Shown here: positions 1 through 64,000 of the stretch, piece after piece
Numbering within the stretch: the first letter of the stretch is position 1
Layout of the letters: the number at the start of each line of letters is the position of its first letter
From: Candidatus Versatilivorator sp.
GTDB lineage: Bacteria > Acidobacteriota > Terriglobia > Versatilivoradales > Versatilivoraceae
Direction: 5' to 3'
Assembly (NCBI GenBank): GCA_965207735.1
Contig: OZ242296.1
Coordinates: 704,001 to 768,000, forward strand
Length of the DNA: 64,000 nucleotides
Notes under the pieces: generated by a model
The model's database searches: none
What the model was told of the DNA's origin: nothing
Seen by the model: the letters and a program-made list of their open reading frames with translations, nothing else
Position numbers and translations under genes: made by a program

Positions 1-2232
1 CAAGACACTTTGCCACGTGGCGGATTCGGCAACTTGATCGCTTTGCCGCTGCAGCGCGAGCCGCGGAAGGCCGGCAACAGCGTATTTGTCGATGCGGACT
101 TGAATCCGTTTGCCGATCAGTGGGCACATCTTTCGCAACTCGGCCGAATTCATTCAATGCAGGCAGAGTCCATGGTCGAACAAGCGGAGAAGAAAGGCCG
201 CGTGTTGGGTGTCAGGGCCGTCACTCTCGATGACGACCTGTTTGCCGCCGCACCGTGGAACGCACCGCCGTCCCGTAGGCCCGTTGAACCGGCCGTAACC
301 GCACCGGTTCCCGACAATTTGGAGATCGTGCTCGGTGACCGAGTCTACATCCCAAAGGGGGATTTGCCGCCGAGTATCGTCACCCGCTTGATGCGGCTGG
401 CGGCGTTCCAGAATCCAGAATTCTACCGCGCGCAGGCCATGCGGTTGCCAACCTACGGCAAGCCCAGGATCGTGGCCTGCGCTGAGAATGGAACCAGGTT
501 TCTCGATGTTCCTCGGGGTTGTCTGGAAGATGTGGAGAAACTTCTCCGTAGTCTTGGGATCGAGCTTTCGATACAGGACAAACGCTTTTCGGGTCTACCT
601 CTTACGGTGTCCTTCCAAGGCGTGCTGCGCCCTGAGCAGGAGACGGCGGCGAACGCCATGCTGGCCCATGACACGGGAGTCTTGGCGGCAACGACTGCAT
701 TCGGGAAGACGGTCGTGGCCGCGTGGCTGATCGCTAAACGAAGCGTCAACACACTGATTCTGGTTCATCGCAAACAACTGTTGGAACAGTGGGTCACCCG
801 ATTGGGCGAATTACTTGACGTCGCGGAACGTGACATCGGTCGTTTGGGGGGTGGTCGCAAGAAACTCACTGGCAAGATTGATGTCGCCCTGATTCAGAGC
901 TTGACCAGAAAGGGTCTGGTCTACGACCGAATTGCCGATTACGGATTTGTGATTGTCGATGAGTGTCACCACGTACCCGCTTTCAGCTTCGAACTGGCAG
1001 TCAGCCGCGCAAAAGCCAAGTACCTCACCGGACTCTCGGCAACCGTCGTGCGAAAGGATGGCCACCAGCCGATTGTGTTCATGCAGTGTGGTCCCGTACG
1101 GCACCGCGTGGATGCCAGGCGCCAGGCTGCAAAAAGGCCGTTTTCCCACGTGGTGCTGGCTCGACCGACGGGCTTCCAGATGCAGGGCGAGCCGGAAGGC
1201 GATGCGCGCATCGAGTTCCAACGCGTTTGCGATCAGTTGATAAGGGACAACAGTCGGAATCAGGCGATATGCTCCGAAGTAGTCCAAAACGTTCAAAACG
1301 GTCGGGCGCCACTGGTTATGACGGAACGAGTCGACCACTTGGAGACCCTTGCCGATGGGCTCCGGGCCAGCGGTGTTGACATTGTATGCCTACAGGGTGG
1401 GATGGGAAACAGGGCACTCAAATCGGCTCTGGCTCGGGCTGCCGAGTTCGTACCCGGGCGGGTGTTGTTGGCCACGGGGCGTTTCATTGGGGAGGGATTT
1501 GACAACGCGCGGCTCGATAGCTTGTTCCTGACCATGCCTGTGTCCTGGCGCGGAACCATCTCCCAGTACGTAGGGCGTCTGCATCGTCTTCACGAAAACA
1601 AGCGTGAGGTGCTCGTCTACGACTACGCTGATCTCGATGTGCCGATGCTTTCGCGCATGTTCGAACGACGATGTCGCGCCTACGAGGCGGCTGGCTATTC
1701 CATTTCGCTTCCTGCCAGTGCCGCTCCTGGCTGGCCTGCCGGCGTCCAGCTTCCCGCCGATGGACCTTGGAAACACCGGTACTCGGCAAGCGTGCGGCGT
1801 TTGCTTCGCGATGGGGTTGACGAAACCCTCGCCGAACTCTTCAGCACCATCAGCGGGCCCGTACCCTTGGACGAGCCAAACACCCCACGGGCACGTAGCG
1901 CCAGCGAAGCGTTCCTGTTCCGGCGCCTGCAAAGTATGCCTGAAACCAAAGATCGATTCCGATTGAACGCCCATTTGCCAATTCCGTTTTGTCAGGAAGG
2001 CCACATGGAGGTCGACTTTCTCGACCCGGCGTCACGATTGGTGGTCGAACTGGATGGATCGCAACACTTGGGGGACCGTGAAGCGTATCGGCGAGACCGT
2101 CGCAAGGATGCCCTGCTGCAGGAGCACGGTTATGTGGTGTTGAGGTTCTTAGCCGAAGATCTGGGCCTTGGACTGGATTCGATTCTCGACGAAATCCTGC
2201 GTGCACTTGCCCGAGCAGCCAAAATTTCATGA
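1..2232 (+). CDS. 5'-truncated SF2 (DEAD/DEAH, ResIII-like) helicase with C-terminal DUF559/Vsr-like nuclease; the start resembles the end of an AEP-TOTE primase-like domain
   Basis: Frame is open from base 1 (QDTLPRGGFGNLIALPLQ). Walker A TTAFGKT, DECHH, SAT, QYVGRLHR; C-terminal VDFLDPASRLVVELDGSQH...RDRRKD. Confidence 0.85.
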   Translation, partial: QDTLPRGGFGNLIALPLQREPRKAGNSVFVDADLNPFADQWAHLSQLGRIHSMQAESMVEQAEKKGRVLGVRAVTLDDDLFAAAPWNAPPSRRPVEPAVTAPVPDNLEIVLGDRVYIPKGDLPPSIVTRLMRLAAFQNPEFYRAQAMRLPTYGKPRIVACAENGTRFLDVPRGCLEDVEKLLRSLGIELSIQDKRFSGLPLTVSFQGVLRPEQETAANAMLAHDTGVLAATTAFGKTVVAAWLIAKRSVNTLILVHRKQLLEQWVTRLGELLDVAERDIGRLGGGRKKLTGKIDVALIQSLTRKGLVYDRIADYGFVIVDECHHVPAFSFELAVSRAKAKYLTGLSATVVRKDGHQPIVFMQCGPVRHRVDARRQAAKRPFSHVVLARPTGFQMQGEPEGDARIEFQRVCDQLIRDNSRNQAICSEVVQNVQNGRAPLVMTERVDHLETLADGLRASGVDIVCLQGGMGNRALKSALARAAEFVPGRVLLATGRFIGEGFDNARLDSLFLTMPVSWRGTISQYVGRLHRLHENKREVLVYDYADLDVPMLSRMFERRCRAYEAAGYSISLPASAAPGWPAGVQLPADGPWKHRYSASVRRLLRDGVDETLAELFSTISGPVPLDEPNTPRARSASEAFLFRRLQSMPETKDRFRLNAHLPIPFCQEGHMEVDFLDPASRLVVELDGSQHLGDREAYRRDRRKDALLQEHGYVVLRFLAEDLGLGLDSILDEILRALARAAKIS

Positions 2233-2275
2233 GAAGTAGGTGGTCAGTGCAGATGGCAAACCAAGTCGGCAATAG

Positions 2276-3559
<1,284 letters not shown>

Positions 3560-3592
3560 TTAGAAAGAAAAGAAATCACTGCATGGCGGGGG

Positions 3593-3623
3593 CACCCTAG
3601 CACATTGCCTTCGGTAGGGTCAA
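3593..3623 (-). promoter_or_regulatory. putative sigma70 promoter of ahcY
   Basis: Minus strand reads TTGACC ... TGc TAGGGT, about 50 nt upstream of the ATG. Confidence 0.4.
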
Positions 3624-3711
3624 ATGGGGAGGGACCAATGACAAGGCTTGAATTGCGGCACAACTGACCGGTCTCGCTCAGAGCGGGCTTGCCGATCCCG
3701 TCGGGCGCCGG

Positions 3712-4929
3712 TCATTCGACCAGTTCCAGGATTCCCGCGGCGCCCATTCCGCCGCCGATGCACAGGGTGACCATTCCGAACTGAACCCCTCGCCGCCGCA
3801 TCTCGCCAAGCAGGGTCGCCGTCAGTTTGGCGCCGGTGCAACCCAGCGGGTGGCCCAGGGCGATCGCTCCCCCGTTGACGTTGACCCGGTCCGGATCCAG
3901 GCCGGATTGGCGGATGACCGCCAGCGCTTGAGCCGCGAATGCTTCATTCAATTCAATCAGGCCGATCTGAGAGAGCTCGAGACCCGCCTGCTTCAGAGCC
4001 TTGGGAATGGCCTGGACGGGGCCGAGACCCATCTCCTCGGGCGGCACCCCGGCAGTGGCGAAGGAGAGGAACCGTCCCAGGATCGTCCAACCTCGATCCC
4101 TGGCCGTGTTCCGGGAGGCCAGCACCACGGCGGCAGCGCCGTCACTCATGGGCGAGGAGTTTCCGGCGGTGATGGAACCGCTGGCGTGGAAGGCCGGCTT
4201 GAGCTGAGCCAGTGCCGGCAGGCTCGTGTCCTTGCGCGGACCTTCGTCCCGGTCAAAACGGGTGGGGCCTGTTCCCTTCTCTGCCTGTCCATTGCCATCG
4301 CCGCCGAGAGAATCCGGTGCGGCTCGGCCGAGGCCGTTCGGGGTCAGCTCCAGCGGCACGATCTCATCCCGAAAGCGTCCCTCCTCCATGGCCTGGATCG
4401 CTTTGCGATGGCTCCGGAGGGCAAAGCGGTCCTGTTGCTCGCGGCCGATCTCGTACTTGCGAGCCAGGTTTTCGGCGGTCATTCCCATGTTGAGGTAGAC
4501 ATCCGGATAGGAATCCGCCAGATCGGGGTTGGGCGAGAAATGGTGCCCGGCCCTGGGGATCAGGCTCATGCTTTCCGTTCCTCCAGCCAGGATGACCTCG
4601 GCCGAGCCGCACCGGATTCTTTCGGCGGCGAAGGCAATGGACTGCAGTCCCGAGGCGCAGAAGCGGTTGACGGTGACAGCGGAGACCGAAACCGGCAGAC
4701 CGGCCCTCAAGCCGGCGATGCGGGCCACGTTCATTCCCTGCTCCGCCTCCGGCATGGCGCACCCCAGGATGACGTCTTCGATTTCCCCGGTCTTCAACCC
4801 GGGGACGCGCCGGACGGCTTCCGAGATGGCGACGGCAGCCAGGTCGTCGGGGCGGGTATGTCTCAGGGCTCCCTTCTTGGCTTTCCCGACGGGAGTCCTG
4901 GCGGCGCTGACGATCACAGCCTCTTTCAT
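3712..4929 (-). CDS. fadA: acetyl-CoA C-acyltransferase (thiolase)
   Basis: VNRFCASG (catalytic Cys), NEAFAAQ, GHPLG, CIGGGMG. Confidence 0.95.
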
Positions 4930-4952
4930 GGGTCTCTTTCCGGTGGTTCCAA

Positions 4953-7349
4953 TCAGTTCCGCAGCGGCTTGCCTCGCTGCAGCATGGTTTGGATCCTGTC
5001 CTGGGACTTGCGTTCTCCACAGAGACTGAGAAAGGTCTCTCTCTCCAGATCCAAAAAATGCTGTTCGTTGACGTCCCGCGGGCTGCTGCAGTCACCCCCG
5101 CAGAGAACAAGAGCCAATTTGCTGCCCAGATGATAGTCGTAGGGGCTGATGTAGGCTCCCCGCAGCAACTGGTGCATGGCGATCTTGAGAGTGGATAGTG
5201 CCGGCCGGCCCAGCGCGGGCACCGCCAGCGGTGGATCGGGTTGCTGAAAGCCTTGCCGGACGAGTGTCACAACCCTCTGCTTGGCGTCGGCAATCAGGCG
5301 GTCGGGGTTCATGGTGATGGCATCGCTGGGCCGAATGAAGCCCAGAGACCGGGCCTCGGCACCGCTGCCGGACACCTTTGCCTCGGCGATGGTCTCGAAG
5401 GATGTGCGCAGGCACGGAAACAGCTCCTGGTCCGGCCGGGACCTCTCCAGGCTCCGCAACACCATTTCCTTGGTGCCTCCCGCTGCCGGAATCAGGCCCA
5501 CTGCCAACTCGACCAGTCCCATGTAAGTCTCGGCCGAGGCCTGCACGGCCGAGGCGTGCAAGGCGACTTCGCAACCCCCTCCCAAGGTGAGCCCGAACGG
5601 AGCGACGACTACCGGACAAGGAGAATACTTGATCTCCATGTTGGCTGTTTGAAACAGCCGAATCATGCTGTCGATCTCCTCCCACTTCCGTTCCCGAGCC
5701 TTGCGCAGGATTTGCACCAGGTCGGCTCCGGCGGAAAACTGGGCGCCCTGATTGCCGATTACCATCCCGGAGAATTCGGATCGCGCCAGTTGAAGCGCTT
5801 CTCGGATCATGCGGAGGGTGTCGTCCCCGATGGTGTTCATCTTGGCGTGGAACTCCAGGCAGAGGACACCGTCGCCAAGGTCGATCAAGCTGGCCCGGGG
5901 ATTCTTGCGGACGACTCCTCCCTTTTGCTCCCTGAGTGAGGACAGAAGGACCATTCCGTCGGGAACACCGACGGGGAGATAGTCCCGGGAGGGACAATCG
6001 AAGTAGGAGACGATTCCCCGGCGGCGCCGGTAAAAGCGCTTGCCGGGGGTGTCCAGTACCATCCGCGCCAACTCCGGCACTTTTCTTCCCTCGGACTCCA
6101 GGCGCGCCGCCACGGTTTCGACACCCAGAGCATCCCAGGTCTCAAAGGGGCCCATGTCCCAATTGAAGCCCCACTTCATGGCGTTGTCGATGGTGAGGAT
6201 ATCGTCTGAAATCTCCGGGATTCGATTGGCGGCGTAAACCATCTCTCCGCTGAGCGCTTTCCAGACCAGTTGTCCTGCCGGGTCGTCGGATCGAATCAAC
6301 GCCCTCAACCTTTCGGAGGTATCCGGGATGGCCTTGGCTACCGCCAGCGAGGGATACTCGGCCTTGCGACGGGAGCGATACTCCAGGGATTCAAGATCCA
6401 GCGCCAGGATTTCCCCGCTCGGCATCTTTCGATAAAATCCGCTGCCACTCTTGGCTCCCAGCCAGTTTCGCTCAATCATTCGCCGGATGACTTCAGGGAT
6501 CTCGAAGAGTTGGTGATGCTCATCGCCGGGCGCGCTTTCAAAGAGGGTGGCGGTGACCCGTGCGAAGGTGTCGAGGCCAACGATGTCCAGGGTGCGGAAA
6601 GTGGCGCTCTTGGGGCGCCCGATCAGCCTGCCGGTCAGCAGGTCGATGTCGTCCACCCCGTAACTCTCCTCCAACACCATGCGAAGGAGTTGCTGGAGGG
6701 CAAAGGCCCCCACCCGGTTGGCCACGAAGTTGGGAGTGTCCTTGGCCAACACGATGCCCTTGCCCAGGCGATAGTGGCCGAGATGAGTGATGGTTTGGAC
6801 CACCGATTCCAGGGTTTCCGGGGTGGGAATCAGTTCCAGTAGCTTGAGGTAGCGAGGCGGATTGAAGAAATGGGTTCCCAGCCAGTGTTGCCGAAAGTCA
6901 TCGCTCAGCCCTTCGGCCAGGCGGTTGACTGAGATCCCGGAGGTGTTGGAGCTGACAATCGATCCTGGCCGGCGGATCCCATCGAGGTCCTTGAGCAGGC
7001 GGGCTTTGATGTCGAAGTCTTCCGAGACGGCTTCGATGATCCAGTCCACCTCCCCCAGCCAGGAACGGTGGTCCTGCAAATTGCCAAGTTGAATGCGACG
7101 GGCGTCCTCCGGAAGAAAGAAAGCCGGAGGTTTGGTTCGTTCCGCCCTGCGCAGCCCCTGTTGCACCAGCCGCTGCCGAAACCGGGGGTCGGAAGCTGAG
7201 CATTCCCCGGATTCCTTTTCGGAAGTCGGATCTGAAGGAGGGATGTCCAGCAGACAGACCGAAAAGCGGGCGTTGACCAGGTGGGCGGCAATGGCCGCGC
7301 CCATCACCCCCGCACCGACCACGCCCACCCGTTCAATCCTTTGTTTCAT
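4953..7349 (-). CDS. 3-hydroxyacyl-CoA dehydrogenase / enoyl-CoA hydratase fusion (FadN type)
   Basis: GAGVMG Rossmann motif, SNTSG, GTHFFNPPRYLKLLE; C-terminal crotonase FSAGADL, LGGGCE, GLVE..VGLIPAAGG. Confidence 0.95.
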   Translation of the reverse strand: MKQRIERVGVVGAGVMGAAIAAHLVNARFSVCLLDIPPSDPTSEKESGECSASDPRFRQRLVQQGLRRAERTKPPAFFLPEDARRIQLGNLQDHRSWLGEVDWIIEAVSEDFDIKARLLKDLDGIRRPGSIVSSNTSGISVNRLAEGLSDDFRQHWLGTHFFNPPRYLKLLELIPTPETLESVVQTITHLGHYRLGKGIVLAKDTPNFVANRVGAFALQQLLRMVLEESYGVDDIDLLTGRLIGRPKSATFRTLDIVGLDTFARVTATLFESAPGDEHHQLFEIPEVIRRMIERNWLGAKSGSGFYRKMPSGEILALDLESLEYRSRRKAEYPSLAVAKAIPDTSERLRALIRSDDPAGQLVWKALSGEMVYAANRIPEISDDILTIDNAMKWGFNWDMGPFETWDALGVETVAARLESEGRKVPELARMVLDTPGKRFYRRRRGIVSYFDCPSRDYLPVGVPDGMVLLSSLREQKGGVVRKNPRASLIDLGDGVLCLEFHAKMNTIGDDTLRMIREALQLARSEFSGMVIGNQGAQFSAGADLVQILRKARERKWEEIDSMIRLFQTANMEIKYSPCPVVVAPFGLTLGGGCEVALHASAVQASAETYMGLVELAVGLIPAAGGTKEMVLRSLERSRPDQELFPCLRTSFETIAEAKVSGSGAEARSLGFIRPSDAITMNPDRLIADAKQRVVTLVRQGFQQPDPPLAVPALGRPALSTLKIAMHQLLRGAYISPYDYHLGSKLALVLCGGDCSSPRDVNEQHFLDLERETFLSLCGERKSQDRIQTMLQRGKPLRN

Positions 7350-7365
7350 AGGGCGTGGTTGTTAC

Positions 7366-9171
7366 CTACTCCGGTTTGGATGGGCTCTCCGCGTAGAGGG
7401 CTTCAATCTCATTCTTAAATCTCTTCTCGACAATTCGACGTTTAACTTTCAGTGTAGGAGTCAGTTCCCCGTCCTCGATGGTGAAGTCCTTTTCTACGGG
7501 AACGACTTTTTTCACCGTTTCGAAAGAGGCCAATCCGGCAGTTGATTTTTCGACTGCGTTCATGAGGAATTCTTGAATGGGCGGGCTTTGGAGCAGGTCG
7601 CCGTAGCTCTCAAAGGAGAGTCCCTGTTCACGCGCGTGGTCGGTGATCGTCTCCGGGTTGGGGACCACCAGGGCGCACAGGTAGGGGCGCTTGTCTCCCA
7701 ACACGACCGCATTGAGCAGCACCGGGCTGGCTTTGAGGAGCCTCTCGATCGGCTGGGGGGCGACGTTTTTCCCGCCGGCTGTGACAATCAGGTCCTTCTT
7801 GCGATCGGTGATCTTCAGGAATCCGTCCGGGTCCAGATGGCCGATGTCCCCGGTGTGGAACCACCCTTCCTTGATCACCTCTCGAGTTTCCTCGGGCCTG
7901 TTGTAATAGCCGAGCATCACTGACGGCCCCCGGGTCAGGACCTCGCCGTCTTCGGCGATTCTCGCTTCCAGACCGGGCAACGGCTGTCCCACCGTTCCGA
8001 ACCTGAAGCGGTTCGGCAGGTTGACCGCGATCACCGGTGAGGTTTCAGTGAGGCCGTAGCCTTCCAGGATCAGGATCCCGGCGCTGAGGAAGAACTCGGC
8101 CAGGCTGGGGTCGAGGGGGGCGCCTCCCGAGATGAAGAATCGCAGCCGACCCCCAAGGCGCTGTTGCAGCTTGGCAAACACGATCTTGGAGGCGAGGAAG
8201 CGCTGGAAGGCCAGGCCGGGGGGCGGGGTGGTGCCCTGGAGAATGTGACGGGTATGGCGCTCCCCTACTCCGAAGGCCCAATCGCTCAGCGCGCGTTTCA
8301 GGCCGGTACTGAGTCGCCTGGATTCCATGACACGGTCGTGTAACTTCTCGAAGAATCTGGGGACGCAAGCCACCACCGTGGGTTGGACCTCCTGCATGTT
8401 GAGCGGTACCTTTTCGATGCTTTCGGCGTATGCGATGCTCACGCCGCAATTGAACATGAGGTAGTGCGCCACCCGTTCGAAAATATGGCTGAGCGGCAGC
8501 AGGGAAAGGACGCTGTCCCTGTGATCGAAGTCGAATCCCCGGCTGAGTTCCAGGACGTTGGCCACGATGTTGGCATGGGACAGCATGACTCCCTTGGGCG
8601 GCCCGGTAGTGCCGGAGGTGTAGATGATGGTGGCCACGTCTTGCGGACCGATTCCTTGACGGACCTTCAGATATGCGGCAGGGTCGCTCTGCGAAGCCTG
8701 TTCCCCCTCCTCCCGCAGGCTGTTGAAGCTCCGCAGGCTGTCGGATTCGGGTTCTTCCAGGTCCATGACCACCGTGGATTGGAGACTGGGTATCTTCGAC
8801 TCGATTTCCCGGATCTTCTCCAGTTGTTCCGTGGTGGACAGGATGATGATCTTGACGCCGGCGTCGTTGAGAAGCCCCTCGATCTGGTTCGCGGGCAACG
8901 TCGGATAGACGGGAACGTTGATGGCGCCGGCGGAAAGAATGGAGATGTCCGAAACCAGCCATTCGGGCCTGTTTTCCGACAGGAGGGCGATACGGTCGCC
9001 GGCCTCCGCTCCCAGGTTCATCAATCCCGCGACCACGCCCTGGACTTGGCTTCGGACCTCCGCCGAAGACAGCGGGTGAAAGCGGCCCTCCCGCTTGACC
9101 ATCAAAGCGTCAGGCCGGCTCTTGTGGGTTACGGCCTCCTCGAAGAGGTCGACAATCGTTTGTGGTGTCAT
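7366..9171 (-). CDS. long-chain fatty acid--CoA ligase
   Basis: IIYTSGTTGPPKG, EGYGLTE, WFHTGDIG, ITDRKKD. Real start taken at MTPQTI (9171); the upstream part of the 1065-aa track ORF is antisense to gcvT. Confidence 0.93.
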   Translation of the reverse strand: MTPQTIVDLFEEAVTHKSRPDALMVKREGRFHPLSSAEVRSQVQGVVAGLMNLGAEAGDRIALLSENRPEWLVSDISILSAGAINVPVYPTLPANQIEGLLNDAGVKIIILSTTEQLEKIREIESKIPSLQSTVVMDLEEPESDSLRSFNSLREEGEQASQSDPAAYLKVRQGIGPQDVATIIYTSGTTGPPKGVMLSHANIVANVLELSRGFDFDHRDSVLSLLPLSHIFERVAHYLMFNCGVSIAYAESIEKVPLNMQEVQPTVVACVPRFFEKLHDRVMESRRLSTGLKRALSDWAFGVGERHTRHILQGTTPPPGLAFQRFLASKIVFAKLQQRLGGRLRFFISGGAPLDPSLAEFFLSAGILILEGYGLTETSPVIAVNLPNRFRFGTVGQPLPGLEARIAEDGEVLTRGPSVMLGYYNRPEETREVIKEGWFHTGDIGHLDPDGFLKITDRKKDLIVTAGGKNVAPQPIERLLKASPVLLNAVVLGDKRPYLCALVVPNPETITDHAREQGLSFESYGDLLQSPPIQEFLMNAVEKSTAGLASFETVKKVVPVEKDFTIEDGELTPTLKVKRRIVEKRFKNEIEALYAESPSKPE

Positions 9172-9246
9172 GGGTTCCCTCGTGCGTTCCGGTTGGTGAA
9201 GTTGAGGACCATGCCCGGCTGTCTTTCCCAAGCTGGAATTTCGGTG

Positions 9247-9255
9247 ATTATAGCA
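9247..9255 (-). promoter_or_regulatory. extended -10 promoter of the fatty-acid operon
   Basis: Minus strand TGCTATAAT about 75 nt upstream of the ATG at 9171. Confidence 0.6.
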
Positions 9256-9361
9256 AACTCGGAAACCCTCCGGGCTGCAGGCTGGAACGGTCCCCCTTTG
9301 GCGGGATTCAGCTCGCTCTCGAGGCCTGTCGGAACGCCTCCGGAGCCACCAGCCGATTGGC

Positions 9362-9390
9362 TTGACGCCTCCTGGTGGGTGTGTTACTTT
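9362..9390 (+). promoter_or_regulatory. sigma70 promoter of the gcv operon
   Basis: TTGACG-17 bp-TACTTT with TG extension. Confidence 0.6.
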
Positions 9391-9426
9391 GCCACGCTTG
9401 ATGCCTCCTTCCGAGACCGGCAGCCG

Positions 9427-10575
9427 ATGACGTCCCCGCTGAAAAAGACTTCCCTGCACGCGTTGCATCGAAGGTTGGGATCCAGGATGGGCGCATTTGG
9501 CGGCTGGGAAATGCCCATCGAATACACGGGAATCGTGGGGGAGCATCTGGCCGTGCGGACCAGGGTGGGTCTGTTCGACGTCAGCCATATGGGAGAGATC
9601 GAGATCGATGGACCCGGCAGCCTGGCTCTGGTGCAGCAGGTCGCCTGCAACGATGCCGGACGTCTCCAGCTCGGTCAGATCCAATACTCCGCCTTGCTCA
9701 CCGAGCGGGGGACGTTTGTGGATGACATTCTGGTCCATCGGCTGGAAGAGAGCCGCTTTCTCCTTTGCGTCAATGCCGGCAACACGGGCAACGATTATCG
9801 CCACATATGCCGTCAAAACCGATTCGGGGCCCGGGTTACCGACGCCAGCGATCACTATGCGCAGTTGGCCATTCAAGGTCCCGAGGCCGCGCCAGTCCTC
9901 CAGTCCCTGGTCGATCTGGACCTGTCTGAAATCGGCTACTACCGTTTTCGACCCGGGCGGGTCCAGGACGTTCGGGGGCTCATCGCGCGGACCGGCTACA
10001 CGGGGGAAGATGGCTTTGAGATCTATTTTCCGCCCACCGCCGCCGAGGCCGTGTGGGAGGGTCTGAGCCGAGCGGGACGATCGCGGGAGTTGCTTCCGGC
10101 AGGACTGGGAGCACGCAATACCCTGCGCCTGGAGGCCAAAATGGCTCTCTACGGTCACGAGATCGATGGAGAGACAACGCCCTGGGAAGCGGGATTGGGG
10201 TGGATGGTTCGCATGGACAAACCCGACTTCACGGGAAAGGCCGCCCTGGCCGCCCAACTGGAGGCGGGAGTGCAAAGAAAGCTGGTTGGTTTCGAGATGC
10301 GCGGGCCGGGAATCGGCCGGGACGGATATGACGTGCTTCGAAACGGCCGGAGGATCGGTTGGGTCACCAGCGGCAGCCCTGCTCCTTTTCTCAAGAAAAA
10401 CATCGGACTTGCCTATGTGAACGCGGGTGAAGCCTTCCTGGGAAACCGGCTCGATATTCAGGTCAGAAAACGCCTGGTGCCCGCCGAAGTCGTGAAGACC
10501 CCGTTCTATCGGAGAGAGAGGCGTCGGCCTGTCGGCCCTCGTCCAAACCCGGAGACCCCCCATGAGGCTTCCTGA
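9427..10575 (+). CDS. gcvT: glycine cleavage system T protein (aminomethyltransferase)
   Basis: FGGWEMP, GLFDVSHMGE, ARTGYTGEDGFE, GLGARNTLRLEA. Confidence 0.97.
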   Translation: MTSPLKKTSLHALHRRLGSRMGAFGGWEMPIEYTGIVGEHLAVRTRVGLFDVSHMGEIEIDGPGSLALVQQVACNDAGRLQLGQIQYSALLTERGTFVDDILVHRLEESRFLLCVNAGNTGNDYRHICRQNRFGARVTDASDHYAQLAIQGPEAAPVLQSLVDLDLSEIGYYRFRPGRVQDVRGLIARTGYTGEDGFEIYFPPTAAEAVWEGLSRAGRSRELLPAGLGARNTLRLEAKMALYGHEIDGETTPWEAGLGWMVRMDKPDFTGKAALAAQLEAGVQRKLVGFEMRGPGIGRDGYDVLRNGRRIGWVTSGSPAPFLKKNIGLAYVNAGEAFLGNRLDIQVRKRLVPAEVVKTPFYRRERRRPVGPRPNPETPHEAS

Positions 10576-10954
10576 GGACTGTCGTTACAGCAAACAGCAC
10601 GAATGGATTCGAGTCGACGGAGATGGCGGGACGGTAGGCATCACCGATCACGCCCAGAAGGAGTTGGGGGACGTTGTTTTCGTAGAGTTGCCCGAGATCG
10701 GCCAGGTCTGCGCCGCCGACGAGGTTCTGGCCAACGTGGAATCCGTGAAGGCCGTATCCGAGGTCTACGCTCCGGTGGCGGGAGAGGTGACGGCCGTCAA
10801 TTCGGCCTTGGTTTCCTCTCCCGAACTGGTCAACCAGGACCCCCATGGAGAAGCCTGGTTTGTCAGGATCAAGTTGGTCGACTCCAGCGGTCTCGACAAT
10901 CTTCTTACCGCCGACCAATACCGAAAATATGTCGAGGAGGAGTCGGCTGGTTAG
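10562..10954 (+). CDS. gcvH: glycine cleavage system H protein
   Basis: YSKQHEW, GITDHAQKELGDVVFVELP, ESVKAVSE (lipoyl Lys). Confidence 0.98.
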   Translation: MRLPEDCRYSKQHEWIRVDGDGGTVGITDHAQKELGDVVFVELPEIGQVCAADEVLANVESVKAVSEVYAPVAGEVTAVNSALVSSPELVNQDPHGEAWFVRIKLVDSSGLDNLLTADQYRKYVEEESAG

Positions 10955-12292
10955 ATGAGATTTCTTTCGACCTCTTCCGAGCAGCAGGCCCTCATGCTGA
11001 AGGTCCTGGGACTGCATTCGGTGGAGGACCTGCTTACCTCCATCCCGGAGGCCATTCGTCTCCGCTCCCCGCTCGATCTTCCTCCCGCCCTGAGCGAACC
11101 CGAACTGCTGGCTCGATTTGGAGAGCTGGAAGCCGGAAACGCCCCCGGAATTCTTTCCTTTCTGGGAGCCGGGGTGAATCAGCATTTCATTCCCCTGGTG
11201 ATCGACAGTCTCTGTTCCCGGGGGGAGTTTTTGACTTCCTACACACCCTACCAGGCAGAGATCAGCCAAGGGACCTTGCAGGCCGTCTTTGAGTATCAAA
11301 CCTTCATTTGCCAACTCACCGGAATGGATATCTCCAACGCTTCCATGTACGACGGGAGCACGGCCCTGGCGGAGGCGGTCCTGATGGCCAGGCGAATCTC
11401 GCGTCGAAGGCGAATCCTGATGGCCAGAACGGTCCATCCCGAATACCGGGCGGTGGTGGACACGGTTACCCGCCATCAGGACTTGACCATTCAAGCGGTC
11501 GAATATGGGGAAGACGGACGCATCGATCCGGCGGAGCTGGAGACCCGCCTGGGTGAGGACGTGGCTGCACTGGTGGTCCAGTCGCCGAATTTTCTGGGAA
11601 ACCTGGAGTCCCTGGACATCCTTGCGGATCGGTGTCGGCAACTGGGGGTGCTGCTGGTGGTCAACGTCGCGGAGTTGCTCTCGCTGGGAATCGTGCGGTC
11701 TCCGGGCTCGGTCGGGGCCGACATTGTGTGCGGCGAAGCTCAGTCACTGGGGGTTTCAACCGGTTACGGCGGCCCTCACGTGGGTTTTCTCGCAACTCGA
11801 GAGAAGTTTGTCCGGAATTTGCCGGGCCGCCTGGTGGGACAGACCGTGGACAGGCACGGACAACGAGGTTACGTGTTGACGCTTGCGACCCGGGAACAGC
11901 ACATTCGGCGAGAAAAGGCCACCTCCAACATCTGCACCAACCAGAACCTGACCGCACTGATGGTGACCCTGTTCTGTTCCCTGCTGGGCAAGACGGGAAT
12001 CCGGGAGCTGGCCATCCAGAATGTCGCCAAGGTCCAATACGGGCTTGCCGCCCTGAGAAAGCGCGGTATCGAAATTCTGTTCGAGGGTCCTCGATTCAAT
12101 GAGTTCGTATTGCGGTTGAACCGCCCTTATGAAGAGGCGGCCGAAAGATTCCATGCCGCCGGCGTGGTCCCCGGTCTGCCGCTGAGGGGGTATGAACCTC
12201 GGCTGGAGAACGCGCTGCTGGTTTCGATTACGGAAACAAAGAGCAGACAGGATATCGATCGGCTGGTGGAATTGGTCAAGGCCGCGGCCTGA
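10955..12292 (+). CDS. gcvPA: glycine dehydrogenase subunit 1
   Basis: YTPYQAEISQG, NASMYDG, TREQHIRREKATSNICTN. Confidence 0.97.
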   Translation: MRFLSTSSEQQALMLKVLGLHSVEDLLTSIPEAIRLRSPLDLPPALSEPELLARFGELEAGNAPGILSFLGAGVNQHFIPLVIDSLCSRGEFLTSYTPYQAEISQGTLQAVFEYQTFICQLTGMDISNASMYDGSTALAEAVLMARRISRRRRILMARTVHPEYRAVVDTVTRHQDLTIQAVEYGEDGRIDPAELETRLGEDVAALVVQSPNFLGNLESLDILADRCRQLGVLLVVNVAELLSLGIVRSPGSVGADIVCGEAQSLGVSTGYGGPHVGFLATREKFVRNLPGRLVGQTVDRHGQRGYVLTLATREQHIRREKATSNICTNQNLTALMVTLFCSLLGKTGIRELAIQNVAKVQYGLAALRKRGIEILFEGPRFNEFVLRLNRPYEEAAERFHAAGVVPGLPLRGYEPRLENALLVSITETKSRQDIDRLVELVKAAA

Positions 12293-12338
12293 TGCCGGTC
12301 CATCGCGCCGATCCTTGCCTCCGAATGAGCACCCACCC

Positions 12339-13844
12339 ATGAAACACGACAGAACCGACAGGCACCTCAACCTGAAGGAGGGGCTGATTTTCGAGCGCAG
12401 CTCCGCGGGTCGCAAGGGCTATGACCTGCCTCGGCTGGACGTTCCTCAGGCAGACCTCGGCGCCGCGTTGGGAACCGACAATCTGAGGGAACCGATCCCC
12501 GGTTTCCCGGAGGTCAGCGAGGTGGATGTGGTGCGGCACTTCACCCGCCTTTCCAGTTGGAATTACAGCATCGATGCCGGCATGTACCCCCTGGGTTCCT
12601 GCACCATGAAGTACAATCCGCGCCTCAACGAGCGGGTAGCGCGGATGGAAGGGCTGGCGACGGCCCATCCTCTGACTCCGGAGTCGCTTGTGCAGGGCAG
12701 TCTGGAAATTCTCGGGCAGTTGGCGGATTGCCTGGCTGAGATCAGTGGCATGGACGCGGTCAGTCTGCAACCGCCTGCCGGCGCCAGCGGAGAGTTGACC
12801 GGCATCCTGATGATCCGCGCCTGTTTGAGCTCACGAGGCAATCCCCGGAGACGGGTTTTGATCCCGGACTCCGCCCACGGAACCAACCCCGCCAGCGCGG
12901 TCATTGCCGGCTACGAGGTTCAATCCTTGAAATCGGACAACCGTGGATGCATCGATCTCGACGGGCTGGACCGGGCCATGAACGATGAGGTCGCGGCCCT
13001 GATGTTGACCAACCCCAACACGCTGGGAATCTTCGAGCAGGACATCGTGAGCATTGCCCGGATCGTGCACGAACGGGGAGGGCTGGTCTACATGGATGGA
13101 GCCAACCTCAACGCCCTGATGGGAATTACACGTCCGGGGAACTTTGGAGCCGATGTCCTCCACATCAATCTGCACAAGACCTTCTCCACGCCTCACGGAG
13201 GCGGCGGGCCGGGCGCCGGCCCGGTGGCGGTAAAACAGGTGCTGGAACCCTTTCTGCCCGCCCCGACCGTGGAGCGGCGCGATGACGGGCGTTACACTCT
13301 TGATCATGACCGTCCGCGCTCCATCGGCAGGGTCAAGGCTTTCTACGGAAACTTCCTGACTCTGGTGCGCGCACTGGCCTATATCCTGGCCAACGGGGCC
13401 GAAGGACTCAGGGAGGCCAGCCAGGTGGCGATTTTGCATGCCAACTACATCAAGCACCATTTGCGGGATGTTTACGAGCTGCCCTATGACGAACCCATCC
13501 TTCACGAAGTGGTGTTTTCAAGCAAGCGGCAGACCCGGAACAACATTACGGTGATGGACCTCGCCAAACGCCTGATGGATTATGGCTTCCACCCCCCCAC
13601 CGTTGCTTTTCCCCTGGTGGTTCAGGGGGCCCTCATGATCGAGCCGACCGAAACCGAGAGCCGGCAGGAGTTGGATCAGTTTATCCAGGCCATGAGATGT
13701 ATTGCCGAGGAGGCCGATACCGATCCTGACCTTCTCAGACAGGCGCCCCATTCCACCCGAGTCAGCCGTCTGGATGAGGTTCAGGCTGCCCGCCGGCCGG
13801 TATTGAGGTGGCTGCCGGAGGAGACAGGAGGCCAGGAGTCTTGA
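12339..13844 (+). CDS. gcvPB: glycine dehydrogenase subunit 2
   Basis: YPLGSCTMKYN, SAHGTNPAS, HINLHKTFSTPHGGGGPG, IEPTETE; start set at MKHDRT. Confidence 0.96.
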   Translation: MKHDRTDRHLNLKEGLIFERSSAGRKGYDLPRLDVPQADLGAALGTDNLREPIPGFPEVSEVDVVRHFTRLSSWNYSIDAGMYPLGSCTMKYNPRLNERVARMEGLATAHPLTPESLVQGSLEILGQLADCLAEISGMDAVSLQPPAGASGELTGILMIRACLSSRGNPRRRVLIPDSAHGTNPASAVIAGYEVQSLKSDNRGCIDLDGLDRAMNDEVAALMLTNPNTLGIFEQDIVSIARIVHERGGLVYMDGANLNALMGITRPGNFGADVLHINLHKTFSTPHGGGGPGAGPVAVKQVLEPFLPAPTVERRDDGRYTLDHDRPRSIGRVKAFYGNFLTLVRALAYILANGAEGLREASQVAILHANYIKHHLRDVYELPYDEPILHEVVFSSKRQTRNNITVMDLAKRLMDYGFHPPTVAFPLVVQGALMIEPTETESRQELDQFIQAMRCIAEEADTDPDLLRQAPHSTRVSRLDEVQAARRPVLRWLPEETGGQES

Positions 13845-13856
13845 GTCGAAACAGCT

Positions 13857-13956
13857 GAATTTCGGATTGTAGATTTCTGATTGTCGATTGGTGAATCACG
13901 ACAACCGACTGTAACGCGATTCCAACATGCAATCTAAAATCATCAATCCACAATTC
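13857..13956. repeat. heptamer-based (GATTnnn / AATCnnn) inverted-repeat element, copy 1
   Basis: GATT at 7-nt spacing on the left and AATC at about 7-nt spacing on the right; core tcacgacaa shared with 37431-37543. Confidence 0.7.
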
Positions 13957-13996
13957 ATGTCCTGTTGGTTCGAGGTGCAACCGAGCTAGATTATCC

Positions 13997-14026
13997 TTGA
14001 CAACCGTCGAGGGTCCTCATTATAAA
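13997..14026 (+). promoter_or_regulatory. sigma70 promoter of groESL
   Basis: TTGACA-18 bp-TATAAA directly upstream of CIRCE. Confidence 0.75.
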
Positions 14027-14035
14027 GGATGTGGC

Positions 14036-14062
14036 TTGGCACTCGATGAATGGGAGTGCTAA
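14036..14062 (+). promoter_or_regulatory. CIRCE element (HrcA operator)
   Basis: TTGGCACTC-N9-GAGTGCTAA, one mismatch to the consensus, upstream of groES. Confidence 0.95.
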
Positions 14063-14102
14063 TAACCACGCCTAACTTGCTTATAAATAAGGAGAACACT
14101 CT

Positions 14103-14396
14103 ATGAGTCTTAGACCCCTGCAGGATCGAATCCTAGTCCAGCGCACGGAGGCGGAGGAGACGGTCGGAGGTGGCCTGATCATTCCCGATACAGCCAAGGA
14201 GAAGCCACAGGAAGGCATCGTCAAGGCCGCGGGCAATGGCAAGGTTCTCGAGAACGGCAAGAGATTGGAAATGACACTGAAGTCCGGAGACCGCATCCTG
14301 TTCGGCAAGTATTCCGGCTCCGAGGTGACACTGGATGGCGAGGAGTACCTCATCATGAAGGAAGAGGATGTCCTGGCTGTCCTGGAATCCGAGTGA
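14103..14396 (+). CDS. groES: co-chaperonin GroES
   Basis: [35 protein letters not shown]. Confidence 0.99.
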
Positions 14397-14466
14397 GGCC
14401 GGCTGTACCGGCAGTAGCGTGAAGGCTTTGGCTTTAGATTTCGGGCCTGCGGGCCCGTTTGGATGA

Positions 14467-16107
<1,641 letters not shown>

Positions 16108-16123
16108 GCACCCATTTTCCATG

Positions 16124-16170
16124 AGAGGCGGTCGCGCCGGGCCTGCCGGGGGGACCGCCTCTTCTTCCCT
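16124..16170 (+). terminator. probable intrinsic terminator after groEL
   Basis: AGAGGCGGTC ... GACCGCCTCT stem followed by a pyrimidine-rich tract. Confidence 0.55.
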
Positions 16171-16210
16171 TCACTCTCGACATCCCAACCCACCTCCCTG
16201 CCCTTTTCTC

Positions 16211-16567
16211 ATGAGGTCCTTCACCGGAGCGCGACGGACGGTGACATTGACCGTTCTGGCCAGTCTGGGACTGCTGTTGATCCCTTTCTGCGGCATGGCC
16301 TTTGGGTGCGGCTGTACCTGGCTTTGGGATGGAGCCGCCGCTCACTGCAACGTGTTCCGGCCCGGACCTCCCGATTGTCCCTGGTGCGCCCATGGAGCCG
16401 TGGCGGGCACGGTAGCCACCTTGGGAATCGGCGGCTGCCAACTGCTACTGGCGTTTCTGACCTTGAAAAGAACCGGCCGAACCCTTCCGGCCTGTGTGGT
16501 CGGGGTGTCAACCCTGGTTCCAGCCGCAGTGTTCTTCGCCTGGCTGACACGGCTTTTGGGGCTGTAG
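16211..16567 (+). CDS. small Cys-rich membrane hypothetical protein
   Basis: Three hydrophobic segments; FCGMAFGCGC...HCN...CPWC pattern. Confidence 0.7.
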   Translation: MRSFTGARRTVTLTVLASLGLLLIPFCGMAFGCGCTWLWDGAAAHCNVFRPGPPDCPWCAHGAVAGTVATLGIGGCQLLLAFLTLKRTGRTLPACVVGVSTLVPAAVFFAWLTRLLGL

Positions 16568-16706
16568 TCCAAGGGAGTCGGTTGTTTCAGACAAGCCGGG
16601 CCCCCGCCCCCACGACGGGCGGATCATACAAGAGTGAAACAATGAGTCTTCATGGCCCGTCGGGAACAAGGGCCCTGTCGTGCCGAACCGGTTTTCTACT
16701 GATTGA

Positions 16707-16912
16707 ACATGGATGCACAGGATAAACAGGATAAACAGCACGAGAGTCTGTGCCACAGAAGCAGACCCGCTTGATGATCGGGTGGGTGTTGAAAGTGATC
16801 CAAGAGCCCGGGAGCGGGTTTTGGGAAATCCGTGTTGGAACAGAGGCGATGGTTGAACTCAAGACGGTGGAAACTCTCACCCAATAATCCTGTCCATCCT
16901 GTGCATCCATGT
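16707..16912 (+). repeat. miniature inverted-repeat element (nonamer ATGCACAGG arms) enclosing a GxxExxY gene relic; longest copy
   Basis: ACATGGATGCACAGGAT ... ATCCTGTGCATCCATGT; internal frame 16756-16887 reads QKQTRLMIGWVLKVIQEPGSGFWEI...MVELKTVETL. Confidence 0.8.
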
Positions 16913-16991
16913 AAATTAGCCGTCTGACTATGCTTGACTTTGAACGGATGTTCCGCCACCCGGCACAAGGCGTTGTTTCAAATAAACATCA

Positions 16992-17229
16992 GAGCCCTTT
17001 GCAAAATTCACGAGCGGGACCTTTGCCGGGAATGGCCACAAAAGGCACAAAAACACAAAAAGAACCATCGGATGGGCAAGTCTCGAAATCAAGAAACTCG
17101 TTTTGTGCCTTTTGTGCTTTTTGTGGTTTCTGTTGTCTCTTGTGCTTATCGTGGTGAATGCTGGAGCCTGCAGCACATCATCCTTGCCGCCTCAATGTCA
17201 TTCCCGATTGCGATATTTGCAAAAGGCTC
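16992..17229. mobile_element. 238-bp MITE-like element with GAGCCYTTTGCAAA terminal inverted repeats and an internal CACAAAAAG nonamer IR
   Basis: TIRs at both ends; near-identical inverted copy at 52447-52675. Confidence 0.8.
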
Positions 17230-17269
17230 ATCCTTGCGTCGGCTTGTGCTTCACTTGGGCTCACCGGCA

Positions 17270-17362
17270 TTTGCTGCCGCCGCCTACGCGGCTCGACACC
17301 CATAGGCGACGTTTCCCTGGGCTGACGCCCACGGCTAAGTGCTGCCGCGGCTTCGCCGCTCT
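17270..17362. repeat. REP-like palindromic repeat (intact copy)
   Basis: Reverse complement closely matches 30016-30102; hairpins GCGGCGAAGCCGC, TGGGCGTCAGCCCA, GCCGCGTAGGCGGC. Confidence 0.75.
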
Positions 17363-17389
17363 CAAGGAAGCCGGCTAAAGCAGCATATT

Positions 17390-17584
17390 CTCAGGCAAGT
17401 CCGGCCCCCGCCCTGGTGTGCGGATCATACATAGAGTGAAACAATCGGAAATCGACCAACCCTTCACGACCTTGGTACCCCGTCGCGGTCAACCTCAGCG
17501 CCTTAGTGCCCCTTCGTCGTTCTTCGTGCCCCTTCGTGGATTTCTTTTTTCTTTTGTCTTTTTTCGTTTGTATCAGACAAGTCC
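17390..17584. repeat. ~195-bp dispersed repeat bounded by TCAG(G/A)CAAG direct repeats; contains an empty group II intron target
   Basis: Close direct copy at 54728-54920; partial copy from 16585; site ttcg|tgcccc at 17526/17527. Confidence 0.8.
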
Positions 17585-17741
17585 GGTTCCACCCTGCCGA
17601 TGATTCGACGAACACGATCGATTGTTGTCCGTCAGCACGTTCCCGGTGAGGAATGCGGGCTCCCGCGTTGTGTTATGATTCGCTGAAGTTTCTGGACGCT
17701 GATTAGCCAGAGTTTGACCCCTTCGAGGTGGAACAGCCGTC

Positions 17742-18932
17742 ATGGCGACTCTTCTGGATGAGTTTCTTGTTGGAGAGCTGGAATCGTTAAGAAGCAGGAA
17801 GCTCTACCGGGCTCTCAAGGTTCTCGAAGGACAACAACTGCCACAGGCTGAGTTCGATGGGCGGTCGGTGGTGAACCTTTCCTCCAACAACTACCTCGGA
17901 CTGAACACCCATCCCCGCCTGGTTGAAGCCTCACAGCGAGCCCTTCGGCAGTTCGGTGTGGGGTCGGGTGCGGTGAGGACCATCGCCGGGACCATGCGGA
18001 TTCACATGGAGTTGGAAGAGAAGATAGCCCGGTTCAAGCACACTGAGGCCAGCGTCGTCTTTCAATCGGGCTTCACCGCCAACGCCGGCACGGTGTCTTC
18101 GATTCTGGGCAAGGGGGACCTGATCATCTCGGACGAGCTCAACCACGCCAGCATCATCGATGGTTGCCGGCTGTCCCGCGCACAGATTCGGGTATTTCCC
18201 CACAAGAATACCCGGGCGCTGGAGGATATTCTGGCCGAGGTTCAAACGCTGCCCGGCAGGAAACTGGTGGTCACCGACGGCGTATTCTCAATGGATGGCG
18301 ATGTGGCGCCGCTTCCCCAAATCGTGGAATTGGCGGAAACCTACGGCGCCATGATGATGGTGGACGATGCCCACGCCAGCGGGGTCATGGGCACATGCGG
18401 GCGCGGCACGGTGGACCACTTCGGACTGCACGGACGAGTGGATATTCAGGTGGGGACGCTTTCCAAAGCCGTGGGGGCTCTGGGCGGATACGTCTGCGGG
18501 AGCCGCGCTTTGATTGAATACCTGTATCATCGCGCCCGGCCCTTTCTTTTTTCCACCTCTCATCCTCCGGCGGTAGCGGCCTCCTGCCTGGCGGCCTTCG
18601 AGGTCCTGGAAGAGGAGCCCGCCTTGATCGAACGCTTGTGGCAAAACACGCGCTTGTTCAAGGACGGCTTGAGCCGCCTGGGATTCGACACCGGCGCCAG
18701 CGAAACACCCATTACTCCGATCATCGTCGGCCAGGGAGAACTGGCAATGAAATTTTCCGACCAGCTCTTCGAGGAGGGTGTGTTCGCTCAGGGCATTGGA
18801 TATCCGACCGTACCGGAGGAAAAGTCTCGCATTCGCACCATTGTGACCGCCACCCATACCCGGGAACAGCTGGAGTTCGCCCTGGAGACTCTCGCCAGAG
18901 TCGGCCGCCGGCTGGAGATCATTCCGGCGTAA
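17742..18932 (+). CDS. glycine C-acetyltransferase / 8-amino-7-oxononanoate synthase family PLP enzyme
   Basis: SSNNYLGL, DELNHASIIDG, DGVFSMDG, DDAHASG, GTLSKA. Confidence 0.93.
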   Translation: MATLLDEFLVGELESLRSRKLYRALKVLEGQQLPQAEFDGRSVVNLSSNNYLGLNTHPRLVEASQRALRQFGVGSGAVRTIAGTMRIHMELEEKIARFKHTEASVVFQSGFTANAGTVSSILGKGDLIISDELNHASIIDGCRLSRAQIRVFPHKNTRALEDILAEVQTLPGRKLVVTDGVFSMDGDVAPLPQIVELAETYGAMMMVDDAHASGVMGTCGRGTVDHFGLHGRVDIQVGTLSKAVGALGGYVCGSRALIEYLYHRARPFLFSTSHPPAVAASCLAAFEVLEEEPALIERLWQNTRLFKDGLSRLGFDTGASETPITPIIVGQGELAMKFSDQLFEEGVFAQGIGYPTVPEEKSRIRTIVTATHTREQLEFALETLARVGRRLEIIPA

Positions 18933-19139
18933 CGGAGGCAAGCCCGCATTTCTCACAGGAGGGCGCACCCCGTGTAACCGAAAACCGTCCAATTGCACCA
19001 ACAAGTTGTTGAAAACAAACGGTGGCTCCACGATTCATCCAGCGACCCGGCGAGAAGTGCGGGCTATGCTGCTTCCCCGCCCTCCTTTGACCCCATTGAC
19101 GACTCCTGACCGGTCGATACCCGGGAAGAAAGGAATGCC

Positions 19140-20324
19140 ATGAAAGAGTTCAATCCCCCGAAGCGCATCCTGATGGGCCCTGGTCCCAGCGACGCCGACC
19201 CCCGTGTGCTTCGTGCGCTGTCCGCCCCGCTGGTGGGTCATTTGGACCCCGCATTCCTGGGAGTTATGGATGAGATCCAGCAGTTGCTGCGGGCGGTTTT
19301 CGAGACCGGCAATCGCTTGACGATTCCCATTTCCGCCACCGGCAGCGCCGGAATGGAGGCCGCCTTCGTGAACCTGGTCGAGCCGGGCGACGGGGTGGTG
19401 GTGTGTGTGAACGGAGTCTTCGGTGAGCGGATGAGCGATATCGTCACCCGCTGCGGAGGCAAGCTGACTCGGGTGGAAGCCGAATGGGGCCGCGGCCTTG
19501 ACATGGAGGAAGTCCGGCAAACCTTGCAACGAACCCGCCCCAGGATCCTGGCGGCTGTGCAGGCGGAAACCTCTACCGGAGTATTGACCCCGCCAGCCAA
19601 GCTGAGAGAGGTGTTGAACGAATTCCCTGATACCCTGCTGCTGCTGGACTGTGTCACCTCACTGGGCGGTCATCCCGTGGAAATCGATCGACATGGGGTC
19701 GATTTCGCCTACAGTGGCACCCAGAAGTGCTTGAGCTGTCCCCCGGGCTTGGCTCCCATTACGGTCTCGGACCGGGGCGTGAAAAGGATTCGACAGAGAA
19801 AAACCAAGGTGCAGAGTTGGTATCTGGATCTGACCATGGTTGAAAAGTACTGGGGTTCAGACCGGACCTATCACCACACGGCCCCGATTTCCATGAACTA
19901 TGCGCTACGGGAGTCCCTGCGCCTGGTCGTCGAGGAAGGGCTCCGGAACCGCTTTGATCGCCATCGCTTGAATCATCAAGCCCTGGTAGCCGGGGTGGAA
20001 GCCATGGGGTTGGAGATGCTGGTCCGACCGGAAGACCGTCTATGGGTCTTGAATACCGTCCGGGTGCCCGATGGAGTTTCGGATGCCGCCGTGCGCTCCC
20101 GGCTGCTGAGCGATTTCGGTATCGAGATCGGTGGTGGGTTGGGGCCGCTGAAGGACAGGGTCTGGCGGGTGGGGTTGATGGGTACCTCTTCCCATCCGAA
20201 CAACGTGCTGATGTTGCTGAATGCCCTGGAGCGCATTCTCAGACAGGAAGGGATCCGGCTGGCCCCGGGCAGCGGTGTGGAGGCTGCTTCGGCGGTCTTC
20301 GACCGGCAGGAACCCCCGGTTTGA
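19140..20324 (+). CDS. alanine--glyoxylate / serine--pyruvate aminotransferase (class V)
   Basis: [40 protein letters not shown]. Confidence 0.95.
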
Positions 20325-20354
20325 GAGCGGATCGCCCCGCGGGCTTTATCCAGG

Positions 20355-22056
20355 TCAATCGCCGGCCGGTCCGCGGTGAGTCAGCCTGCCGAAAACACCC
20401 GGGTCCAATTCAGGACGCCGACGGGACTCTCCCACTTCCCAGACCGTCAGGTAGACCAGTTTCAGGATGCTCTCCAGCTTGCTGAAGTTGATCTTGTCTG
20501 CCGTATCGGTGGCTCGATGGTAGTCGGGATGAAAGCCGGTGAACAGGAATAGCGCAGGAATTCCCCGCTTCAGGAAGGGCCAGTGGTCGCTGCGGCGCAT
20601 CAAGTCCATGGACTTGGGTTCCGAGGGAAATCTCAGATCCAGGCCGGTCTTGGCGTTGCTGCGCTCGACGAAGTCCCGCAGCATGGGTGCAACCGATGCT
20701 CCGAAGATGTTGAGCGAGTTTCGGTTGTCCTTTTCTCTTTGGCCGGGGAGGTCACCGACGAGATTGGCCCCGTGCTGGGCATTCCGGCCGATCATGTCCA
20801 TCTGGAACATGGCCACCGTCTGTTGGAGCGGCACCGGAGGGCGCCTGACGTAGTCTCGAGAGCCCAGCAGTCCGATTTCTTCCGCGCCCCAAGCCGCCAG
20901 CAGAATGCTTCTCCCGGGTTTGGCCGGGTTTCTTAGAAAGGCTTCCGAAAGTTCTAGTAGCGCCGTAGTGCCGGAAGCGTTGTCGTCGGCTCCCCAAAAG
21001 ATCCGGCCCTCCTTGTCGACACCCATGTGATCGTGATGGGCTCCCAGGATGATGAACTCGTCCTTGAGAACGGGGTCCGATCCCGGAATATGCCCCACCA
21101 CGTTGTACCCCTGGAATCGCCGCCTTCTGTAAGAGACCTGGATTCGCACTTGTCCCTGGAGAGAAAAGCTCCGCGGGTGTCCCGTCTCATCGATCCGGTC
21201 CTGTAGCTGCCCGAGGGACCTGGACGGGTTTTCGGGTCCGTCCCCTTGACGCAGAAGTCGTTCTCCGGCCGAGAAAGTCATCCTCACCACCGGAATGGAG
21301 AGGGCATCCAGCCGGTCCGACAGGTAGGCCCTGGCGTGGCGAAAGTTGGAACTCAGAGAAGGAAGTTCCTCTCCCCGGGCCTGAATGAGCACAACGCCGC
21401 ACGCCCCCCGGGCCGCGGCCCCAAGGGACTTCTCCACGGGGTCGGAGTAGTCGGTCGGTCCAACCTGGCGAAAGGCAATGTCGGGAGGCACCCCGCTGAG
21501 CATGATCGCGACCTTGTCCTGAAGTTCGATTCCTTGGAAATCGTCATAGTCTAGACCGGGTGCCGTCAGCCCGTATCCCACAAAGGCGGCTTGCTTGCCT
21601 TGGACCGTTCCATCCGGTCCCCAGGAGGCCGGCAGAAAATCCTCACCGGTCTTGAAGGAAACCATCGAGGCGCCGGCGCTTGCGAATTCCAGTAGACCGG
21701 ACTCTCGCGGAAGCGCCCGGCTGATCCCAAAGGAGTGTAGGAAGTCAGTGGCATGGGGGGGCCGGGAGCAGGCCATTGGCCTCGAAGACACTGGCGATGT
21801 AGGCCGCGGTGAGCTCGGCCTCGGGGCTGCCGGTTGCCCGGCCCTTGAAATGAGAGGACGCCAGAAACTTCAGCCTGGCCCGGATGCGTTCCTGCCGGAT
21901 TGATTTCAATCCGGGGGCAATCTTTTCAAAGGAGACTGCCTCGAGTTGGCCGGGCAGCAGGAGCCCAAGAACGAGGCCGGCCAGCAGCCAGCGAGACGAG
22001 ATGAGGTAGCGTGATGTGAATTGCGTGGCGCCCTCCTGTTCTCCTGCGGTCGGCAT
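20355..22056 (-). pseudogene. M28 family aminopeptidase with PA domain, split by a +1 frameshift in a C7 run
   Basis: N-terminal part (signal peptide, FLASSHFKGRATGS) is in frame 21745-22056; C-terminal part (GAHHDH, GADDNASG, AEEIGLLGS, DMIGR, SDH, DYH) is in another frame. Deleting one C at 21755-21761 joins them. Confidence 0.85.
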
Positions 22057-22058
22057 GG

Positions 22059-22679
22059 CTAGGATGTAGCCGTGCGTGGCTGGATCCAGCGTTGGTAGGC
22101 TTCGGGGGTGTCGACGTCAACCAGGATCTGATCCGATTCCCATTCCAGATGGCAGATTTGTTGACGATGCTGCCTGACCACGGCGACGGCCCCTTCTTCC
22201 GGACTGGCGGCCAGCAGTTCGGGAAAGAGTTCCTTGGCGAACAGGACCGGATGTCCCCGCCTCCTCTGAAAGGAAGGAATCACAATGGGATGGCCTCCCT
22301 GGCTGAAGCAGTCCAGCAGCGCGTCGATCAGGGCGCTGTCGACCAGGGGATGGTCGACCAGGAACAGCATCAATCCGTCGCAGGTCTCCCGATCGAGAGC
22401 CCGGATGCCGGTTTGCAGAGAGGATAGTTGACCCTCCCGGTAGCGGGAGTTGACGACGGTTGCCGCCCTCAGGTCCGGCAGACGGTCGAGGATGGATTCG
22501 GGCCGATGGCCCAGCACGATCTTCAGGTCGACCAGCCGGGAGGCCCGAATCTGATGGACGATATGCTCCAGGAAGGTGGTGCCGAAGATCGGCAGCAAGG
22601 CCTTGGGGCGCCCCATGCGTTGCGATCGACCCGCGGCCAGGATGACGCCGCTGACCCTTTTGTCCCTGGGAGTCGTCAA
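22059..22679 (-). CDS. nucleotidyltransferase family protein (MocA / molybdenum cofactor cytidylyltransferase-like)
   Basis: ILAAGRSQRMGRPKALL, LVDHP, GHPVLF, DVDTPE. Confidence 0.9.
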   Translation of the reverse strand: MTTPRDKRVSGVILAAGRSQRMGRPKALLPIFGTTFLEHIVHQIRASRLVDLKIVLGHRPESILDRLPDLRAATVVNSRYREGQLSSLQTGIRALDRETCDGLMLFLVDHPLVDSALIDALLDCFSQGGHPIVIPSFQRRRGHPVLFAKELFPELLAASPEEGAVAVVRQHRQQICHLEWESDQILVDVDTPEAYQRWIQPRTATS

Positions 22680-23542
22680 TTTCCCGCGGCCTCTTCCGGA
22701 TCGAGATCGGAGTCGTCCCGGGGATAGGAACCTAGAATCTTCAAGTACCCGGCCAATTCCTTCAGATGAGCTATGGCCCTTTTGCAGCGCCTGTCCTCGA
22801 TACTGCCGGCGAAGTCGACGTAGAACAGATATTCCCAGGGTTTGCCGTGCAGGGGGCGAGATTCTATCTTGTAGAGGTCGATGTCCCTGAGTGCGAAAAC
22901 GCTCATTGAACGGAACAGAGCCCCTGGAAGGTTCTGGATGGAAAAAACGATGGAAGTCTTGCTGGCATTGGCGATTCTGTGACGCCCCTTGGCCAGCAAA
23001 AGAAACCGGGTGAAGTTGGCGAAGTCGTCCTGCAGATTTTCTCGCAGGATGCTCATGCCGTACAAACGTGCGGCCAGATCACTCGCGATGGCGGCGCCGT
23101 CAAGGATTTTCTCATCCTTGATTTTCTTGACGCTGCCCGCGGTGTCATAGGTCGGGATGATTTCAAGCTTGCCCAGACGAGCGGTATTTCTGCGGCACTG
23201 CATGAGCGCCTGAGGGTGGGAAAAGACACGACGAATTTGAGAAAGCCCGACCCCGGGGTTGGCGATCAGGTGGTGCAGGATGCGGAGCTTCAACTCTCCA
23301 ATAATCGTGAGCCGGTGGCGCAACAAAAGGTCGTAGTTCAGGTGGATGCTGCCTGCCAGCGAATTCTCGATGGGAATGACGCCGAATTCCGCCTCTTCCC
23401 GCTGGACTCTCTGAAACACCAAGTCAAAAGTCTCACAGGGAATCAGGCGGTCGGCGCCGGGGAAGAAACGCCGCGAGGCAATCTCGCTGTATGCCCCCGG
23501 CTCGCCCTGGTAGGCGACGACTTGGTCTTGGTCGGCCGGCAT
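22676..23542 (-). CDS. pheA: prephenate dehydratase
   Basis: AYQGEPGAYS, PIENSLAG, SHPQAL, NFTRF, KIESRP, LGSY. Confidence 0.96.
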   Translation of the reverse strand: MPADQDQVVAYQGEPGAYSEIASRRFFPGADRLIPCETFDLVFQRVQREEAEFGVIPIENSLAGSIHLNYDLLLRHRLTIIGELKLRILHHLIANPGVGLSQIRRVFSHPQALMQCRRNTARLGKLEIIPTYDTAGSVKKIKDEKILDGAAIASDLAARLYGMSILRENLQDDFANFTRFLLLAKGRHRIANASKTSIVFSIQNLPGALFRSMSVFALRDIDLYKIESRPLHGKPWEYLFYVDFAGSIEDRRCKRAIAHLKELAGYLKILGSYPRDDSDLDPEEAAGN

Positions 23543-23645
23543 GGGGGTCCTGCCTCCGGTAAGTCAGGTCCGGGACATCGATGCAATCCCGGGAAGTGGG
23601 TGAATGTGCGGTTCCCGCAAGAAGCCGACCGGATTACGGGTTCCG

Positions 23646-23675
23646 TTGACAAATCGGAAGCCGTTGCTCGACAAT
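23646..23675 (+). promoter_or_regulatory. putative sigma70 promoter of the DUF1015 gene
   Basis: TTGACA-18 bp-GACAAT. Confidence 0.45.
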
Positions 23676-23745
23676 GTCTTTCCTTGCGTTGCGTCGCCGG
23701 GGAAGGCCCAGCGGAAGTGTTGTTGGCACGGGGAGGAACCGCCCA

Positions 23746-25080
23746 ATGAGAATATTGCCGTTTCGGGGTTACCGCTACAATCTAGAACGTATTCCCAACC
23801 TGGACGACGTGATCTCGCTGCCCTACGATCAGTTCAAGGGTTCCCGAGACGACCGGTTCCACCAGCGCCATCCCTTTAACATCGCGCATCTTATCATGAA
23901 CCCCGAGACCGGTAGGGATTCCCCCTCCTGGAATCGATATACCCGGTCCAAGAACTTGCTGGATCTATGGATGAAGGAATCGATCTTCCTGCAGGACGAT
24001 CAGCCCAGCATTTATCCCTATTATCAAGACTTTCCCCTTGTCGGAGGACCCGCCGTAACCCGAAAGGGATTCGTGGCTCTGGGCGAAGTGACCGATTACT
24101 CCCAGGGCATCGTACGGCCCCACGAGCGCACCATGACCAAGCCCAAGCAGGATCGCCTGGAGCTCCTGCGCTCCACTCGGGTCGACTCGGGCCTTATCTT
24201 TGTCCTCTACTCGGATCCCCGGGGGGAGATCGAGGCTATTCTGGATGAAGCGGCCGGGCCTCAGCCGGCCATGACGGCAGCCGGTCCGGACAGGATGTTG
24301 AATCGGTTGTGGCGGGTATCGGACCCAACGCCAATCGCTCGCATCCGACAGGCTATGGAGGACAAGCCCGTAATCATTGCCGACGGCCACCATCGCTACG
24401 AGGTGGCGGTGGAGTTCAGCCGGGAGGCCATGAAACGTCGCCCCGAGGACCCGGCTTGGGAAAACTATCGATTCAAGCTCTTCAGCTTCGTTCGACAGGA
24501 ATCCCCAGCCATCGCTATCTTGCCCATCCACCGCATCCTGAGGAATATGGAGGCGTTCGATGCTTCCCAATTTCTTAGGAAACTCGAGTCCTTCTTTTCC
24601 ATTGAAGCGATTGAAGTCGGTGGCGGTATTCCACCCGGAGGGCTCGAGGAGTTGCTGCAACAAATGCGGCTTCGCCAGTCCGCGGGACACGCGGCCATGG
24701 GAGTCTACCTGCCCGCACTGAACCGGTTGGCCCTGTTGACGTTTCGAAAGGAGGCGGCGGAAAGCCTGGATTGGCCGGGAGACAAGTCCGAGACCTGGCG
24801 CCAATTGGATGTTTCCATCCTTCAGGTGGCCATTTTGGGCCGGATACTGAACCTTGGGGAGCGGGAACTGGCCGAGGGTAACTTTGTGGAGTATGTCAGT
24901 GACGCCGGGGAGGCGATCCTGAAGGCGGCGGACGGATCCTGCCAATGCGCCATTCTGCTGAATCCCACACCCATGGAGCAGGTCGAGGCCGTGGTGGAGG
25001 CCGGAGACCTGCTACCCCAGAAAACCACCCACTTTCACCCCAAGCTCATGGAAGGTCTGGTGTTTGCCAAACACCTTTAG
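23746..25080 (+). CDS. DUF1015 family protein
   Basis: ILPFRGYRY, PYD, VRPHERT, IIADGHHRYE, PQKTTHFHPKL; GGAGG RBS. Confidence 0.92.
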   Translation: MRILPFRGYRYNLERIPNLDDVISLPYDQFKGSRDDRFHQRHPFNIAHLIMNPETGRDSPSWNRYTRSKNLLDLWMKESIFLQDDQPSIYPYYQDFPLVGGPAVTRKGFVALGEVTDYSQGIVRPHERTMTKPKQDRLELLRSTRVDSGLIFVLYSDPRGEIEAILDEAAGPQPAMTAAGPDRMLNRLWRVSDPTPIARIRQAMEDKPVIIADGHHRYEVAVEFSREAMKRRPEDPAWENYRFKLFSFVRQESPAIAILPIHRILRNMEAFDASQFLRKLESFFSIEAIEVGGGIPPGGLEELLQQMRLRQSAGHAAMGVYLPALNRLALLTFRKEAAESLDWPGDKSETWRQLDVSILQVAILGRILNLGERELAEGNFVEYVSDAGEAILKAADGSCQCAILLNPTPMEQVEAVVEAGDLLPQKTTHFHPKLMEGLVFAKHL

Positions 25081-25656
25081 CTCGCATTCCTCAACAAGGG
25101 GCTCCAGGAGTACAAACCCCGGTGCCAAATCCGGATCGGCCGCTCCCTCCCACGACGGTGCGGATCATTCAGAGGAGAAACAGCCAGCTGTTTGCGTTTT
25201 GGAAAGAGACAGGATTAATAGGACCAGAGGCCGCTGCACGGGACGCTGACTGGGAATCGGGGCGTTGGGCACGGCCAAGGCGCGCCACGGGGAAGATCAA
25301 TCGAGAAGGACTAAGAATTGAACATGGATGCACAGGATGCACAGGATTTACAGGACGAGAGCTTCCTGCACCAGAAGCCAACTCGGGCGAAGATCCGGTG
25401 CGGACTTGCGGATTCCCGGCATTAGAAGCCATCCGTTTCCTGAACAATCCTGTGAATCCTGTGCATCGATGTTAATGATCTCTTTAAATCACGATGGGGT
25501 CGGAAGCCCCCCCACTGGCTCCGCCGCGGTCCTTGTTGCTTCTTCGCGGACAAATCCTCTTTGTCCCTTGTGTCCTTCGTTGACCCCCCTTGCCGACCTT
25601 CATCCCATCCCTCTTGGGCCTTCTCCAGCGCCTTGGTGTCCCTTCGTCGTTCTTCG

Positions 25657-27651
25657 GTAGAGTCGAGGGGAGGCGCGCCGGCCTTAGATCGAGGGAGTCG
25701 CTGTTGCCGGCGGCTTTCGCCACTCGCCGGTGCCTCAATCTCGTTCCTCGCTGCGTTTCCTCGCCCCCGCTCGTCAAACCGGACGTGCGGTTTTCCCGCA
25801 TCCGGCTTTCAGTCAAGATCATGCCTTCGCCCTCGGAAGGCTCTGTGGCTTCGACCCCAGGCAAGTGAGTCCATAGGTTTTCCATAGTCTCTCGTCCGAG
25901 AAGCGCACACTCCCCCCGGTCCTCACCTTGTGCTTCCGACAGAGCCACTGACGCAGCCGCCCGCCCGCGTGGCGGTCGATCGCTCGGTAGGCCGGGCTCA
26001 CCTGCCCCAGAACGAAGTAGTTCGCCCACCCGGTCATCGCCCGGTTCAGGTGTTCTACCATCTGTCCTCGAAGCAGCGTCCCGTTCCTCGGCGCCGTCCA
26101 CTCGCTGATCTTGCGGCAGATGCTCTGGACGCTCGCCTGGCTGGGTCGTGTGCCGATGTAGGCTCCTTTCCCTTTGGGGCGATAGTTGCGTCCGATGCGA
26201 TATCCCAGAAACCCCATCGGTTCCTCCGGACACCGCAAGCATCGGGTCTTCCGCTCGTTGACCGGTAGCTTCAGCTCCTCCATGATCCGCTTGACCGCCG
26301 TCAGCATCTCTGCCGCCGGTGCCCTGCCGAGTACACGGAAGTCATCCGCATAGTTGACGATCTCCGCACAGAAGCGCCGGGCATATCCCAGCACCTTCCA
26401 GCCCAAAACGAAGCGCCGCATGTAGAGATTGCTGAGCAACGGTGAGATCGGGGCTCCTTGCGGTGTCCCCTTCCGCTCCCGGCGCCCTCGGTTCCGGCGG
26501 CGTCTGCCACCCTTCCCGTCGTCCTCCTCCACCGGCATCTCCAGCCATGCCTTGATGAGCTTGAGCATCCTCCCGTCACTCACGCGCCGGGCAATGCTTC
26601 GAATCAGCTCCGCATGCGGAATCTCGCCGAAGTAGTTGGACAGGTCGCCGTCAACCACCTCCTGGTAACCCCTTTGCAGGAGTTCATGCACGCGTTTGAC
26701 CGCGTCGTTGGCACTCCGCCCCCGCCGATAGCCATATTGCTCCGGTTGCAGGTCCGCTTCGAAGATCGGCTCCAACACCAGCAAAGCCGCCGTCTGCGCT
26801 ACCCGGTCCCGTATGCAGGGTATGCCCAAAGGCCGGAACTTGCCGGGCTGTTTCTTCGGGATCAGCACCTGCCGCACCGGCTTCGGTACGTAGGTTCCTT
26901 CCCTCAGGTCCCGCGCCAGTTCCCCCAGCCAGCCCTCCACCCCATACGCCTCGATGTCCTTGAAGCCCTCCCCGTCCACCCCGGCCGACCCGCCGTTTCG
27001 GCGTACCTGTGCCCAGGCTTCCTTCAGAAAGTCCTCTCGCCACACCTTGTCCGACAGCGCATGAAACCGCCGCTTGGGGTCCTCCTTCGCTTTCGCATGT
27101 AGCATGGTCTGGAATTTCCGAACCCCCTCTGACCCTGTTAGACTCTTGTCAGTGGCCACGCCTTGCCTCCTTTCCATGCTGCTCTCAACTCAGGGTCCCT
27201 TCCCTCCACCGGCGTTACCCGGCTTCTCCGGTACTACCGACCCATCCGCCACCCTGACGGCCCGGCCTGCCCCTCGCGGGGTCCCGGTTGATGTGTGCCG
27301 CATCTCCCCCAGGGCTTCCCGTGTTGCTGCCTTCTTCCCCTTCCATGCGTGCCAGCGTCACTACCCCGACGGAAGCGGATCGGTGCCCGCGTCGCTCTCT
27401 TCCCCATCCGCCAACGGCCTTCCCCTAAAGACAGGAGGGTCGGCTTCCGTATTGTCCGTTTCGAGGCCTGCTCGACGTTCACTCGCGTTCCGGCCCGCAT
27501 GCTCGCTGAGCCGCCCTTGGCGGCCCTTGACCCCAGAGTGCTTCAGACCATTTCGTTACCTCCATGATCCGCCCTGGCTGCTACCAACCGGAGCGACAGT
27601 TGTTGGGCGGGGTTCGCACCCGCCAGAAGAAGGCGCCTTTCCACGGCGCAC
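25657..27651 (-). mobile_element. complete group II intron (ribozyme plus IEP)
   Basis: 5' GTGCGCCGTGG at 27651; domain V AAGCCGGATGCGGGAAAACCGCACGTCCGGTTT (AGC triad, ~25776-25808); 3' ...CTCTAC at 25657. The flanks rejoin to the intact repeat ccacgaaggggca|cgaagaacgacg. Confidence 0.93.
25819..27177 (-). CDS. ltrA: group II intron reverse transcriptase/maturase, no endonuclease domain
   Basis: RT0 NGGSAGVDG, RPLGIPCIRDRVAQ, QYGYR, DLSNYF, GTPQGAPISPLLSNLY, YADD, FLGY, domain X GWANYF; ends without an HNH domain. Confidence 0.95.
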   Translation of the reverse strand: MERRQGVATDKSLTGSEGVRKFQTMLHAKAKEDPKRRFHALSDKVWREDFLKEAWAQVRRNGGSAGVDGEGFKDIEAYGVEGWLGELARDLREGTYVPKPVRQVLIPKKQPGKFRPLGIPCIRDRVAQTAALLVLEPIFEADLQPEQYGYRRGRSANDAVKRVHELLQRGYQEVVDGDLSNYFGEIPHAELIRSIARRVSDGRMLKLIKAWLEMPVEEDDGKGGRRRRNRGRRERKGTPQGAPISPLLSNLYMRRFVLGWKVLGYARRFCAEIVNYADDFRVLGRAPAAEMLTAVKRIMEELKLPVNERKTRCLRCPEEPMGFLGYRIGRNYRPKGKGAYIGTRPSQASVQSICRKISEWTAPRNGTLLRGQMVEHLNRAMTGWANYFVLGQVSPAYRAIDRHAGGRLRQWLCRKHKVRTGGSVRFSDERLWKTYGLTCLGSKPQSLPRAKA

Positions 27652-27705
27652 TGCCCCTTCGTGGATAAGTCTTTTTCTCTTGTCTCTTGTCGTTTTTCGG
27701 TTATT

Positions 27706-28701
27706 TCAGGCAAGTCCAGCTCGCCCGGAGGCGGCCCGAAACCAGGCTGTGAAGCGGGCAAGCCCCTCTTCAAAGGCGACCTTGGGAGCATAGCCCAATA
27801 CCCTGGCCGCCTTTCCCAGGTCGGCATGGGTGATGGGCATATCGGCGGCTTGATCTTCTTGCATACGGAGCATGGCCGGCTTGCCGAGGGCCCTCTCCAG
27901 AAGGCGAACCATCCTTTTCAGGGGGATCGGATTGCCGCTGCCGAGATTGAACACTTCAAAGCCAACCTTCAGGGCCAGAGCCGCCGCAATTCCGTCCACG
28001 ATGTCGTCGACATAAGTGTAGTCGCGCAGTGAGTTGCCGTCTCCGAACAGCGTGACGGGGCGGTTTTCGTCGATGGCCCGCGCGAACTTGTGCATGGCCA
28101 GGTCGGGACGCTGCCGGGGACCGTAGACCGAAAAAAAACGGAGGCAGATCACCTCGAGGTCATAGAGGCGAGCGAAGCATTGGCACAGCTTCTCGCCGGC
28201 CAGCTTGGTGACCCCGTATGGCGACAGCGGATCGAGACGGCTCTCCTCTTCCGAAAAAGGCGCTCGGCTGGTCTTGCCGTAGACCGAGCTGGAAGAGCCG
28301 AAGATGAACTGCCGGCACATTCCCCGACGGGCCAGTTCCAGCAGCCCCAGCGTTCCCTGGAGGTTGACCTGTCCGTACAACAGGGGCTGAGTCAAGGAAG
28401 AGCGAACGCCCGTTCGTGCCGCCAGGTGGATGACGGCGTCGTAGGATTTCCCGGACAGCGCCGATTGAAGCTGCTCAGGGTTTGCGATGTCCACCTGGAG
28501 GAAGTCGAATCTTCCCTGCTCCGACACTTGGCTCAAATTCTCCTGCTTGAGATGGGTGGCGTAGGCATCGTTGAGGTTGTCCAGGATGGTGACGTGAGCC
28601 CCGGCGCCCAGCAGGCGTTCCGCCAGGTGGGAGCCGATGAAACCGGCGCCGCCGGTAAGCAGTATGGAGGTTCCCGGAGAGACCCCGGGAGTGGGGTTCA
28701 A
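27706..28701 (-). CDS. NAD-dependent epimerase/dehydratase (UDP-glucuronate 4-epimerase-like)
   Basis: TGGAGFIG, HLAARTGVR, SSSSVYG, YGVTK, RFFSVYGPRQRPDLA, RDYTYVDD; likely TTG start overlapping the nadA stop. Confidence 0.9.
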   Translation of the reverse strand: MNPTPGVSPGTSILLTGGAGFIGSHLAERLLGAGAHVTILDNLNDAYATHLKQENLSQVSEQGRFDFLQVDIANPEQLQSALSGKSYDAVIHLAARTGVRSSLTQPLLYGQVNLQGTLGLLELARRGMCRQFIFGSSSSVYGKTSRAPFSEEESRLDPLSPYGVTKLAGEKLCQCFARLYDLEVICLRFFSVYGPRQRPDLAMHKFARAIDENRPVTLFGDGNSLRDYTYVDDIVDGIAAALALKVGFEVFNLGSGNPIPLKRMVRLLERALGKPAMLRMQEDQAADMPITHADLGKAARVLGYAPKVAFEEGLARFTAWFRAASGRAGLA

Positions 28702-29744
28702 TGGATCTCCAGCATCCGGTCCACCGCCCGCTTGGCTTTCAGCCGGATTTGCTCCGGGACATCGACCACATATCGGTTTTGGAGGAGTGAGTCGAGGGTG
28801 TCCTGCAGGGTGATCTGGTTCATGTGGGGGCAGCGAACGCTGCACAAGCGGAGCATCTCCTTGTCGGGATTTTCGGCCGCGACGTTGTCTGCCATGCTGC
28901 ATTCGGTCATCAGCAGATAGCGAGGGGAGCGTGCCTGTTCCACAAAGCGAATCATGGCCGAGGTGCTTCCCGAGAAGTCGGATGCCTCAACCACTTCCGG
29001 ACTGCACTCGGGGTGGGCCAGGACCACTACGTCGGGGAACTGCCGGCGCACGTTCTCGATGTCTTCCACGTTGAACTTCTCGTGAACCTCGCATTTGCCG
29101 TGCCAGCCCAGGATCTGGTAGTCCATGTGGGGATCCTGCTTGTCCCCGGGAATGGGTCTGTCGGTGGGAAAAATGATGTGTTTGCCGCTTTCGCGAGCCA
29201 CGTTTCTGGCCAGGTATTCGTCGGGAAGAAAGATGACCGTGTCGGTCTTGAAAGATTCAATCACCGCCAAGGCGTTGCTGGAAGTACAGCAGACGTCGCT
29301 TTCGGCCTTTATGTCGGCATAGGTGTTGACGTAGGTCACCACCGGAACTCCTGGAAAACGCTCGCGCAGTTCGCGCACGTCCTCGGCAGTGATGCTGGCT
29401 GCCAGGGAACAGCCTGCCTCCAAGGAGGGAATCAGCACCGTCTTGTGCGGACTCAGGATCTTGGCTGTTTCCGCCATGAAGCGGACCCCGCAGAAAACGA
29501 TGGGATCGCCGTCGGTGGTGGCGGCCAGCCGGCTCAATTCCAGGGAATCTCCGGTGTAATCGGGCACCGAATGGTACAGTCCGGGCTCCATGTAGTTGTG
29601 TCCCAGGATCACCGCGCCCAGGTCGCCCTTCAATTGATTGATGCGGCACGCCAATTCGGCTTTGGCCCGGATTTCAAAATCGGGCAGGACATCGTACAGC
29701 TTCTTCCGAAGCAGGTGATAAGTTTGCGAGGCGTCTGCGGTCAT
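28698..29744 (-). CDS. nadA: quinolinate synthase
   Basis: GHNYM, GDSLELS, FCGVRFMAETAK, CSLA, YVNT, CTSSNA, CEVH, HPEC, CPHM. Confidence 0.97.
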   Translation of the reverse strand: MTADASQTYHLLRKKLYDVLPDFEIRAKAELACRINQLKGDLGAVILGHNYMEPGLYHSVPDYTGDSLELSRLAATTDGDPIVFCGVRFMAETAKILSPHKTVLIPSLEAGCSLAASITAEDVRELRERFPGVPVVTYVNTYADIKAESDVCCTSSNALAVIESFKTDTVIFLPDEYLARNVARESGKHIIFPTDRPIPGDKQDPHMDYQILGWHGKCEVHEKFNVEDIENVRRQFPDVVVLAHPECSPEVVEASDFSGSTSAMIRFVEQARSPRYLLMTECSMADNVAAENPDKEMLRLCSVRCPHMNQITLQDTLDSLLQNRYVVDVPEQIRLKAKRAVDRMLEIH

Positions 29745-29989
29745 TGGACTTTAACCGGCCGTCAAGTCGATTCCTGGAAAAGGGCGAGATCTTGGATCGT
29801 GTAAAAAAACAGTATAACGCCGAACCAGAGTTGAGGCAATTTCGGACGTTGGGTTGGTCTGGCGGGATCGCAAAAAGAGTTATCCACGAAGGGCCGCTAA
29901 GGCATCGAGGTGAACCGCGACGGGATACCACGGTCGCGAAAGGATTATCGATTTCCGGGCCTTTCGCAAAAGGCTCTAAATGATGATTC

Positions 29990-30102
29990 CCTGGGCGTCA
30001 GCCCGGGGTTCCAATAGAGCGGCGAAGCCGCGGCAGCAGGTAGCCGTGGGCGTAAGCCCATGGAAAGCGTAGCGCAAGAGTCCGAGCCGCGTAGGCGGCG
30101 AC
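29990..30102. repeat. REP-like palindromic repeat truncated at the left island junction
   Basis: Matches the reverse complement of 17270-17362 up to GGCGGCGAC, then switches abruptly to AT-rich sequence. Confidence 0.75.
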
Positions 30103-30451
30103 CACACCAATTAGATTGTAAACCGTTACATATAATAGACTTAATGTGTCTTGTCCTGTTTCAATCCCCTCATTATATCCCTCTAATTGAACGGGAATCC
30201 ATTGGACCGTTCGGGACGTTGGCGGACAAGTCTTGCGATCGTTCGACCACGGATACTCGTCCTACGGGACCGTCGAGCGGGGTGGCAAGCTGCCCGTGCC
30301 CAGGATCGGAGATATCGGGTTGTGAACATCCTCCAGACTTGCCCTTCTCGGCCTTCTGGACCATTTGTGGTCTGCTGCTCTTCGGGGGTCTCATCGATGG
30401 GGGCGCGTAGCCAAGAGCCGACGTTGAGGGGCGGCTGGGTGCGGAGGAGCT

Positions 30452-30635
30452 GGAGCCGTTGACGGGCTTCGGGAGAGCCGCGGATATGAAGTGGAACACG
30501 ATGCAACATAAGACACACCGTAACACATAAAGCAACATTCAGATTACGAAGCTACACGGGGATACACTCATCCAGCATAAGCGCGAAAGGGCGCCCTGAG
30601 GCCTTCCTGCAGGATAATTTGGACGGGAGCGACCC
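30452..30635 (+). repeat. ~185-bp diverged direct repeat, copy 1 (upstream of cargo gene)
   Basis: Colinear with 33319-33503: cgttgacggg..gggagag..gaagtggaacacg...acactcatcc...aaagggcgccc...gggagcgaccc. Confidence 0.85.
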
Positions 30636-30664
30636 TTGACGGCGCGGGGCGACGCTGTTACCAA
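30636..30664 (+). promoter_or_regulatory. putative promoter of the cargo gene
   Basis: TTGACG-17 bp-TACCAA with TG extension, immediately after repeat copy 1. Confidence 0.45.
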
Positions 30665-30797
30665 AGCGATAGCCCGCGCCTGATCCAGAGCTAGGGATGC
30701 GGAAAGCGCAGCCTGGCTGGGAAAGCTCAACGAAAGCTCAACGATTGTAGTAATATTTATGGGAATTATTACCAATTCAAATACTTTCGGAGGAAAG

Positions 30798-33260
30798 GTG
30801 ACACGATTCATCTCTACCTGCTCCATGGCGGTTGGGGGCCTTGGCGCATTCCTTCTGCTAGGGGCCGGCTTTCAGCCCCTACAGGCGCAGGATAACGATC
30901 AGATCTATTACTTCCCGCATCTTGCCGTGGGAGCCGGCTGGCAAACCACGATTACCTATATCAACTACTCCCCGGCGGAGGTGACCTGCCAAACCGATTT
31001 CCTCTCCGATGACGGGACTCCGCTGATGGTCTCGTTTGCAGAACTGGGAAGGGTTGTGAGCCGGACCGACGTTCTACCACCCGGGGGGGCGGTTCACCAG
31101 GAGACCAACGTTGAGCTGAGCACTCCGCTTGCGCCCGGCTGGGCGAGAGGCAACTGCTCCGGGCCGGTGAAGGCCAGCCTTCTATTTCGTCGATACAACA
31201 GCGAAGGGGTGCCCATCGGGGAAGCTGCAGTCAATGCGACGACGCTTCCGACCACCGGGTTTGTCACCTTCGCCGAACAGGGAGTTGACCAATTTGGGAC
31301 CGGAGTGGCCTATGCCAACCCTTCAGCCGTAGCGGCCCTCGTCACCTTTACGGCCAGGGACGGGGCGGGGCAGACGCTGGCCAGCGTTAGTCACAGTCTG
31401 CCGCCGGGAGGACATGGTTCGCAAAACATGGTGGATCTTTTTGGTCTCACCAGCTTTAGCGGATCGCTCGAAGTCACTTCCACGGAGCCCATCGTTAGCC
31501 TGTCGCTTAATTTCGAAGCCGATCCCGTCTTCTCCTCTTTGCCTCCAGGTGAACTGGATACTTCCTCGCAGGGATCGGCTACGTATTATTTCCCACATCT
31601 TGCCGTAGGAGCGAGTTGGCAAACCACGATTACCTATATCAACTACTCCCCGCAGGAGGTGACCTGCCGGACCGACTTCATTTCGGATCATGGAAGTCCG
31701 CTGACAGTCTTGTTTCCGAGACTGGGAGCGGTTGTGAGTCGGACCGACGTTCTACCACCCGAGGGGGCGGTTCACCAGGAGACCAACGTTGAACTGAGCA
31801 CTCCGCTTGCGCCCGGCTGGGCGAGAGGCAACTGCTCCGGGCCGGTGAAGGCCAGCCTTCTATTTCGTCGATACAACAGCGAAGGGGCGCCCATCGGGGA
31901 AGCTGCAGTCAATGCGACGACGCTTCCGACCACCGGGTTTGTCACCTTTGCCGAACAGGGAGTTGACCAATTTGGGACCGGAGTGGCCTATGCCAACCCT
32001 TCAGCCGTAGCGGCCCTCGTCACCTTTACGGCCAGGGACGGGGCGGGGCAGACGCTGGCCAGCGTCAGTCACAGTCTGCCGCCGGGAGGACATGGTTCGC
32101 AAAACATGGTGGATCTTTTTGGTCTCACCAGCTTTAGCGGATCGCTCGAAGTCACTTCCACGGAGCCCATCGTTAGCCTGTCGCTTAATTTCGAAGCCGA
32201 TCCCGTCTTCTCTTCCTTGCCTCCGGGTGAAACTCCGGGGCTGGAGAACCGGGAGCTGCACCACAACGTCATAGTGCGCGTTGTGCGAGTGACGCCGGAT
32301 TGGCACGGATACGTCATCCGTGGCGGTTGGCCCAGCGCCGTCCCGGTCAAGGAAAGCGACGTCCTCAAGTACTTCGAGGTCGCCATTTGGGAGGAGACAA
32401 TGTCGATTCACTTCTATGAATTCGACAACGACTTCGATCCTTACGGGTTTGACCGCACGCCCGAGCAAGTGACCGCTCACCGCGAGAGCTACACCATCCT
32501 GCGTGTAGACGGCATGCCCGGTCCCTGGACCGAAGCCAGAAGCCGGTTTATCAAACGGGCGTTCGCAGACTTCGTCTCCATCCTGACGAAGCGGTACCCG
32601 GACTCGGATCACCACCTGATGTACAACGGGCACGGCGGACCGGGAGGTCGGCTCTTTGCCGCACAGCTGACGTATGGCGACGCCGATGATCTTCTAGCGA
32701 ACTGGACCCGTGCCTTGGGCCGGCCGCTGGGTGTGATCGACATGGGAGGCCCGTGTAACAAAGGGTCTTTTTCGGACTTGGAGAACTTTTGTTCGTACGC
32801 GCGGTACTATGTTGCGTCGGATCTGCCCAACGGTGGATACACGATGGACGACTGGACGTACGAGAAATTCCTAGAGACCGATCCAGACTCGCAATACCAT
32901 AGGTTATTTGCCGAAAATTCGACGTTGAAGGAGGCACTCCTTGGCCGCATCGCCATCAAGAGGCGGGCCTACGAGTACTCGCGCATCAACATGACGGAGT
33001 CGAGGACGCAGCAGGCCAACTACCTCTATTCATGTCGGGAATTCGCCAACTTCGGCCCAGCGTTCCGGACGTTCCTGCGCAGTCAGGATGGCGACTACCG
33101 CATCTCCGACGACCTGTACGATTACATGGCCGCACTCAGAGCAGGTAACGATCTTCCCGTACGCTTCGACGATGTCTTCGTGCACCGTGCGGACAACCGG
33201 GATTTCTTTGAGTGGGAGCCTGGCGCCAACGGCATGCTCATGCCGGATCCGACCCGCTAA
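30798..33260 (+). CDS. secreted protein: signal peptide, two tandem ~216-aa beta-rich repeats, and a C-terminal clostripain-like (clan CD) cysteine peptidase domain
   Basis: GGAGG RBS with GTG at 30798 (alternative ATG 30759); LQA|QD cleavage site; duplication 30906-31553 / 31584-32231 (678-bp offset); YPDSDHHLMYNGHGG and LGVIDMGGPC are consistent with a His-Cys dyad. Confidence 0.8.
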   Translation: MTRFISTCSMAVGGLGAFLLLGAGFQPLQAQDNDQIYYFPHLAVGAGWQTTITYINYSPAEVTCQTDFLSDDGTPLMVSFAELGRVVSRTDVLPPGGAVHQETNVELSTPLAPGWARGNCSGPVKASLLFRRYNSEGVPIGEAAVNATTLPTTGFVTFAEQGVDQFGTGVAYANPSAVAALVTFTARDGAGQTLASVSHSLPPGGHGSQNMVDLFGLTSFSGSLEVTSTEPIVSLSLNFEADPVFSSLPPGELDTSSQGSATYYFPHLAVGASWQTTITYINYSPQEVTCRTDFISDHGSPLTVLFPRLGAVVSRTDVLPPEGAVHQETNVELSTPLAPGWARGNCSGPVKASLLFRRYNSEGAPIGEAAVNATTLPTTGFVTFAEQGVDQFGTGVAYANPSAVAALVTFTARDGAGQTLASVSHSLPPGGHGSQNMVDLFGLTSFSGSLEVTSTEPIVSLSLNFEADPVFSSLPPGETPGLENRELHHNVIVRVVRVTPDWHGYVIRGGWPSAVPVKESDVLKYFEVAIWEETMSIHFYEFDNDFDPYGFDRTPEQVTAHRESYTILRVDGMPGPWTEARSRFIKRAFADFVSILTKRYPDSDHHLMYNGHGGPGGRLFAAQLTYGDADDLLANWTRALGRPLGVIDMGGPCNKGSFSDLENFCSYARYYVASDLPNGGYTMDDWTYEKFLETDPDSQYHRLFAENSTLKEALLGRIAIKRRAYEYSRINMTESRTQQANYLYSCREFANFGPAFRTFLRSQDGDYRISDDLYDYMAALRAGNDLPVRFDDVFVHRADNRDFFEWEPGANGMLMPDPTR

Positions 33261-33318
33261 GCCCACGCTACCCAGCAGGCCGAACTCCTCCGACGGCCGT
33301 GATGGACAGTACGGCGCA

Positions 33319-33503
33319 GGAGACGTTGACGGGTTTCGGGAGAGACGCGGATTAGAAGTGGAACACGGTGCGACATAAGATGCACAATAACACATCAAGC
33401 AACAATCAGGTTACAACGCTACACGAGGCCACACTCATCCACCATGAGCGCCAAAGGGCGCCCGCTGGCCTTCCCGCAGGGATCAATGTGGAGGGAGCGA
33501 CCC
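33319..33503 (+). repeat. ~185-bp diverged direct repeat, copy 2 (downstream of cargo gene)
   Basis: Colinear with 30452-30635. Confidence 0.85.
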
Positions 33504-33667
33504 CCACAGGGGAGGGAAGGTGGTGGATTTTGGCGTGCACCACCTAACCCTGCCCGGTGCCGCACCAGCGGTCAAAAAGAGGGGGTCGCTCCCTCCACTT
33601 CCTCCCCCTCCTGTGCGGCGCCACGACGCGCCGTGCGAGGCGGGGACGCGCGGCGCCGGCGCCGCAC
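33488..33667 (+). ncRNA. candidate structured RNA/ssDNA motif, copy A
   Basis: 18-bp perfect closing stem 33488-33505 / 33581-33598 with two internal hairpins, then a second domain closed by GTGCGGCGCC / GGCGCCGCAC. Confidence 0.45.
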
Positions 33668-34165
33668 TACGCTTTGCCACAGAGGACTCGGGGAATCCGT
33701 GCCAACCCGCTTCCAATGCGGGTTTCCGGGCACAACCTGGACCACAACGGCGAGAACTCCGCCCTCTGAGAGAGGAGCGTTGGGGTCGTCAAAAGCATGA
33801 GCCACTTGGTGCGCCACCTGTGTGAGCCACCCCCCGTCTGAAAGGTGGCCACCCATACGACGCCACGTCCTTGACCCCGGGAGGCGGAAATCGTCGATCA
33901 TTTCGCGGCCGTTCGAGGCCAGGTCTTCCTGCTCCCATTGGTCGATCTTCTCCATGACGACACTGAGGCCGTCATGGCGTTCGACGGTGTCCTGACCCCT
34001 GAATCCGCGAGCTTTGTGGGGGGCTGGCTGGACTTTCTCACTCCCTGGCATAGCAGAACACTCCGGAACGCCTCCTGGACCGATTTCCGTCTCAGGGACC
34101 GCAGGGACCGCCGCCTGTGGGGAAACCGGAATGGCCGGCTCGCTCAGCGGTCCTAGGGTCGCCAT

Positions 34166-34335
34166 GCGGAGAGAGCGACCTCCGAGCGGGGGCAAAGGGT
34201 GTCCGGACCCTTGGCCACCTTTGCCCTCCTCCGTGGCGCGCGAGCGCCGAAAAAGGGCGCTCTCACCGCCAGCACCTGTCTCGTGTGGCGCGCTGACGCG
34301 CCGGGCGAGGCGGGGACAGCGAGGCCGGCGCCGCA
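34166..34335 (+). ncRNA. candidate structured RNA/ssDNA motif, copy B
   Basis: Same helix order as copy A with different stem sequences; GCGA tetraloop; 22/23-nt identical core GACGCGCCGNGCGAGGCGGGGAC. Confidence 0.45.
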
Positions 34336-34352
34336 ACGCGTAGTGCCGGGGA

Positions 34353-34430
34353 GCCAGCCTACCCAATGTAATACATTGGGGCTGGCGAGGGGCTCCGCCC
34401 CTTCGAACCCCCGGCCGGGGGAACTCCCCC
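34353..34430. other. oriT-like nested palindromes
   Basis: CCCAATGTA-A-TACATTGGG inside GCCAGC / GCTGGC, next to AGGGGC-TCC-GCCCCT and GGGGG-AACT-CCCCC hairpins. Confidence 0.4.
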
Positions 34431-34440
34431 TTGCCCCCCA

Positions 34441-35721
34441 TCATCCCCCCCGCTCCCTTGTCCCTCTGCCGGGAACTTCGAGCCTGGCTCTCACCCTGGC
34501 TTGCCCCGGGCAACCGATCCCCTGGGCCAGGTAACGCGTCCAGTCGTCCATCAGGACACGCCGGCGCTCGAACAGGTCGGAGCGGGCATAGGCCGCCTCG
34601 ACCCGGTTGCGGACCACATGCGCCAGGGCCGCCTCGATCACCTCCCGGGGATGGTCGGTCTCCTCTCCCGCCCAGTCCCGAAAGCTGGATCTGAACCCGT
34701 GCGGCACGGCTGCAATCCCCTGCTCGCGGACCAGCCACCGCAGCTCCTTGTCACTGAGCGGCTTCCCTTGCCCACGGGTGAACACCAGAGGACCGGCTCC
34801 TTTGCCCAGGGTCCCTGCCGCCTCGAGAATCTCCAGGGCACGGCCACAAAGCGGCACCCGATGCTTCCGGTTCGCCTTCATCCGACTGGCCGGGACGGTC
34901 CATACACCAGCGTCCCGATCAATCTCCTCCCACTCGGCCCAGCGCACTTCACTCCACCTGGCCGCCGTCAGCACCAGGAACTCGAAGGCCAGCTTGACCA
35001 CCTCCGGCGCCGTCGCTGCCTGCACCGTCCGGATGGCCGCAGCCACCTCCCGATGAGGCAAGGCCCGCATGTGCTCGGTAACGTCCTGCTGGGGACCCAG
35101 GACCGGGCCGATCCTGTCGCAGGGGTTGTCAAGGCGGTACTCCATGGCTACGGCCCATTCCAGGACCGCCCGCAGGCGCTGGCGCACCCGCCGGGCGCTG
35201 GAGGCCTTCCGGTGCCAGATGGGGGTGAGGATCTCAAGCAGATCGGCGCTGGTGACCTCGGAGACCGGCATCTTGCCGATGCGGGGGAAGGCGAACCGCC
35301 TCAGGCTGGACAGCCACTCGCGGTGGTGACGCCGGCCGCGCCAGCCGTCCCGCTTCTGTTCCAGCACACGCGAAGCGGCTTCGGCGAAGGTGGGGATGCC
35401 CTCGGCGCGCCGCTTCTCGGCAAGCGGGTCTCCGCCCTCACGAGCGAGCTTGCGGTTAGCCAGGGCCTTCTCCCTGGCCTCGGCCAGGGAGACCAGAGCA
35501 ACGCTGCCGAGACCGAGCTCCCGGCGACGGCCACGGACGACCAGGCGTTGAATCCAACTGCGGGTTCCGGTAGGCTGGACGAAGAGGTAGAGGCCGTTGC
35601 CGTCGGCGTGTCTTCCGGGCGGAGCGGAGCGCAGGAAGGCGGCCGAGAGGGCGTTGCTGGGGTGACGGCCGGTGGGTTTGGTTTTAGGTCGGACAAAAGC
35701 GAAGTCCGTTACAGTAACCAT
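34441..35721 (-). CDS. P4-family tyrosine integrase with N-terminal arm-binding domain
   Basis: DGNGLYLFV..GTRSW..RRELGLG arm domain; catalytic R (TAARWSE), K (RMKA), HGFR, LAH and AAY all present. Confidence 0.95.
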   Translation of the reverse strand: MVTVTDFAFVRPKTKPTGRHPSNALSAAFLRSAPPGRHADGNGLYLFVQPTGTRSWIQRLVVRGRRRELGLGSVALVSLAEAREKALANRKLAREGGDPLAEKRRAEGIPTFAEAASRVLEQKRDGWRGRRHHREWLSSLRRFAFPRIGKMPVSEVTSADLLEILTPIWHRKASSARRVRQRLRAVLEWAVAMEYRLDNPCDRIGPVLGPQQDVTEHMRALPHREVAAAIRTVQAATAPEVVKLAFEFLVLTAARWSEVRWAEWEEIDRDAGVWTVPASRMKANRKHRVPLCGRALEILEAAGTLGKGAGPLVFTRGQGKPLSDKELRWLVREQGIAAVPHGFRSSFRDWAGEETDHPREVIEAALAHVVRNRVEAAYARSDLFERRRVLMDDWTRYLAQGIGCPGQARVRARLEVPGRGTRERGG

Positions 35722-35727
35722 CCCCCC

Positions 35728-35756
35728 ATTATATGGGGGATGGCAGTGGATTGCAA
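35728..35756 (-). promoter_or_regulatory. integrase promoter, probably leaderless
   Basis: TTGCAA-17 bp-TATAAT, with the ATG 6 nt after the -10; lies within the palindrome CCATCCCCC...GGGGGATGG. Confidence 0.7.
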
Positions 35757-35922
35757 GGGATGTTGGTGGCAAGACAAGCCACGGCAGGACTTATATAAGA
35801 CACTCATAACTAAGACCGTTATAGACACTAATGGACGGCGCTAGACATCACTGGATTTTATATGGACGTTGCGGCGGCGACAGCAATCTACTCGACCGCC
35901 GCAACGGTTCCCGGCCGTGGTC

Positions 35923-36046
35923 GTAGGCGTGAAGCCGGCAAAGCCAGCCCACCCCCCTACAAGGGACGCGAATAGGGGACGTTGTTGAATTGCTGGATTA
36001 ACCTTGATCAGCGGCTCCTGAATTGCTTTGATTCAACAACGTCCCC
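35923..36046. repeat. GTAG...CTAC REP-like hairpin plus a 72-bp element with 16-bp perfect IRs
   Basis: GTAGG(35923)...CCTAC(35960); GGGGACGTTGTTGAAT at 35975-35990 and ATTCAACAACGTCCCC at 36031-36046. Confidence 0.7.
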
Positions 36047-36145
36047 AGCGATGCGCGAAAGATTTTGCAAAAGGCTCTTCCGATTGTTTCACACTCGTAT
36101 GATCCGTCCGGCAGGGAGGAGGACCGGCTAACCACTCGCTTGCGG

Positions 36146-36367
36146 TCAGCTTCCTTCGTGACCGTGCGTACGCAGTTCCCGCCGCCAGCGGGCGTAAGCC
36201 GAGATCTCCTTCCACCTCACGTTGCTGAAGCTCTTGTCTCCGTAATTCGTCTCCAATCGCCATCGAAGGTAGTCTTTGGGCGGAAAAGGCAGGAAGGGAA
36301 AGCGGCGATACCAACGTCGGTCGCGGAAGGTCCAGCAGATTCGGATGAGCTCCAATAAGACGGTCAC
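36146..36367 (-). CDS. small basic hypothetical protein
   Basis: WYRRFPFLPFPPKDYLRWRLETNYG looks like a real conserved motif; co-oriented just downstream of the Zn-binding membrane gene. Confidence 0.65.
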   Translation of the reverse strand: MTVLLELIRICWTFRDRRWYRRFPFLPFPPKDYLRWRLETNYGDKSFSNVRWKEISAYARWRRELRTHGHEGS

Positions 36368-36396
36368 GATCTGTCTTTCGAAAAAGAATTTATTGT

Positions 36397-36849
36397 TCAG
36401 GAAAAATCACGCATGGTCCGATCATTGCGGATTTCCTTTTCCAGTCGTTCGGCAAACTGCAGATCATATTCTCTGTGTTCCGGATCCGGACGACAGTCCC
36501 GATACTTGGCGTAGCAATCGTAACAGACGGTCAGCGTGGGAAATCTTCGATAGTGGTGGTCAAATCCCAGCAGACCCGGTACCAGGCTGATTCCATAGGT
36601 CCAGTAAGCCAGCCCCAGTCCCAGCAGCAAGTAGACCAGACCCATCAGCTTCCGTGGTTCCTCCCGTACGTAGAAGTCCTCCCGGCCACAGACTGCACAG
36701 CGGTCAACCCGGTTCTCGGTGAGGTGTGCCCGGGTAAATCGCAGGGGCTGCATCGCGCCGCAGGAGCGGCAGGCCACGGGGACGCCCTTCTCTTGCGGTC
36801 GAGCATGGCATTCTCCATAGCAGCGCCGGCACAGAAAGGTAATTCGCAT
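36397..36849 (-). CDS. hypothetical membrane protein with four CxxC pairs (Zn-binding)
   Basis: CRRC, CRSC, CAVC, CYDC flanking a hydrophobic hairpin; GAGGA RBS. Confidence 0.8.
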   Translation of the reverse strand: MRITFLCRRCYGECHARPQEKGVPVACRSCGAMQPLRFTRAHLTENRVDRCAVCGREDFYVREEPRKLMGLVYLLLGLGLAYWTYGISLVPGLLGFDHHYRRFPTLTVCYDCYAKYRDCRPDPEHREYDLQFAERLEKEIRNDRTMRDFS

Positions 36850-36947
36850 GGTCAATCCTCAACGTCTTCCCTGCCCCGACGTTCCACCCCCGGTCGCACG
36901 GGACGCCTGCCACCGGCATCATCGCCGCCATGTTCCGGGTGTCGTTG

Positions 36948-37367
36948 TCAGATATCCAGAAACACCTGCAAACAATATAGCGACGAGCGCCGGCGGATCT
37001 CGAGCTGGTGGTAGGTGACGGCCTTGACGTCCAGCCGGACGGTATGGCGCCGGCGATCGAACGACTCTCCTCGAACCTGCGCCTCCAGCAGATGGGAGGA
37101 TAACCTCCCGATCTTGAAGTCTCTTGGGGCGAATTTCAAACCGTCGTAGAGGTAGAGCACCTCGGTCAACCACCTGACCAGGAGTTGCTGCCGGTCCCCG
37201 GCCTCGATTCTAACCGGCCTGGATTCCTCCGGTCTAATGGAGTCCGGGTCGACAATCACGGAAATGAGCCCGCGGGCCGCCTGTTCAAAGGCCTCCGAAA
37301 GCGTCTTCCCACGGGCCTCGATCCCCAGGTCGGCGGGATGGTCCAGGATCAGGTAACCGGTTTCCAT
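36948..37367 (-). CDS. archease
   Basis: ILDHPADLGIEARG, LLVRWLTEVLY, DVKAVTYHQL, terminal FLDI. Confidence 0.93.
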   Translation of the reverse strand: METGYLILDHPADLGIEARGKTLSEAFEQAARGLISVIVDPDSIRPEESRPVRIEAGDRQQLLVRWLTEVLYLYDGLKFAPRDFKIGRLSSHLLEAQVRGESFDRRRHTVRLDVKAVTYHQLEIRRRSSLYCLQVFLDI

Positions 37368-37430
37368 GGGCTTTCCGGATCTCTTGAGTCGAACCACCAT
37401 TGACAAATGAGTCAAGGATTCCGGATGTCA

Positions 37431-37543
37431 TTGTAGATTGTGGATTTCTGATTGCTGATTTTACAATCGTCGATTGGCCAGTCACGACAATTGACCGTGC
37501 GGCAAATCCAGAATCTACAATCCACAATCTGCAATCAACAAAT
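37431..37543. repeat. heptamer-based inverted-repeat element, copy 2
   Basis: GATTGTG-GATTTCT-GATTGCT ... AATCCAG-AATCTAC-AATCCAC-AATCTGC; similar core to 13857-13956. Confidence 0.75.
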
Positions 37544-37622
37544 CCTGCCTTGTCGGATTGAGGCGAGGCCTCTCCGTTTTTCCCCCAATCGTCTGCGGTG
37601 CATAGCCTTCCCCGAGGGAGGG

Positions 37623-40600
37623 TCAATGGGGGAGATCCACCCGCAGGGAATTGTTTCGGGTGGTGATTTCTTCCACTTCGGGCTCGGACAATATCTGCAG
37701 GTGCAGCCTGGCACCGCCGCCGGCAGCCCGCAAACCGCTGAGGGGAACCACGGTGGTTTTCGGCTGAAGGTCCAGGGGAGCCGGCAACGAGGAGATCCGT
37801 CGTTCGAAAATCACGTCCCCCCTGGCATTCCGGATCTGCAGCCTGAAGGGGTGGGACGGAGCCGAGCCCAAGTTGTGAAGGGTCACCTTACCCCGGTCGT
37901 TGTCAGCCTCGTATTGAAAGTCTTGCGGGCCCAGTGCCAGGTCGGGAAGCTGCCAGATCGGAGTTCCCTTCTGCTCCTGCTTGATTTTGATGATGGTCGA
38001 CTTTCCCCCACGGAGTGTCAAGGGAACGGAACTGTGGCGCTTCAACCCCAGAATCCGGCGGTTGAGGCCAAGGTCGACCTGGCCGTCGTCATTGAGATCC
38101 AGCCCGGCAGTGATTTCGTAGATGCCGTTTTCCAACTGCCACACCCGCATCCGGACGTCGCGCAAGGTCTCGCCCAGGTTGAAGACGGTGACTTCCAGCT
38201 CATCGGGCTTGGCGCGGGAGACCAGAGCGGCCAGCTGCCCGCGGGTATTCTCCCAGCTCAACGCGTGTCCCGCGTAAATCTGTTGGTTGGCGTGGGCAAT
38301 TCCTCCCAGGCGAGCCCGCTGGGTTGCCCGGTGTGGAATGAAGATCCCTCCCGGGTTCAATTCCACCTCGGTGAAGAGAGTCCGGTTCTGTTCCATGTGC
38401 TTGAGCAGCGCCGCCTGATAGTCGAGCAGGTAGTCTTTTCGACCGGTTGCCTCATACGCATATTGACGCGCCAGCAGCGCCGCCTCTCTGAAGTGCAGGT
38501 GGTGGTTCCAGAGGCTTAATTGGGGAAGCAGCCGCAGAAAGGCGCCGGCCTTGGCGTCTTCCGCCAGAAACGGTTGCCACCGCGCCGCGGCCGTTTGGGC
38601 GGTGTCCGTGTGGCCGGCCTGTACCAGTTTGCTCAAGGGCCAGAGGAATTCGGGGTCGCCGGTCATCCGAAAGACCCCCCACATCAGGTCCAGCAGGGGT
38701 GGGCCGGGCATTCCTCGGCTCATGACCTCGTCGGTGGGAAAGTGGATGGACAGGGAGAGTCGCGGATAGCGGTCTTTCTTCCAGTGGTCCAGCCGCGCCT
38801 GGGCATACTCTTGCAACATCTCCACCAGGATTGGGGTCCGATTGTACTCGGCCAGCGCCAGGGCCGCATGCCAAAACAGAAGACTTGGAGCCTCTTCCCG
38901 GGCGTAGATGCCCTGCCCGACCGATTCGGTAGCGCTCACCCGGGAGGATCGAAAGTGGCGGTGACCTGCCGGGTTGACGCCGGTCAGACGATCCAGGTGA
39001 CGGGAGGTCTCCATCAGCATTTCGATCCAGCGGGGATTGCCGTAATCGAGCAGAGCCAGTATCGGAGCCAGATTCAACCCGGCCTGGTAGGCTTGGAGCG
39101 TGGGCTGGAGTTGACGGTTCAAGCCTTTTTCCAGGGTCCCGTCTCGCAAACGAGTTTCGACCAGGGACACCAGGGACTCCTTGAGACGGAGCGCCGGCCC
39201 GTCCATCAGCGCGATTCCCGGCCAATGGGCCGCCAGCCGGGTGTCGCCGTCCGGTCCGCCGCCGAATGTCCCGTCCTGGAGTTGCCGATTGTCGATCCAC
39301 CAGTCAGCAATGCGCCGATAGTGGTCCAGCAGCCGTTTCTGTTGAATGGCCCACTCGGGGTGTGCGAGAGGCGAGGGAGACTGCTCGCGGTACTCCGGCG
39401 GGATTGAATCGGGTTGAAGCAGTCCCTTGAAGGACAACCCCAACGGATCCTTGGGACTGGATTGCAGCACTCCCTCCGCCAGACGGAAGGTCTCGTCAAC
39501 GCCGCTGAAATTTCGGCGAGCCGAGGCAAAGTCCATGGACATCCAGTCCAACCTTCGGGTCAGCCTGCGCAGTCCCTGGCCGATCAGCAGATATCGGTCG
39601 GCAAGCAGGTCGGTCGGCTGGGCTTGCTCCGCGGGCAGCCGCCACTCTGTGGCAGTGCGCACCCGGATCTCCGCATTCTCGAAGTGCTGCCTGGAGAAGT
39701 CGAATTGGTCACTGGCCACGGTCATCCAAAGGGATTGACCCGCGGGGACGAAGCAATCCCCGAGATCAAGCTCGATGTCAGCCGGCTGTTCCGCCGACCA
39801 GCGAAAATCCACGGAAACAAGATTCCGCTGGGGAAGGATGGGATCCTTTACCGTCCATCTCACCTTGGACTCCTGGGGGATGTCTTGCGTGGAGCCTCCC
39901 ATACGGATGCGGATGGCCTTCACGGAGGTGTGGCCGAGGAAAGGGGGCAGAAAGATGTGTCGAAAGCCCTGGGTGGGAGGGAATTCCAGCCGGTTAGATG
40001 GGGGTTGAAAACTTTCTTCCGGCACAGCCACCCAGCCCTCCCGATCCCTGGGCAGATACCCCCTATGCAGCTCCGTTCGTCGACCGAAGAGAGACCTGAC
40101 CTGTCGGGCGGACTGACCCGGGAGGTCGGCTGCCTGCTCCGAGGGCAGCAGTCGAAAGGCCAACCATCCATCCTCGGTGCTTTCTACTCCTTTCACAGGA
40201 GCGTCCCGGATCGACAAAAGAGACAATTCTCGAACCTGCCCGGACTCTCTCTCCACTTCAATCCAGGGTGTGGAGAGGAATGCATTCAGAGGCTTGGCGG
40301 ATTCACTTCCCTGTTCCGAGGAAAGATCCCAAAGCAGCCGCCGCTGACTGTCCTTGCTTCCATAGATCTTTCCCCTCAGATTGCCGCGCAATCTGATGTG
40401 ACTGAGAGTCTCTTGCGGGACCTCGAGCCGCAAGGTCCTGCCCTCTTGCGGATATCCCGGCATTGCCGGCGGCCAGGAACTTTCGGAGAAACCATCCACG
40501 GCTGCCGGCGAGACCCGCTTGAGGTCTCGGGCTGACAGGATTCTCAACGGACGAATCGAGATGGGGGAGGTTAGCGGCAGGGTGCCCTCCGGATTATTCC

Positions 40601-41447
40601 AACCGAAACGGTCGATCCAGTGGCCGGAAGCCAATCCGGAGTCGACCTGTTTCGCCGAGGGGTGCCTGCCCCCACGACCGGCCCCCAGTTGAGACAGGTC
40701 TTCAATCGCCCCGGGACTCAAGGCTTCCGCAAAAGTGCGCAATTCGTCCACAAAGGCCCGTCTCTCGTTGCTCTCCCGGTAATAGGGGGTCAGGACCTGG
40801 GTGTGAATGCCGATCTGGTCCAGCCACCTGCCAAAATGGAAGCGTCCCAGATGATTGCCGACCTCCCGGCCGTCCATGTAAAAACGGAGCCCTTCCAGTT
40901 CATGCCAGGTAAAGGCCAAAAAGAACCAGCGACCGGCAACCACGTCGGCGCTGTTTCCGGCATCCGCCTCGAGGATTCCGGAGTCGCGGTCGAAGAGCCT
41001 CAATTTAAGGGTCCGGCCTGTCCAAAAAAGGTGAGCGAAGAGGTGTTCGGGGGAATGAAGCTGCCGGGTGCTGATGCGAATGATGGAAAATGGGGTCTTC
41101 CCGGGGGGCTCGTCCAACTGCCACCAAAAAGCCAGGGTTCCCTGTTCGGGATAGACATTCCCGGCCGCGGCAAAGCTAAGCAGGGCTCCCCAGTCCAGGA
41201 ACAGGGCTCTTCCCTGCCGGCCGCGTCTGTCAACGCGGACCTTCCAGTTGCCCAGGGGAGCGGCATCTCCCTCTGCCTGGTCGGCCAGAACCCTGCGTTC
41301 GAAGGAAGCATAAAAAAGGGGTGAGGTGCTATCCTCGGCCAAGAATTCCACCCCGAAGGCTACCGAAAAGATCGCGGAAAGGAGAAGGGCAGGAGCCCGA
41401 AAGTGTCTTCTGGTGTTCTTGCTCACGGGGAGAAACGCGTGCACCAC
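37623..41447 (-). CDS. large exported protein: N-terminal LamG/concanavalin-like domain, helical core, C-terminal Ig/CARDB-like domain
   Basis: Signal-like N-terminus; GTLAFWW, GRWFFLAFTW, FYMDG, VDELRTF (LamG); C-terminal PDLAL...VTLHNLG...EITTRNN. Confidence 0.75.
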   Translation of the reverse strand: MVHAFLPVSKNTRRHFRAPALLLSAIFSVAFGVEFLAEDSTSPLFYASFERRVLADQAEGDAAPLGNWKVRVDRRGRQGRALFLDWGALLSFAAAGNVYPEQGTLAFWWQLDEPPGKTPFSIIRISTRQLHSPEHLFAHLFWTGRTLKLRLFDRDSGILEADAGNSADVVAGRWFFLAFTWHELEGLRFYMDGREVGNHLGRFHFGRWLDQIGIHTQVLTPYYRESNERRAFVDELRTFAEALSPGAIEDLSQLGAGRGGRHPSAKQVDSGLASGHWIDRFGWNNPEGTLPLTSPISIRPLRILSARDLKRVSPAAVDGFSESSWPPAMPGYPQEGRTLRLEVPQETLSHIRLRGNLRGKIYGSKDSQRRLLWDLSSEQGSESAKPLNAFLSTPWIEVERESGQVRELSLLSIRDAPVKGVESTEDGWLAFRLLPSEQAADLPGQSARQVRSLFGRRTELHRGYLPRDREGWVAVPEESFQPPSNRLEFPPTQGFRHIFLPPFLGHTSVKAIRIRMGGSTQDIPQESKVRWTVKDPILPQRNLVSVDFRWSAEQPADIELDLGDCFVPAGQSLWMTVASDQFDFSRQHFENAEIRVRTATEWRLPAEQAQPTDLLADRYLLIGQGLRRLTRRLDWMSMDFASARRNFSGVDETFRLAEGVLQSSPKDPLGLSFKGLLQPDSIPPEYREQSPSPLAHPEWAIQQKRLLDHYRRIADWWIDNRQLQDGTFGGGPDGDTRLAAHWPGIALMDGPALRLKESLVSLVETRLRDGTLEKGLNRQLQPTLQAYQAGLNLAPILALLDYGNPRWIEMLMETSRHLDRLTGVNPAGHRHFRSSRVSATESVGQGIYAREEAPSLLFWHAALALAEYNRTPILVEMLQEYAQARLDHWKKDRYPRLSLSIHFPTDEVMSRGMPGPPLLDLMWGVFRMTGDPEFLWPLSKLVQAGHTDTAQTAAARWQPFLAEDAKAGAFLRLLPQLSLWNHHLHFREAALLARQYAYEATGRKDYLLDYQAALLKHMEQNRTLFTEVELNPGGIFIPHRATQRARLGGIAHANQQIYAGHALSWENTRGQLAALVSRAKPDELEVTVFNLGETLRDVRMRVWQLENGIYEITAGLDLNDDGQVDLGLNRRILGLKRHSSVPLTLRGGKSTIIKIKQEQKGTPIWQLPDLALGPQDFQYEADNDRGKVTLHNLGSAPSHPFRLQIRNARGDVIFERRISSLPAPLDLQPKTTVVPLSGLRAAGGGARLHLQILSEPEVEEITTRNNSLRVDLPH

Positions 41448-41505
41448 CGGATAGTCTTCTGTCTCGGAAGTATGGTAACCCTATTTCCGGGACAGGACAC
41501 TAAAG

Positions 41506-44500
41506 CTAACGGATCCCGCTGAACTTTTCCTGCAGGAGGCGAATCTTCTCCGAAAAGGAAAGATTGGAGGTATCCGGAAGGACGTCCGCTTCAGGTGGTC
41601 TGGGTCGCTTGGGCCGGATGGCGGTGGTCTTGACCGCGGTGGCCTGACGCTTCTTTGTCTGGCGGCCCTTGGGGCCGGAAGGCCTTCTTTCCGGCTTTCC
41701 GGCGCGTCGCTTTTCCTGATGGTTGCCCTTCTCGCCGGCCGATGCATGCTTCGTTTTGAGTGTGGGTGTGCGTGAGCCTGTCTTCAGTGGCTTCTTCTTG
41801 CGTTTATTGGAGTCTTCCCTGACCCGGAGGGCCTTGATCGAAAGCGAAATCCTGTTGGTAGCGGTGTCCACGCCAATCACCTTTGCCTTGACCACTTGGC
41901 CTACGTGGACCGCTTGGTTCGCGTCCCGCACAAAACGGCTGGAGAGTTCGGAAATGTGGATCAGCCCCTCTTGTTGCACTCCGATATCCACGAACGCCCC
42001 GAAGCTGGTCACGTTGCTCACCGTTCCCTCAACCAGCATCCCCTCATGCAGATCCGACACCTCCTTGACATCCTCTCGAAACGAGGGCGGAACGAAGGCT
42101 CTCCGGCGGTCACGCCCGCGGCGGCCCAGTTCCCGTCTAATGTCCTGCAGTGTCGGAAGTCCGAACCGATCGCTGGATAATTTCTCCAGATCCAATGCCT
42201 TGAGTTTCTCAGGACTCTCAATCAGTTCAGCCACCGTTGCCTGCACCGATCCAGCCATCTCCTCCACCAGGTCGTAACACTCGGGATGAATAGCCGTTCC
42301 ATCCAGCGGCTGTTCGCCTCCGGGAACTCGCAGGAAACCGGCGGACTGTTCAAAGCGAGTTTCGGTAATCCCTGGAACCTCCATCAGTTGGGAGCGTGAG
42401 GAAAAGGGGCCGTGCTTCTGGCGGTATTCGACGATGCTTCGGGCCAAGGCGGAGTTCAACCCGGCAACGTGAGCGAGTAGCTGCACCGGCGCCGTGTTCA
42501 CATCCAGGCCCACCTGGTTGACACAGGATTCGAGGGCTCCCTCCAGCGTCCGCTTGAGGCGTCTTGGCTCAACCTCCTGCAGATCGGACCCCGCCAGGAT
42601 GGCCTTGGGTTGAATCTTCGCTAACTCGGCCAGCGGATCCTGCATTCGCCGAGCGATGGAAACGGCTCCCCGAACGCCAAGGTCCAGCCTGGGAAATTCC
42701 TTGCGAGCCGCCTCTGAGCTCGCGTAGGCCGCCGTTCCACCCTTGTGGACGATGGCGGAAAAAATCGGCGGTCGCTGGGCCGGCGTGGTCTCCGAGCGGG
42801 GCGACTCGCTCGCTGTCGGAGTGGGCGCCACCTCCATCGCCTCCGGAGTCCTGTCTTCAACCGGGCTTGCAGATTTCAGCTCGCCATTCCGATGGCTGTT
42901 TTCGTCGGCAGGTCTTTCCGCTCCTTCAGACGCAGAGGAGGCTGTCGGGGCGGAGTCTTCCTCGGAGGATGGCCGGGTAGCGGCACTTTCCCGATTGGTA
43001 TCCGCGCCCGCATCCTCCTGGATCGGAGCCGGCACCGCCATCGCCTCCGGAGTCCCGTCTTCAACCGGGCTTGCAGAGTTCAGCTCGCCATTCCGATGGC
43101 TGTTTTCGTCGGCAGGTCTTTCCGCTCCTTCAGACGCAGAGGAGGCTGTCGGGGCGGAGTCTTCCTCGGAGGATGGCCGGGTAGCGGCGCTTTCCCGATC
43201 GGTATCCGCGTCCGCTTTCTCGTGAATGGGAGCCGCCACCGCCACGGGTTTATCGGGGTTGGCCTCTGGCAAGGATTTTTCCCGGGGAGAATTCGGCTCT
43301 TCCACCGCCTCGGTTGCCGGAGGCCGATTGTCTGCTGCGGGGCCGGAAGGTTCGCTTTCCGTCCGGCCGTTGACCCCTTCTTCCCTCTTGGACGGAGCGT
43401 CGGATTTGGCCACCTTCCCACGGACCAGGTTGAGATCAAAGGAGTGCCCGGCACGATACTTGGTCAGAAAGCTCTTGACGAAACGCTCGGTTTCCCGCGA
43501 TCCGACTCCGTTGCCGATGGCGATGGTGTGAGTTCCGTGACGCTGGATGAGCCGATAGAGGATGGCTTCGGCCCGGTCGCTGTTTTTGCGGGGCAATCCC
43601 GGCGCGAAGGTGGCGTGCTCACGATAGCTCCCGTTTGCATCGATGACCGCTATCCTGCATGCCGAGCGGGCTCCGGGATCCATTCCCATGACCGCAATCG
43701 ACCCCAGCGGGGGCGCCAACAGCAAATTGGCAAGATTGGCTTGAAACAGTTTCAGCGCTTCGTTGTCGGACCTCTCCTTCAAGTTCGATCGGACTTCGGC
43801 CTGGAGGAGGGGTTTCAAGGAGTGGAGATAGGCATTTTGGATGGCTCTTTCCAGAAAGGGAACGCAGGGGGAATCGGACTGGCGGATCGTCTTGTCCCGG
43901 ATCACCTGGAGAGCCTTTTGATCGTCCAATTCGATTTCAAGGGTCAGAATTCCCTCCCGGACGCCGCGTCGTAGCGCCGTCACTCGGTGAAAGGGAATCC
44001 GAGAAATCTCTTCGCGGAAGTCATAGAAACTGTCGTATTTGGTTTTTTCGCCCGCTTTCCCTTCGACGACCTTCGAAACCACCGTCCCTTCCGAGGACAT
44101 CAATCGCCTGAGCGCTCCTCGAATCGCGGCATCATCGGCCACCCACCGGGCCACGATTGCCAGTGCGCCTTCAATGGCTTCCTCCTTTGTGGCAACAGCC
44201 TTTTCCTCGGAGAGATACTTTTCGGCGAAGGCGTCGATGGAGAATTTCCCGGTTTCCTGCGCCCACAGTTGTTTGGCCAGGGACTCCAGCCCTTTCTCTC
44301 TGGCGGCGGATGCTTCTTTGCTTTCCTGGCGCTTGAAGGGAGCGTAGAGATCCTCCAGCCTGTTCTTGTCGTAACAGGCCAGAAGCTGTTCCTTCAGTTC
44401 GTCGGAGAGCTTGTCCTGATCTTCAATCCTGGACAGGATCAGCCGCCTCCGCTTCAGGAACGCGCGATACCGACCGTGACATTCCGCAATGCGGCGAATC

Positions 44501-44667
44501 CTGGGCTCGTCCAGGTTTCCCGTAGCTTCCTTGCGATACCGGGCAATGAAGGGGATGGCTGCCGGCTTTTCCAGCAAGTCCAGGGTGGCCCCAACCTGCT
44601 TGGGTGAGGTTCCGGACTCTTTGGCGATTTTTTGGAGTAGGGTGGGGTCCAGATCCATGCGGTTCAT
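41506..44667 (-). CDS. divergent Tex-like protein (YqgF, HhH, S1) with a large low-complexity insertion
   Basis: IPFIARYRKEATG, EDLYAPFK, GMDPG, AIGNG, SIARRMQDPLAEL, DVNTA, S1 NVTSFGAFVDIGV; two 204-bp tandem repeats at ~42834-43241. Confidence 0.9.
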   Translation of the reverse strand: MNRMDLDPTLLQKIAKESGTSPKQVGATLDLLEKPAAIPFIARYRKEATGNLDEPRIRRIAECHGRYRAFLKRRRLILSRIEDQDKLSDELKEQLLACYDKNRLEDLYAPFKRQESKEASAAREKGLESLAKQLWAQETGKFSIDAFAEKYLSEEKAVATKEEAIEGALAIVARWVADDAAIRGALRRLMSSEGTVVSKVVEGKAGEKTKYDSFYDFREEISRIPFHRVTALRRGVREGILTLEIELDDQKALQVIRDKTIRQSDSPCVPFLERAIQNAYLHSLKPLLQAEVRSNLKERSDNEALKLFQANLANLLLAPPLGSIAVMGMDPGARSACRIAVIDANGSYREHATFAPGLPRKNSDRAEAILYRLIQRHGTHTIAIGNGVGSRETERFVKSFLTKYRAGHSFDLNLVRGKVAKSDAPSKREEGVNGRTESEPSGPAADNRPPATEAVEEPNSPREKSLPEANPDKPVAVAAPIHEKADADTDRESAATRPSSEEDSAPTASSASEGAERPADENSHRNGELNSASPVEDGTPEAMAVPAPIQEDAGADTNRESAATRPSSEEDSAPTASSASEGAERPADENSHRNGELKSASPVEDRTPEAMEVAPTPTASESPRSETTPAQRPPIFSAIVHKGGTAAYASSEAARKEFPRLDLGVRGAVSIARRMQDPLAELAKIQPKAILAGSDLQEVEPRRLKRTLEGALESCVNQVGLDVNTAPVQLLAHVAGLNSALARSIVEYRQKHGPFSSRSQLMEVPGITETRFEQSAGFLRVPGGEQPLDGTAIHPECYDLVEEMAGSVQATVAELIESPEKLKALDLEKLSSDRFGLPTLQDIRRELGRRGRDRRRAFVPPSFREDVKEVSDLHEGMLVEGTVSNVTSFGAFVDIGVQQEGLIHISELSSRFVRDANQAVHVGQVVKAKVIGVDTATNRISLSIKALRVREDSNKRKKKPLKTGSRTPTLKTKHASAGEKGNHQEKRRAGKPERRPSGPKGRQTKKRQATAVKTTAIRPKRPRPPEADVLPDTSNLSFSEKIRLLQEKFSGIR

Positions 44668-44799
44668 TTCCTGCAAGCGAGCCACACATTATAGCAGAAC
44701 GGCTCCAGACCGCCACCGCAAGCCATCGTTGCAAAGGAAGGAATCCCTCGGGGCCGTTCCGAGTGTCCTCTCTCAGAAAAAAAACGATTTCCTGTCGTG

Positions 44800-46002
44800 T
44801 CAACCATTCGTCAGGGAGAGCGCTCGTTGGGCCGCGCGATCCAGGGCATTGCGGAGTTGGCTGGAGTCGCTCCCGCCACCCTGAACCAAGGCAGGTGCGC
44901 CGCCGCCCCTTCCCGAAATCATGCGACTGCACTCCGTCATCACCGGGCGAAGGTCTCCGGCAAGAGACTCACTCCGGGCCAGGAGGAGTTGCGCTTTCTC
45001 GCCGCCGTTGCCGAGCAGGACCCAGCAAGGGCCGCAGGCCAGCAGGCGTTGCGCCAGCAGGGTGAGAAATCCTCTCTCTTCTCCCTCAAATTGATGCTTC
45101 ACAATTCGTATCCCCTCCCTGCAAGGCGCCTGGTCGAAAAGATCTTGCGCCAGTAGCTCAGCCAGCCACTCGTCCTTTTCCTTCAAACGCTTGCGAATGG
45201 TTTTTATTTCCCGCGTCTGTTTTTCGACTCGATCGGGGGCATCCTGAGGGGCAACCGAGAGTTCCCTGGCGATTCGATCCAGGTCTCCCGAGCGGTGGCG
45301 ATAGGAGTGGAGTGAGCGCTGCCCGCAAACGAATTCCACGCGAGTCCGGCGGTTCACCCGCTCAACGCGATTGATGAAAATTCCACCGATTTCTCCGGTT
45401 AGTCTCACATGGGTGCCGCCACAGGCTGAAACGTCGAAGTCCTCGATGGTGAGCACTCTCAGGATTCCTTTCCGTTGGCTTGGCTTGCGCAAGTTGAGGT
45501 CGCCGGCCTCGTCGGGGGACACCAATTGTGGAGTGACGCTTCGGTTTTGGTAGACGATCGAGTTTGCCAGATCCTCGGCCGATCGCAAGGTGGCCTGGCC
45601 GACCTCGGCTGCTTCGAGATCGATGGTGGCATACTCGGCACTGAGGTGAAAGCCGATGGTGGCGAGGGAAGCGACTCGAACAAAGGCTTGCGAAAGGATA
45701 TGCTGGCCCGTGTGCTGCTGCATGTGGTCGAACCGTCTGGGCCAATCAACCCGGCATTGGACCTCGGTGAGGGGGAGGCGGTGTTGCAGCCGGTGGATGA
45801 CGGTTCCATCGGGACCATCCACCACCTCAACCACCGGAAATCCCTCGATAAACCCCAGATCATGGGGTTGGCCGCCCGAGGTGGGATAGAAGGCGGTTCG
45901 ATCCAGCCTCACTTCAAAAAAATTCCCAGCCTGTTCCGCCTGAAGGATTCGGGCCTCAAACTCGGTCAGGTAGCTATCCGAAAAGTAGAGCCGGTCGGTC
46001 AT
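44800..46002 (-). CDS. alanyl-tRNA editing protein (AlaX with DHHA1 domain)
   Basis: FYPTSGGQPHD, MQQHTGQH, ACGGTH, GRGGG. Confidence 0.92.
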   Translation of the reverse strand: MTDRLYFSDSYLTEFEARILQAEQAGNFFEVRLDRTAFYPTSGGQPHDLGFIEGFPVVEVVDGPDGTVIHRLQHRLPLTEVQCRVDWPRRFDHMQQHTGQHILSQAFVRVASLATIGFHLSAEYATIDLEAAEVGQATLRSAEDLANSIVYQNRSVTPQLVSPDEAGDLNLRKPSQRKGILRVLTIEDFDVSACGGTHVRLTGEIGGIFINRVERVNRRTRVEFVCGQRSLHSYRHRSGDLDRIARELSVAPQDAPDRVEKQTREIKTIRKRLKEKDEWLAELLAQDLFDQAPCREGIRIVKHQFEGEERGFLTLLAQRLLACGPCWVLLGNGGEKAQLLLARSESLAGDLRPVMTECSRMISGRGGGAPALVQGGGSDSSQLRNALDRAAQRALSLTNG

Positions 46003-46058
46003 GGAAAGTCTTCCGGGTGAGCCGTCGTTTGGCAATTGGGGCCGCGGGGCCGTCCATT

Positions 46059-47228
46059 TCAAGCTTCGAAAAGATGCAGGTACTTCAATCCCGATCCGGT
46101 GTTGAAGAGGACGACTTCGTCGGAAGGCCGGACAAAACGGGATTGGATCAGCTTCTTCAGAGCAGCCAGGGTGGCTCCGCCTTCCGGACAGACAAACAGA
46201 CCCTCCGACCGCCCCATGGTCCTGGCCTCGACCAACATTTCCCGGTCGGTTACCGCCACTGCCGTACCGCCGCTTTGGCGCAGGATTTCCAGCATCAGAA
46301 AATCGCCGATGGCTCGCGGCACCCGCAATCCAGCTGCAAGCGTGTTTGCCTGGGACCAGGGCTCGCATCGAGCCTTGCCTTGCTCAAAGGCCCGTACCAC
46401 CGGAGCACATCCGGCAGCCTGAACGCTTACCATCCTGGGTTGCTTGGAATTGACCCAGCCCAGTTGCCGCATTTCCTGGAAGGCCTTCCACATTCCCACC
46501 AGCCCCGTGCCTCCTCCGGTGGGGTAAATGATGACATCGGGCAAGCGCCATTGGAGCTGCTCGGCCAATTCCAGCCCCAGGGTCTTCTTGCCTTCGATCC
46601 GGTAAGGCTCCTTCAAGGTGGCGACGTCGAACCAGCCGTTGGCGCTGGCCTGCTGGGCCGCCAGACGGCCGCAATCGGTGATGAGACCGTCCACCAAATG
46701 AACCCGGGCTCCCAGGGCTTCGCACTCGATGCGGTTGGCCGGTGGGACGTCTCGAGGCATGAAAACGTGGGCTTGCATCCCGGCCCGGGCGGCGTAGGCC
46801 GCCAGTGCTCCACCGGCGTTTCCGGCTGATGGAATTGCCAGCCTTTCAGCACCCAGGGCCTTGGCCATGGATACCGCCGCCGACAATCCTCGGGCCTTGA
46901 AGGAGCCCGTGGGGTTGGCGGACTCGTCCTTGATCCAAAGTCGGGACAACCCCAGGCTGGAGGCCAGTCTGCCGGCATCGACCAATGGAGTGCCGCCCTC
47001 GCCCAGGCTGATCCTCGCCTGAGAATTTCCGGGAGGCAACAGTTCCTCGTACCTCCACATCGTTTGAGGTCGACTCCCCTGGAACTTATGGGGGAGGCTC
47101 GCTTGAACTGCCGGTAGGTCATAGCGGACCAACAGGGGGTTGCCGCAGGGACAGAGGTTGATCAATTGTCGAGGCGAGTGGACTTTGGCGCAGGCGCTGC
47201 ACTCCAGATTGAGCAGAAAAGGGTTCAC
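46059..47228 (-). CDS. thrC: threonine synthase family PLP enzyme
   Basis: N-terminal CSAC..CPC, SLGEGGTPL, NPTGSFKARG, PSAGNAG, PTGGG, FNTG; start uncertain. Confidence 0.85.
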   Translation of the reverse strand: MNPFLLNLECSACAKVHSPRQLINLCPCGNPLLVRYDLPAVQASLPHKFQGSRPQTMWRYEELLPPGNSQARISLGEGGTPLVDAGRLASSLGLSRLWIKDESANPTGSFKARGLSAAVSMAKALGAERLAIPSAGNAGGALAAYAARAGMQAHVFMPRDVPPANRIECEALGARVHLVDGLITDCGRLAAQQASANGWFDVATLKEPYRIEGKKTLGLELAEQLQWRLPDVIIYPTGGGTGLVGMWKAFQEMRQLGWVNSKQPRMVSVQAAGCAPVVRAFEQGKARCEPWSQANTLAAGLRVPRAIGDFLMLEILRQSGGTAVAVTDREMLVEARTMGRSEGLFVCPEGGATLAALKKLIQSRFVRPSDEVVLFNTGSGLKYLHLFEA

Positions 47229-47502
47229 CGGAAAGAACTCCCGAGGAGAGCATGGATCGGACCGGCAGTCAGTATACCCCATGTCCCGCTTGCCTGAACC
47301 CATCGAGCGGTTGTCCACAAAAGCGACCTCCACGACGAGGCGGAAGAACCGCGAATGAACACGAATTGACACCAATAATCGCATCGATGATCTGTCTTCG
47401 TGTCCAATGGTGGTTCACATCCATCATCACTAACGAACGCCGCCTTACCTCGAATGATCCGCATGCCGGATCCCGCCGGGGATCGAAATTTTTTTCTTAG
47501 TT

Positions 47503-47856
47503 AACATGGATGAAAAGGATGAACAGGATGAACAAGACGTAAGATTTCTGCACCGGAAGCCGGCTCGGGGGATGATGCGGTGCGGGCCTGCGGATGCTCA
47601 GGATCGCAGGCTGCCGGACTCCTGAAACAAAATCCTGTGTATCCATGAGCCTTTTGCAACATTCCGCAGCCAACGGTTTTATGGAGGCTCGGAACAGGTT
47701 TTGATTCACATGGATGCACAGGATGCACAGGATTTTTTCAGGAAACGGCTAGCGGGTAATCCTGGCATCCGCAAATCCGCACACGATCATTGCCGGAGCC
47801 GGCTTCTCGTGCAGCAGCGTCCCGTACTGGTTATCCTGTGCATGGATGTGAATTAT
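47503..47856. repeat. two adjacent nonamer-IR GxxExxY-relic elements separated by a GAGCCTTTTGCAA end
   Basis: 47503-47646 reads MDEKDEQDEQDVRFLHRKPARGMMRCG; 47645-47856 is nearly identical to 52234-52446. Confidence 0.8.
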
Positions 47857-48044
47857 CCCTGTAACTCTGGGGTGAGATCGCCGCCGCATCCCGCCCTTGC
47901 AAAGGGGAGAAATATGGGTTAAAATCTTCCCAAGCCCTGATACCGTTGACCTGCGCCCTCAAAGGCCGCCATAACGGTTCTCATCGACAACGCCTGTCGC
48001 ATGACCACATGGACTGAGTGCGGTCGTCCCAAAGGAGGGGTAAC

Positions 48045-49130
48045 GTGGCAAAACTCTCATGGAGGATGCGTCGGCCGAAGAATCCTGCCCGAACGGCACC
48101 GGTTCTACTGCTGATGGTATTGGCTGCCTCCGCTTCCGTCCTCGCTCAGCAGGAGAAGAAAGCGGCTCCCCGGCCCAAGACCAGGGCGGAATTCGAGGCC
48201 TATACGCAACTGTACAATGAGAAGGACATGCGCCGGAAAGCCCTTCTGGCCGGGAAATTCATTGGGGACTTCCCTCGGTCCGACTTCCGTCTGGCGGCTT
48301 TTCAGTTGGAGATTCAGGCCAATGAGGCGTTGGGCAACCATGAAAAGCTGGTTTCGGCCGGAGAAAAGGCGCTGCAAGAGTTTCCGCAGGCCGACAAGCA
48401 GTCGCAGATCTACATACTTCAGCGCATGATCCGTGGCTACCAGCAGCTCAACAATTCTCGCAAGACCATAGAGGCGGGCGAGAGGCTGCTAAAGGTGGAG
48501 CCCCGCCATCTGTCGACTCTTCTCACTCTTTCCATGGTGCTTCCAAGGTTCCTGCCCGAGGATGAGACGGGCCGCGCCCGGCAACTGGACAGAGCCCTGG
48601 AAATCGCCAACCGGGCGCAGCGTCGGGTCGATGCCATTGTCAATGGACCCAAACCGTCAGCACTGACGCCCGCCCAATGGGTCAGGCAAAAGGCGGATCT
48701 GCCGGCCCGGGTGCACGCCGCCCTGGGCCTGATTCACTTCAACCGCAAGGACTATCCGAGTTCCATCGAGGAGTACGAGAAGGCGACCACCTTGTCCAGA
48801 GGCGAGAGCGTCGACTTCTACCGGCTAGGGATCGCCTACTACTACCAGGCGCTGGCCGTCAGCCAGGAACTGGCCGAATGGGACGCGAAAGAAAACCCGG
48901 ATACCGTTGCCAAAGAGGAAAAGGAGGCTCAGTTCGCTTCCTGGAGAGACAAGGCCATCACCGCCCTGGCAAAGGTGATCGTGTTGAAGGACGATGCTCC
49001 CGCGCAGGTAGTCGAGTCTGCCACGGCTCAGTTGGAGCGGCTCTACAAAAGCAGGAACAACGACTCTCTGGATGGATTGGAAAGCGTGCTCGCCGAGGCT
49101 GCCAGAGAATTGGGGAGTGGGGTCCAGTGA
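48045..49130 (+). CDS. exported TPR-like protein
   Basis: AGGAGG RBS with GTG; signal peptide ending VLA|QQ; helical repeats (ALGLIHF..DY..SIEEYEKA, FYRLGIAY). Confidence 0.8.
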   Translation: MAKLSWRMRRPKNPARTAPVLLLMVLAASASVLAQQEKKAAPRPKTRAEFEAYTQLYNEKDMRRKALLAGKFIGDFPRSDFRLAAFQLEIQANEALGNHEKLVSAGEKALQEFPQADKQSQIYILQRMIRGYQQLNNSRKTIEAGERLLKVEPRHLSTLLTLSMVLPRFLPEDETGRARQLDRALEIANRAQRRVDAIVNGPKPSALTPAQWVRQKADLPARVHAALGLIHFNRKDYPSSIEEYEKATTLSRGESVDFYRLGIAYYYQALAVSQELAEWDAKENPDTVAKEEKEAQFASWRDKAITALAKVIVLKDDAPAQVVESATAQLERLYKSRNNDSLDGLESVLAEAARELGSGVQ

Positions 49131-49150
49131 CCTTCCGTTCCGGGAAGGCG

Positions 49151-49729
49151 CTACGGAGACAGGTTATTCAGCAATCGGGATCGGTCCATGGGAAAAGGCG
49201 TTTGCACCAGCACTGAAAAACGCCGGCGTGGATCGGATTGGTGGGTCGCCGAATAGTTGTTCCGGCCGAACAACCCGTCGCAAAAACAGCCAATTTCAGG
49301 GTTCAGTGAAGCGTAGGTTTCCTCGTTGTTGGGTGCCAGCAGTCGATCATTGACGCCAAGTTCGAATTCCCGGCTGTCGAAGCCAAGCTTCCCTGCCAGG
49401 CGTCCATCTTCCTCCAATTTCCTGCAGGTCGTCAGCACCGCCCGCAAGGCCTGGCGGAAGCGATCCTGGTTTGCGCCCCCAAGCCTTGCCTTGCGATTGT
49501 AGCGAACGCCAAGGCGGTTATCGCTCCAGTCGAGGCTGTAATCGGCTTCGTGGCCCACCAGGAGAATGCCGGGTCCGGCAGGCACATGGCGGTAGTCGGC
49601 CACGTCCACCAGGGTTTCCTCGCAACTCTGCTCCCTCACCCAGTCATGAAAGATGGGGATCAAGGGTTCCAGGTCAACCACGCTCGAGTGCTGGAGGTGC
49701 AGCTTCAGGTTGACGTGTTGGATTTCCAT
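49151..49729 (-). CDS. conserved hypothetical protein downstream of the sulfite reductase
   Basis: IPIFHDW, LVDVADYRHVPAGPGILLVGH, NDRLLAPN; 10 bp from the upstream gene's stop. Confidence 0.8.
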   Translation of the reverse strand: MEIQHVNLKLHLQHSSVVDLEPLIPIFHDWVREQSCEETLVDVADYRHVPAGPGILLVGHEADYSLDWSDNRLGVRYNRKARLGGANQDRFRQALRAVLTTCRKLEEDGRLAGKLGFDSREFELGVNDRLLAPNNEETYASLNPEIGCFCDGLFGRNNYSATHQSDPRRRFSVLVQTPFPMDRSRLLNNLSP

Positions 49730-49739
49730 TCCGGGTGGT

Positions 49740-52007
49740 TTAAGCGGTGGCGGCGCTGGGGACAAGACCCATACGGTTGAAACAACCGTGGCAGGCCTCG
49801 ATAAAGAGCTGGGCCTCCTCGATCAGGCGTCGGGAAGATTCCGGCGTGTGGCCGCTTCCTGAACTTCTATGCGCGGCGAAGAAGTAATTGGCGAACTTGG
49901 GACCGGCAAAGGGATCGAAAATCTTCTCGGTGTCGAAATACCGGGTGCGGAACTCTTTCACGACTTCGTCCCGATCGTCGGGAACATCCAGGAACTCTAT
50001 TTTAATCAGTCCCCTGGCTGCATGGAGCATGGCGCCGTAGGCCGTCTCGCCCGCCTGCTGGAAGTCTCCCTCCTCGGCAAACACCTGGGCCTCGAAGACT
50101 TCGCGTTCAGCTGCCGCCAGGTCGAATTCCACGGCGGTGACCACTTCTCCAGCGCACTCGCCCTTACCGATGTCGCTTATGCTGTATTCTCTAGGGTCCC
50201 CCCAGTCACTGAAGTTGGATCTGTCGGCTTCATAGCCGGGAATCTTGGCCAGATCCTCCAACAGCTTGCGGACCTGCAGTTTTCCGGTGCGTTTGATGAA
50301 GTTCTGGAAGCTCTCTCCCTGGTTGCGATTGCTGACGTAGCGCTCTCCCAGACGGGAAACCACCTCGGGAATATTCTTGGAGGGAATGGCTACGATGGGG
50401 AGGCCGTAGGAGCCGGCGTTTTGTGTCCACTGGCCTCCCAGCACCACCTGAAAATGGGGCACGGCGTAACCGCCGACCTTCCGGCTCACTCCGTAAAAAC
50501 CCAGATCCGCGATGTGATGCTGCCCGCAACTGTTGAAGCACCCGCTGACCTTGATGTGCAGGTCCTGGATGGCTTGATCCATCTCCGCGCTCTTGCTGGC
50601 CAACCGGTGTTGGAGCTCGGCAGCCAGCCCCCTCGATGAAGAAATCCCAAGCTTGCAGGTGTCGGTTCCGGGACAGGCCACCACATCGACGACGTTACTC
50701 GCCCCGGGCCGGGCCAATTGGGCCGATTCCAGGGCCTGGTAGAGTTCGGCAAGGTCGCATTGACGCACCCAGCGCAGGACGACGTTTTGTTCCACGGTCG
50801 TGCGTACCGTATCTGGAGTGAATCGACGAGCAATGTCCGCCAGGGCGCGAAGTTGATCGGCGCTGATATCCCCCAAGGGGAGGGTGATGGTAGCGACCAC
50901 AAACCCCGTCTGTTTTTGCGCCCGTACGTTGGTCTTCAACCACTGCCGGTATTCGGGGGAACCCGACTCGGAAAGGTCGCCGGCCGGCTGGGGCGATTCT
51001 TCACCGGAGGCCGCCAGCGCCTCGCTGAGGTATTGCTTCCATCGGGGATCCTTGGGAAGGCGGTCGCGCTCCTCCAGCACCAGGGCCTTGAACTTCTCAA
51101 TGCCCAGGTCGTGCACCAGGAACTTGATTCGGGCCCTGGCTCGATTCTTCTTCTCGCCCAGTCGCGCAAACACGCGGGCGATCGCCTGTGCGGTCGGCAG
51201 CAGTTGCTCCGGGGGCAGGAACTCGTCGAAGAGTTTAGCCTGGTAAGGAACGGCCCCCAGCCCTCCGCCGACATACAGTTCAAACCCGCGCACCTCGACC
51301 CCGTTCTCCCGGCGAGTCACGGCAATGGCGCCCAGATCGTGCATGCTGGTCAGCCCACAGGCGTGCTGGCTGCATCCGCTGAATGCCGGTTTGAACTTTC
51401 TGCCGAAGTTCTGGCAGTCGGGGTGGCCGAGCAGGAATCGGGCCAGAGCTTTGGCATAAGGAGTTACATCGAACGCCTCGTCCGGGCAAACTCCCGAAAA
51501 GGGACAGGCGGTGACGTTGCGGACGGAATTGCCGCAAGCTTCGCGAGTGGTGATTCCGACCGCCGCCAAACGGCGCATCAGGGACGGCGTGTCCTCCATG
51601 TGCACGTAGTGAAGCTGGAAATCCTGCCGGGTGGTGACATGGGCGATGCCGTCGGAGTATTCCTCGGCCAGCTCGGCCATCACCTCGAGTTGAGCCCCAT
51701 TGAGCCCGCCGTAGGGAATTTTGATTCGCTGCATGCCCGGAGCGTCCCAGAGGGTGTTGGGCCCCTTGGTCGGGTTGGCGGTGGGATACTCCAGGGATCT
51801 GGCCACTTTGCCGTCGTGCCGCTGACCGTTGTCGTAGCGCTGTCCGTAGACGCCGCGACGCAGCCGGGTTTCCGCGAAGAGCCGCTCATCCACCTTCTCC
51901 TGTCGCCGCAAGTCGATCTCGGTTTCGAAGATATCGATCTCCCGGTTCAGGGGTTCGTCGATGCCGCCCGCAAGTCGTTCTTTCCACAGATGGTTGGAAG
52001 CCTTCAT
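49740..52007 (-). CDS. ferredoxin-dependent sulfite/nitrite reductase (siroheme, 4Fe-4S) with a C-terminal helical extension
   Basis: RRGVYGQR, HVTTRQDFQLH, CGNSVRN, RKFK, CPGTDTC, SGCFNSC. Confidence 0.93.
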   Translation of the reverse strand: MKASNHLWKERLAGGIDEPLNREIDIFETEIDLRRQEKVDERLFAETRLRRGVYGQRYDNGQRHDGKVARSLEYPTANPTKGPNTLWDAPGMQRIKIPYGGLNGAQLEVMAELAEEYSDGIAHVTTRQDFQLHYVHMEDTPSLMRRLAAVGITTREACGNSVRNVTACPFSGVCPDEAFDVTPYAKALARFLLGHPDCQNFGRKFKPAFSGCSQHACGLTSMHDLGAIAVTRRENGVEVRGFELYVGGGLGAVPYQAKLFDEFLPPEQLLPTAQAIARVFARLGEKKNRARARIKFLVHDLGIEKFKALVLEERDRLPKDPRWKQYLSEALAASGEESPQPAGDLSESGSPEYRQWLKTNVRAQKQTGFVVATITLPLGDISADQLRALADIARRFTPDTVRTTVEQNVVLRWVRQCDLAELYQALESAQLARPGASNVVDVVACPGTDTCKLGISSSRGLAAELQHRLASKSAEMDQAIQDLHIKVSGCFNSCGQHHIADLGFYGVSRKVGGYAVPHFQVVLGGQWTQNAGSYGLPIVAIPSKNIPEVVSRLGERYVSNRNQGESFQNFIKRTGKLQVRKLLEDLAKIPGYEADRSNFSDWGDPREYSISDIGKGECAGEVVTAVEFDLAAAEREVFEAQVFAEEGDFQQAGETAYGAMLHAARGLIKIEFLDVPDDRDEVVKEFRTRYFDTEKIFDPFAGPKFANYFFAAHRSSGSGHTPESSRRLIEEAQLFIEACHGCFNRMGLVPSAATA

Positions 52008-52233
52008 TCAGAGTACTCCCTGCCCTCGGTGAAAATGATCGCGCCCGTGGTTGGAGCCGAGATGCCGTTCTCCCCAAGGTCGCTCGGAGAGCCTATTCTA
52101 TAGTCAGGCCGAGCTTTTTGCAAAATTCGCAACCGGGCAAGTCATTTTGCCGATACACCTTATGTTCTGCCTCTTTCAATATCGGGTGCGACCTGGCAAG
52201 AAATGCGGGTTCACCACAAAAAGCACAAAACGA

Positions 52234-52446
52234 ATGAGCCTTTTGCAAAATTCCGCAGCCAACCGTTTTATGGAGGCTCGGAACAGGTTTTGATTCACAT
52301 GGATGCACAGGATGCACAGGATTTTTTCAGGAAACGGCTAGCTGGTAATCCTGAGCATCCGCAAATCCGCACACGATCATTGCCGGAGCCGGCTTCTCGT
52401 GCAGCAGCGTCCCGTCCTGGTTATCCTGTGCATCCATGTTAATTAT
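52234..52446. repeat. direct repeat of 47645-47856 (nonamer-IR relic)
   Basis: Minus strand reads MDAQDNQDGTLLHEKPAPAMIVCGFA. Confidence 0.85.
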
Positions 52447-52675
52447 GAGCCTTATGCAAATATCGCAATCGGGAATGACATTGCGGCGGCAAGGATGATG
52501 TGCTGCAGGCTCCAGCATTCACCACGATAAGCACAAGAGACAACAGAAACCACAAAAAGCACAAAAGGCACAAGACGAGTTTCTTGATTTCGAGACTTGC
52601 CCATCCGATGGTTCTTTTTGTGTTTTTGTGGCCATTCCCGGCAAGGGTCCGGCTGCCGATTCTTGCCAACGCCTC
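52447..52675. mobile_element. MITE-like element, inverted copy of 16992-17229
   Basis: 229 bp, i.e. 238 bp minus one nonamer unit; one TIR is degenerate. Confidence 0.8.
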
Positions 52676-52703
52676 GGCTGGCTGTCATGTTTTGGCACCG
52701 GAA

Positions 52704-54698
52704 TCAGTCTCGGTTCTCCCGCGCCCGGGTGCCGGCCTCCAGGGTCTCGACAATGGTCTCGACATCGAAGACGCAGCCACCCCAGGTTCCTCCGCTCACC
52801 TGTTGCAGGGCCGCCCAGAGTCGCGAATCGCCGGGAAGCCGGCTGTCGTGAGAGAGGTGGGTCGGCACTGGCCGCACTTCCAGGATTTTGCTGCCGGCCT
52901 CGATGCCAAGTACCTTTCCCTCGCAGCCCACCAGGTCGACACGTCCCTCCAAGCGATTGCGATCGATGACAATTTGAATGATGTCGTCGTCTCTGACCTT
53001 TCCGATTGGCCCCCCGGCCAGAGCCTCTGGGCCGACATGGCCGATACAGGCACCGGTGGACACTCCCGAAAAGCGGGCGTCGGTTACCACCGCGATGTGT
53101 TTCCCGAAGGAGAGGTGCTTCAGTGCGGAAGTGATCTGGTAAATTTCCTCCATCCCCGATCCGGCCGGGCCGCGACAGATCAAGACCAGGATTTCCCCGG
53201 GTTTGACCCGGTCCTGCTGCCGGCTCTTGATGGCTGCGATGGCATCGGTCTCCCGGGTAAATACCCTGGCCGGACCAACCTTGCGGTAAACGCCGTCGGG
53301 GTCGACCACCGAGGGATCGATAGCCGTGCTCTTGATTACCGAGCCCTCCGGCGCCAGGTTGCCGCCAGGAAAGGTCACGGTGCTGGTCAATCCCCTCCGG
53401 TGGGCCTCCGTGGGGCTCATGATCACTTCCTCGGGGTCGACGCCGTCCAGTTCCCCAAGCTTGCGGCGCAAGTGACGGCGACGGTCGGATCTTTCCCACC
53501 AATCCAGGACCTCTCCCAGGGACAGCCCGGAAACGGTTTGGGCATCCAGGTGCAGGAGATCGAGGTCTCGCAGGTGCAGCATGACTTCCGGGACGCCTCC
53601 CGCCAGGAATACCCGGACGGTCGGATGGTGTCGGGGGCCGTTGGGCAGCACGTCCACGATGCGTGGCACCCGTCGGTTCATTGCGGCCCAGTTCTCCGCT
53701 GTCGGACGCCGAAGCCCGGCCGCGTGGGCGATGGCAGGAAGGTGCAGGAGCAGGTTGGTGGACCCGCCAAAGGCAGCATGCACCGCCATGGCGTTGTGAA
53801 TGGATTTGTCGGTCAACAGCTGGCCGATGGTGTGTTCCGCCTTGTCCAGAAGCAGCAGCGCTCGGGCTGACCGGCGAGCCATGTCGAGCCAGATCTCCTG
53901 TCCCGAGGGAGCCAGGGCTGAATGCGGCAGAGCCAGCCCCAGGGCTTCCCCCACGACCTGCGCGGTTGCCGCGGTCCCCAGAAACTGGCATCCTCCGCCC
54001 GGAGAAGCGCAGGCTCTGCAGAGAGCCTCGGCGGCATCTTCCAGGGTGGCTTCTCCGTGGGCGAAGCGAGATCCAATGGATTGGACGGTGCCGGCATCCT
54101 CTCCCTCGGTGGGGGGGAGCGTGACCCCTCCGGGAACCAGGACACAGGGTAGATCCCGCATAGAGGCCAGGGCCATCATCATGGCCGGCAGTCCCTTGTC
54201 GCAGGTGGCGACTCCCAGGACGCCGCTCCGGGTGGGAAGCGAGCGAATCTGACGCCGAAAGATCTGGGCGGCGTCGTTGCGGTAAGGGAGGCTGTCCATC
54301 ATTCCCGGCGTGCCCTGGGTACGACCATCGCAGGGGTCGGTGCAGAAGGCCGCATAGGGAATGCAGCCGGCGGCGCGGAGCTCTTCCGCGGCCGCCTGCA
54401 TCAACAGCCCCACCTCCCAATGCCCGGTGTGGTAGCCGAGAGCCAGGGGACGGCCGTCCGGAGCCCGGATGCCCCCCTGCGTACTCAGGATGAGGAACTC
54501 GCGTCGACCCAGTTCCGCCGGATTCCAGCCCATTCCCGCATTTTGACTGAAGGCGAAGAGGTTACCGCTGGGAGCATGCCGGAGCAGTTCTTCACTGATC
54601 GGGACGCTGCCTTCCGGCCCACGGGCCTTGGTCCGAATTTCGAACAGGCTCGGATCGTTGGAATCGAGAATGCGGTTGTCAATTTCCCCAGGGCTCAT
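52704..54698 (-). CDS. YjhG/YagF-family sugar-acid (xylonate) dehydratase, IlvD/Edd superfamily
   Basis: [57 protein letters not shown]. Confidence 0.93.
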
Positions 54699-54727
54699 GG
54701 CGAGCCTCCTCCATCCTTTTTGGTTTG

Positions 54728-54920
54728 TTTCAGGCAAGCCGGGCCCCCGCCCTGCTGTGCGGATCATACGAAAGTGAAACAATCAGAAATCGATCAACCT
54801 TTCTCGACCTTGGCACCCCGTCGCGGTCAACCTCAGCGCCTTAGTGTCCCTTCGTCGTTCTTCGTGCCCCTTCGTGGAAATGTCTTTTTCTTTTGTCGTT
54901 TGTCGGTTGTTTCAGACAAG
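54728..54920. repeat. ~195-bp dispersed repeat with TTTCAG(G/A)CAAG terminal direct repeats; empty intron target
   Basis: Copy of 17390-17584; site ttcg|tgcccc at 54864/54865. Confidence 0.85.
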
Positions 54921-54940
54921 ACAAGTCCTCGGGTCCCGGA

Positions 54941-55588
54941 TCAGGAGGTCCGGCCTTTTGCGACTTCGGCCACGAACGCCGCCGCGCGGCGGCGCAAATC
55001 CTCCATGTTGCCTGAGTCGAGCAGCTTCTGGCTGACCAGGCTGCTCCCAACCCCCAGGACGGCAGCGCCGCTTCTGACGAAGTCGGCTGCCGTATCCAGG
55101 TTCACGCCTCCGACCGGGACGATCTCCAGTTGAGGCAGCGGCGCCCGAACGGCCTTGAGGTAAGCTGGGCCGCCGATGTCCGCCGGAAACAGCTTGATCA
55201 TGGAGGCGCCCGCTTCCCAGGCGACCAGCATTTCGGTGGGCGTGTAGCAGCCCGGGAACACCGGGATGCCGTAACGACGACAGAGCGCCACCATGTCCGG
55301 ATCAAAGGTTGGGGCCACCACGAAGTCGGCTCCGGCCAGAATGGCGGCACGAGCCGTTTCAGGGTCCAATACCGTGCCCGCGCCGAAAAGGGTTTCCCCC
55401 CGATATCGCTGGCTGGCGGCCCGGATGGTCTCGATGGCCCCCGGGGTGGTCATGGTGACTTCAATGGCCCGCACGCCGCCCGCCCTTATGGCGTCGGCAG
55501 CGACGATCAACTGGTCGGAACTGTCCGCCCGCATGATGGCGATCACCCCTGTCTTCCTCATCAGGTCCAGTTTTTGTTCCTTGGTCAT
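54941..55588 (-). CDS. eda: KDPG/KHG aldolase
   Basis: IEVTMTTPGA, GAGTVLD, PGCYTPTE, IKLFPA, VPVGGV. Confidence 0.93.
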   Translation of the reverse strand: MTKEQKLDLMRKTGVIAIMRADSSDQLIVAADAIRAGGVRAIEVTMTTPGAIETIRAASQRYRGETLFGAGTVLDPETARAAILAGADFVVAPTFDPDMVALCRRYGIPVFPGCYTPTEMLVAWEAGASMIKLFPADIGGPAYLKAVRAPLPQLEIVPVGGVNLDTAADFVRSGAAVLGVGSSLVSQKLLDSGNMEDLRRRAAAFVAEVAKGRTS

Positions 55589-55708
55589 TGTGAAAGCCCT
55601 CCGACACGTTTCTTTGCCGGGTCGCAGGCAACCGATCTAGAGACACTCACTTCAACAGCTTGGCAGTCCCATGTTCCAGAATTTCCGGAATAGGCTGTGC
55701 CGCGTCAG

Positions 55709-56863
55709 CTAGCGGGAGGTCCGTTTCCCGCCGCCCAGCACGTCCGATCTCAGCAGCGCTTGTACCTCCGCCTTGTCGACAATGGGTAGATCGAACATCA
55801 GGGTCTGCTTCAAGCGGGTGGCCGCGTCTCCAGTCAGAATTCCCTTCTCCATTCCTTCCCGGCTGAATCCCGAGGTGAGCAGGCCATAGTAGAATCCCGC
55901 GTTCCAAGTATCCCCGCCACCCAGCCTGTCCCACAAGGTGATGGGCCTGACGGCAGGCGAACGAAAGAAACGGCCGTGGGAGTCGATGGCTGCCGATTCC
56001 CAGCGATGTTGCTCGAAGGTATCGGGATAGCGGATGGTGATGGCGACCATCCGGGCACGAAACCGGTCCCGTACCTGGCCGGCGAAGTTACGAAGATCCT
56101 CATCGTCGATGGGACCCAAGTCGCCGTCAACGATCTGCTTGGCGGAACAACTTCCCAGGCTCATACCGTAGAGCTTGGCCATGTCTTCAATAGTGGTGAT
56201 GAGCACGTCCACGTGGTCGGTGGCAATGGGAGTCAGCACCTTACGGGCCTCCTCGGGAGACCACAACGTAGCTCTGTAGTTGAAGTCCATTCCAACCAAA
56301 CAGTTAGAAGGCTTGTTCTCAAGTGCTTCTTGGAGTGCTTCCAGGTTGTAGTTGCGGTCGTATCGGCTATGTCCGGCCAATCCGAAGGTGATTCCGGAGG
56401 TGTGGAACAGCCGGGCGCCTCTCAGAGCCTCCTGCCAATTCACCATCCCCGGACCCAATTTGGAGGCCGCAGAAAACATGCGCTGGTAGATTCCGATGTT
56501 TCGCCGGGGAGTGCGACCGATTTCATAGATCAAGCGACCGATGGGTTCGGTCTTGGGAGCCCAGACCATGCCGCCGGTGTCAATGCCCTGCTCTCGAGCG
56601 GCATTTCGCACCGCGTGCCCGTAAGGGTTTGCCGGAATCCGGGTGATGTAGGCGGAGGGAATTCCGAACCGGCTGAGGGCGGTGGCTAGCGTAAATTCAC
56701 TGCCCGCCAGCGATAGATGGACCATACGGGTCCGTTCGGGGCGCTCCAGGTCGGCAGGGGTCTCGCGCACCAGCACCTCCCCAAAGGTCACAAAAACCGG
56801 GCCGCCGCCTTGCAACGGAGACAGGTCATCTTTGGTGATATCGAACCTCACCTCTCCTGGCAT
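55709..56863 (-). CDS. PfkB family sugar kinase (2-keto-3-deoxygluconate kinase-like)
   Basis: VTFGEVL, AGSE, HTSGIT, DFNYRATLW, DRLGGGD. Confidence 0.88.
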   Translation of the reverse strand: MPGEVRFDITKDDLSPLQGGGPVFVTFGEVLVRETPADLERPERTRMVHLSLAGSEFTLATALSRFGIPSAYITRIPANPYGHAVRNAAREQGIDTGGMVWAPKTEPIGRLIYEIGRTPRRNIGIYQRMFSAASKLGPGMVNWQEALRGARLFHTSGITFGLAGHSRYDRNYNLEALQEALENKPSNCLVGMDFNYRATLWSPEEARKVLTPIATDHVDVLITTIEDMAKLYGMSLGSCSAKQIVDGDLGPIDDEDLRNFAGQVRDRFRARMVAITIRYPDTFEQHRWESAAIDSHGRFFRSPAVRPITLWDRLGGGDTWNAGFYYGLLTSGFSREGMEKGILTGDAATRLKQTLMFDLPIVDKAEVQALLRSDVLGGGKRTSR

Positions 56864-56906
56864 GGGAATTTTCTCCTGCGGGTCAGGTGTCCTGTCTCAG
56901 GAATAG

Positions 56907-56979
56907 GGACCTTTTGCAAATTTCGTCGTGTAAAGTCCCCTATTCACGTCTCCTACCTGCGGAATCTTGCAAAAGGCTC
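56907..56979. repeat. 73-bp miniature element with CCTTTTGCAA terminal inverted repeats
   Basis: GGACCTTTTGCAA ... TTGCAAAAGGCTC; the same end motif occurs at 16992, 17229, 29960, 36064, 47647, 52111, 52236. Confidence 0.65.
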
Positions 56980-57205
56980 ATCTGCGACGCAATTTCTGAG
57001 ACAGAACACGAGGCATTCCGGCTGGCCGGGATCGACAGCGAGCCGGCCTTTGTCAATCGGAAATCCTTCAGCGTCATTGCCCTTCAGAGTGAAACACGAG
57101 TTGGCCTTGTGAGGGCCGGCAGCGCACCATCATAACCGCAGCACCCAAAAACAGGAAGGACTACAAAGTAGACAGCCGGAGGCAACCGACGCTTCTTGTC
57201 AGGAT

Positions 57206-58810
57206 TCAGCGGCGTAACCATTTCAAAGGGAGAATTGCAATAGGAATGACGGTCAGCAACACGGCCAGACTCAGGGCGAGGCAGAAAAAGGCAAAGACGT
57301 CTCCGTACCGGGAATAGAAGGTGGGCGTTTGTCTGAAGCGGAAAGTACCGTCAAGCACCGTTTGCCGGTCAAGTCCGGTGCTGGACAGGACTCTCCCGAA
57401 GGGGTCGATGACGGCGCTGATCCCGCTGTTGGCAGCCCTCAGGAGGTATCGTCGGTTCTCTATCGCGCGCATTCGGGCCATCAGCAGATGTTGGTGGGGG
57501 GCGGCTGAAGTTCCAAACCAGGTGTCGTTGGTGATGTTGACGAGAACCTCGGCGCCTTCCGCCACAAAACGGCGCACCAGATCGGGCACCACCGCCTCAT
57601 AACAGATGAAAACTCCCACCTTATCTCCGGACTCCAAACGGGAGATCACCACCTGGCTGCCGGGCCGATAGTCCCCTACCCCTGTGGATATCTTTTCGAC
57701 GAAGAAGAAAAGCCAGGACCAGGGAACATATTCCCCGAACGGAACCAAATGCATTTTGTCATACTGGGCGATCAATTCCCCCCGGGGAGAGACTGTCCCT
57801 ACGCTGTTGTACGGGCCTGTATTCCTACCGGTGCCTCCCTCAGGCCAGTCCACGAATCCGAACAGCAGGGTGGATCCGGAAGACTCTGCCAACTCGTTCA
57901 TCCGTTTTCGGAATGACGAGTCTTCATGATAATAGAACGGCGCCGGCGTCTCCGGCCAAATGACAAGCCTTGCCCGTTGCGGTCCGGCAGGGCCTGGGCC
58001 GGCTCTCGAATCCTCGAGCGAGGGCGACAGAGACAACTCGATCAACTCGTCCAGGAGCCGGATTTGCGATCGCGGGTCCCAGGGTTGATCCAGGGGGATA
58101 TGGGTCTGTACCAGGCGGACGTGGGCCTTCCCGATGTCGTCCGACTCGAGCGGTTTCACTCCCACCCACATCAGACCACCCAGGATCGCCAGGGAGAGGG
58201 GCAGGCAAACCATGGCCAGCCTTGACCGGAAGAAAAGGCCGGCGATCAACGCGTTGATCAAAACCACCAGGAAAGAGAGTCCGTAGACCCCGGTGAAGGT
58301 GGCGATCTGAGCCAGGGAGGGGTTGTCCACCAAGGCGTAGCCGGTCAGGCACCAGGGGAAGCCCGTCAGGAGGTATCCCCGAAGATATTCCGTGGAGAGC
58401 CAAAGACCGGGGGCCAGCAGGAAGCAGGACCCGGGAAATCGCAGCGAGAGCCTGGAAAATACCAAGGCGAACAGACTCGGGAACAGAGATAGGTAGAGGA
58501 CCAGCAGAACAAACAGCAAAACGGCTCCCGACCAATGCATGTCGCCGTAACTTTGCAGCACGGCCAGGATCCAGTAGCAGCACCCGGAAAAAAAAGCGAG
58601 ACCGAAGATCCAACCCAGCAGTAGCGCCCGCTGCCAGGAAGTCTCGCGAAAGAGAACGACCAACAGGGGAACCAGCGCGACCCAGCTCACCCATGAAAGG
58701 GAGAATTGGGGGAAGAGAAGGATCTGCAGGAGACCGCTGGCTAGGGCCAGACCACATTTCTGGCCGGTATTAATGATGTGCCGGCGAACCGGCAGGAAAT
58801 GAGGGCTCAA
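57206..58810 (-). CDS. lnt: apolipoprotein N-acyltransferase
   Basis: Multiple TM helices, GFPW, IWPE, YDKMHLVPFGEY, ICYE, NITND.WFG. Confidence 0.96.
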   Translation of the reverse strand: MSPHFLPVRRHIINTGQKCGLALASGLLQILLFPQFSLSWVSWVALVPLLVVLFRETSWQRALLLGWIFGLAFFSGCCYWILAVLQSYGDMHWSGAVLLFVLLVLYLSLFPSLFALVFSRLSLRFPGSCFLLAPGLWLSTEYLRGYLLTGFPWCLTGYALVDNPSLAQIATFTGVYGLSFLVVLINALIAGLFFRSRLAMVCLPLSLAILGGLMWVGVKPLESDDIGKAHVRLVQTHIPLDQPWDPRSQIRLLDELIELSLSPSLEDSRAGPGPAGPQRARLVIWPETPAPFYYHEDSSFRKRMNELAESSGSTLLFGFVDWPEGGTGRNTGPYNSVGTVSPRGELIAQYDKMHLVPFGEYVPWSWLFFFVEKISTGVGDYRPGSQVVISRLESGDKVGVFICYEAVVPDLVRRFVAEGAEVLVNITNDTWFGTSAAPHQHLLMARMRAIENRRYLLRAANSGISAVIDPFGRVLSSTGLDRQTVLDGTFRFRQTPTFYSRYGDVFAFFCLALSLAVLLTVIPIAILPLKWLRR

Positions 58811-58985
58811 GGAAAGAAACGCGAACCGTCTTCAGAAAGAAAAGCGTCCGGAGTGTTGATGCTATTCAAGTTACCAGGGCGCGCCCAGGATCGTGTGTAA
58901 CCGCAAGGCATCCCAATGGGACCAAAGTCGCTGCAACGAACTGGCCTGTCATTGATGAATCCAGCGGCCTGGCGAGAAATGCGGG

Positions 58986-59654
58986 CTAGCGTCTCAGAAT
59001 GGTATCGTAGCCGTCCCGGGCCAACCGGGCTTTCACTCGAGATGTCTCCCGGGTACTGCGATAGGGCCCGACCTTCACCCGGATCCACTGCGGGTTTTCC
59101 GACTTCGAGGGAGCCACCACCACCACAGGATATCCCTTGCCCCGCAGCTCGTCGGCCAGGAGGTTGGCATCGGAACGGCTCCGGAGGGCCGCCACTTGCA
59201 AATGAAGCAGCCCGCCGGAGTTGGACGGGGAGCCGGAAGACGCTTTTCGAGGCCTGGCTGGCTGCCGGGCTCCTTTCCGGTTCTCTTTCCCGGTGGCGCG
59301 GGGACTGAAATTCTCATCGAGGCTCTGATCCTTGACGGCGCTGTAGAAGTCCAGTTCCTTTCGCAAGTCCGGTGGGCTTGCCGGGTCCTGCGCACCGGAT
59401 GTTGATCCGTCCGCCCGGTCAGGAGATGAGGCCTGACTTGTCTCCGCGCCCGCGGGTGGACTTGCCACTTCCGAAGACGCCAGGTTGGACTGCGCCCCCT
59501 CTCCGACTGCCAGCGTTGCCTCGCGAGCTTGACCACGCCCCATCCAGAAACCCAAAGCGAAAAAACTGGCGCAGATCAGTACGGCACCCAGGAAAAAGAG
59601 AAGCAAGTGCCGGTTATCGAGTCGCACCTCCTTGTTCTCGGGACCAGTCTCCAT
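58986..59654 (-). CDS. SPOR domain cell-division/peptidoglycan-binding protein
   Basis: Single TM, disordered linker with LDFY, C-terminal LQVAAL...WIRVKVGPY; GGAGG RBS. Confidence 0.88.
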   Translation of the reverse strand: METGPENKEVRLDNRHLLLFFLGAVLICASFFALGFWMGRGQAREATLAVGEGAQSNLASSEVASPPAGAETSQASSPDRADGSTSGAQDPASPPDLRKELDFYSAVKDQSLDENFSPRATGKENRKGARQPARPRKASSGSPSNSGGLLHLQVAALRSRSDANLLADELRGKGYPVVVVAPSKSENPQWIRVKVGPYRSTRETSRVKARLARDGYDTILRR

Positions 59655-59736
59655 GAAATTGCCTCCTAACAAGGGGTACCTGAATCCACCCGGGCAATGG
59701 GACCCATAGCCATTCGATCCTCGCGCGCGCCGCTCG

Positions 59737-60498
59737 CTATTTTTTTAGAAAGGGCTCGAGAATATCGATTGCCAGAGGAAAAACCAGGGTGGTATTTCTC
59801 TCGACTCCAATCTCGTTCAGTGTTTGCAAATACCTCAACTGCAGGGCCACCGGCTCTTTGGCCACCACCTCGGCGGCTTGAGCCAGCCTTTCCGACGCCT
59901 GGAATTCTCCGTCGGCGTGAATGACCTTGGCTCGCCGTTCTCGTTCCGCTTCGGCCTGTTTGGCCATGGCTCGCTGCATTTCATGGGGAAGGTCCACTTG
60001 CTTGACCTCGACCGTTCCAACCTTGATGCCCCAGGGATCGGTGTGCTGGTCGAGGATACTCTGCAAGCGGACGTTCAGGGTCTCGCGCCGGCTGAGCAAA
60101 TCGTCCAAGGGCACTTCACCGAGTACCGAGCGAAGAGTGGTCTGGGCAAGCTGAGAGGTGGCATAGAGGTAATTCTCAACCTCGACCACTGCCTTGACCG
60201 GGTCCATGACGCGAAAATAGACGACGGCATTGACCTGGACCGTAACGTTGTCGCTGGTGATGATGTCCTGTGGCGGCACATCCAAAGTCACAACTCGCAG
60301 TTCCAGCTTGACGATTCTGTCAATGGGCCACCACACGATAATGAGGCCGGGGCCCTTGGGTTGCGGCAACAGCCGTCCCAGGCGAAAGATGACGCCTCGC
60401 TCATATTCCCGCAGCACTTGAAGGGAGTTGAAGAGGACTACCACCACCAGCAACAGTCCAAAGAGACCCGGGACTGAAATGAAATCGATTTCGAACAT
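59737..60498 (-). CDS. slipin / stomatin-like SPFH protein
   Basis: [52 protein letters not shown]. Confidence 0.96.
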
Positions 60499-60511
60499 GA
60501 GTCCCTCCTAG

Positions 60512-61813
60512 TTAGCTTGAGGCTGTCCCGGGGCCGTTTACCCGAGTCACCTGGATGTTGAGTCCCTCGACTGATACCACTCGGACCCGGTTGCCGGATT
60601 CGATTGGCTGAGGACTGCTTGCCTGCCAGATCTCACCGTGGACCTGCACTTTTCCCTGGGACTGGATGTCGGTCAAGGCTGTTCCGATCTCTCCGACCAT
60701 GCCCTCGTTGCCGGTCACCGACTTGTTGCGGTGTGCCAGAATGACCAAGCGCATGAGAAAGATGATGATAGCGGCAAAGGGGAGAGTGATTCCCACGGCC
60801 GTGATCAGCTTCACACGCAACTCGGGGAGCGGTGAGTCGATGAGAATTAGGGAGCCCAGCACCATGACGGCGATTCCGAGAGAAGCCAGCAGTCCGTAAC
60901 TGGTCACTTTTACCTCCAGAGCAAAAAGGACGATTGCCGCCAGGATCAGCACCACTCCCAGGAGGTTGATGGGCAGGATATTGAATGCCACCAGAGCCAG
61001 GAAGACACAGACACCCCCGGCCACACCGGGAAAGATCAGACCCGGATTGCTGAACTCGATGTAGAGTCCCAACAGGCCAATCAGTCCCAGAATCAGTGCA
61101 ATGTTGGGGTTTAACACCTTTGAGAGAACCTTTTGGCGAGCCGTCATCTCAATTGCCTTCAGAGACTCGTTTTTCAGTTGCAGGACCAGCGTTTCCCCGT
61201 CGAAGCGCTGGATTTCCCTGCCGTCGAACTTGGTGAGGATTTCGTTCAGGTCCTGGGCGATGCCGTCGATGAGATTGCCCGCCCGCGCCTCTTCTTCGGT
61301 GAAAGACAGGCTCTCCAATACCCCTTTTTCCGCCAATTCGACGTTGCGGCCGCGTTGAGCCACGAAACTGCGGATGTAGGCCGCGGCATCGTTTTCCACT
61401 TTTTGCTGCATCACCTCGTCCAACTTCCCTCCGCCCAGGGGTACCGGATGTGCGGCTCCGGTGTTGGTGCCGGGGGCCATGACGGCCAGGTCTCCGGACA
61501 AGAGGATGAAGAATCCCGCGGACGCGGCTCTGGCGCCGCTTGGACCGACGAAAACGAGCACCGGAGTTTTCGACCGCAATATTTGCTCGATGATTTCCCG
61601 CATGGAGGTGTCGAAGCCCCCCGGCGTATTCATCTGGATGATCACGGCAGTGGCGCGTTCCTCTTCCGCCTGCTCCAAGGCACGGGTGATGTACTCCGCA
61701 ATCACAGGATGAATGACGTCGTCGACCTCAATCGTGAACACGACCGCTTCGGCCGAAGGAACGGCGGCTGCCAGAATGACCAGCAGCGCCACCCCAAATC
61801 TCCGTCTGGTCAT
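60512..61813 (-). CDS. nfeD: NfeD family membrane-bound serine protease
   Basis: NTPGG, ARAASAG, MAPGTNTGAAHPV, TM region, C-terminal OB fold GKVQVHGEIW. Confidence 0.93.
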   Translation of the reverse strand: MTRRRFGVALLVILAAAVPSAEAVVFTIEVDDVIHPVIAEYITRALEQAEEERATAVIIQMNTPGGFDTSMREIIEQILRSKTPVLVFVGPSGARAASAGFFILLSGDLAVMAPGTNTGAAHPVPLGGGKLDEVMQQKVENDAAAYIRSFVAQRGRNVELAEKGVLESLSFTEEEARAGNLIDGIAQDLNEILTKFDGREIQRFDGETLVLQLKNESLKAIEMTARQKVLSKVLNPNIALILGLIGLLGLYIEFSNPGLIFPGVAGGVCVFLALVAFNILPINLLGVVLILAAIVLFALEVKVTSYGLLASLGIAVMVLGSLILIDSPLPELRVKLITAVGITLPFAAIIIFLMRLVILAHRNKSVTGNEGMVGEIGTALTDIQSQGKVQVHGEIWQASSPQPIESGNRVRVVSVEGLNIQVTRVNGPGTASS

Positions 61814-61955
61814 GGAAATCTCCGAAAACGAAACCCCGGATTTGCCCGGAATTCCGGCGACTCTCCTGACTGAATTACCCCGTTGCCTGTGAATTATAAC
61901 AGAGTTACGAACCGGTAACCGGCCCATCTGGAACGGCAGCCGGTCCAGGCATTGC

Positions 61956-62449
61956 CTTGCCTGAAACAAACGACAAGAGACAAAAGAAAAAGAGTGATCC
62001 ACGAAGGGCCACGAAGGACGACGAAGGGACACCAAGGCGCTGGAGAAGGCCCAAGAGGGATGGGGCGAAGGTCGGCAAGAGGGTCAACGAAGGACACAAG
62101 GGACAAAGAGGATTTGTCCGCGAAGAAGCAACAAGGACCGCGGCGGAGCCAGTGGGGGGCTTCCGACCCCATCGTGATTTAAGGAGATCATTAACATCGA
62201 TGCACAGGATTCACAGGATTCTTCAGGAAACGGCTGGCTTCTACTGCCGGGAATCCGCAAATCCGCACCGGATCATCGCCCGAGTTGGCTTCTGGTGCAG
62301 GAAGCTCTCGTCCTGTCAATCCTGTGCATCCATGTTCAACTTATAGTCCTTCTCGATTGATCTTCCCCGTGGCGGGCCTTGGCTGTGCCCAACGCCCCGA
62401 TTCCCAGTCAGCGTCCCGTGCAGCGGCCTCTGGTCCTATTTGTCCTGTC
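61956..62449. repeat. uninterrupted inverted copy of the ~500-bp composite repeat that hosts the intron
   Basis: Reverse complement of 25208-25656 plus 27652-27714; includes nonamer-IR relic 62193-62336. Confidence 0.88.
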
Positions 62450-62547
62450 CCTGATGCCGTGACACCTACATGTATCCGGCGACTTGGGGAGCGATGCAGG
62501 TTAAAATCGACAGGATGTTCTCCTGGCAGGGATCAAGGGTTCTCAAA

Positions 62548-64000
62548 ATGACTCCAAGGGCATCCATCAAACCGGCAGTGGCTGGGTTGCTTGCCTGTGC
62601 CCTGCTGTTCGGAAACAGGGCCGTCCATCCTTCCAGCGCCACTTCTCCCGCCGACCCGGAGAAAAAGGAACTTGTATTTCCGAAATCGTTCAATCGCCAC
62701 CTGCAAGCCTACGCGGCCGTGTTGAGCCTTGTGGAATCCGGGTATGCGGATCCAGCAGACCTCAATCGAGCCATTGCCCGGTCGATTCAGCGCATGCTGA
62801 GTCGTTTGGATCCGCACTCGAGCTTTTTCGACCCCAAGACCTTTGGCGAGTTACGAGCCTACCAGGGTGGCAACTATTCCGGAATCGGCACACGAGTGGC
62901 GCCGGTGGACGGAAAAATGATGGTGCTCTCGACGACGGCAGGGTCACCAGCCGAGGAATCGGGAATTCGCCCTGGGGATATCATCCTTTCGGTTGACGGG
63001 ATCTCCACCAGAGATCGTCCCGGAGCCGAGGTGGTGAGGTTGCTGCGAGGCCCCCGGGACACTCGGGTGGAGGTCTTGATCGAGAGGAGTGGTGTCGACC
63101 GTCCGTTGGGGCTCCAGGTCAGGCGAGAGGAAATACCCGAACCCAGTTTGCCTCTCGGCTATGCCATCCTGCCAGGAGTGGTTTACCTGCAAATGGTGGG
63201 CTTTACGGCCACCACCGAGGACGAAGTGGACCGCGCGCTGAAGCCGTTCCAACCTGATCTGCAGGGTCTTGTGCTGGACCTGCGGGACAACATGGGAGGG
63301 AATCTGCAAAGCGCCATCGGCGTTGCCGATCGCTTTCTGGATTTGAACCAGGTCATACTGGTCACCAAAGGGAGGCTTCCCGACTCCAATGCCAGGTATG
63401 TGGCCACTCGTGGGCATGACCGCGAGCCTGTTCCGCTGGTGGTGTTGATCAATAGGCGAACAGCCAGCGCCGCTGAAATCCTGGCGGGAGCCATCCAGGA
63501 TGCCGGGCGGGGAGTGGTGGTCGGTGAAAACAGTTTCGGGAAGGGACTGGTCCAAACGATTTTTTCTCTGAGCGGCGGGAACGGACTCTCCCTGACCACG
63601 GCCAAGTGGTTCACGCCCAACGGAAGGACGATACAGCGGAACTACAAGAATCGCTCTTTGTTGGAGTATTTGAAATTAATGGAACGGTTGGAGAGCGGCC
63701 GCTCCCCTGCAACCCCTCCTATGGACAGTTCCTCTGAGGAGGCTGGCGAGGGTGGCATCTTCCCGGACGTGTGGGCTGGGTCGGTCGCGATGACCTCCTT
63801 TCAGAAACGCCTGTTGTCGCGGCATCTCCTTTTTGCCTTCGCCCGGGAATTCAAAGCCAGGTATCCGGTGCTTGCCAGTACGGCAATTGTGAGTCCCCTG
63901 GTGCTGGAGGAATTTCACGATTTTCTCGCGGCACGAGAACTGATTCGCTCCGACTCGGAGTTCCAGGACCACCTGCCGTTCATTCAACGCAGTCTTCGCA
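62548..64000 (+). CDS. S41 family carboxyl-terminal protease (CtpA-like), 3'-truncated by the window
   Basis: My translation (absent from the ORF track because there is no stop): signal peptide, LDPHS, YSGIG/PDZ, LDLRDNMGG, TASAAEILAGAIQD, SFGKGLVQ. Confidence 0.92.
   Translation, partial: MTPRASIKPAVAGLLACALLFGNRAVHPSSATSPADPEKKELVFPKSFNRHLQAYAAVLSLVESGYADPADLNRAIARSIQRMLSRLDPHSSFFDPKTFGELRAYQGGNYSGIGTRVAPVDGKMMVLSTTAGSPAEESGIRPGDIILSVDGISTRDRPGAEVVRLLRGPRDTRVEVLIERSGVDRPLGLQVRREEIPEPSLPLGYAILPGVVYLQMVGFTATTEDEVDRALKPFQPDLQGLVLDLRDNMGGNLQSAIGVADRFLDLNQVILVTKGRLPDSNARYVATRGHDREPVPLVVLINRRTASAAEILAGAIQDAGRGVVVGENSFGKGLVQTIFSLSGGNGLSLTTAKWFTPNGRTIQRNYKNRSLLEYLKLMERLESGRSPATPPMDSSSEEAGEGGIFPDVWAGSVAMTSFQKRLLSRHLLFAFAREFKARYPVLASTAIVSPLVLEEFHDFLAARELIRSDSEFQDHLPFIQRSLR

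Follow-up and report, generated by a model that had tools for sequence, protein, structure and literature searches.

IS-derived MITEs are short, internally deleted derivatives of an autonomous parent that carry inverted ends. Free-standing homing endonuclease genes, including those of the PD-(D/E)XK types, encode a lone nuclease under purifying selection, generate no TSD and spread through allele replacement at a fixed site. In the REPIN/RAYT and TIRtron/TIRYT systems, as set out in the accessible parts of the respective reports, the enzyme gene lies between its own inverted repeats and gene-less doublets are scattered intergenically (PMC3116915; PMC3733652); the same parts of the former report describe tandem REPIN clusters that include flanking DNA (PMC3116915). 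According to the available sections of a further study, IS110 elements of the ISPpu9 type insert at palindromic repeats and move non-coding modules bearing their ends (PMC12288879). The family PDDEXK_3 (PF13366), to which the nuclease discussed below belongs, appears in the accessible portion of another source as a family of unknown function with multiple horizontal transfers (PMC3424549).

The window under study, a 64-kb stretch of the complete 5.26-Mb genome of Candidatus Versatilivorator sp. (hereafter G000), holds six short repeats that, to judge from DNA alignments, are internal-deletion remnants (relics) of a small nuclease gene enclosed by inverted nonamer arms. Their 17-nt left motif starts at 16707, 25322, 47504, 47708, 52297 and 62194; all six arm-bounded elements listed in an earlier, sequence-only reading of the window were recovered, three of its starts (25321, 47503 and 62193) being off by one, and the peptides that it quoted are found within the window sequence. 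The six relics are the following.

16707 to 16912, plus strand: 206-bp relic, consisting of the left arm, a 5′ gene piece up to GSGF (to 16833), a VELK piece (16833-16878) and the right arm.
25322 to 25472, plus strand: 151-bp relic, with arms and the first ~27 codons joined to the 3′ tail of the gene.
47504 to 47648, plus strand: 145-bp relic, the right arm of which is shortened by an IS1182/IS5-like terminal repeat starting at 47647.
47708 to 47849, minus strand: 142-bp relic, placed by the motif and by alignment to the intact cassette.
52297 to 52439, minus strand: 143-bp relic, between IS1182/IS5-like terminal repeats at 52236 and 52447.
62194 to 62335, minus strand: 142-bp relic, with the same composite flanks as the copy at 25322.

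Across G000, the arm motifs occur 115 times (left) and 116 times (right) at no more than two mismatches, compared to zero occurrences in a Markov-3 control genome, and they form 87 pairs within 3 kb, 86 of which span less than 300 bp. The short pairs fall into size classes of ~143/151, 206 and 234 bp, and both arms are kept in every class. The 206-bp element is present in all 13 congeners and in none of the 17 other genomes searched. The sequence shared by the relic copies extends 100 bp or more outside the arms, a point missed by the sequence-only reading that becomes important below.

With respect to the origin of the relics, nucleotides 5-127 of the element at 16707 align with nucleotides 14-136 of an intact congener cassette (78% identity, E 1e-23 against a six-sequence database), and nucleotides 127-172 align with cassette nucleotides 254-299 (78%), after which the right arm follows. 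The catalytic Asp and QxxxY segments are thereby deleted, and the relic folds as a hairpin (z -4.92). Members of the 234-bp class retain a longer middle piece of the gene, and in the short class the first ~80 nt are joined to the 3′ tail; no match to the central part of the gene, where the catalytic Asp is encoded, was found anywhere in G000. An intact gene with the same ACATGGAT/ACAGGAT arms was identified in six congeners, and full-length GxxExxY genes in 12 of the 13; the intact parent protein scores 143 bits against TIGR04256 (cut-off 35) and 140-144 bits against PF13366. The terminal inverted repeats of the relics are thus shared with a candidate autonomous parent, namely the intact congener cassettes. 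One junction is occupied in G005 and G013 by the intact gene with a relic on either side in tandem, and in G000 by two relics only.

Given that the same arms surround intact congener genes and that the deletion joints map onto these genes, the origin of the relics as deletion remnants is shown at the DNA level, and the graded deletion series in G000 can be taken to tie them to their parent nucleotide by nucleotide. The sequence-only reading, in which the elements were internally deleted GxxExxY genes with the GxxE segment joined to the VELK segment, is therefore borne out by alignment to intact congener cassettes. The profile match that it had anticipated did not materialize: the window relics are absent from the PF13366 and TIGR04256 matches in G000 at E <= 0.1, being too short and decayed for the profiles. 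Its expectation of intact genes bounded by the same inverted repeats holds in the six congeners and fails in G000, where a PF13366/TIGR04256 profile search of the genome returned partial matches only and no intact gene. Debris of three more cassette types, with CACAAAA, CACGAAG and CACGAAT arms, is also present in G000.

The intact cassette is 410-500 bp long and consists of a gene for a GxxExxY nuclease of the PD-(D/E)XK class flanked by inverted nonamer arms, with no second gene between them; the parent protein matches only PF13366/TIGR04256, and a known transposase is absent. The loci retrieved contain 165 full-length genes, and a test for arms used the 144 of these that are distinct and have flanks: matched inverted arms (score >= 24) accompany 99 of the 144, with control values of 2 of 556 for shifted windows and 9 of 144 for swapped partners, and the remaining 45 genes score below the threshold. 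Arm type switches 11 times on a tree of 93 proteins, as against at least 52 times in 300 shuffles, the tree comprising the genes with an assignable type (51 of the 144 lacked one and were left out); simple linkage could also produce such congruence between arm and protein, and related genomes do not count as independent. Furthermore, G21, E24, D63 and K75 are invariant and E73, Q87 and Y91 at least 90% conserved among 104 proteins, and dN/dS ranges from 0.06 to 0.28 in 15 pairs among the six parents.

The predicted structure (pLDDT 94) adopts the PD-(D/E)XK fold and displays the catalytic D...ExK together with QxxxY. A search with the model retrieved Cas4 SSO0001, Uma2-like proteins, Hjc and lambda exonuclease (Z 7-8.7 or E about 1e-3); no single fold match stands out, and the matches give no substrate. 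A solved structure matching by sequence was not found. Some intact genes (L024, L169, L173, L181, L157, L205 and L236) are accompanied by outward-facing arms, with the right-arm sense upstream and the left-arm sense downstream, a configuration that a simple terminal-repeat model leaves unexplained.

The explanation that we consider probable has two layers: the relics are remnants of a cassette that is likely selfish DNA spread by its nuclease, and the recent copies are most likely cargo of IS miniatures and products of repeat recombination. In the first layer, nicks or cuts would be made by the nuclease at its own arms, in hairpin or cruciform form, or at arm-like targets. Host repair would then copy the DNA bounded by the arms, without producing a TSD, either into AT-rich junctions where host stop codons lie or on top of arms already present; tandem arrays that include some flank, internal deletions and gene-less arm pairs would be side products. 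In the second layer, part of which is shown, the relics would derive from a cassette that is kept at one gene junction in congeners; they would have been caught between IS ends and then multiplied as larger blocks, the ACAGGAT relics being presumably amplified by IS transposases. We infer from these patterns that the nuclease itself may mobilize the cassette. Extended to the family at large, the proposal becomes more tentative, and we put it forward as a serious possibility short of an expectation: GxxExxY cassettes may be a widespread, undescribed form of minimal selfish DNA. A lone nuclease with a restriction-enzyme fold, without a transposase or integrase, would cut its own nonamer arms, host repair would insert the cassette, or derivatives of it that lack the gene, at junctions next to stop codons and on top of rival arms, and each protein clade would recognize its own nonamer.

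Several observations on intact cassettes bear on the first layer. At one junction in the genus g56, 20 genomes picked for variety from the genus's 41 comprise 8 empty, 5 full-length, 6 gene-less and 1 internally deleted allele, with the caveat that the 'empty' allele holds an arm-like word and may be a decayed relic. The full-length alleles represent two different genes with different arms, and entire intergenic regions, ribosome-binding sites included, are replaced between alleles. The genes at this junction we take, from their peptides, to be thiolase-like and hydroxyacyl-CoA dehydrogenase-like. Of 20 sites fetched from a second genus, 11 were anchored and 9 could not be; the anchored sites comprise 2 empty, 1 full-length, 3 gene-less and 1 internally deleted sites along with 4 unrelated inserts. 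Moreover, 24 of 55 cassettes have their left arm within -20 to +12 nt of a host stop in the same orientation, compared to 113 of 2200 random positions; the head of the arm often abuts or supplies the host stop codon, and the right arm abuts a convergent stop in 13 of the 55.

Around the same 55 cassettes, no TSD signal rose above swapped-flank controls for k = 3-8; a palindromic TSD would be masked within the arm and may have escaped this test. Tandem arrays of intact cassettes have a repeat unit that includes ~30 nt of downstream flank. Of 50 genomes that have a full-length gene, 27 contain at least five arms of the CRCAGAG type, as do 5 of 100 genomes that lack one; this is a hand tally evaluated by Fisher's test, in which kin are not independent and the 100 include the unpublished G052. 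The comparison of filled and empty sites called for by the sequence-only reading thus gives a divided answer: intact cassettes and gene-less pairs are variably present at orthologous sites, and a TSD is not detectable. Taken together, the intact cassettes appear to be mobile. Within the genus of G000, the 34 congener intact-gene loci that were mapped to this genome, 12 of which were inspected, proved too diverged or composite for exact junctions. At locus L105 (G011), the right arm appears to provide the downstream host gene with an in-frame start, and the 5′ part of that gene is duplicated inside the insert.

At three loci in G009 and G011 (L100, L101 and L109), an intact CACGAAT-type cassette sits in a ~600-bp block with CTAG at both ends, which suggests carriage by another IS-like miniature. 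Since intact cassettes also ride other elements, part of their apparent mobility may be passive.

The second layer rests on the surroundings of the relics in G000. The boundary that recurs around relic blocks is the junction between the right end and the left end of an IS110 element, 10 intact copies of which are present in the genome. The window features concerned are these.

16582 to 16642, plus strand: IS110 right-end/left-end junction module, directly upstream of the conserved flank of the 206-bp relic and matching the ends of the 10 intact copies.
16973 to 16980, plus strand: IS110 right-end-like octamer that closes the block carrying the 206-bp relic.
16992 to 17229, plus strand: IS1182/IS5-like miniature of 238 bp, carrying arms of the second GxxExxY cassette type (CACAAAA, about 17034-17125).
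17389 to 17581, plus strand: IS110 end junction and common IS110 miniature of ~161 bp, the miniature bearing an arm of the third cassette type (CACGAAG).
25657 to 27651, minus strand: group II intron with an RT ORF at 25819-27177, located in a CACGAAG-type arm beside the relic at 25322; context, not part of the relic.

Among 114 end-to-end modules of IS110 in the genome, 10 contain the transposase, 78 a CACGAAG arm without an ACAGGAT arm, and 13 an ACAGGAT arm; the 78 show no other cargo tags beyond a CACGAAT-like word. The IS1182/IS5-like parent is 1487 bp long and present in 43 copies, 36 with a 4-bp TSD; its family score lies below the curated cut-offs, with IS1182 as the best match. Of its 37 miniatures, 13 have a 4-bp TSD, and 26 contain CACAAAA arms (10 of these with a TSD), some including the 3′ end of the gene as well. 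None of the 37 pairs of IS1182/IS5-like miniature ends encloses an ACAGGAT relic. IS110 or IS5-like ends are found within 450 bp of 60 of the 83 relics examined, and both IS110 ends within that distance of 12 of 27 long and 8 of 56 short relics. Relics and arms are thus carried, in part, inside IS110 and IS1182/IS5-like miniatures; given that 20 of the 83 relics have both IS110 ends and 23 have neither IS end, IS carriage does not explain every copy. The 'partner' that the sequence-only reading had allowed for is, in G000, most likely the transposases of ordinary IS110 and IS1182/IS5-like elements, acting on the ends of those elements.

Some further repeats share this environment. All 10 IS110 copies (e.g., C1:3045749; PF02371) are preceded by a right-end-like sequence, in most cases with a CACGAAG arm before it, so that the element seems to target its own miniatures and to build tandem arrays. 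The group II intron occupies a fixed position in the CACGAAG-type arm; about 12 of 46 intron 5′ ends in G000 lie in this arm, and most of the others follow a second recurring motif. A repeated, decayed integrase-like segment of ~1.8 kb (C1:3237600-3239370 and copies) adjoins several relics. Locus L293 (C1:2226500-2228200) contains the single RAYT-like gene of G000, which scores 78 bits (cut-off 80); the REP-like repeat on its flanks is GC-rich and occurs 82 times in the genome.

These observations also frame an alternative that we regard as unlikely, namely that the nuclease is a passenger, its arms being REP/REPIN-like hairpins that owe their movement to a different enzyme (RAYT-like or an IS transposase) or to the horizontal exchange of alleles. 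The gene itself would then be kept on other grounds, e.g., addiction or a host function. A RAYT-like protein is indeed encoded in G000, but the repeat that flanks its gene differs from the arms. Arms and relics are demonstrably cargo of IS miniatures, an intact gene lies inside the CTAG-bounded block at three loci, and the g56 junction swaps whole intergenic regions together with ribosome-binding sites; nevertheless, every gene has its own matched arms (at the rate given above for the arm test), arm type follows the protein phylogeny across phyla, abundant arms tend to be found where the gene is present, and there is no second gene between the arms.

The history of the individual copies in G000 can be read from their flanks. 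Both flanks are shared with other copies by 57 of the 83 relics, with a median nearest-copy identity of 0.95, indicative of a young age; one flank is shared by 18 (0.86) and neither by 8 (0.79). Conserved flank modules nearly always come with an arm (25/25, 24/25, 9/9 and 16/16), and empty versions of these modules in G000 amount to just a few deletion-like joints. In the closest relative, G002 (about 95% identical), 20 sites were mapped and 10 junctions inspected: two differences from G000 are blocks bounded by a repeated IS110 left end, four break inside the relic or its arms, four replace blocks of 0.7-1.1 kb, and none breaks at both arm tips. The blocks bounded by direct repeats could equally be explained as losses by recombination. 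Six 'bare' sites were searched for in five congeners, and of the four inspected, one is a loss and the others are replaced mosaics; at the former, an old copy is missing in G002 save for an arm stub, and its presence in G005, a more distant congener, marks the difference as a loss. The best-matching copies from G005 and G009 share 97% identity with the window element, compared to 82-88% for neighboring genes, which suggests exchange between species.

Small two-gene inserts, presumably toxin-antitoxin pairs of the PIN type by their resemblance, occupy the sites in G009 and G008 that are orthologous to window positions 25080-27700 and the site in G005 orthologous to positions 47285-47880, so that these junctions look like general insertion hot spots.

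A further alternative, which we consider quite improbable, is that the relics are MITEs with the nonamer arms as transposon ends, moved arm-to-arm in trans by the GxxExxY protein. The retention of both arms in all size classes, the eight old copies with unique flanks on both sides, and the gene-less arm pairs at the same junctions as intact cassettes in other genera are all as such a process would have it. The site where G002 has no more than a short arm stub in place of the element could be added to this list, but it represents a loss, as the copy in G005 indicates. Moreover, G000 has no intact gene, conserved flanks almost never occur without an arm, breaks at both arm tips are not seen in any of the 10 differences from G002 that were inspected, and a TSD signal is absent. 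The claim of the sequence-only reading that the relics spread as MITE-like units delimited by the nonamer arms is accordingly not supported: flanks are shared, none of the inspected differences breaks at both tips, and neither an intact gene in G000 nor a TSD was found. Finally, that the relics are host regulatory hairpins, i.e., mRNA stabilizers or terminators whose number reflects selection rather than mobility, is hardly credible despite the strong predicted hairpin and intergenic location, given that the orthologous sites of close relatives are occupied by other repeats or by none and that the copies sit in stacks of IS debris.

Under the two-layer explanation, the copies in the window are most likely dead relics amplified by known elements. 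No description of a GxxExxY arm cassette was found in the open-access papers searched; the cassette is likely undescribed, the chemistry of its nuclease being putative. The large PF13366/TIGR04256 family thereby gains a concrete, testable role and a candidate substrate, the arm sequence belonging to each enzyme. If the nuclease drives the spread, the cassette would qualify as a mobile element that relies on no known transposase chemistry, and it would probably give rise to abundant hairpin repeats between genes across many phyla. As a note of caution, a high copy number of relics can arise from riding ordinary IS ends and is, by itself, no proof of nuclease action.

Set against the known systems, the relics resemble IS-derived MITEs in being short, internally deleted and bounded by inverted ends that are shared with a parent; they differ from classical MITEs in that the parent has no DDE transposase, a TSD was undetected and the ends of young copies do not coincide with their own inverted repeats. 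With homing endonuclease genes, the cassette shares a lone nuclease, purifying selection, the lack of a TSD and patterns of allele replacement, whereas its own inverted arms, its many unrelated sites and its gene-less derivatives set it apart. The IS110 miniatures described here appear to follow modular transposition of the ISPpu9 type, for which the accessible sections of that study offer a precedent in end-bearing modules (PMC12288879); in contrast to ISPpu9, the cargo here is debris of another selfish cassette. Compared with the account of PF13366 in the portion of PMC3424549 available, the present analysis adds the arms, the cassette and the derivatives, which go unmentioned there. The closest parallel, judged by the accessible parts of the corresponding reports, is with REPIN/RAYT systems and TIRtrons, which likewise combine a lone enzyme gene with its own inverted repeats, gene-less intergenic doublets and tandem clusters that include flank. 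However, the cassette encodes, in place of an HUH tyrosine (Y1) transposase, a PD-(D/E)XK nuclease of about 120-150 aa, the arms are nonamer arrays, the gene is found at many sites and many derivatives keep gene remnants. By analogy, therefore, the cassette would be most like REPIN/RAYT or TIRtrons in its working, but by its enzyme it is not a member of either.

Follow-up and report, generated by a model that had tools for sequence, protein, structure and literature searches.

The 5.8-kb element at positions 30094-35881 of the window (the whole stretch analysed, 64,000 nucleotides from Candidatus Versatilivorator sp., genome G000) belongs to a group of about 25 related islands on the same chromosome, which together account for 7.5% of the genome. 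Sixteen of them, this element included, sit at one 7-bp site in a dispersed palindromic repeat; the element probably excises, re-integrates and moves from an origin of transfer (oriT) with helpers acting in trans. It would excise as a circle and then re-integrate at other copies of the repeat by lambda-type recombination between attP (GACGTTGC-GGCGGCG-ACTACA) and attB (GCCGCGWA-GGCGGCG-RCAGCA), and transfer from cell to cell would start at the oriT, with relaxase and mating pore supplied in trans. Copies with a deleted integrase would likewise be mobilised in trans, and elements would grow as sister clades whose targets lie within element DNA insert into them and become nested.

Ends, core and gene content of the element

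The 9-bp direct repeat GGCGGCGAC at 30094-30102 and 35873-35881, the AT-rich segments just inside both ends and the intact copy of the target repeat near 17270-17362 all read as an earlier note on this DNA had described them. In the relative G002 the flanks align at 96% identity, the left one up to 30102 and the right one from 35873, with a 9-nt overlap. The empty site holds just one copy of the repeat, with one core base different (GGCCGCGAC) and the left half of the host repeat retained; it breaks at the core, and a break elsewhere, which the note had named as counting against its reading, was not seen. The whole repeat cluster between nadA and the next gene is absent from more distant relatives (L003 and L007-L010), so the repeat arrived before the element did. 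At 25819-27177 (minus strand), upstream of the nadA region, lies a gene for a group II intron reverse transcriptase/maturase, which is missing from the matching stretch in several relatives.

The crossover core of nine bases proposed in the note was not borne out, as base-8 statistics point to an exchanged core of 7 bp (GGCGGCG), the usual overlap length for lambda-family enzymes. In type A, the class of this element, base 8 is A in all 16 left ends and G in 11 of the 15 right ends, and the two alleles are equally frequent (29/29) in 58 intact sites. The right-end base thus follows the host allele, every left end being A, and base 0 differs between left and right ends; the 7-bp core is derived from these two patterns. 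The nine-base overlap was rejected on the base-8 statistics over left ends, right ends and intact sites, an overlap at bases 2-8 because the G allele occurs in no left end, and the right-junction hairpin as the true end because its second arm is host flank in the empty allele. In the reciprocal case, a 26.7-kb element of G002 whose site is empty in G000, the 7-bp overlap is common to both; base 8 is A at its left end and G in the target and at the right end. When seven type-A elements of G000 were compared with G002, only three showed the repeat kept and the element absent, two loci lacked repeat and element alike, and two were uninformative, one of them with inverted flanks. The flanks of G000:C1:4505250-4512889 lie about 25 kb apart and inverted in G002, which suggests rearrangement at repeats or att sites.

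Table 1. Features of the element and its target in the window
Feature	Position	Strand	Details
Host repeat, left half of split target	30017..30093	+	Hairpin motif, GTAG-type palindrome, GAGCCGCGTA (B arm of attB)
attL core	30094..30102	+	7-bp overlap GGCGGCG at 30094-30100 inside 9-bp direct repeat
Conserved AT-rich left end	30103..30230	+	32 profile matches in genome
168-nt non-coding direct repeat, copy 1	30446..30613	+	83%; flanks cargo
Cargo gene	30759..33260	+	833-aa ORF; likely start GTG 30798
168-nt direct repeat, copy 2	33313..33480	+	Sequence comparison
Conserved non-coding module, many copies across family	33466..33992		18-bp perfect inverted repeat 33488-33505/33581-33598
Empty target of type-D sister integrase	33467..33484	-	Core CCCTGCGG; occupied at this position in other elements
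Likely oriT	34287..34467	+	AGCCAGCCTAC, palindrome, GGGCTGGCGAGGGG motif; core 34352-34413
P4-type tyrosine integrase	34441..35721	-	ORF open to 35772; likely start ATG 35721, 426 aa
Predicted sigma-70 promoter	35722..35756	-	TTGCAA-17-TATAAT, 6 nt upstream of ATG
Conserved right end	35763..35872	+	22 profile matches in genome
attR core, then host-repeat ACAGCA (B' arm)	35873..35885	+	GGCGGCG at 35873-35879; sequence, empty allele
Unoccupied target repeat copy	17270..17362	-	Sequence; genome motif matches

The gene content given in the note, an intact P4-type integrase and a single cargo ORF, stood (Table 1), as did the absence of tRNA and tmRNA genes (none in the window by ARAGORN). The likely oriT had been overlooked, and with it the description of the element as minimal fell. 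The integrase has no internal stop and retains the catalytic R-K-H-R-H-Y residues; the domains PF13356 (Arm-DNA-bind_3), PF22022 (Phage_int_M) and PF00589 (Phage_integrase) all score above cut-off. Judged from sequence, the AT-rich left end is likely to hold integrase arm sites, the right end arm sites together with the core-type site GACGTTGC, and the integrase mRNA is likely to be leaderless, starting from the promoter just ahead of the ATG. This promoter is found in 10 of 15 type-A right ends and is altered in the five with a deleted integrase. The cargo lies between two 168-nt repeats, which occur as a single copy in sister elements without cargo; in sister elements, nested element remnants form a mosaic and no regular array, and an integron reading of the repeats, though it may hold, gains no support.

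The call of a peptidase cargo holds. The C-terminal domain (32244-33257), which has no Pfam sequence match, adopts a clostripain (C11) fold in a structure model with pLDDT 93.5, all seven Foldseek matches at E <= 0.001 being C11 proteases (best 1.5e-8), and protease activity is predicted from it. A word-based search yielded 193 relatives of the domain; His130-Gly and Cys171 are invariant in 56 sequences, the His and Cys codons lying at 32631 and 32754. The N-terminus resembles a signal peptide as judged by eye, and two 94%-identical unnamed domains follow at 30906-31553 and 31584-32231. This duplicated domain recurs in exported-looking proteins at 1080582, 1192679, 1527972, 4005986, 4023699 and 5003408, two of the six inside elements, and its Atlas clusters are unnamed and mostly acidobacterial.

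The dispersed repeat as attachment site

The integrase has 25 relatives of at least 360 matched residues in its own genome. Of 13 other genomes in the genus, 12 have matches at E <= 1e-60, against none of 17 other genomes of the family; the closest relatives come from records of Ca. Versatilivorator or Versatilivoraceae (Acidobacteriota), bacteria that are sponge symbionts. Profiles of the conserved ends detected 32 left and 22 right ends in the genome, of which 16 left and 15 right ends belong to type A and give 15 pairs of 2.1-44.4 kb, with pairing beyond 20 kb resting mostly on position and orientation. The list of 25 elements, three of which have approximate ends, comprises 15 pairs and an orphan of type A, five pairs and an orphan of type B, two pairs of type C and a single free element of type D.

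The left ends of type A, 16 in all, lie in one repeat motif with the sequence GCCGCGWA-GGCGGCG, which RCAGC follows in each of the 15 right ends; joined together, the two parts make up the hairpin unit of an intergenic repeat that is modular. Insertion into a dispersed repeat instead of a tRNA was confirmed, as was a family whose attB is an abundant repeat lying mostly between genes, with two of 31 type-A ends in coding sequence according to a crude gene caller. Chance does not account for the pattern: the 24-nt site motif has 113 matches in the genome with up to two mismatches (occupied left ends included) and none in one fourth-order Markov control genome. There are 58 good empty type-A sites in the genome, and the 9-mer of the direct repeat alone occurs 1056 times. 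The nearest of 51 tRNA/tmRNA genes lies 3239 bp from any of 54 element ends.

The comparison of the ends of homologous integrases called for in the note places them neither at tRNAs nor at random sites. No tRNA was found at the integrase-proximal end in 79 homolog loci, nine tRNA genes lying elsewhere in seven of them. Among 40 integrase-proximal ends in relatives, chosen from near-full-length matches within the genus, 16 have the type-A core, one a degenerate copy of the type-A repeat and 15 a type-B site, the rest being type C (three), type E (three) and other (two); ARAGORN detected no tRNA in these 40 stretches. In G002 the repeat arm is present in all seven type-A left ends among 13 left ends examined. 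No clear replichore bias of the target repeat was found. No cognate RAYT was found for it, the one Y1_Tnp match in the genome being flanked by a different repeat; this Y1 (RAYT-like) transposase gene, in the region of G000:C1:2227208, stands amid tandem copies of that other palindromic repeat.

It is also conceivable that a short motif (approximately GGCGGCGRCAGC) alone is recognised and that most of its occurrences happen to fall in repeats, which would make the family a mobilizable transposon of relaxed specificity. In keeping with this, 58 of the 75 free GGCGGCGRCAGC sites have the left arm of the repeat, the B arm is a poor likeness of the core-type consensus, some cores contain mismatches, and a few copies in relatives sit at non-repeat sites (L016, L033). 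However, finding 16 of 16 insertions in the repeat has a probability of about 0.04 under this reading, and T at position -1 occurs in 14/16 occupied against 24/58 free sites (p 0.001), the copies not being fully independent in either comparison. Furthermore, each sister clade has a multi-copy target of its own, type C using the other arm of the hairpin. We regard recognition of the short motif alone as rather unlikely, and have high confidence that the targeting of the repeat is real and well supported.

For excision, the circle (attP) junction pattern was found in none of 14 genus genomes and in no viral contigs. In metagenome contigs the junction was not detected, and a looser pattern gave 52 matches with one true left end and no junctions, a weak test, as only one of the 52 is a family member. 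The family is scarcely represented in the collections searched, and rare forms are lost from assemblies. Neither a circle nor an empty-site joint is among the joints listed for contigs of four runs; one contig joint skips 30451-33320 and may stem from other family copies. No excisionase ORF was seen in the element, the AlpA family having been searched, and the single AlpA match of the genome lies outside all catalogued elements. A link to phages gained no support, the viral contigs giving two weak relatives (43-45%).

The earlier suggestion of variable cassettes was correct, and that of secreted proteins only in part, since restriction, other defence genes and eukaryote-like repeat proteins are carried as well. 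From 202 ORFs of at least 100 aa in 20 stretches, 118 + 26 were scanned against Pfam, and the cargo includes ankyrin, LRR, Sel1 and other exported proteins, restriction-modification, Mrr, MmeI, OLD, DUF4007 and IS. Nine of the 16 ankyrin genes of the genome lie within elements (binomial p 5e-7; paralogs are not independent). The enrichment is marginal for Sel1 genes (3/10, p 0.03) and not significant for LRR genes (3/17, p 0.13). A 1486-aa cargo protein at G000:C1:4241463-4245923 (L060:9064-13524), beside a restriction helicase, has a weak reverse-transcriptase match and is possibly a defence-associated RT.

The likely origin of transfer

The segment at 34287-34467 is 88.5% identical to DNA directly upstream of a mobC-relaxase pair at the locus L150, which holds the one relaxase match of G000, MbeA-like and below the curated cut-off. 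There mobC precedes the relaxase, and the pair is convergent with the adjoining type-D integrase. The motif is also found upstream of mobC in four other genus genomes (L150-L154 in all), in Gemmatimonadota loci, and upstream of mobC in three plasmids, including pAsa3, typed as MOBP mobilizable. An oriT upstream of mobC and relaxase is a known layout (PMC4175270, PMC5935869). On these alignments the segment is likely to be an origin of transfer, and with it the element is better described as a derivative of a mobilizable island than as a bare integrase. As the segment abuts the 3' end of the integrase gene here, with mobC and the relaxase lying in between at L150, the ancestor may have been an element with integrase, mobC and MbeA-like relaxase that later lost its mob genes.

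All 25 oriT-like matches in G000 lie inside elements, and 18 of the 25 elements carry one. No relaxase gene was found in this element, and relaxase matches occur in 5 of 14 genus genomes. VirB4 (mating-pore) proteins have no match in any of the 14 and a coupling protein has a match in one, so that the pore would need to come from a passing element.

These gaps are compatible with the view that the oriT-like segment is a relic and that spread is now only intragenomic, or else relies on vesicles, transformation or phage to pass from cell to cell: no mating-pore gene was found in the genus genomes searched, most of them have no relaxase match, and 7 of the 25 elements do not have the motif. Against this, conservation of the motif among full copies reaches 89-98%, when the similarity of their other non-coding modules is often 70-90%, and compensatory changes occur across phyla in 4 of 12 predicted stem pairs (13 chosen copies). 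Moreover, ColE1-type mob regions normally use the pore of passing conjugative elements, according to the portion of the source available (PMC5935869). We hold the relic reading to be doubtful, and consider mobilisation of these islands in trans to be moderately supported.

Sister clades, known systems and meaning

Type B targets another dispersed repeat (core TGCACRGG) and type C the other arm of the type-A hairpin on the opposite strand. Type D, with an integrase about 64% identical, inserts into a conserved non-coding site within the elements (G000:C1:1013924-1016818, 636440-639335 and 2496217-2498900), and type E, about 71% identical, into the integrase gene of relatives at EFLVL codons (G000:C1:3871650-3885292; L048-L050). 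Other multi-copy motifs serve as targets for homologs about 70% identical in records from Gemmatimonadota, Vicinamibacterales and Aminicenantes. At the level of sequence, target type was shown to follow integrase clade. With 11 target labels placed on a tree built from 104 integrases, 17 changes are required against 68.5 when shuffled (0/200 as low); the labels come from our own patterns and are shared by kin, 13 rows being 'other' (several truncated) and L119 mislabelled, so that the tree shows clustering only.

Further targets were noted among the homologs. A clade of 16, mostly from Gemmatimonadota records (L117, L118, L124, L125, L130-L133, L135, L140-L143, L146, L147, L149), sits at CAGTGACGGT-like motifs, each in a different gene, which are apparently Val-Thr-Val-Thr codons of repeat-rich surface-protein genes. 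In two more clades the insertion site is in the 5' portion of another integrase gene (L112, L120, L122, L126, L136; and L109, L123, L128, L129, L138, L139). The element at G002:C1:539070-557270 (L161, L162) lies within a multi-copy sequence, likely an IS, that is intact in two G000 copies (1665401-1665410, 3251359-3251368).

Nine intact type-A integrases are under purifying selection (mean dN 0.030 and dS 0.198 over 36 pairs; dN/dS about 0.15), and the catalytic residues are intact in 9/9 near-full copies. Five copies have a common internal integrase deletion and the altered promoter in at least three flank contexts; one deleted derivative occupying different flanks suggests mobilisation in trans. 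A few insertions followed by passive multiplication, through MITE-like movement of repeat units or gene conversion, would agree with one composite flank common to about half of the left ends, with the two loci where G002 has neither repeat nor element and with a short G002 element whose right-flank unit recurs at another locus, but this is highly improbable given precise empty sites that retain the repeat, the deleted derivative in different flank types, the selection on the nine integrases and a separate target for each integrase clade.

In the way it works the element resembles a mobilizable island that has only an oriT and a P4-type integrase, minus the tRNA target and the excisionase. P4/CP4-57-type integrase islands are a class found at tRNA/tmRNA genes. 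They have the same domain architecture, a 7-bp overlap and an integrase at one end that is read inward; here, by contrast, the attB is a multi-copy site and not a tRNA/tmRNA 3' end, non-autonomous derivatives occur, and clades insert into the DNA of their own family. Site statistics for such islands are available (PMC12424338).

Integrative mobilizable elements (IMEs) and oriT-only islands such as MGIVflInd1 likewise combine a tyrosine integrase, direct-repeat ends, an oriT without a full transfer system and variable cargo (PMC5704250). The element has its own integrase, precise attL and attR and an empty attB in relatives, and does not encode a relaxase; type IV secretion genes of its own were not found, so that this feature of ICEs is absent. 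In the part of the review available, most IMEs are single-copy, and site-specific ones almost always so, only two of these having been seen in multicopy; low-specificity ones reach 2-6 copies, and the targets listed are gene ends, oriT and AT-rich DNA, with no repeat among them (PMC5704250). Unlike those reviewed, the present family has about 25 sequence-specific copies in dispersed repeats, encodes no excisionase and would use an MbeA-like helper relaxase. IME_oriT of Streptococcus agalactiae has a tyrosine integrase that targets another mobile element, as types D and E do, but it inserts at the nick site of ICEs unrelated to it, whereas here the target is a conserved non-coding site or integrase gene of the same family (PMC5704250). 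RAGE of Orientia tsutsugamushi is similarly amplified and decaying in a host-associated bacterium, with ankyrin-repeat and methyltransferase cargo; as an ICE it has an F-type transfer system, and its integration site could not be identified, in contrast to the precise sites and missing mating pore seen here (PMC10732058).

Neither a DEDD nor a DDE transposase is encoded in the element, the only mobilising enzyme being the tyrosine integrase. REP-targeting insertion sequences share with it the many landing sites offered by dispersed palindromic repeats, but they use IS3 or IS110 enzymes and carry no cargo, whereas the lambda-family integrase here moves up to about 40 kb. IS1397 reportedly belongs to one of these two enzyme families. 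The prophage-like phiRv1 has a large serine recombinase with a dispersed-repeat attB and is usually present once per genome; it resembles the present elements as a site-specific system on a dispersed repeat and differs in the type of recombinase. REP targeting is known for IS1397, IS621 and IS1594 (PMC3184786), repeat flanks of phiRv1 in REP13E12 (PMC1931498) and multi-targeting by serine recombinases (PMC10083194). The word 'integrase' does not occur in the available portion of a paper on GTAG/TIR repeats (PMC3733652). In the open literature searched we found no description of repeat-targeted tyrosine-integrase islands; an earlier mention is possible. As far as its accessible text indicates, at least one integrase-mining pipeline drops attB sites with a multi-copy core (PMC12884075), which may explain why such families go unnoticed.

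With about 60 good empty sites per genome, a sequence-specific integrase reaches transposon-like copy numbers while sparing genes. Between islands bound to a single site and transposons that insert at random, this is a third strategy, in which each genome offers dozens of sites that look safe. As their known targets differ, these close integrases (64-95% identical) provide a natural panel for studying how tyrosine integrases change specificity, and the family is a possible multi-site integration tool. Tentatively, the results taken together may reflect a radiation of repeat-homing elements in sponge-type symbionts, with one integrase lineage retargeted repeatedly to short sequences that are multi-copy in its host (REP-like hairpins, other repeats, codons of repeat-rich surface proteins, IS elements and its own relatives), a relaxase-bearing mobiliser, and exchange of ankyrin and defence genes across phyla. 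If so, a rare relaxase-bearing member would mobilise dozens of oriT-only passengers, and the system would be one of the main ways in which defence genes and host-interaction genes of the ankyrin type are multiplied and exchanged across phyla. The related islands, most of them with a likely oriT, probably act as a shuttle, so far undescribed, that carries genes for host interaction and defence, and the concentration of 9 of 16 ankyrin genes in these elements makes them a testable vehicle for eukaryote-like repeat proteins.
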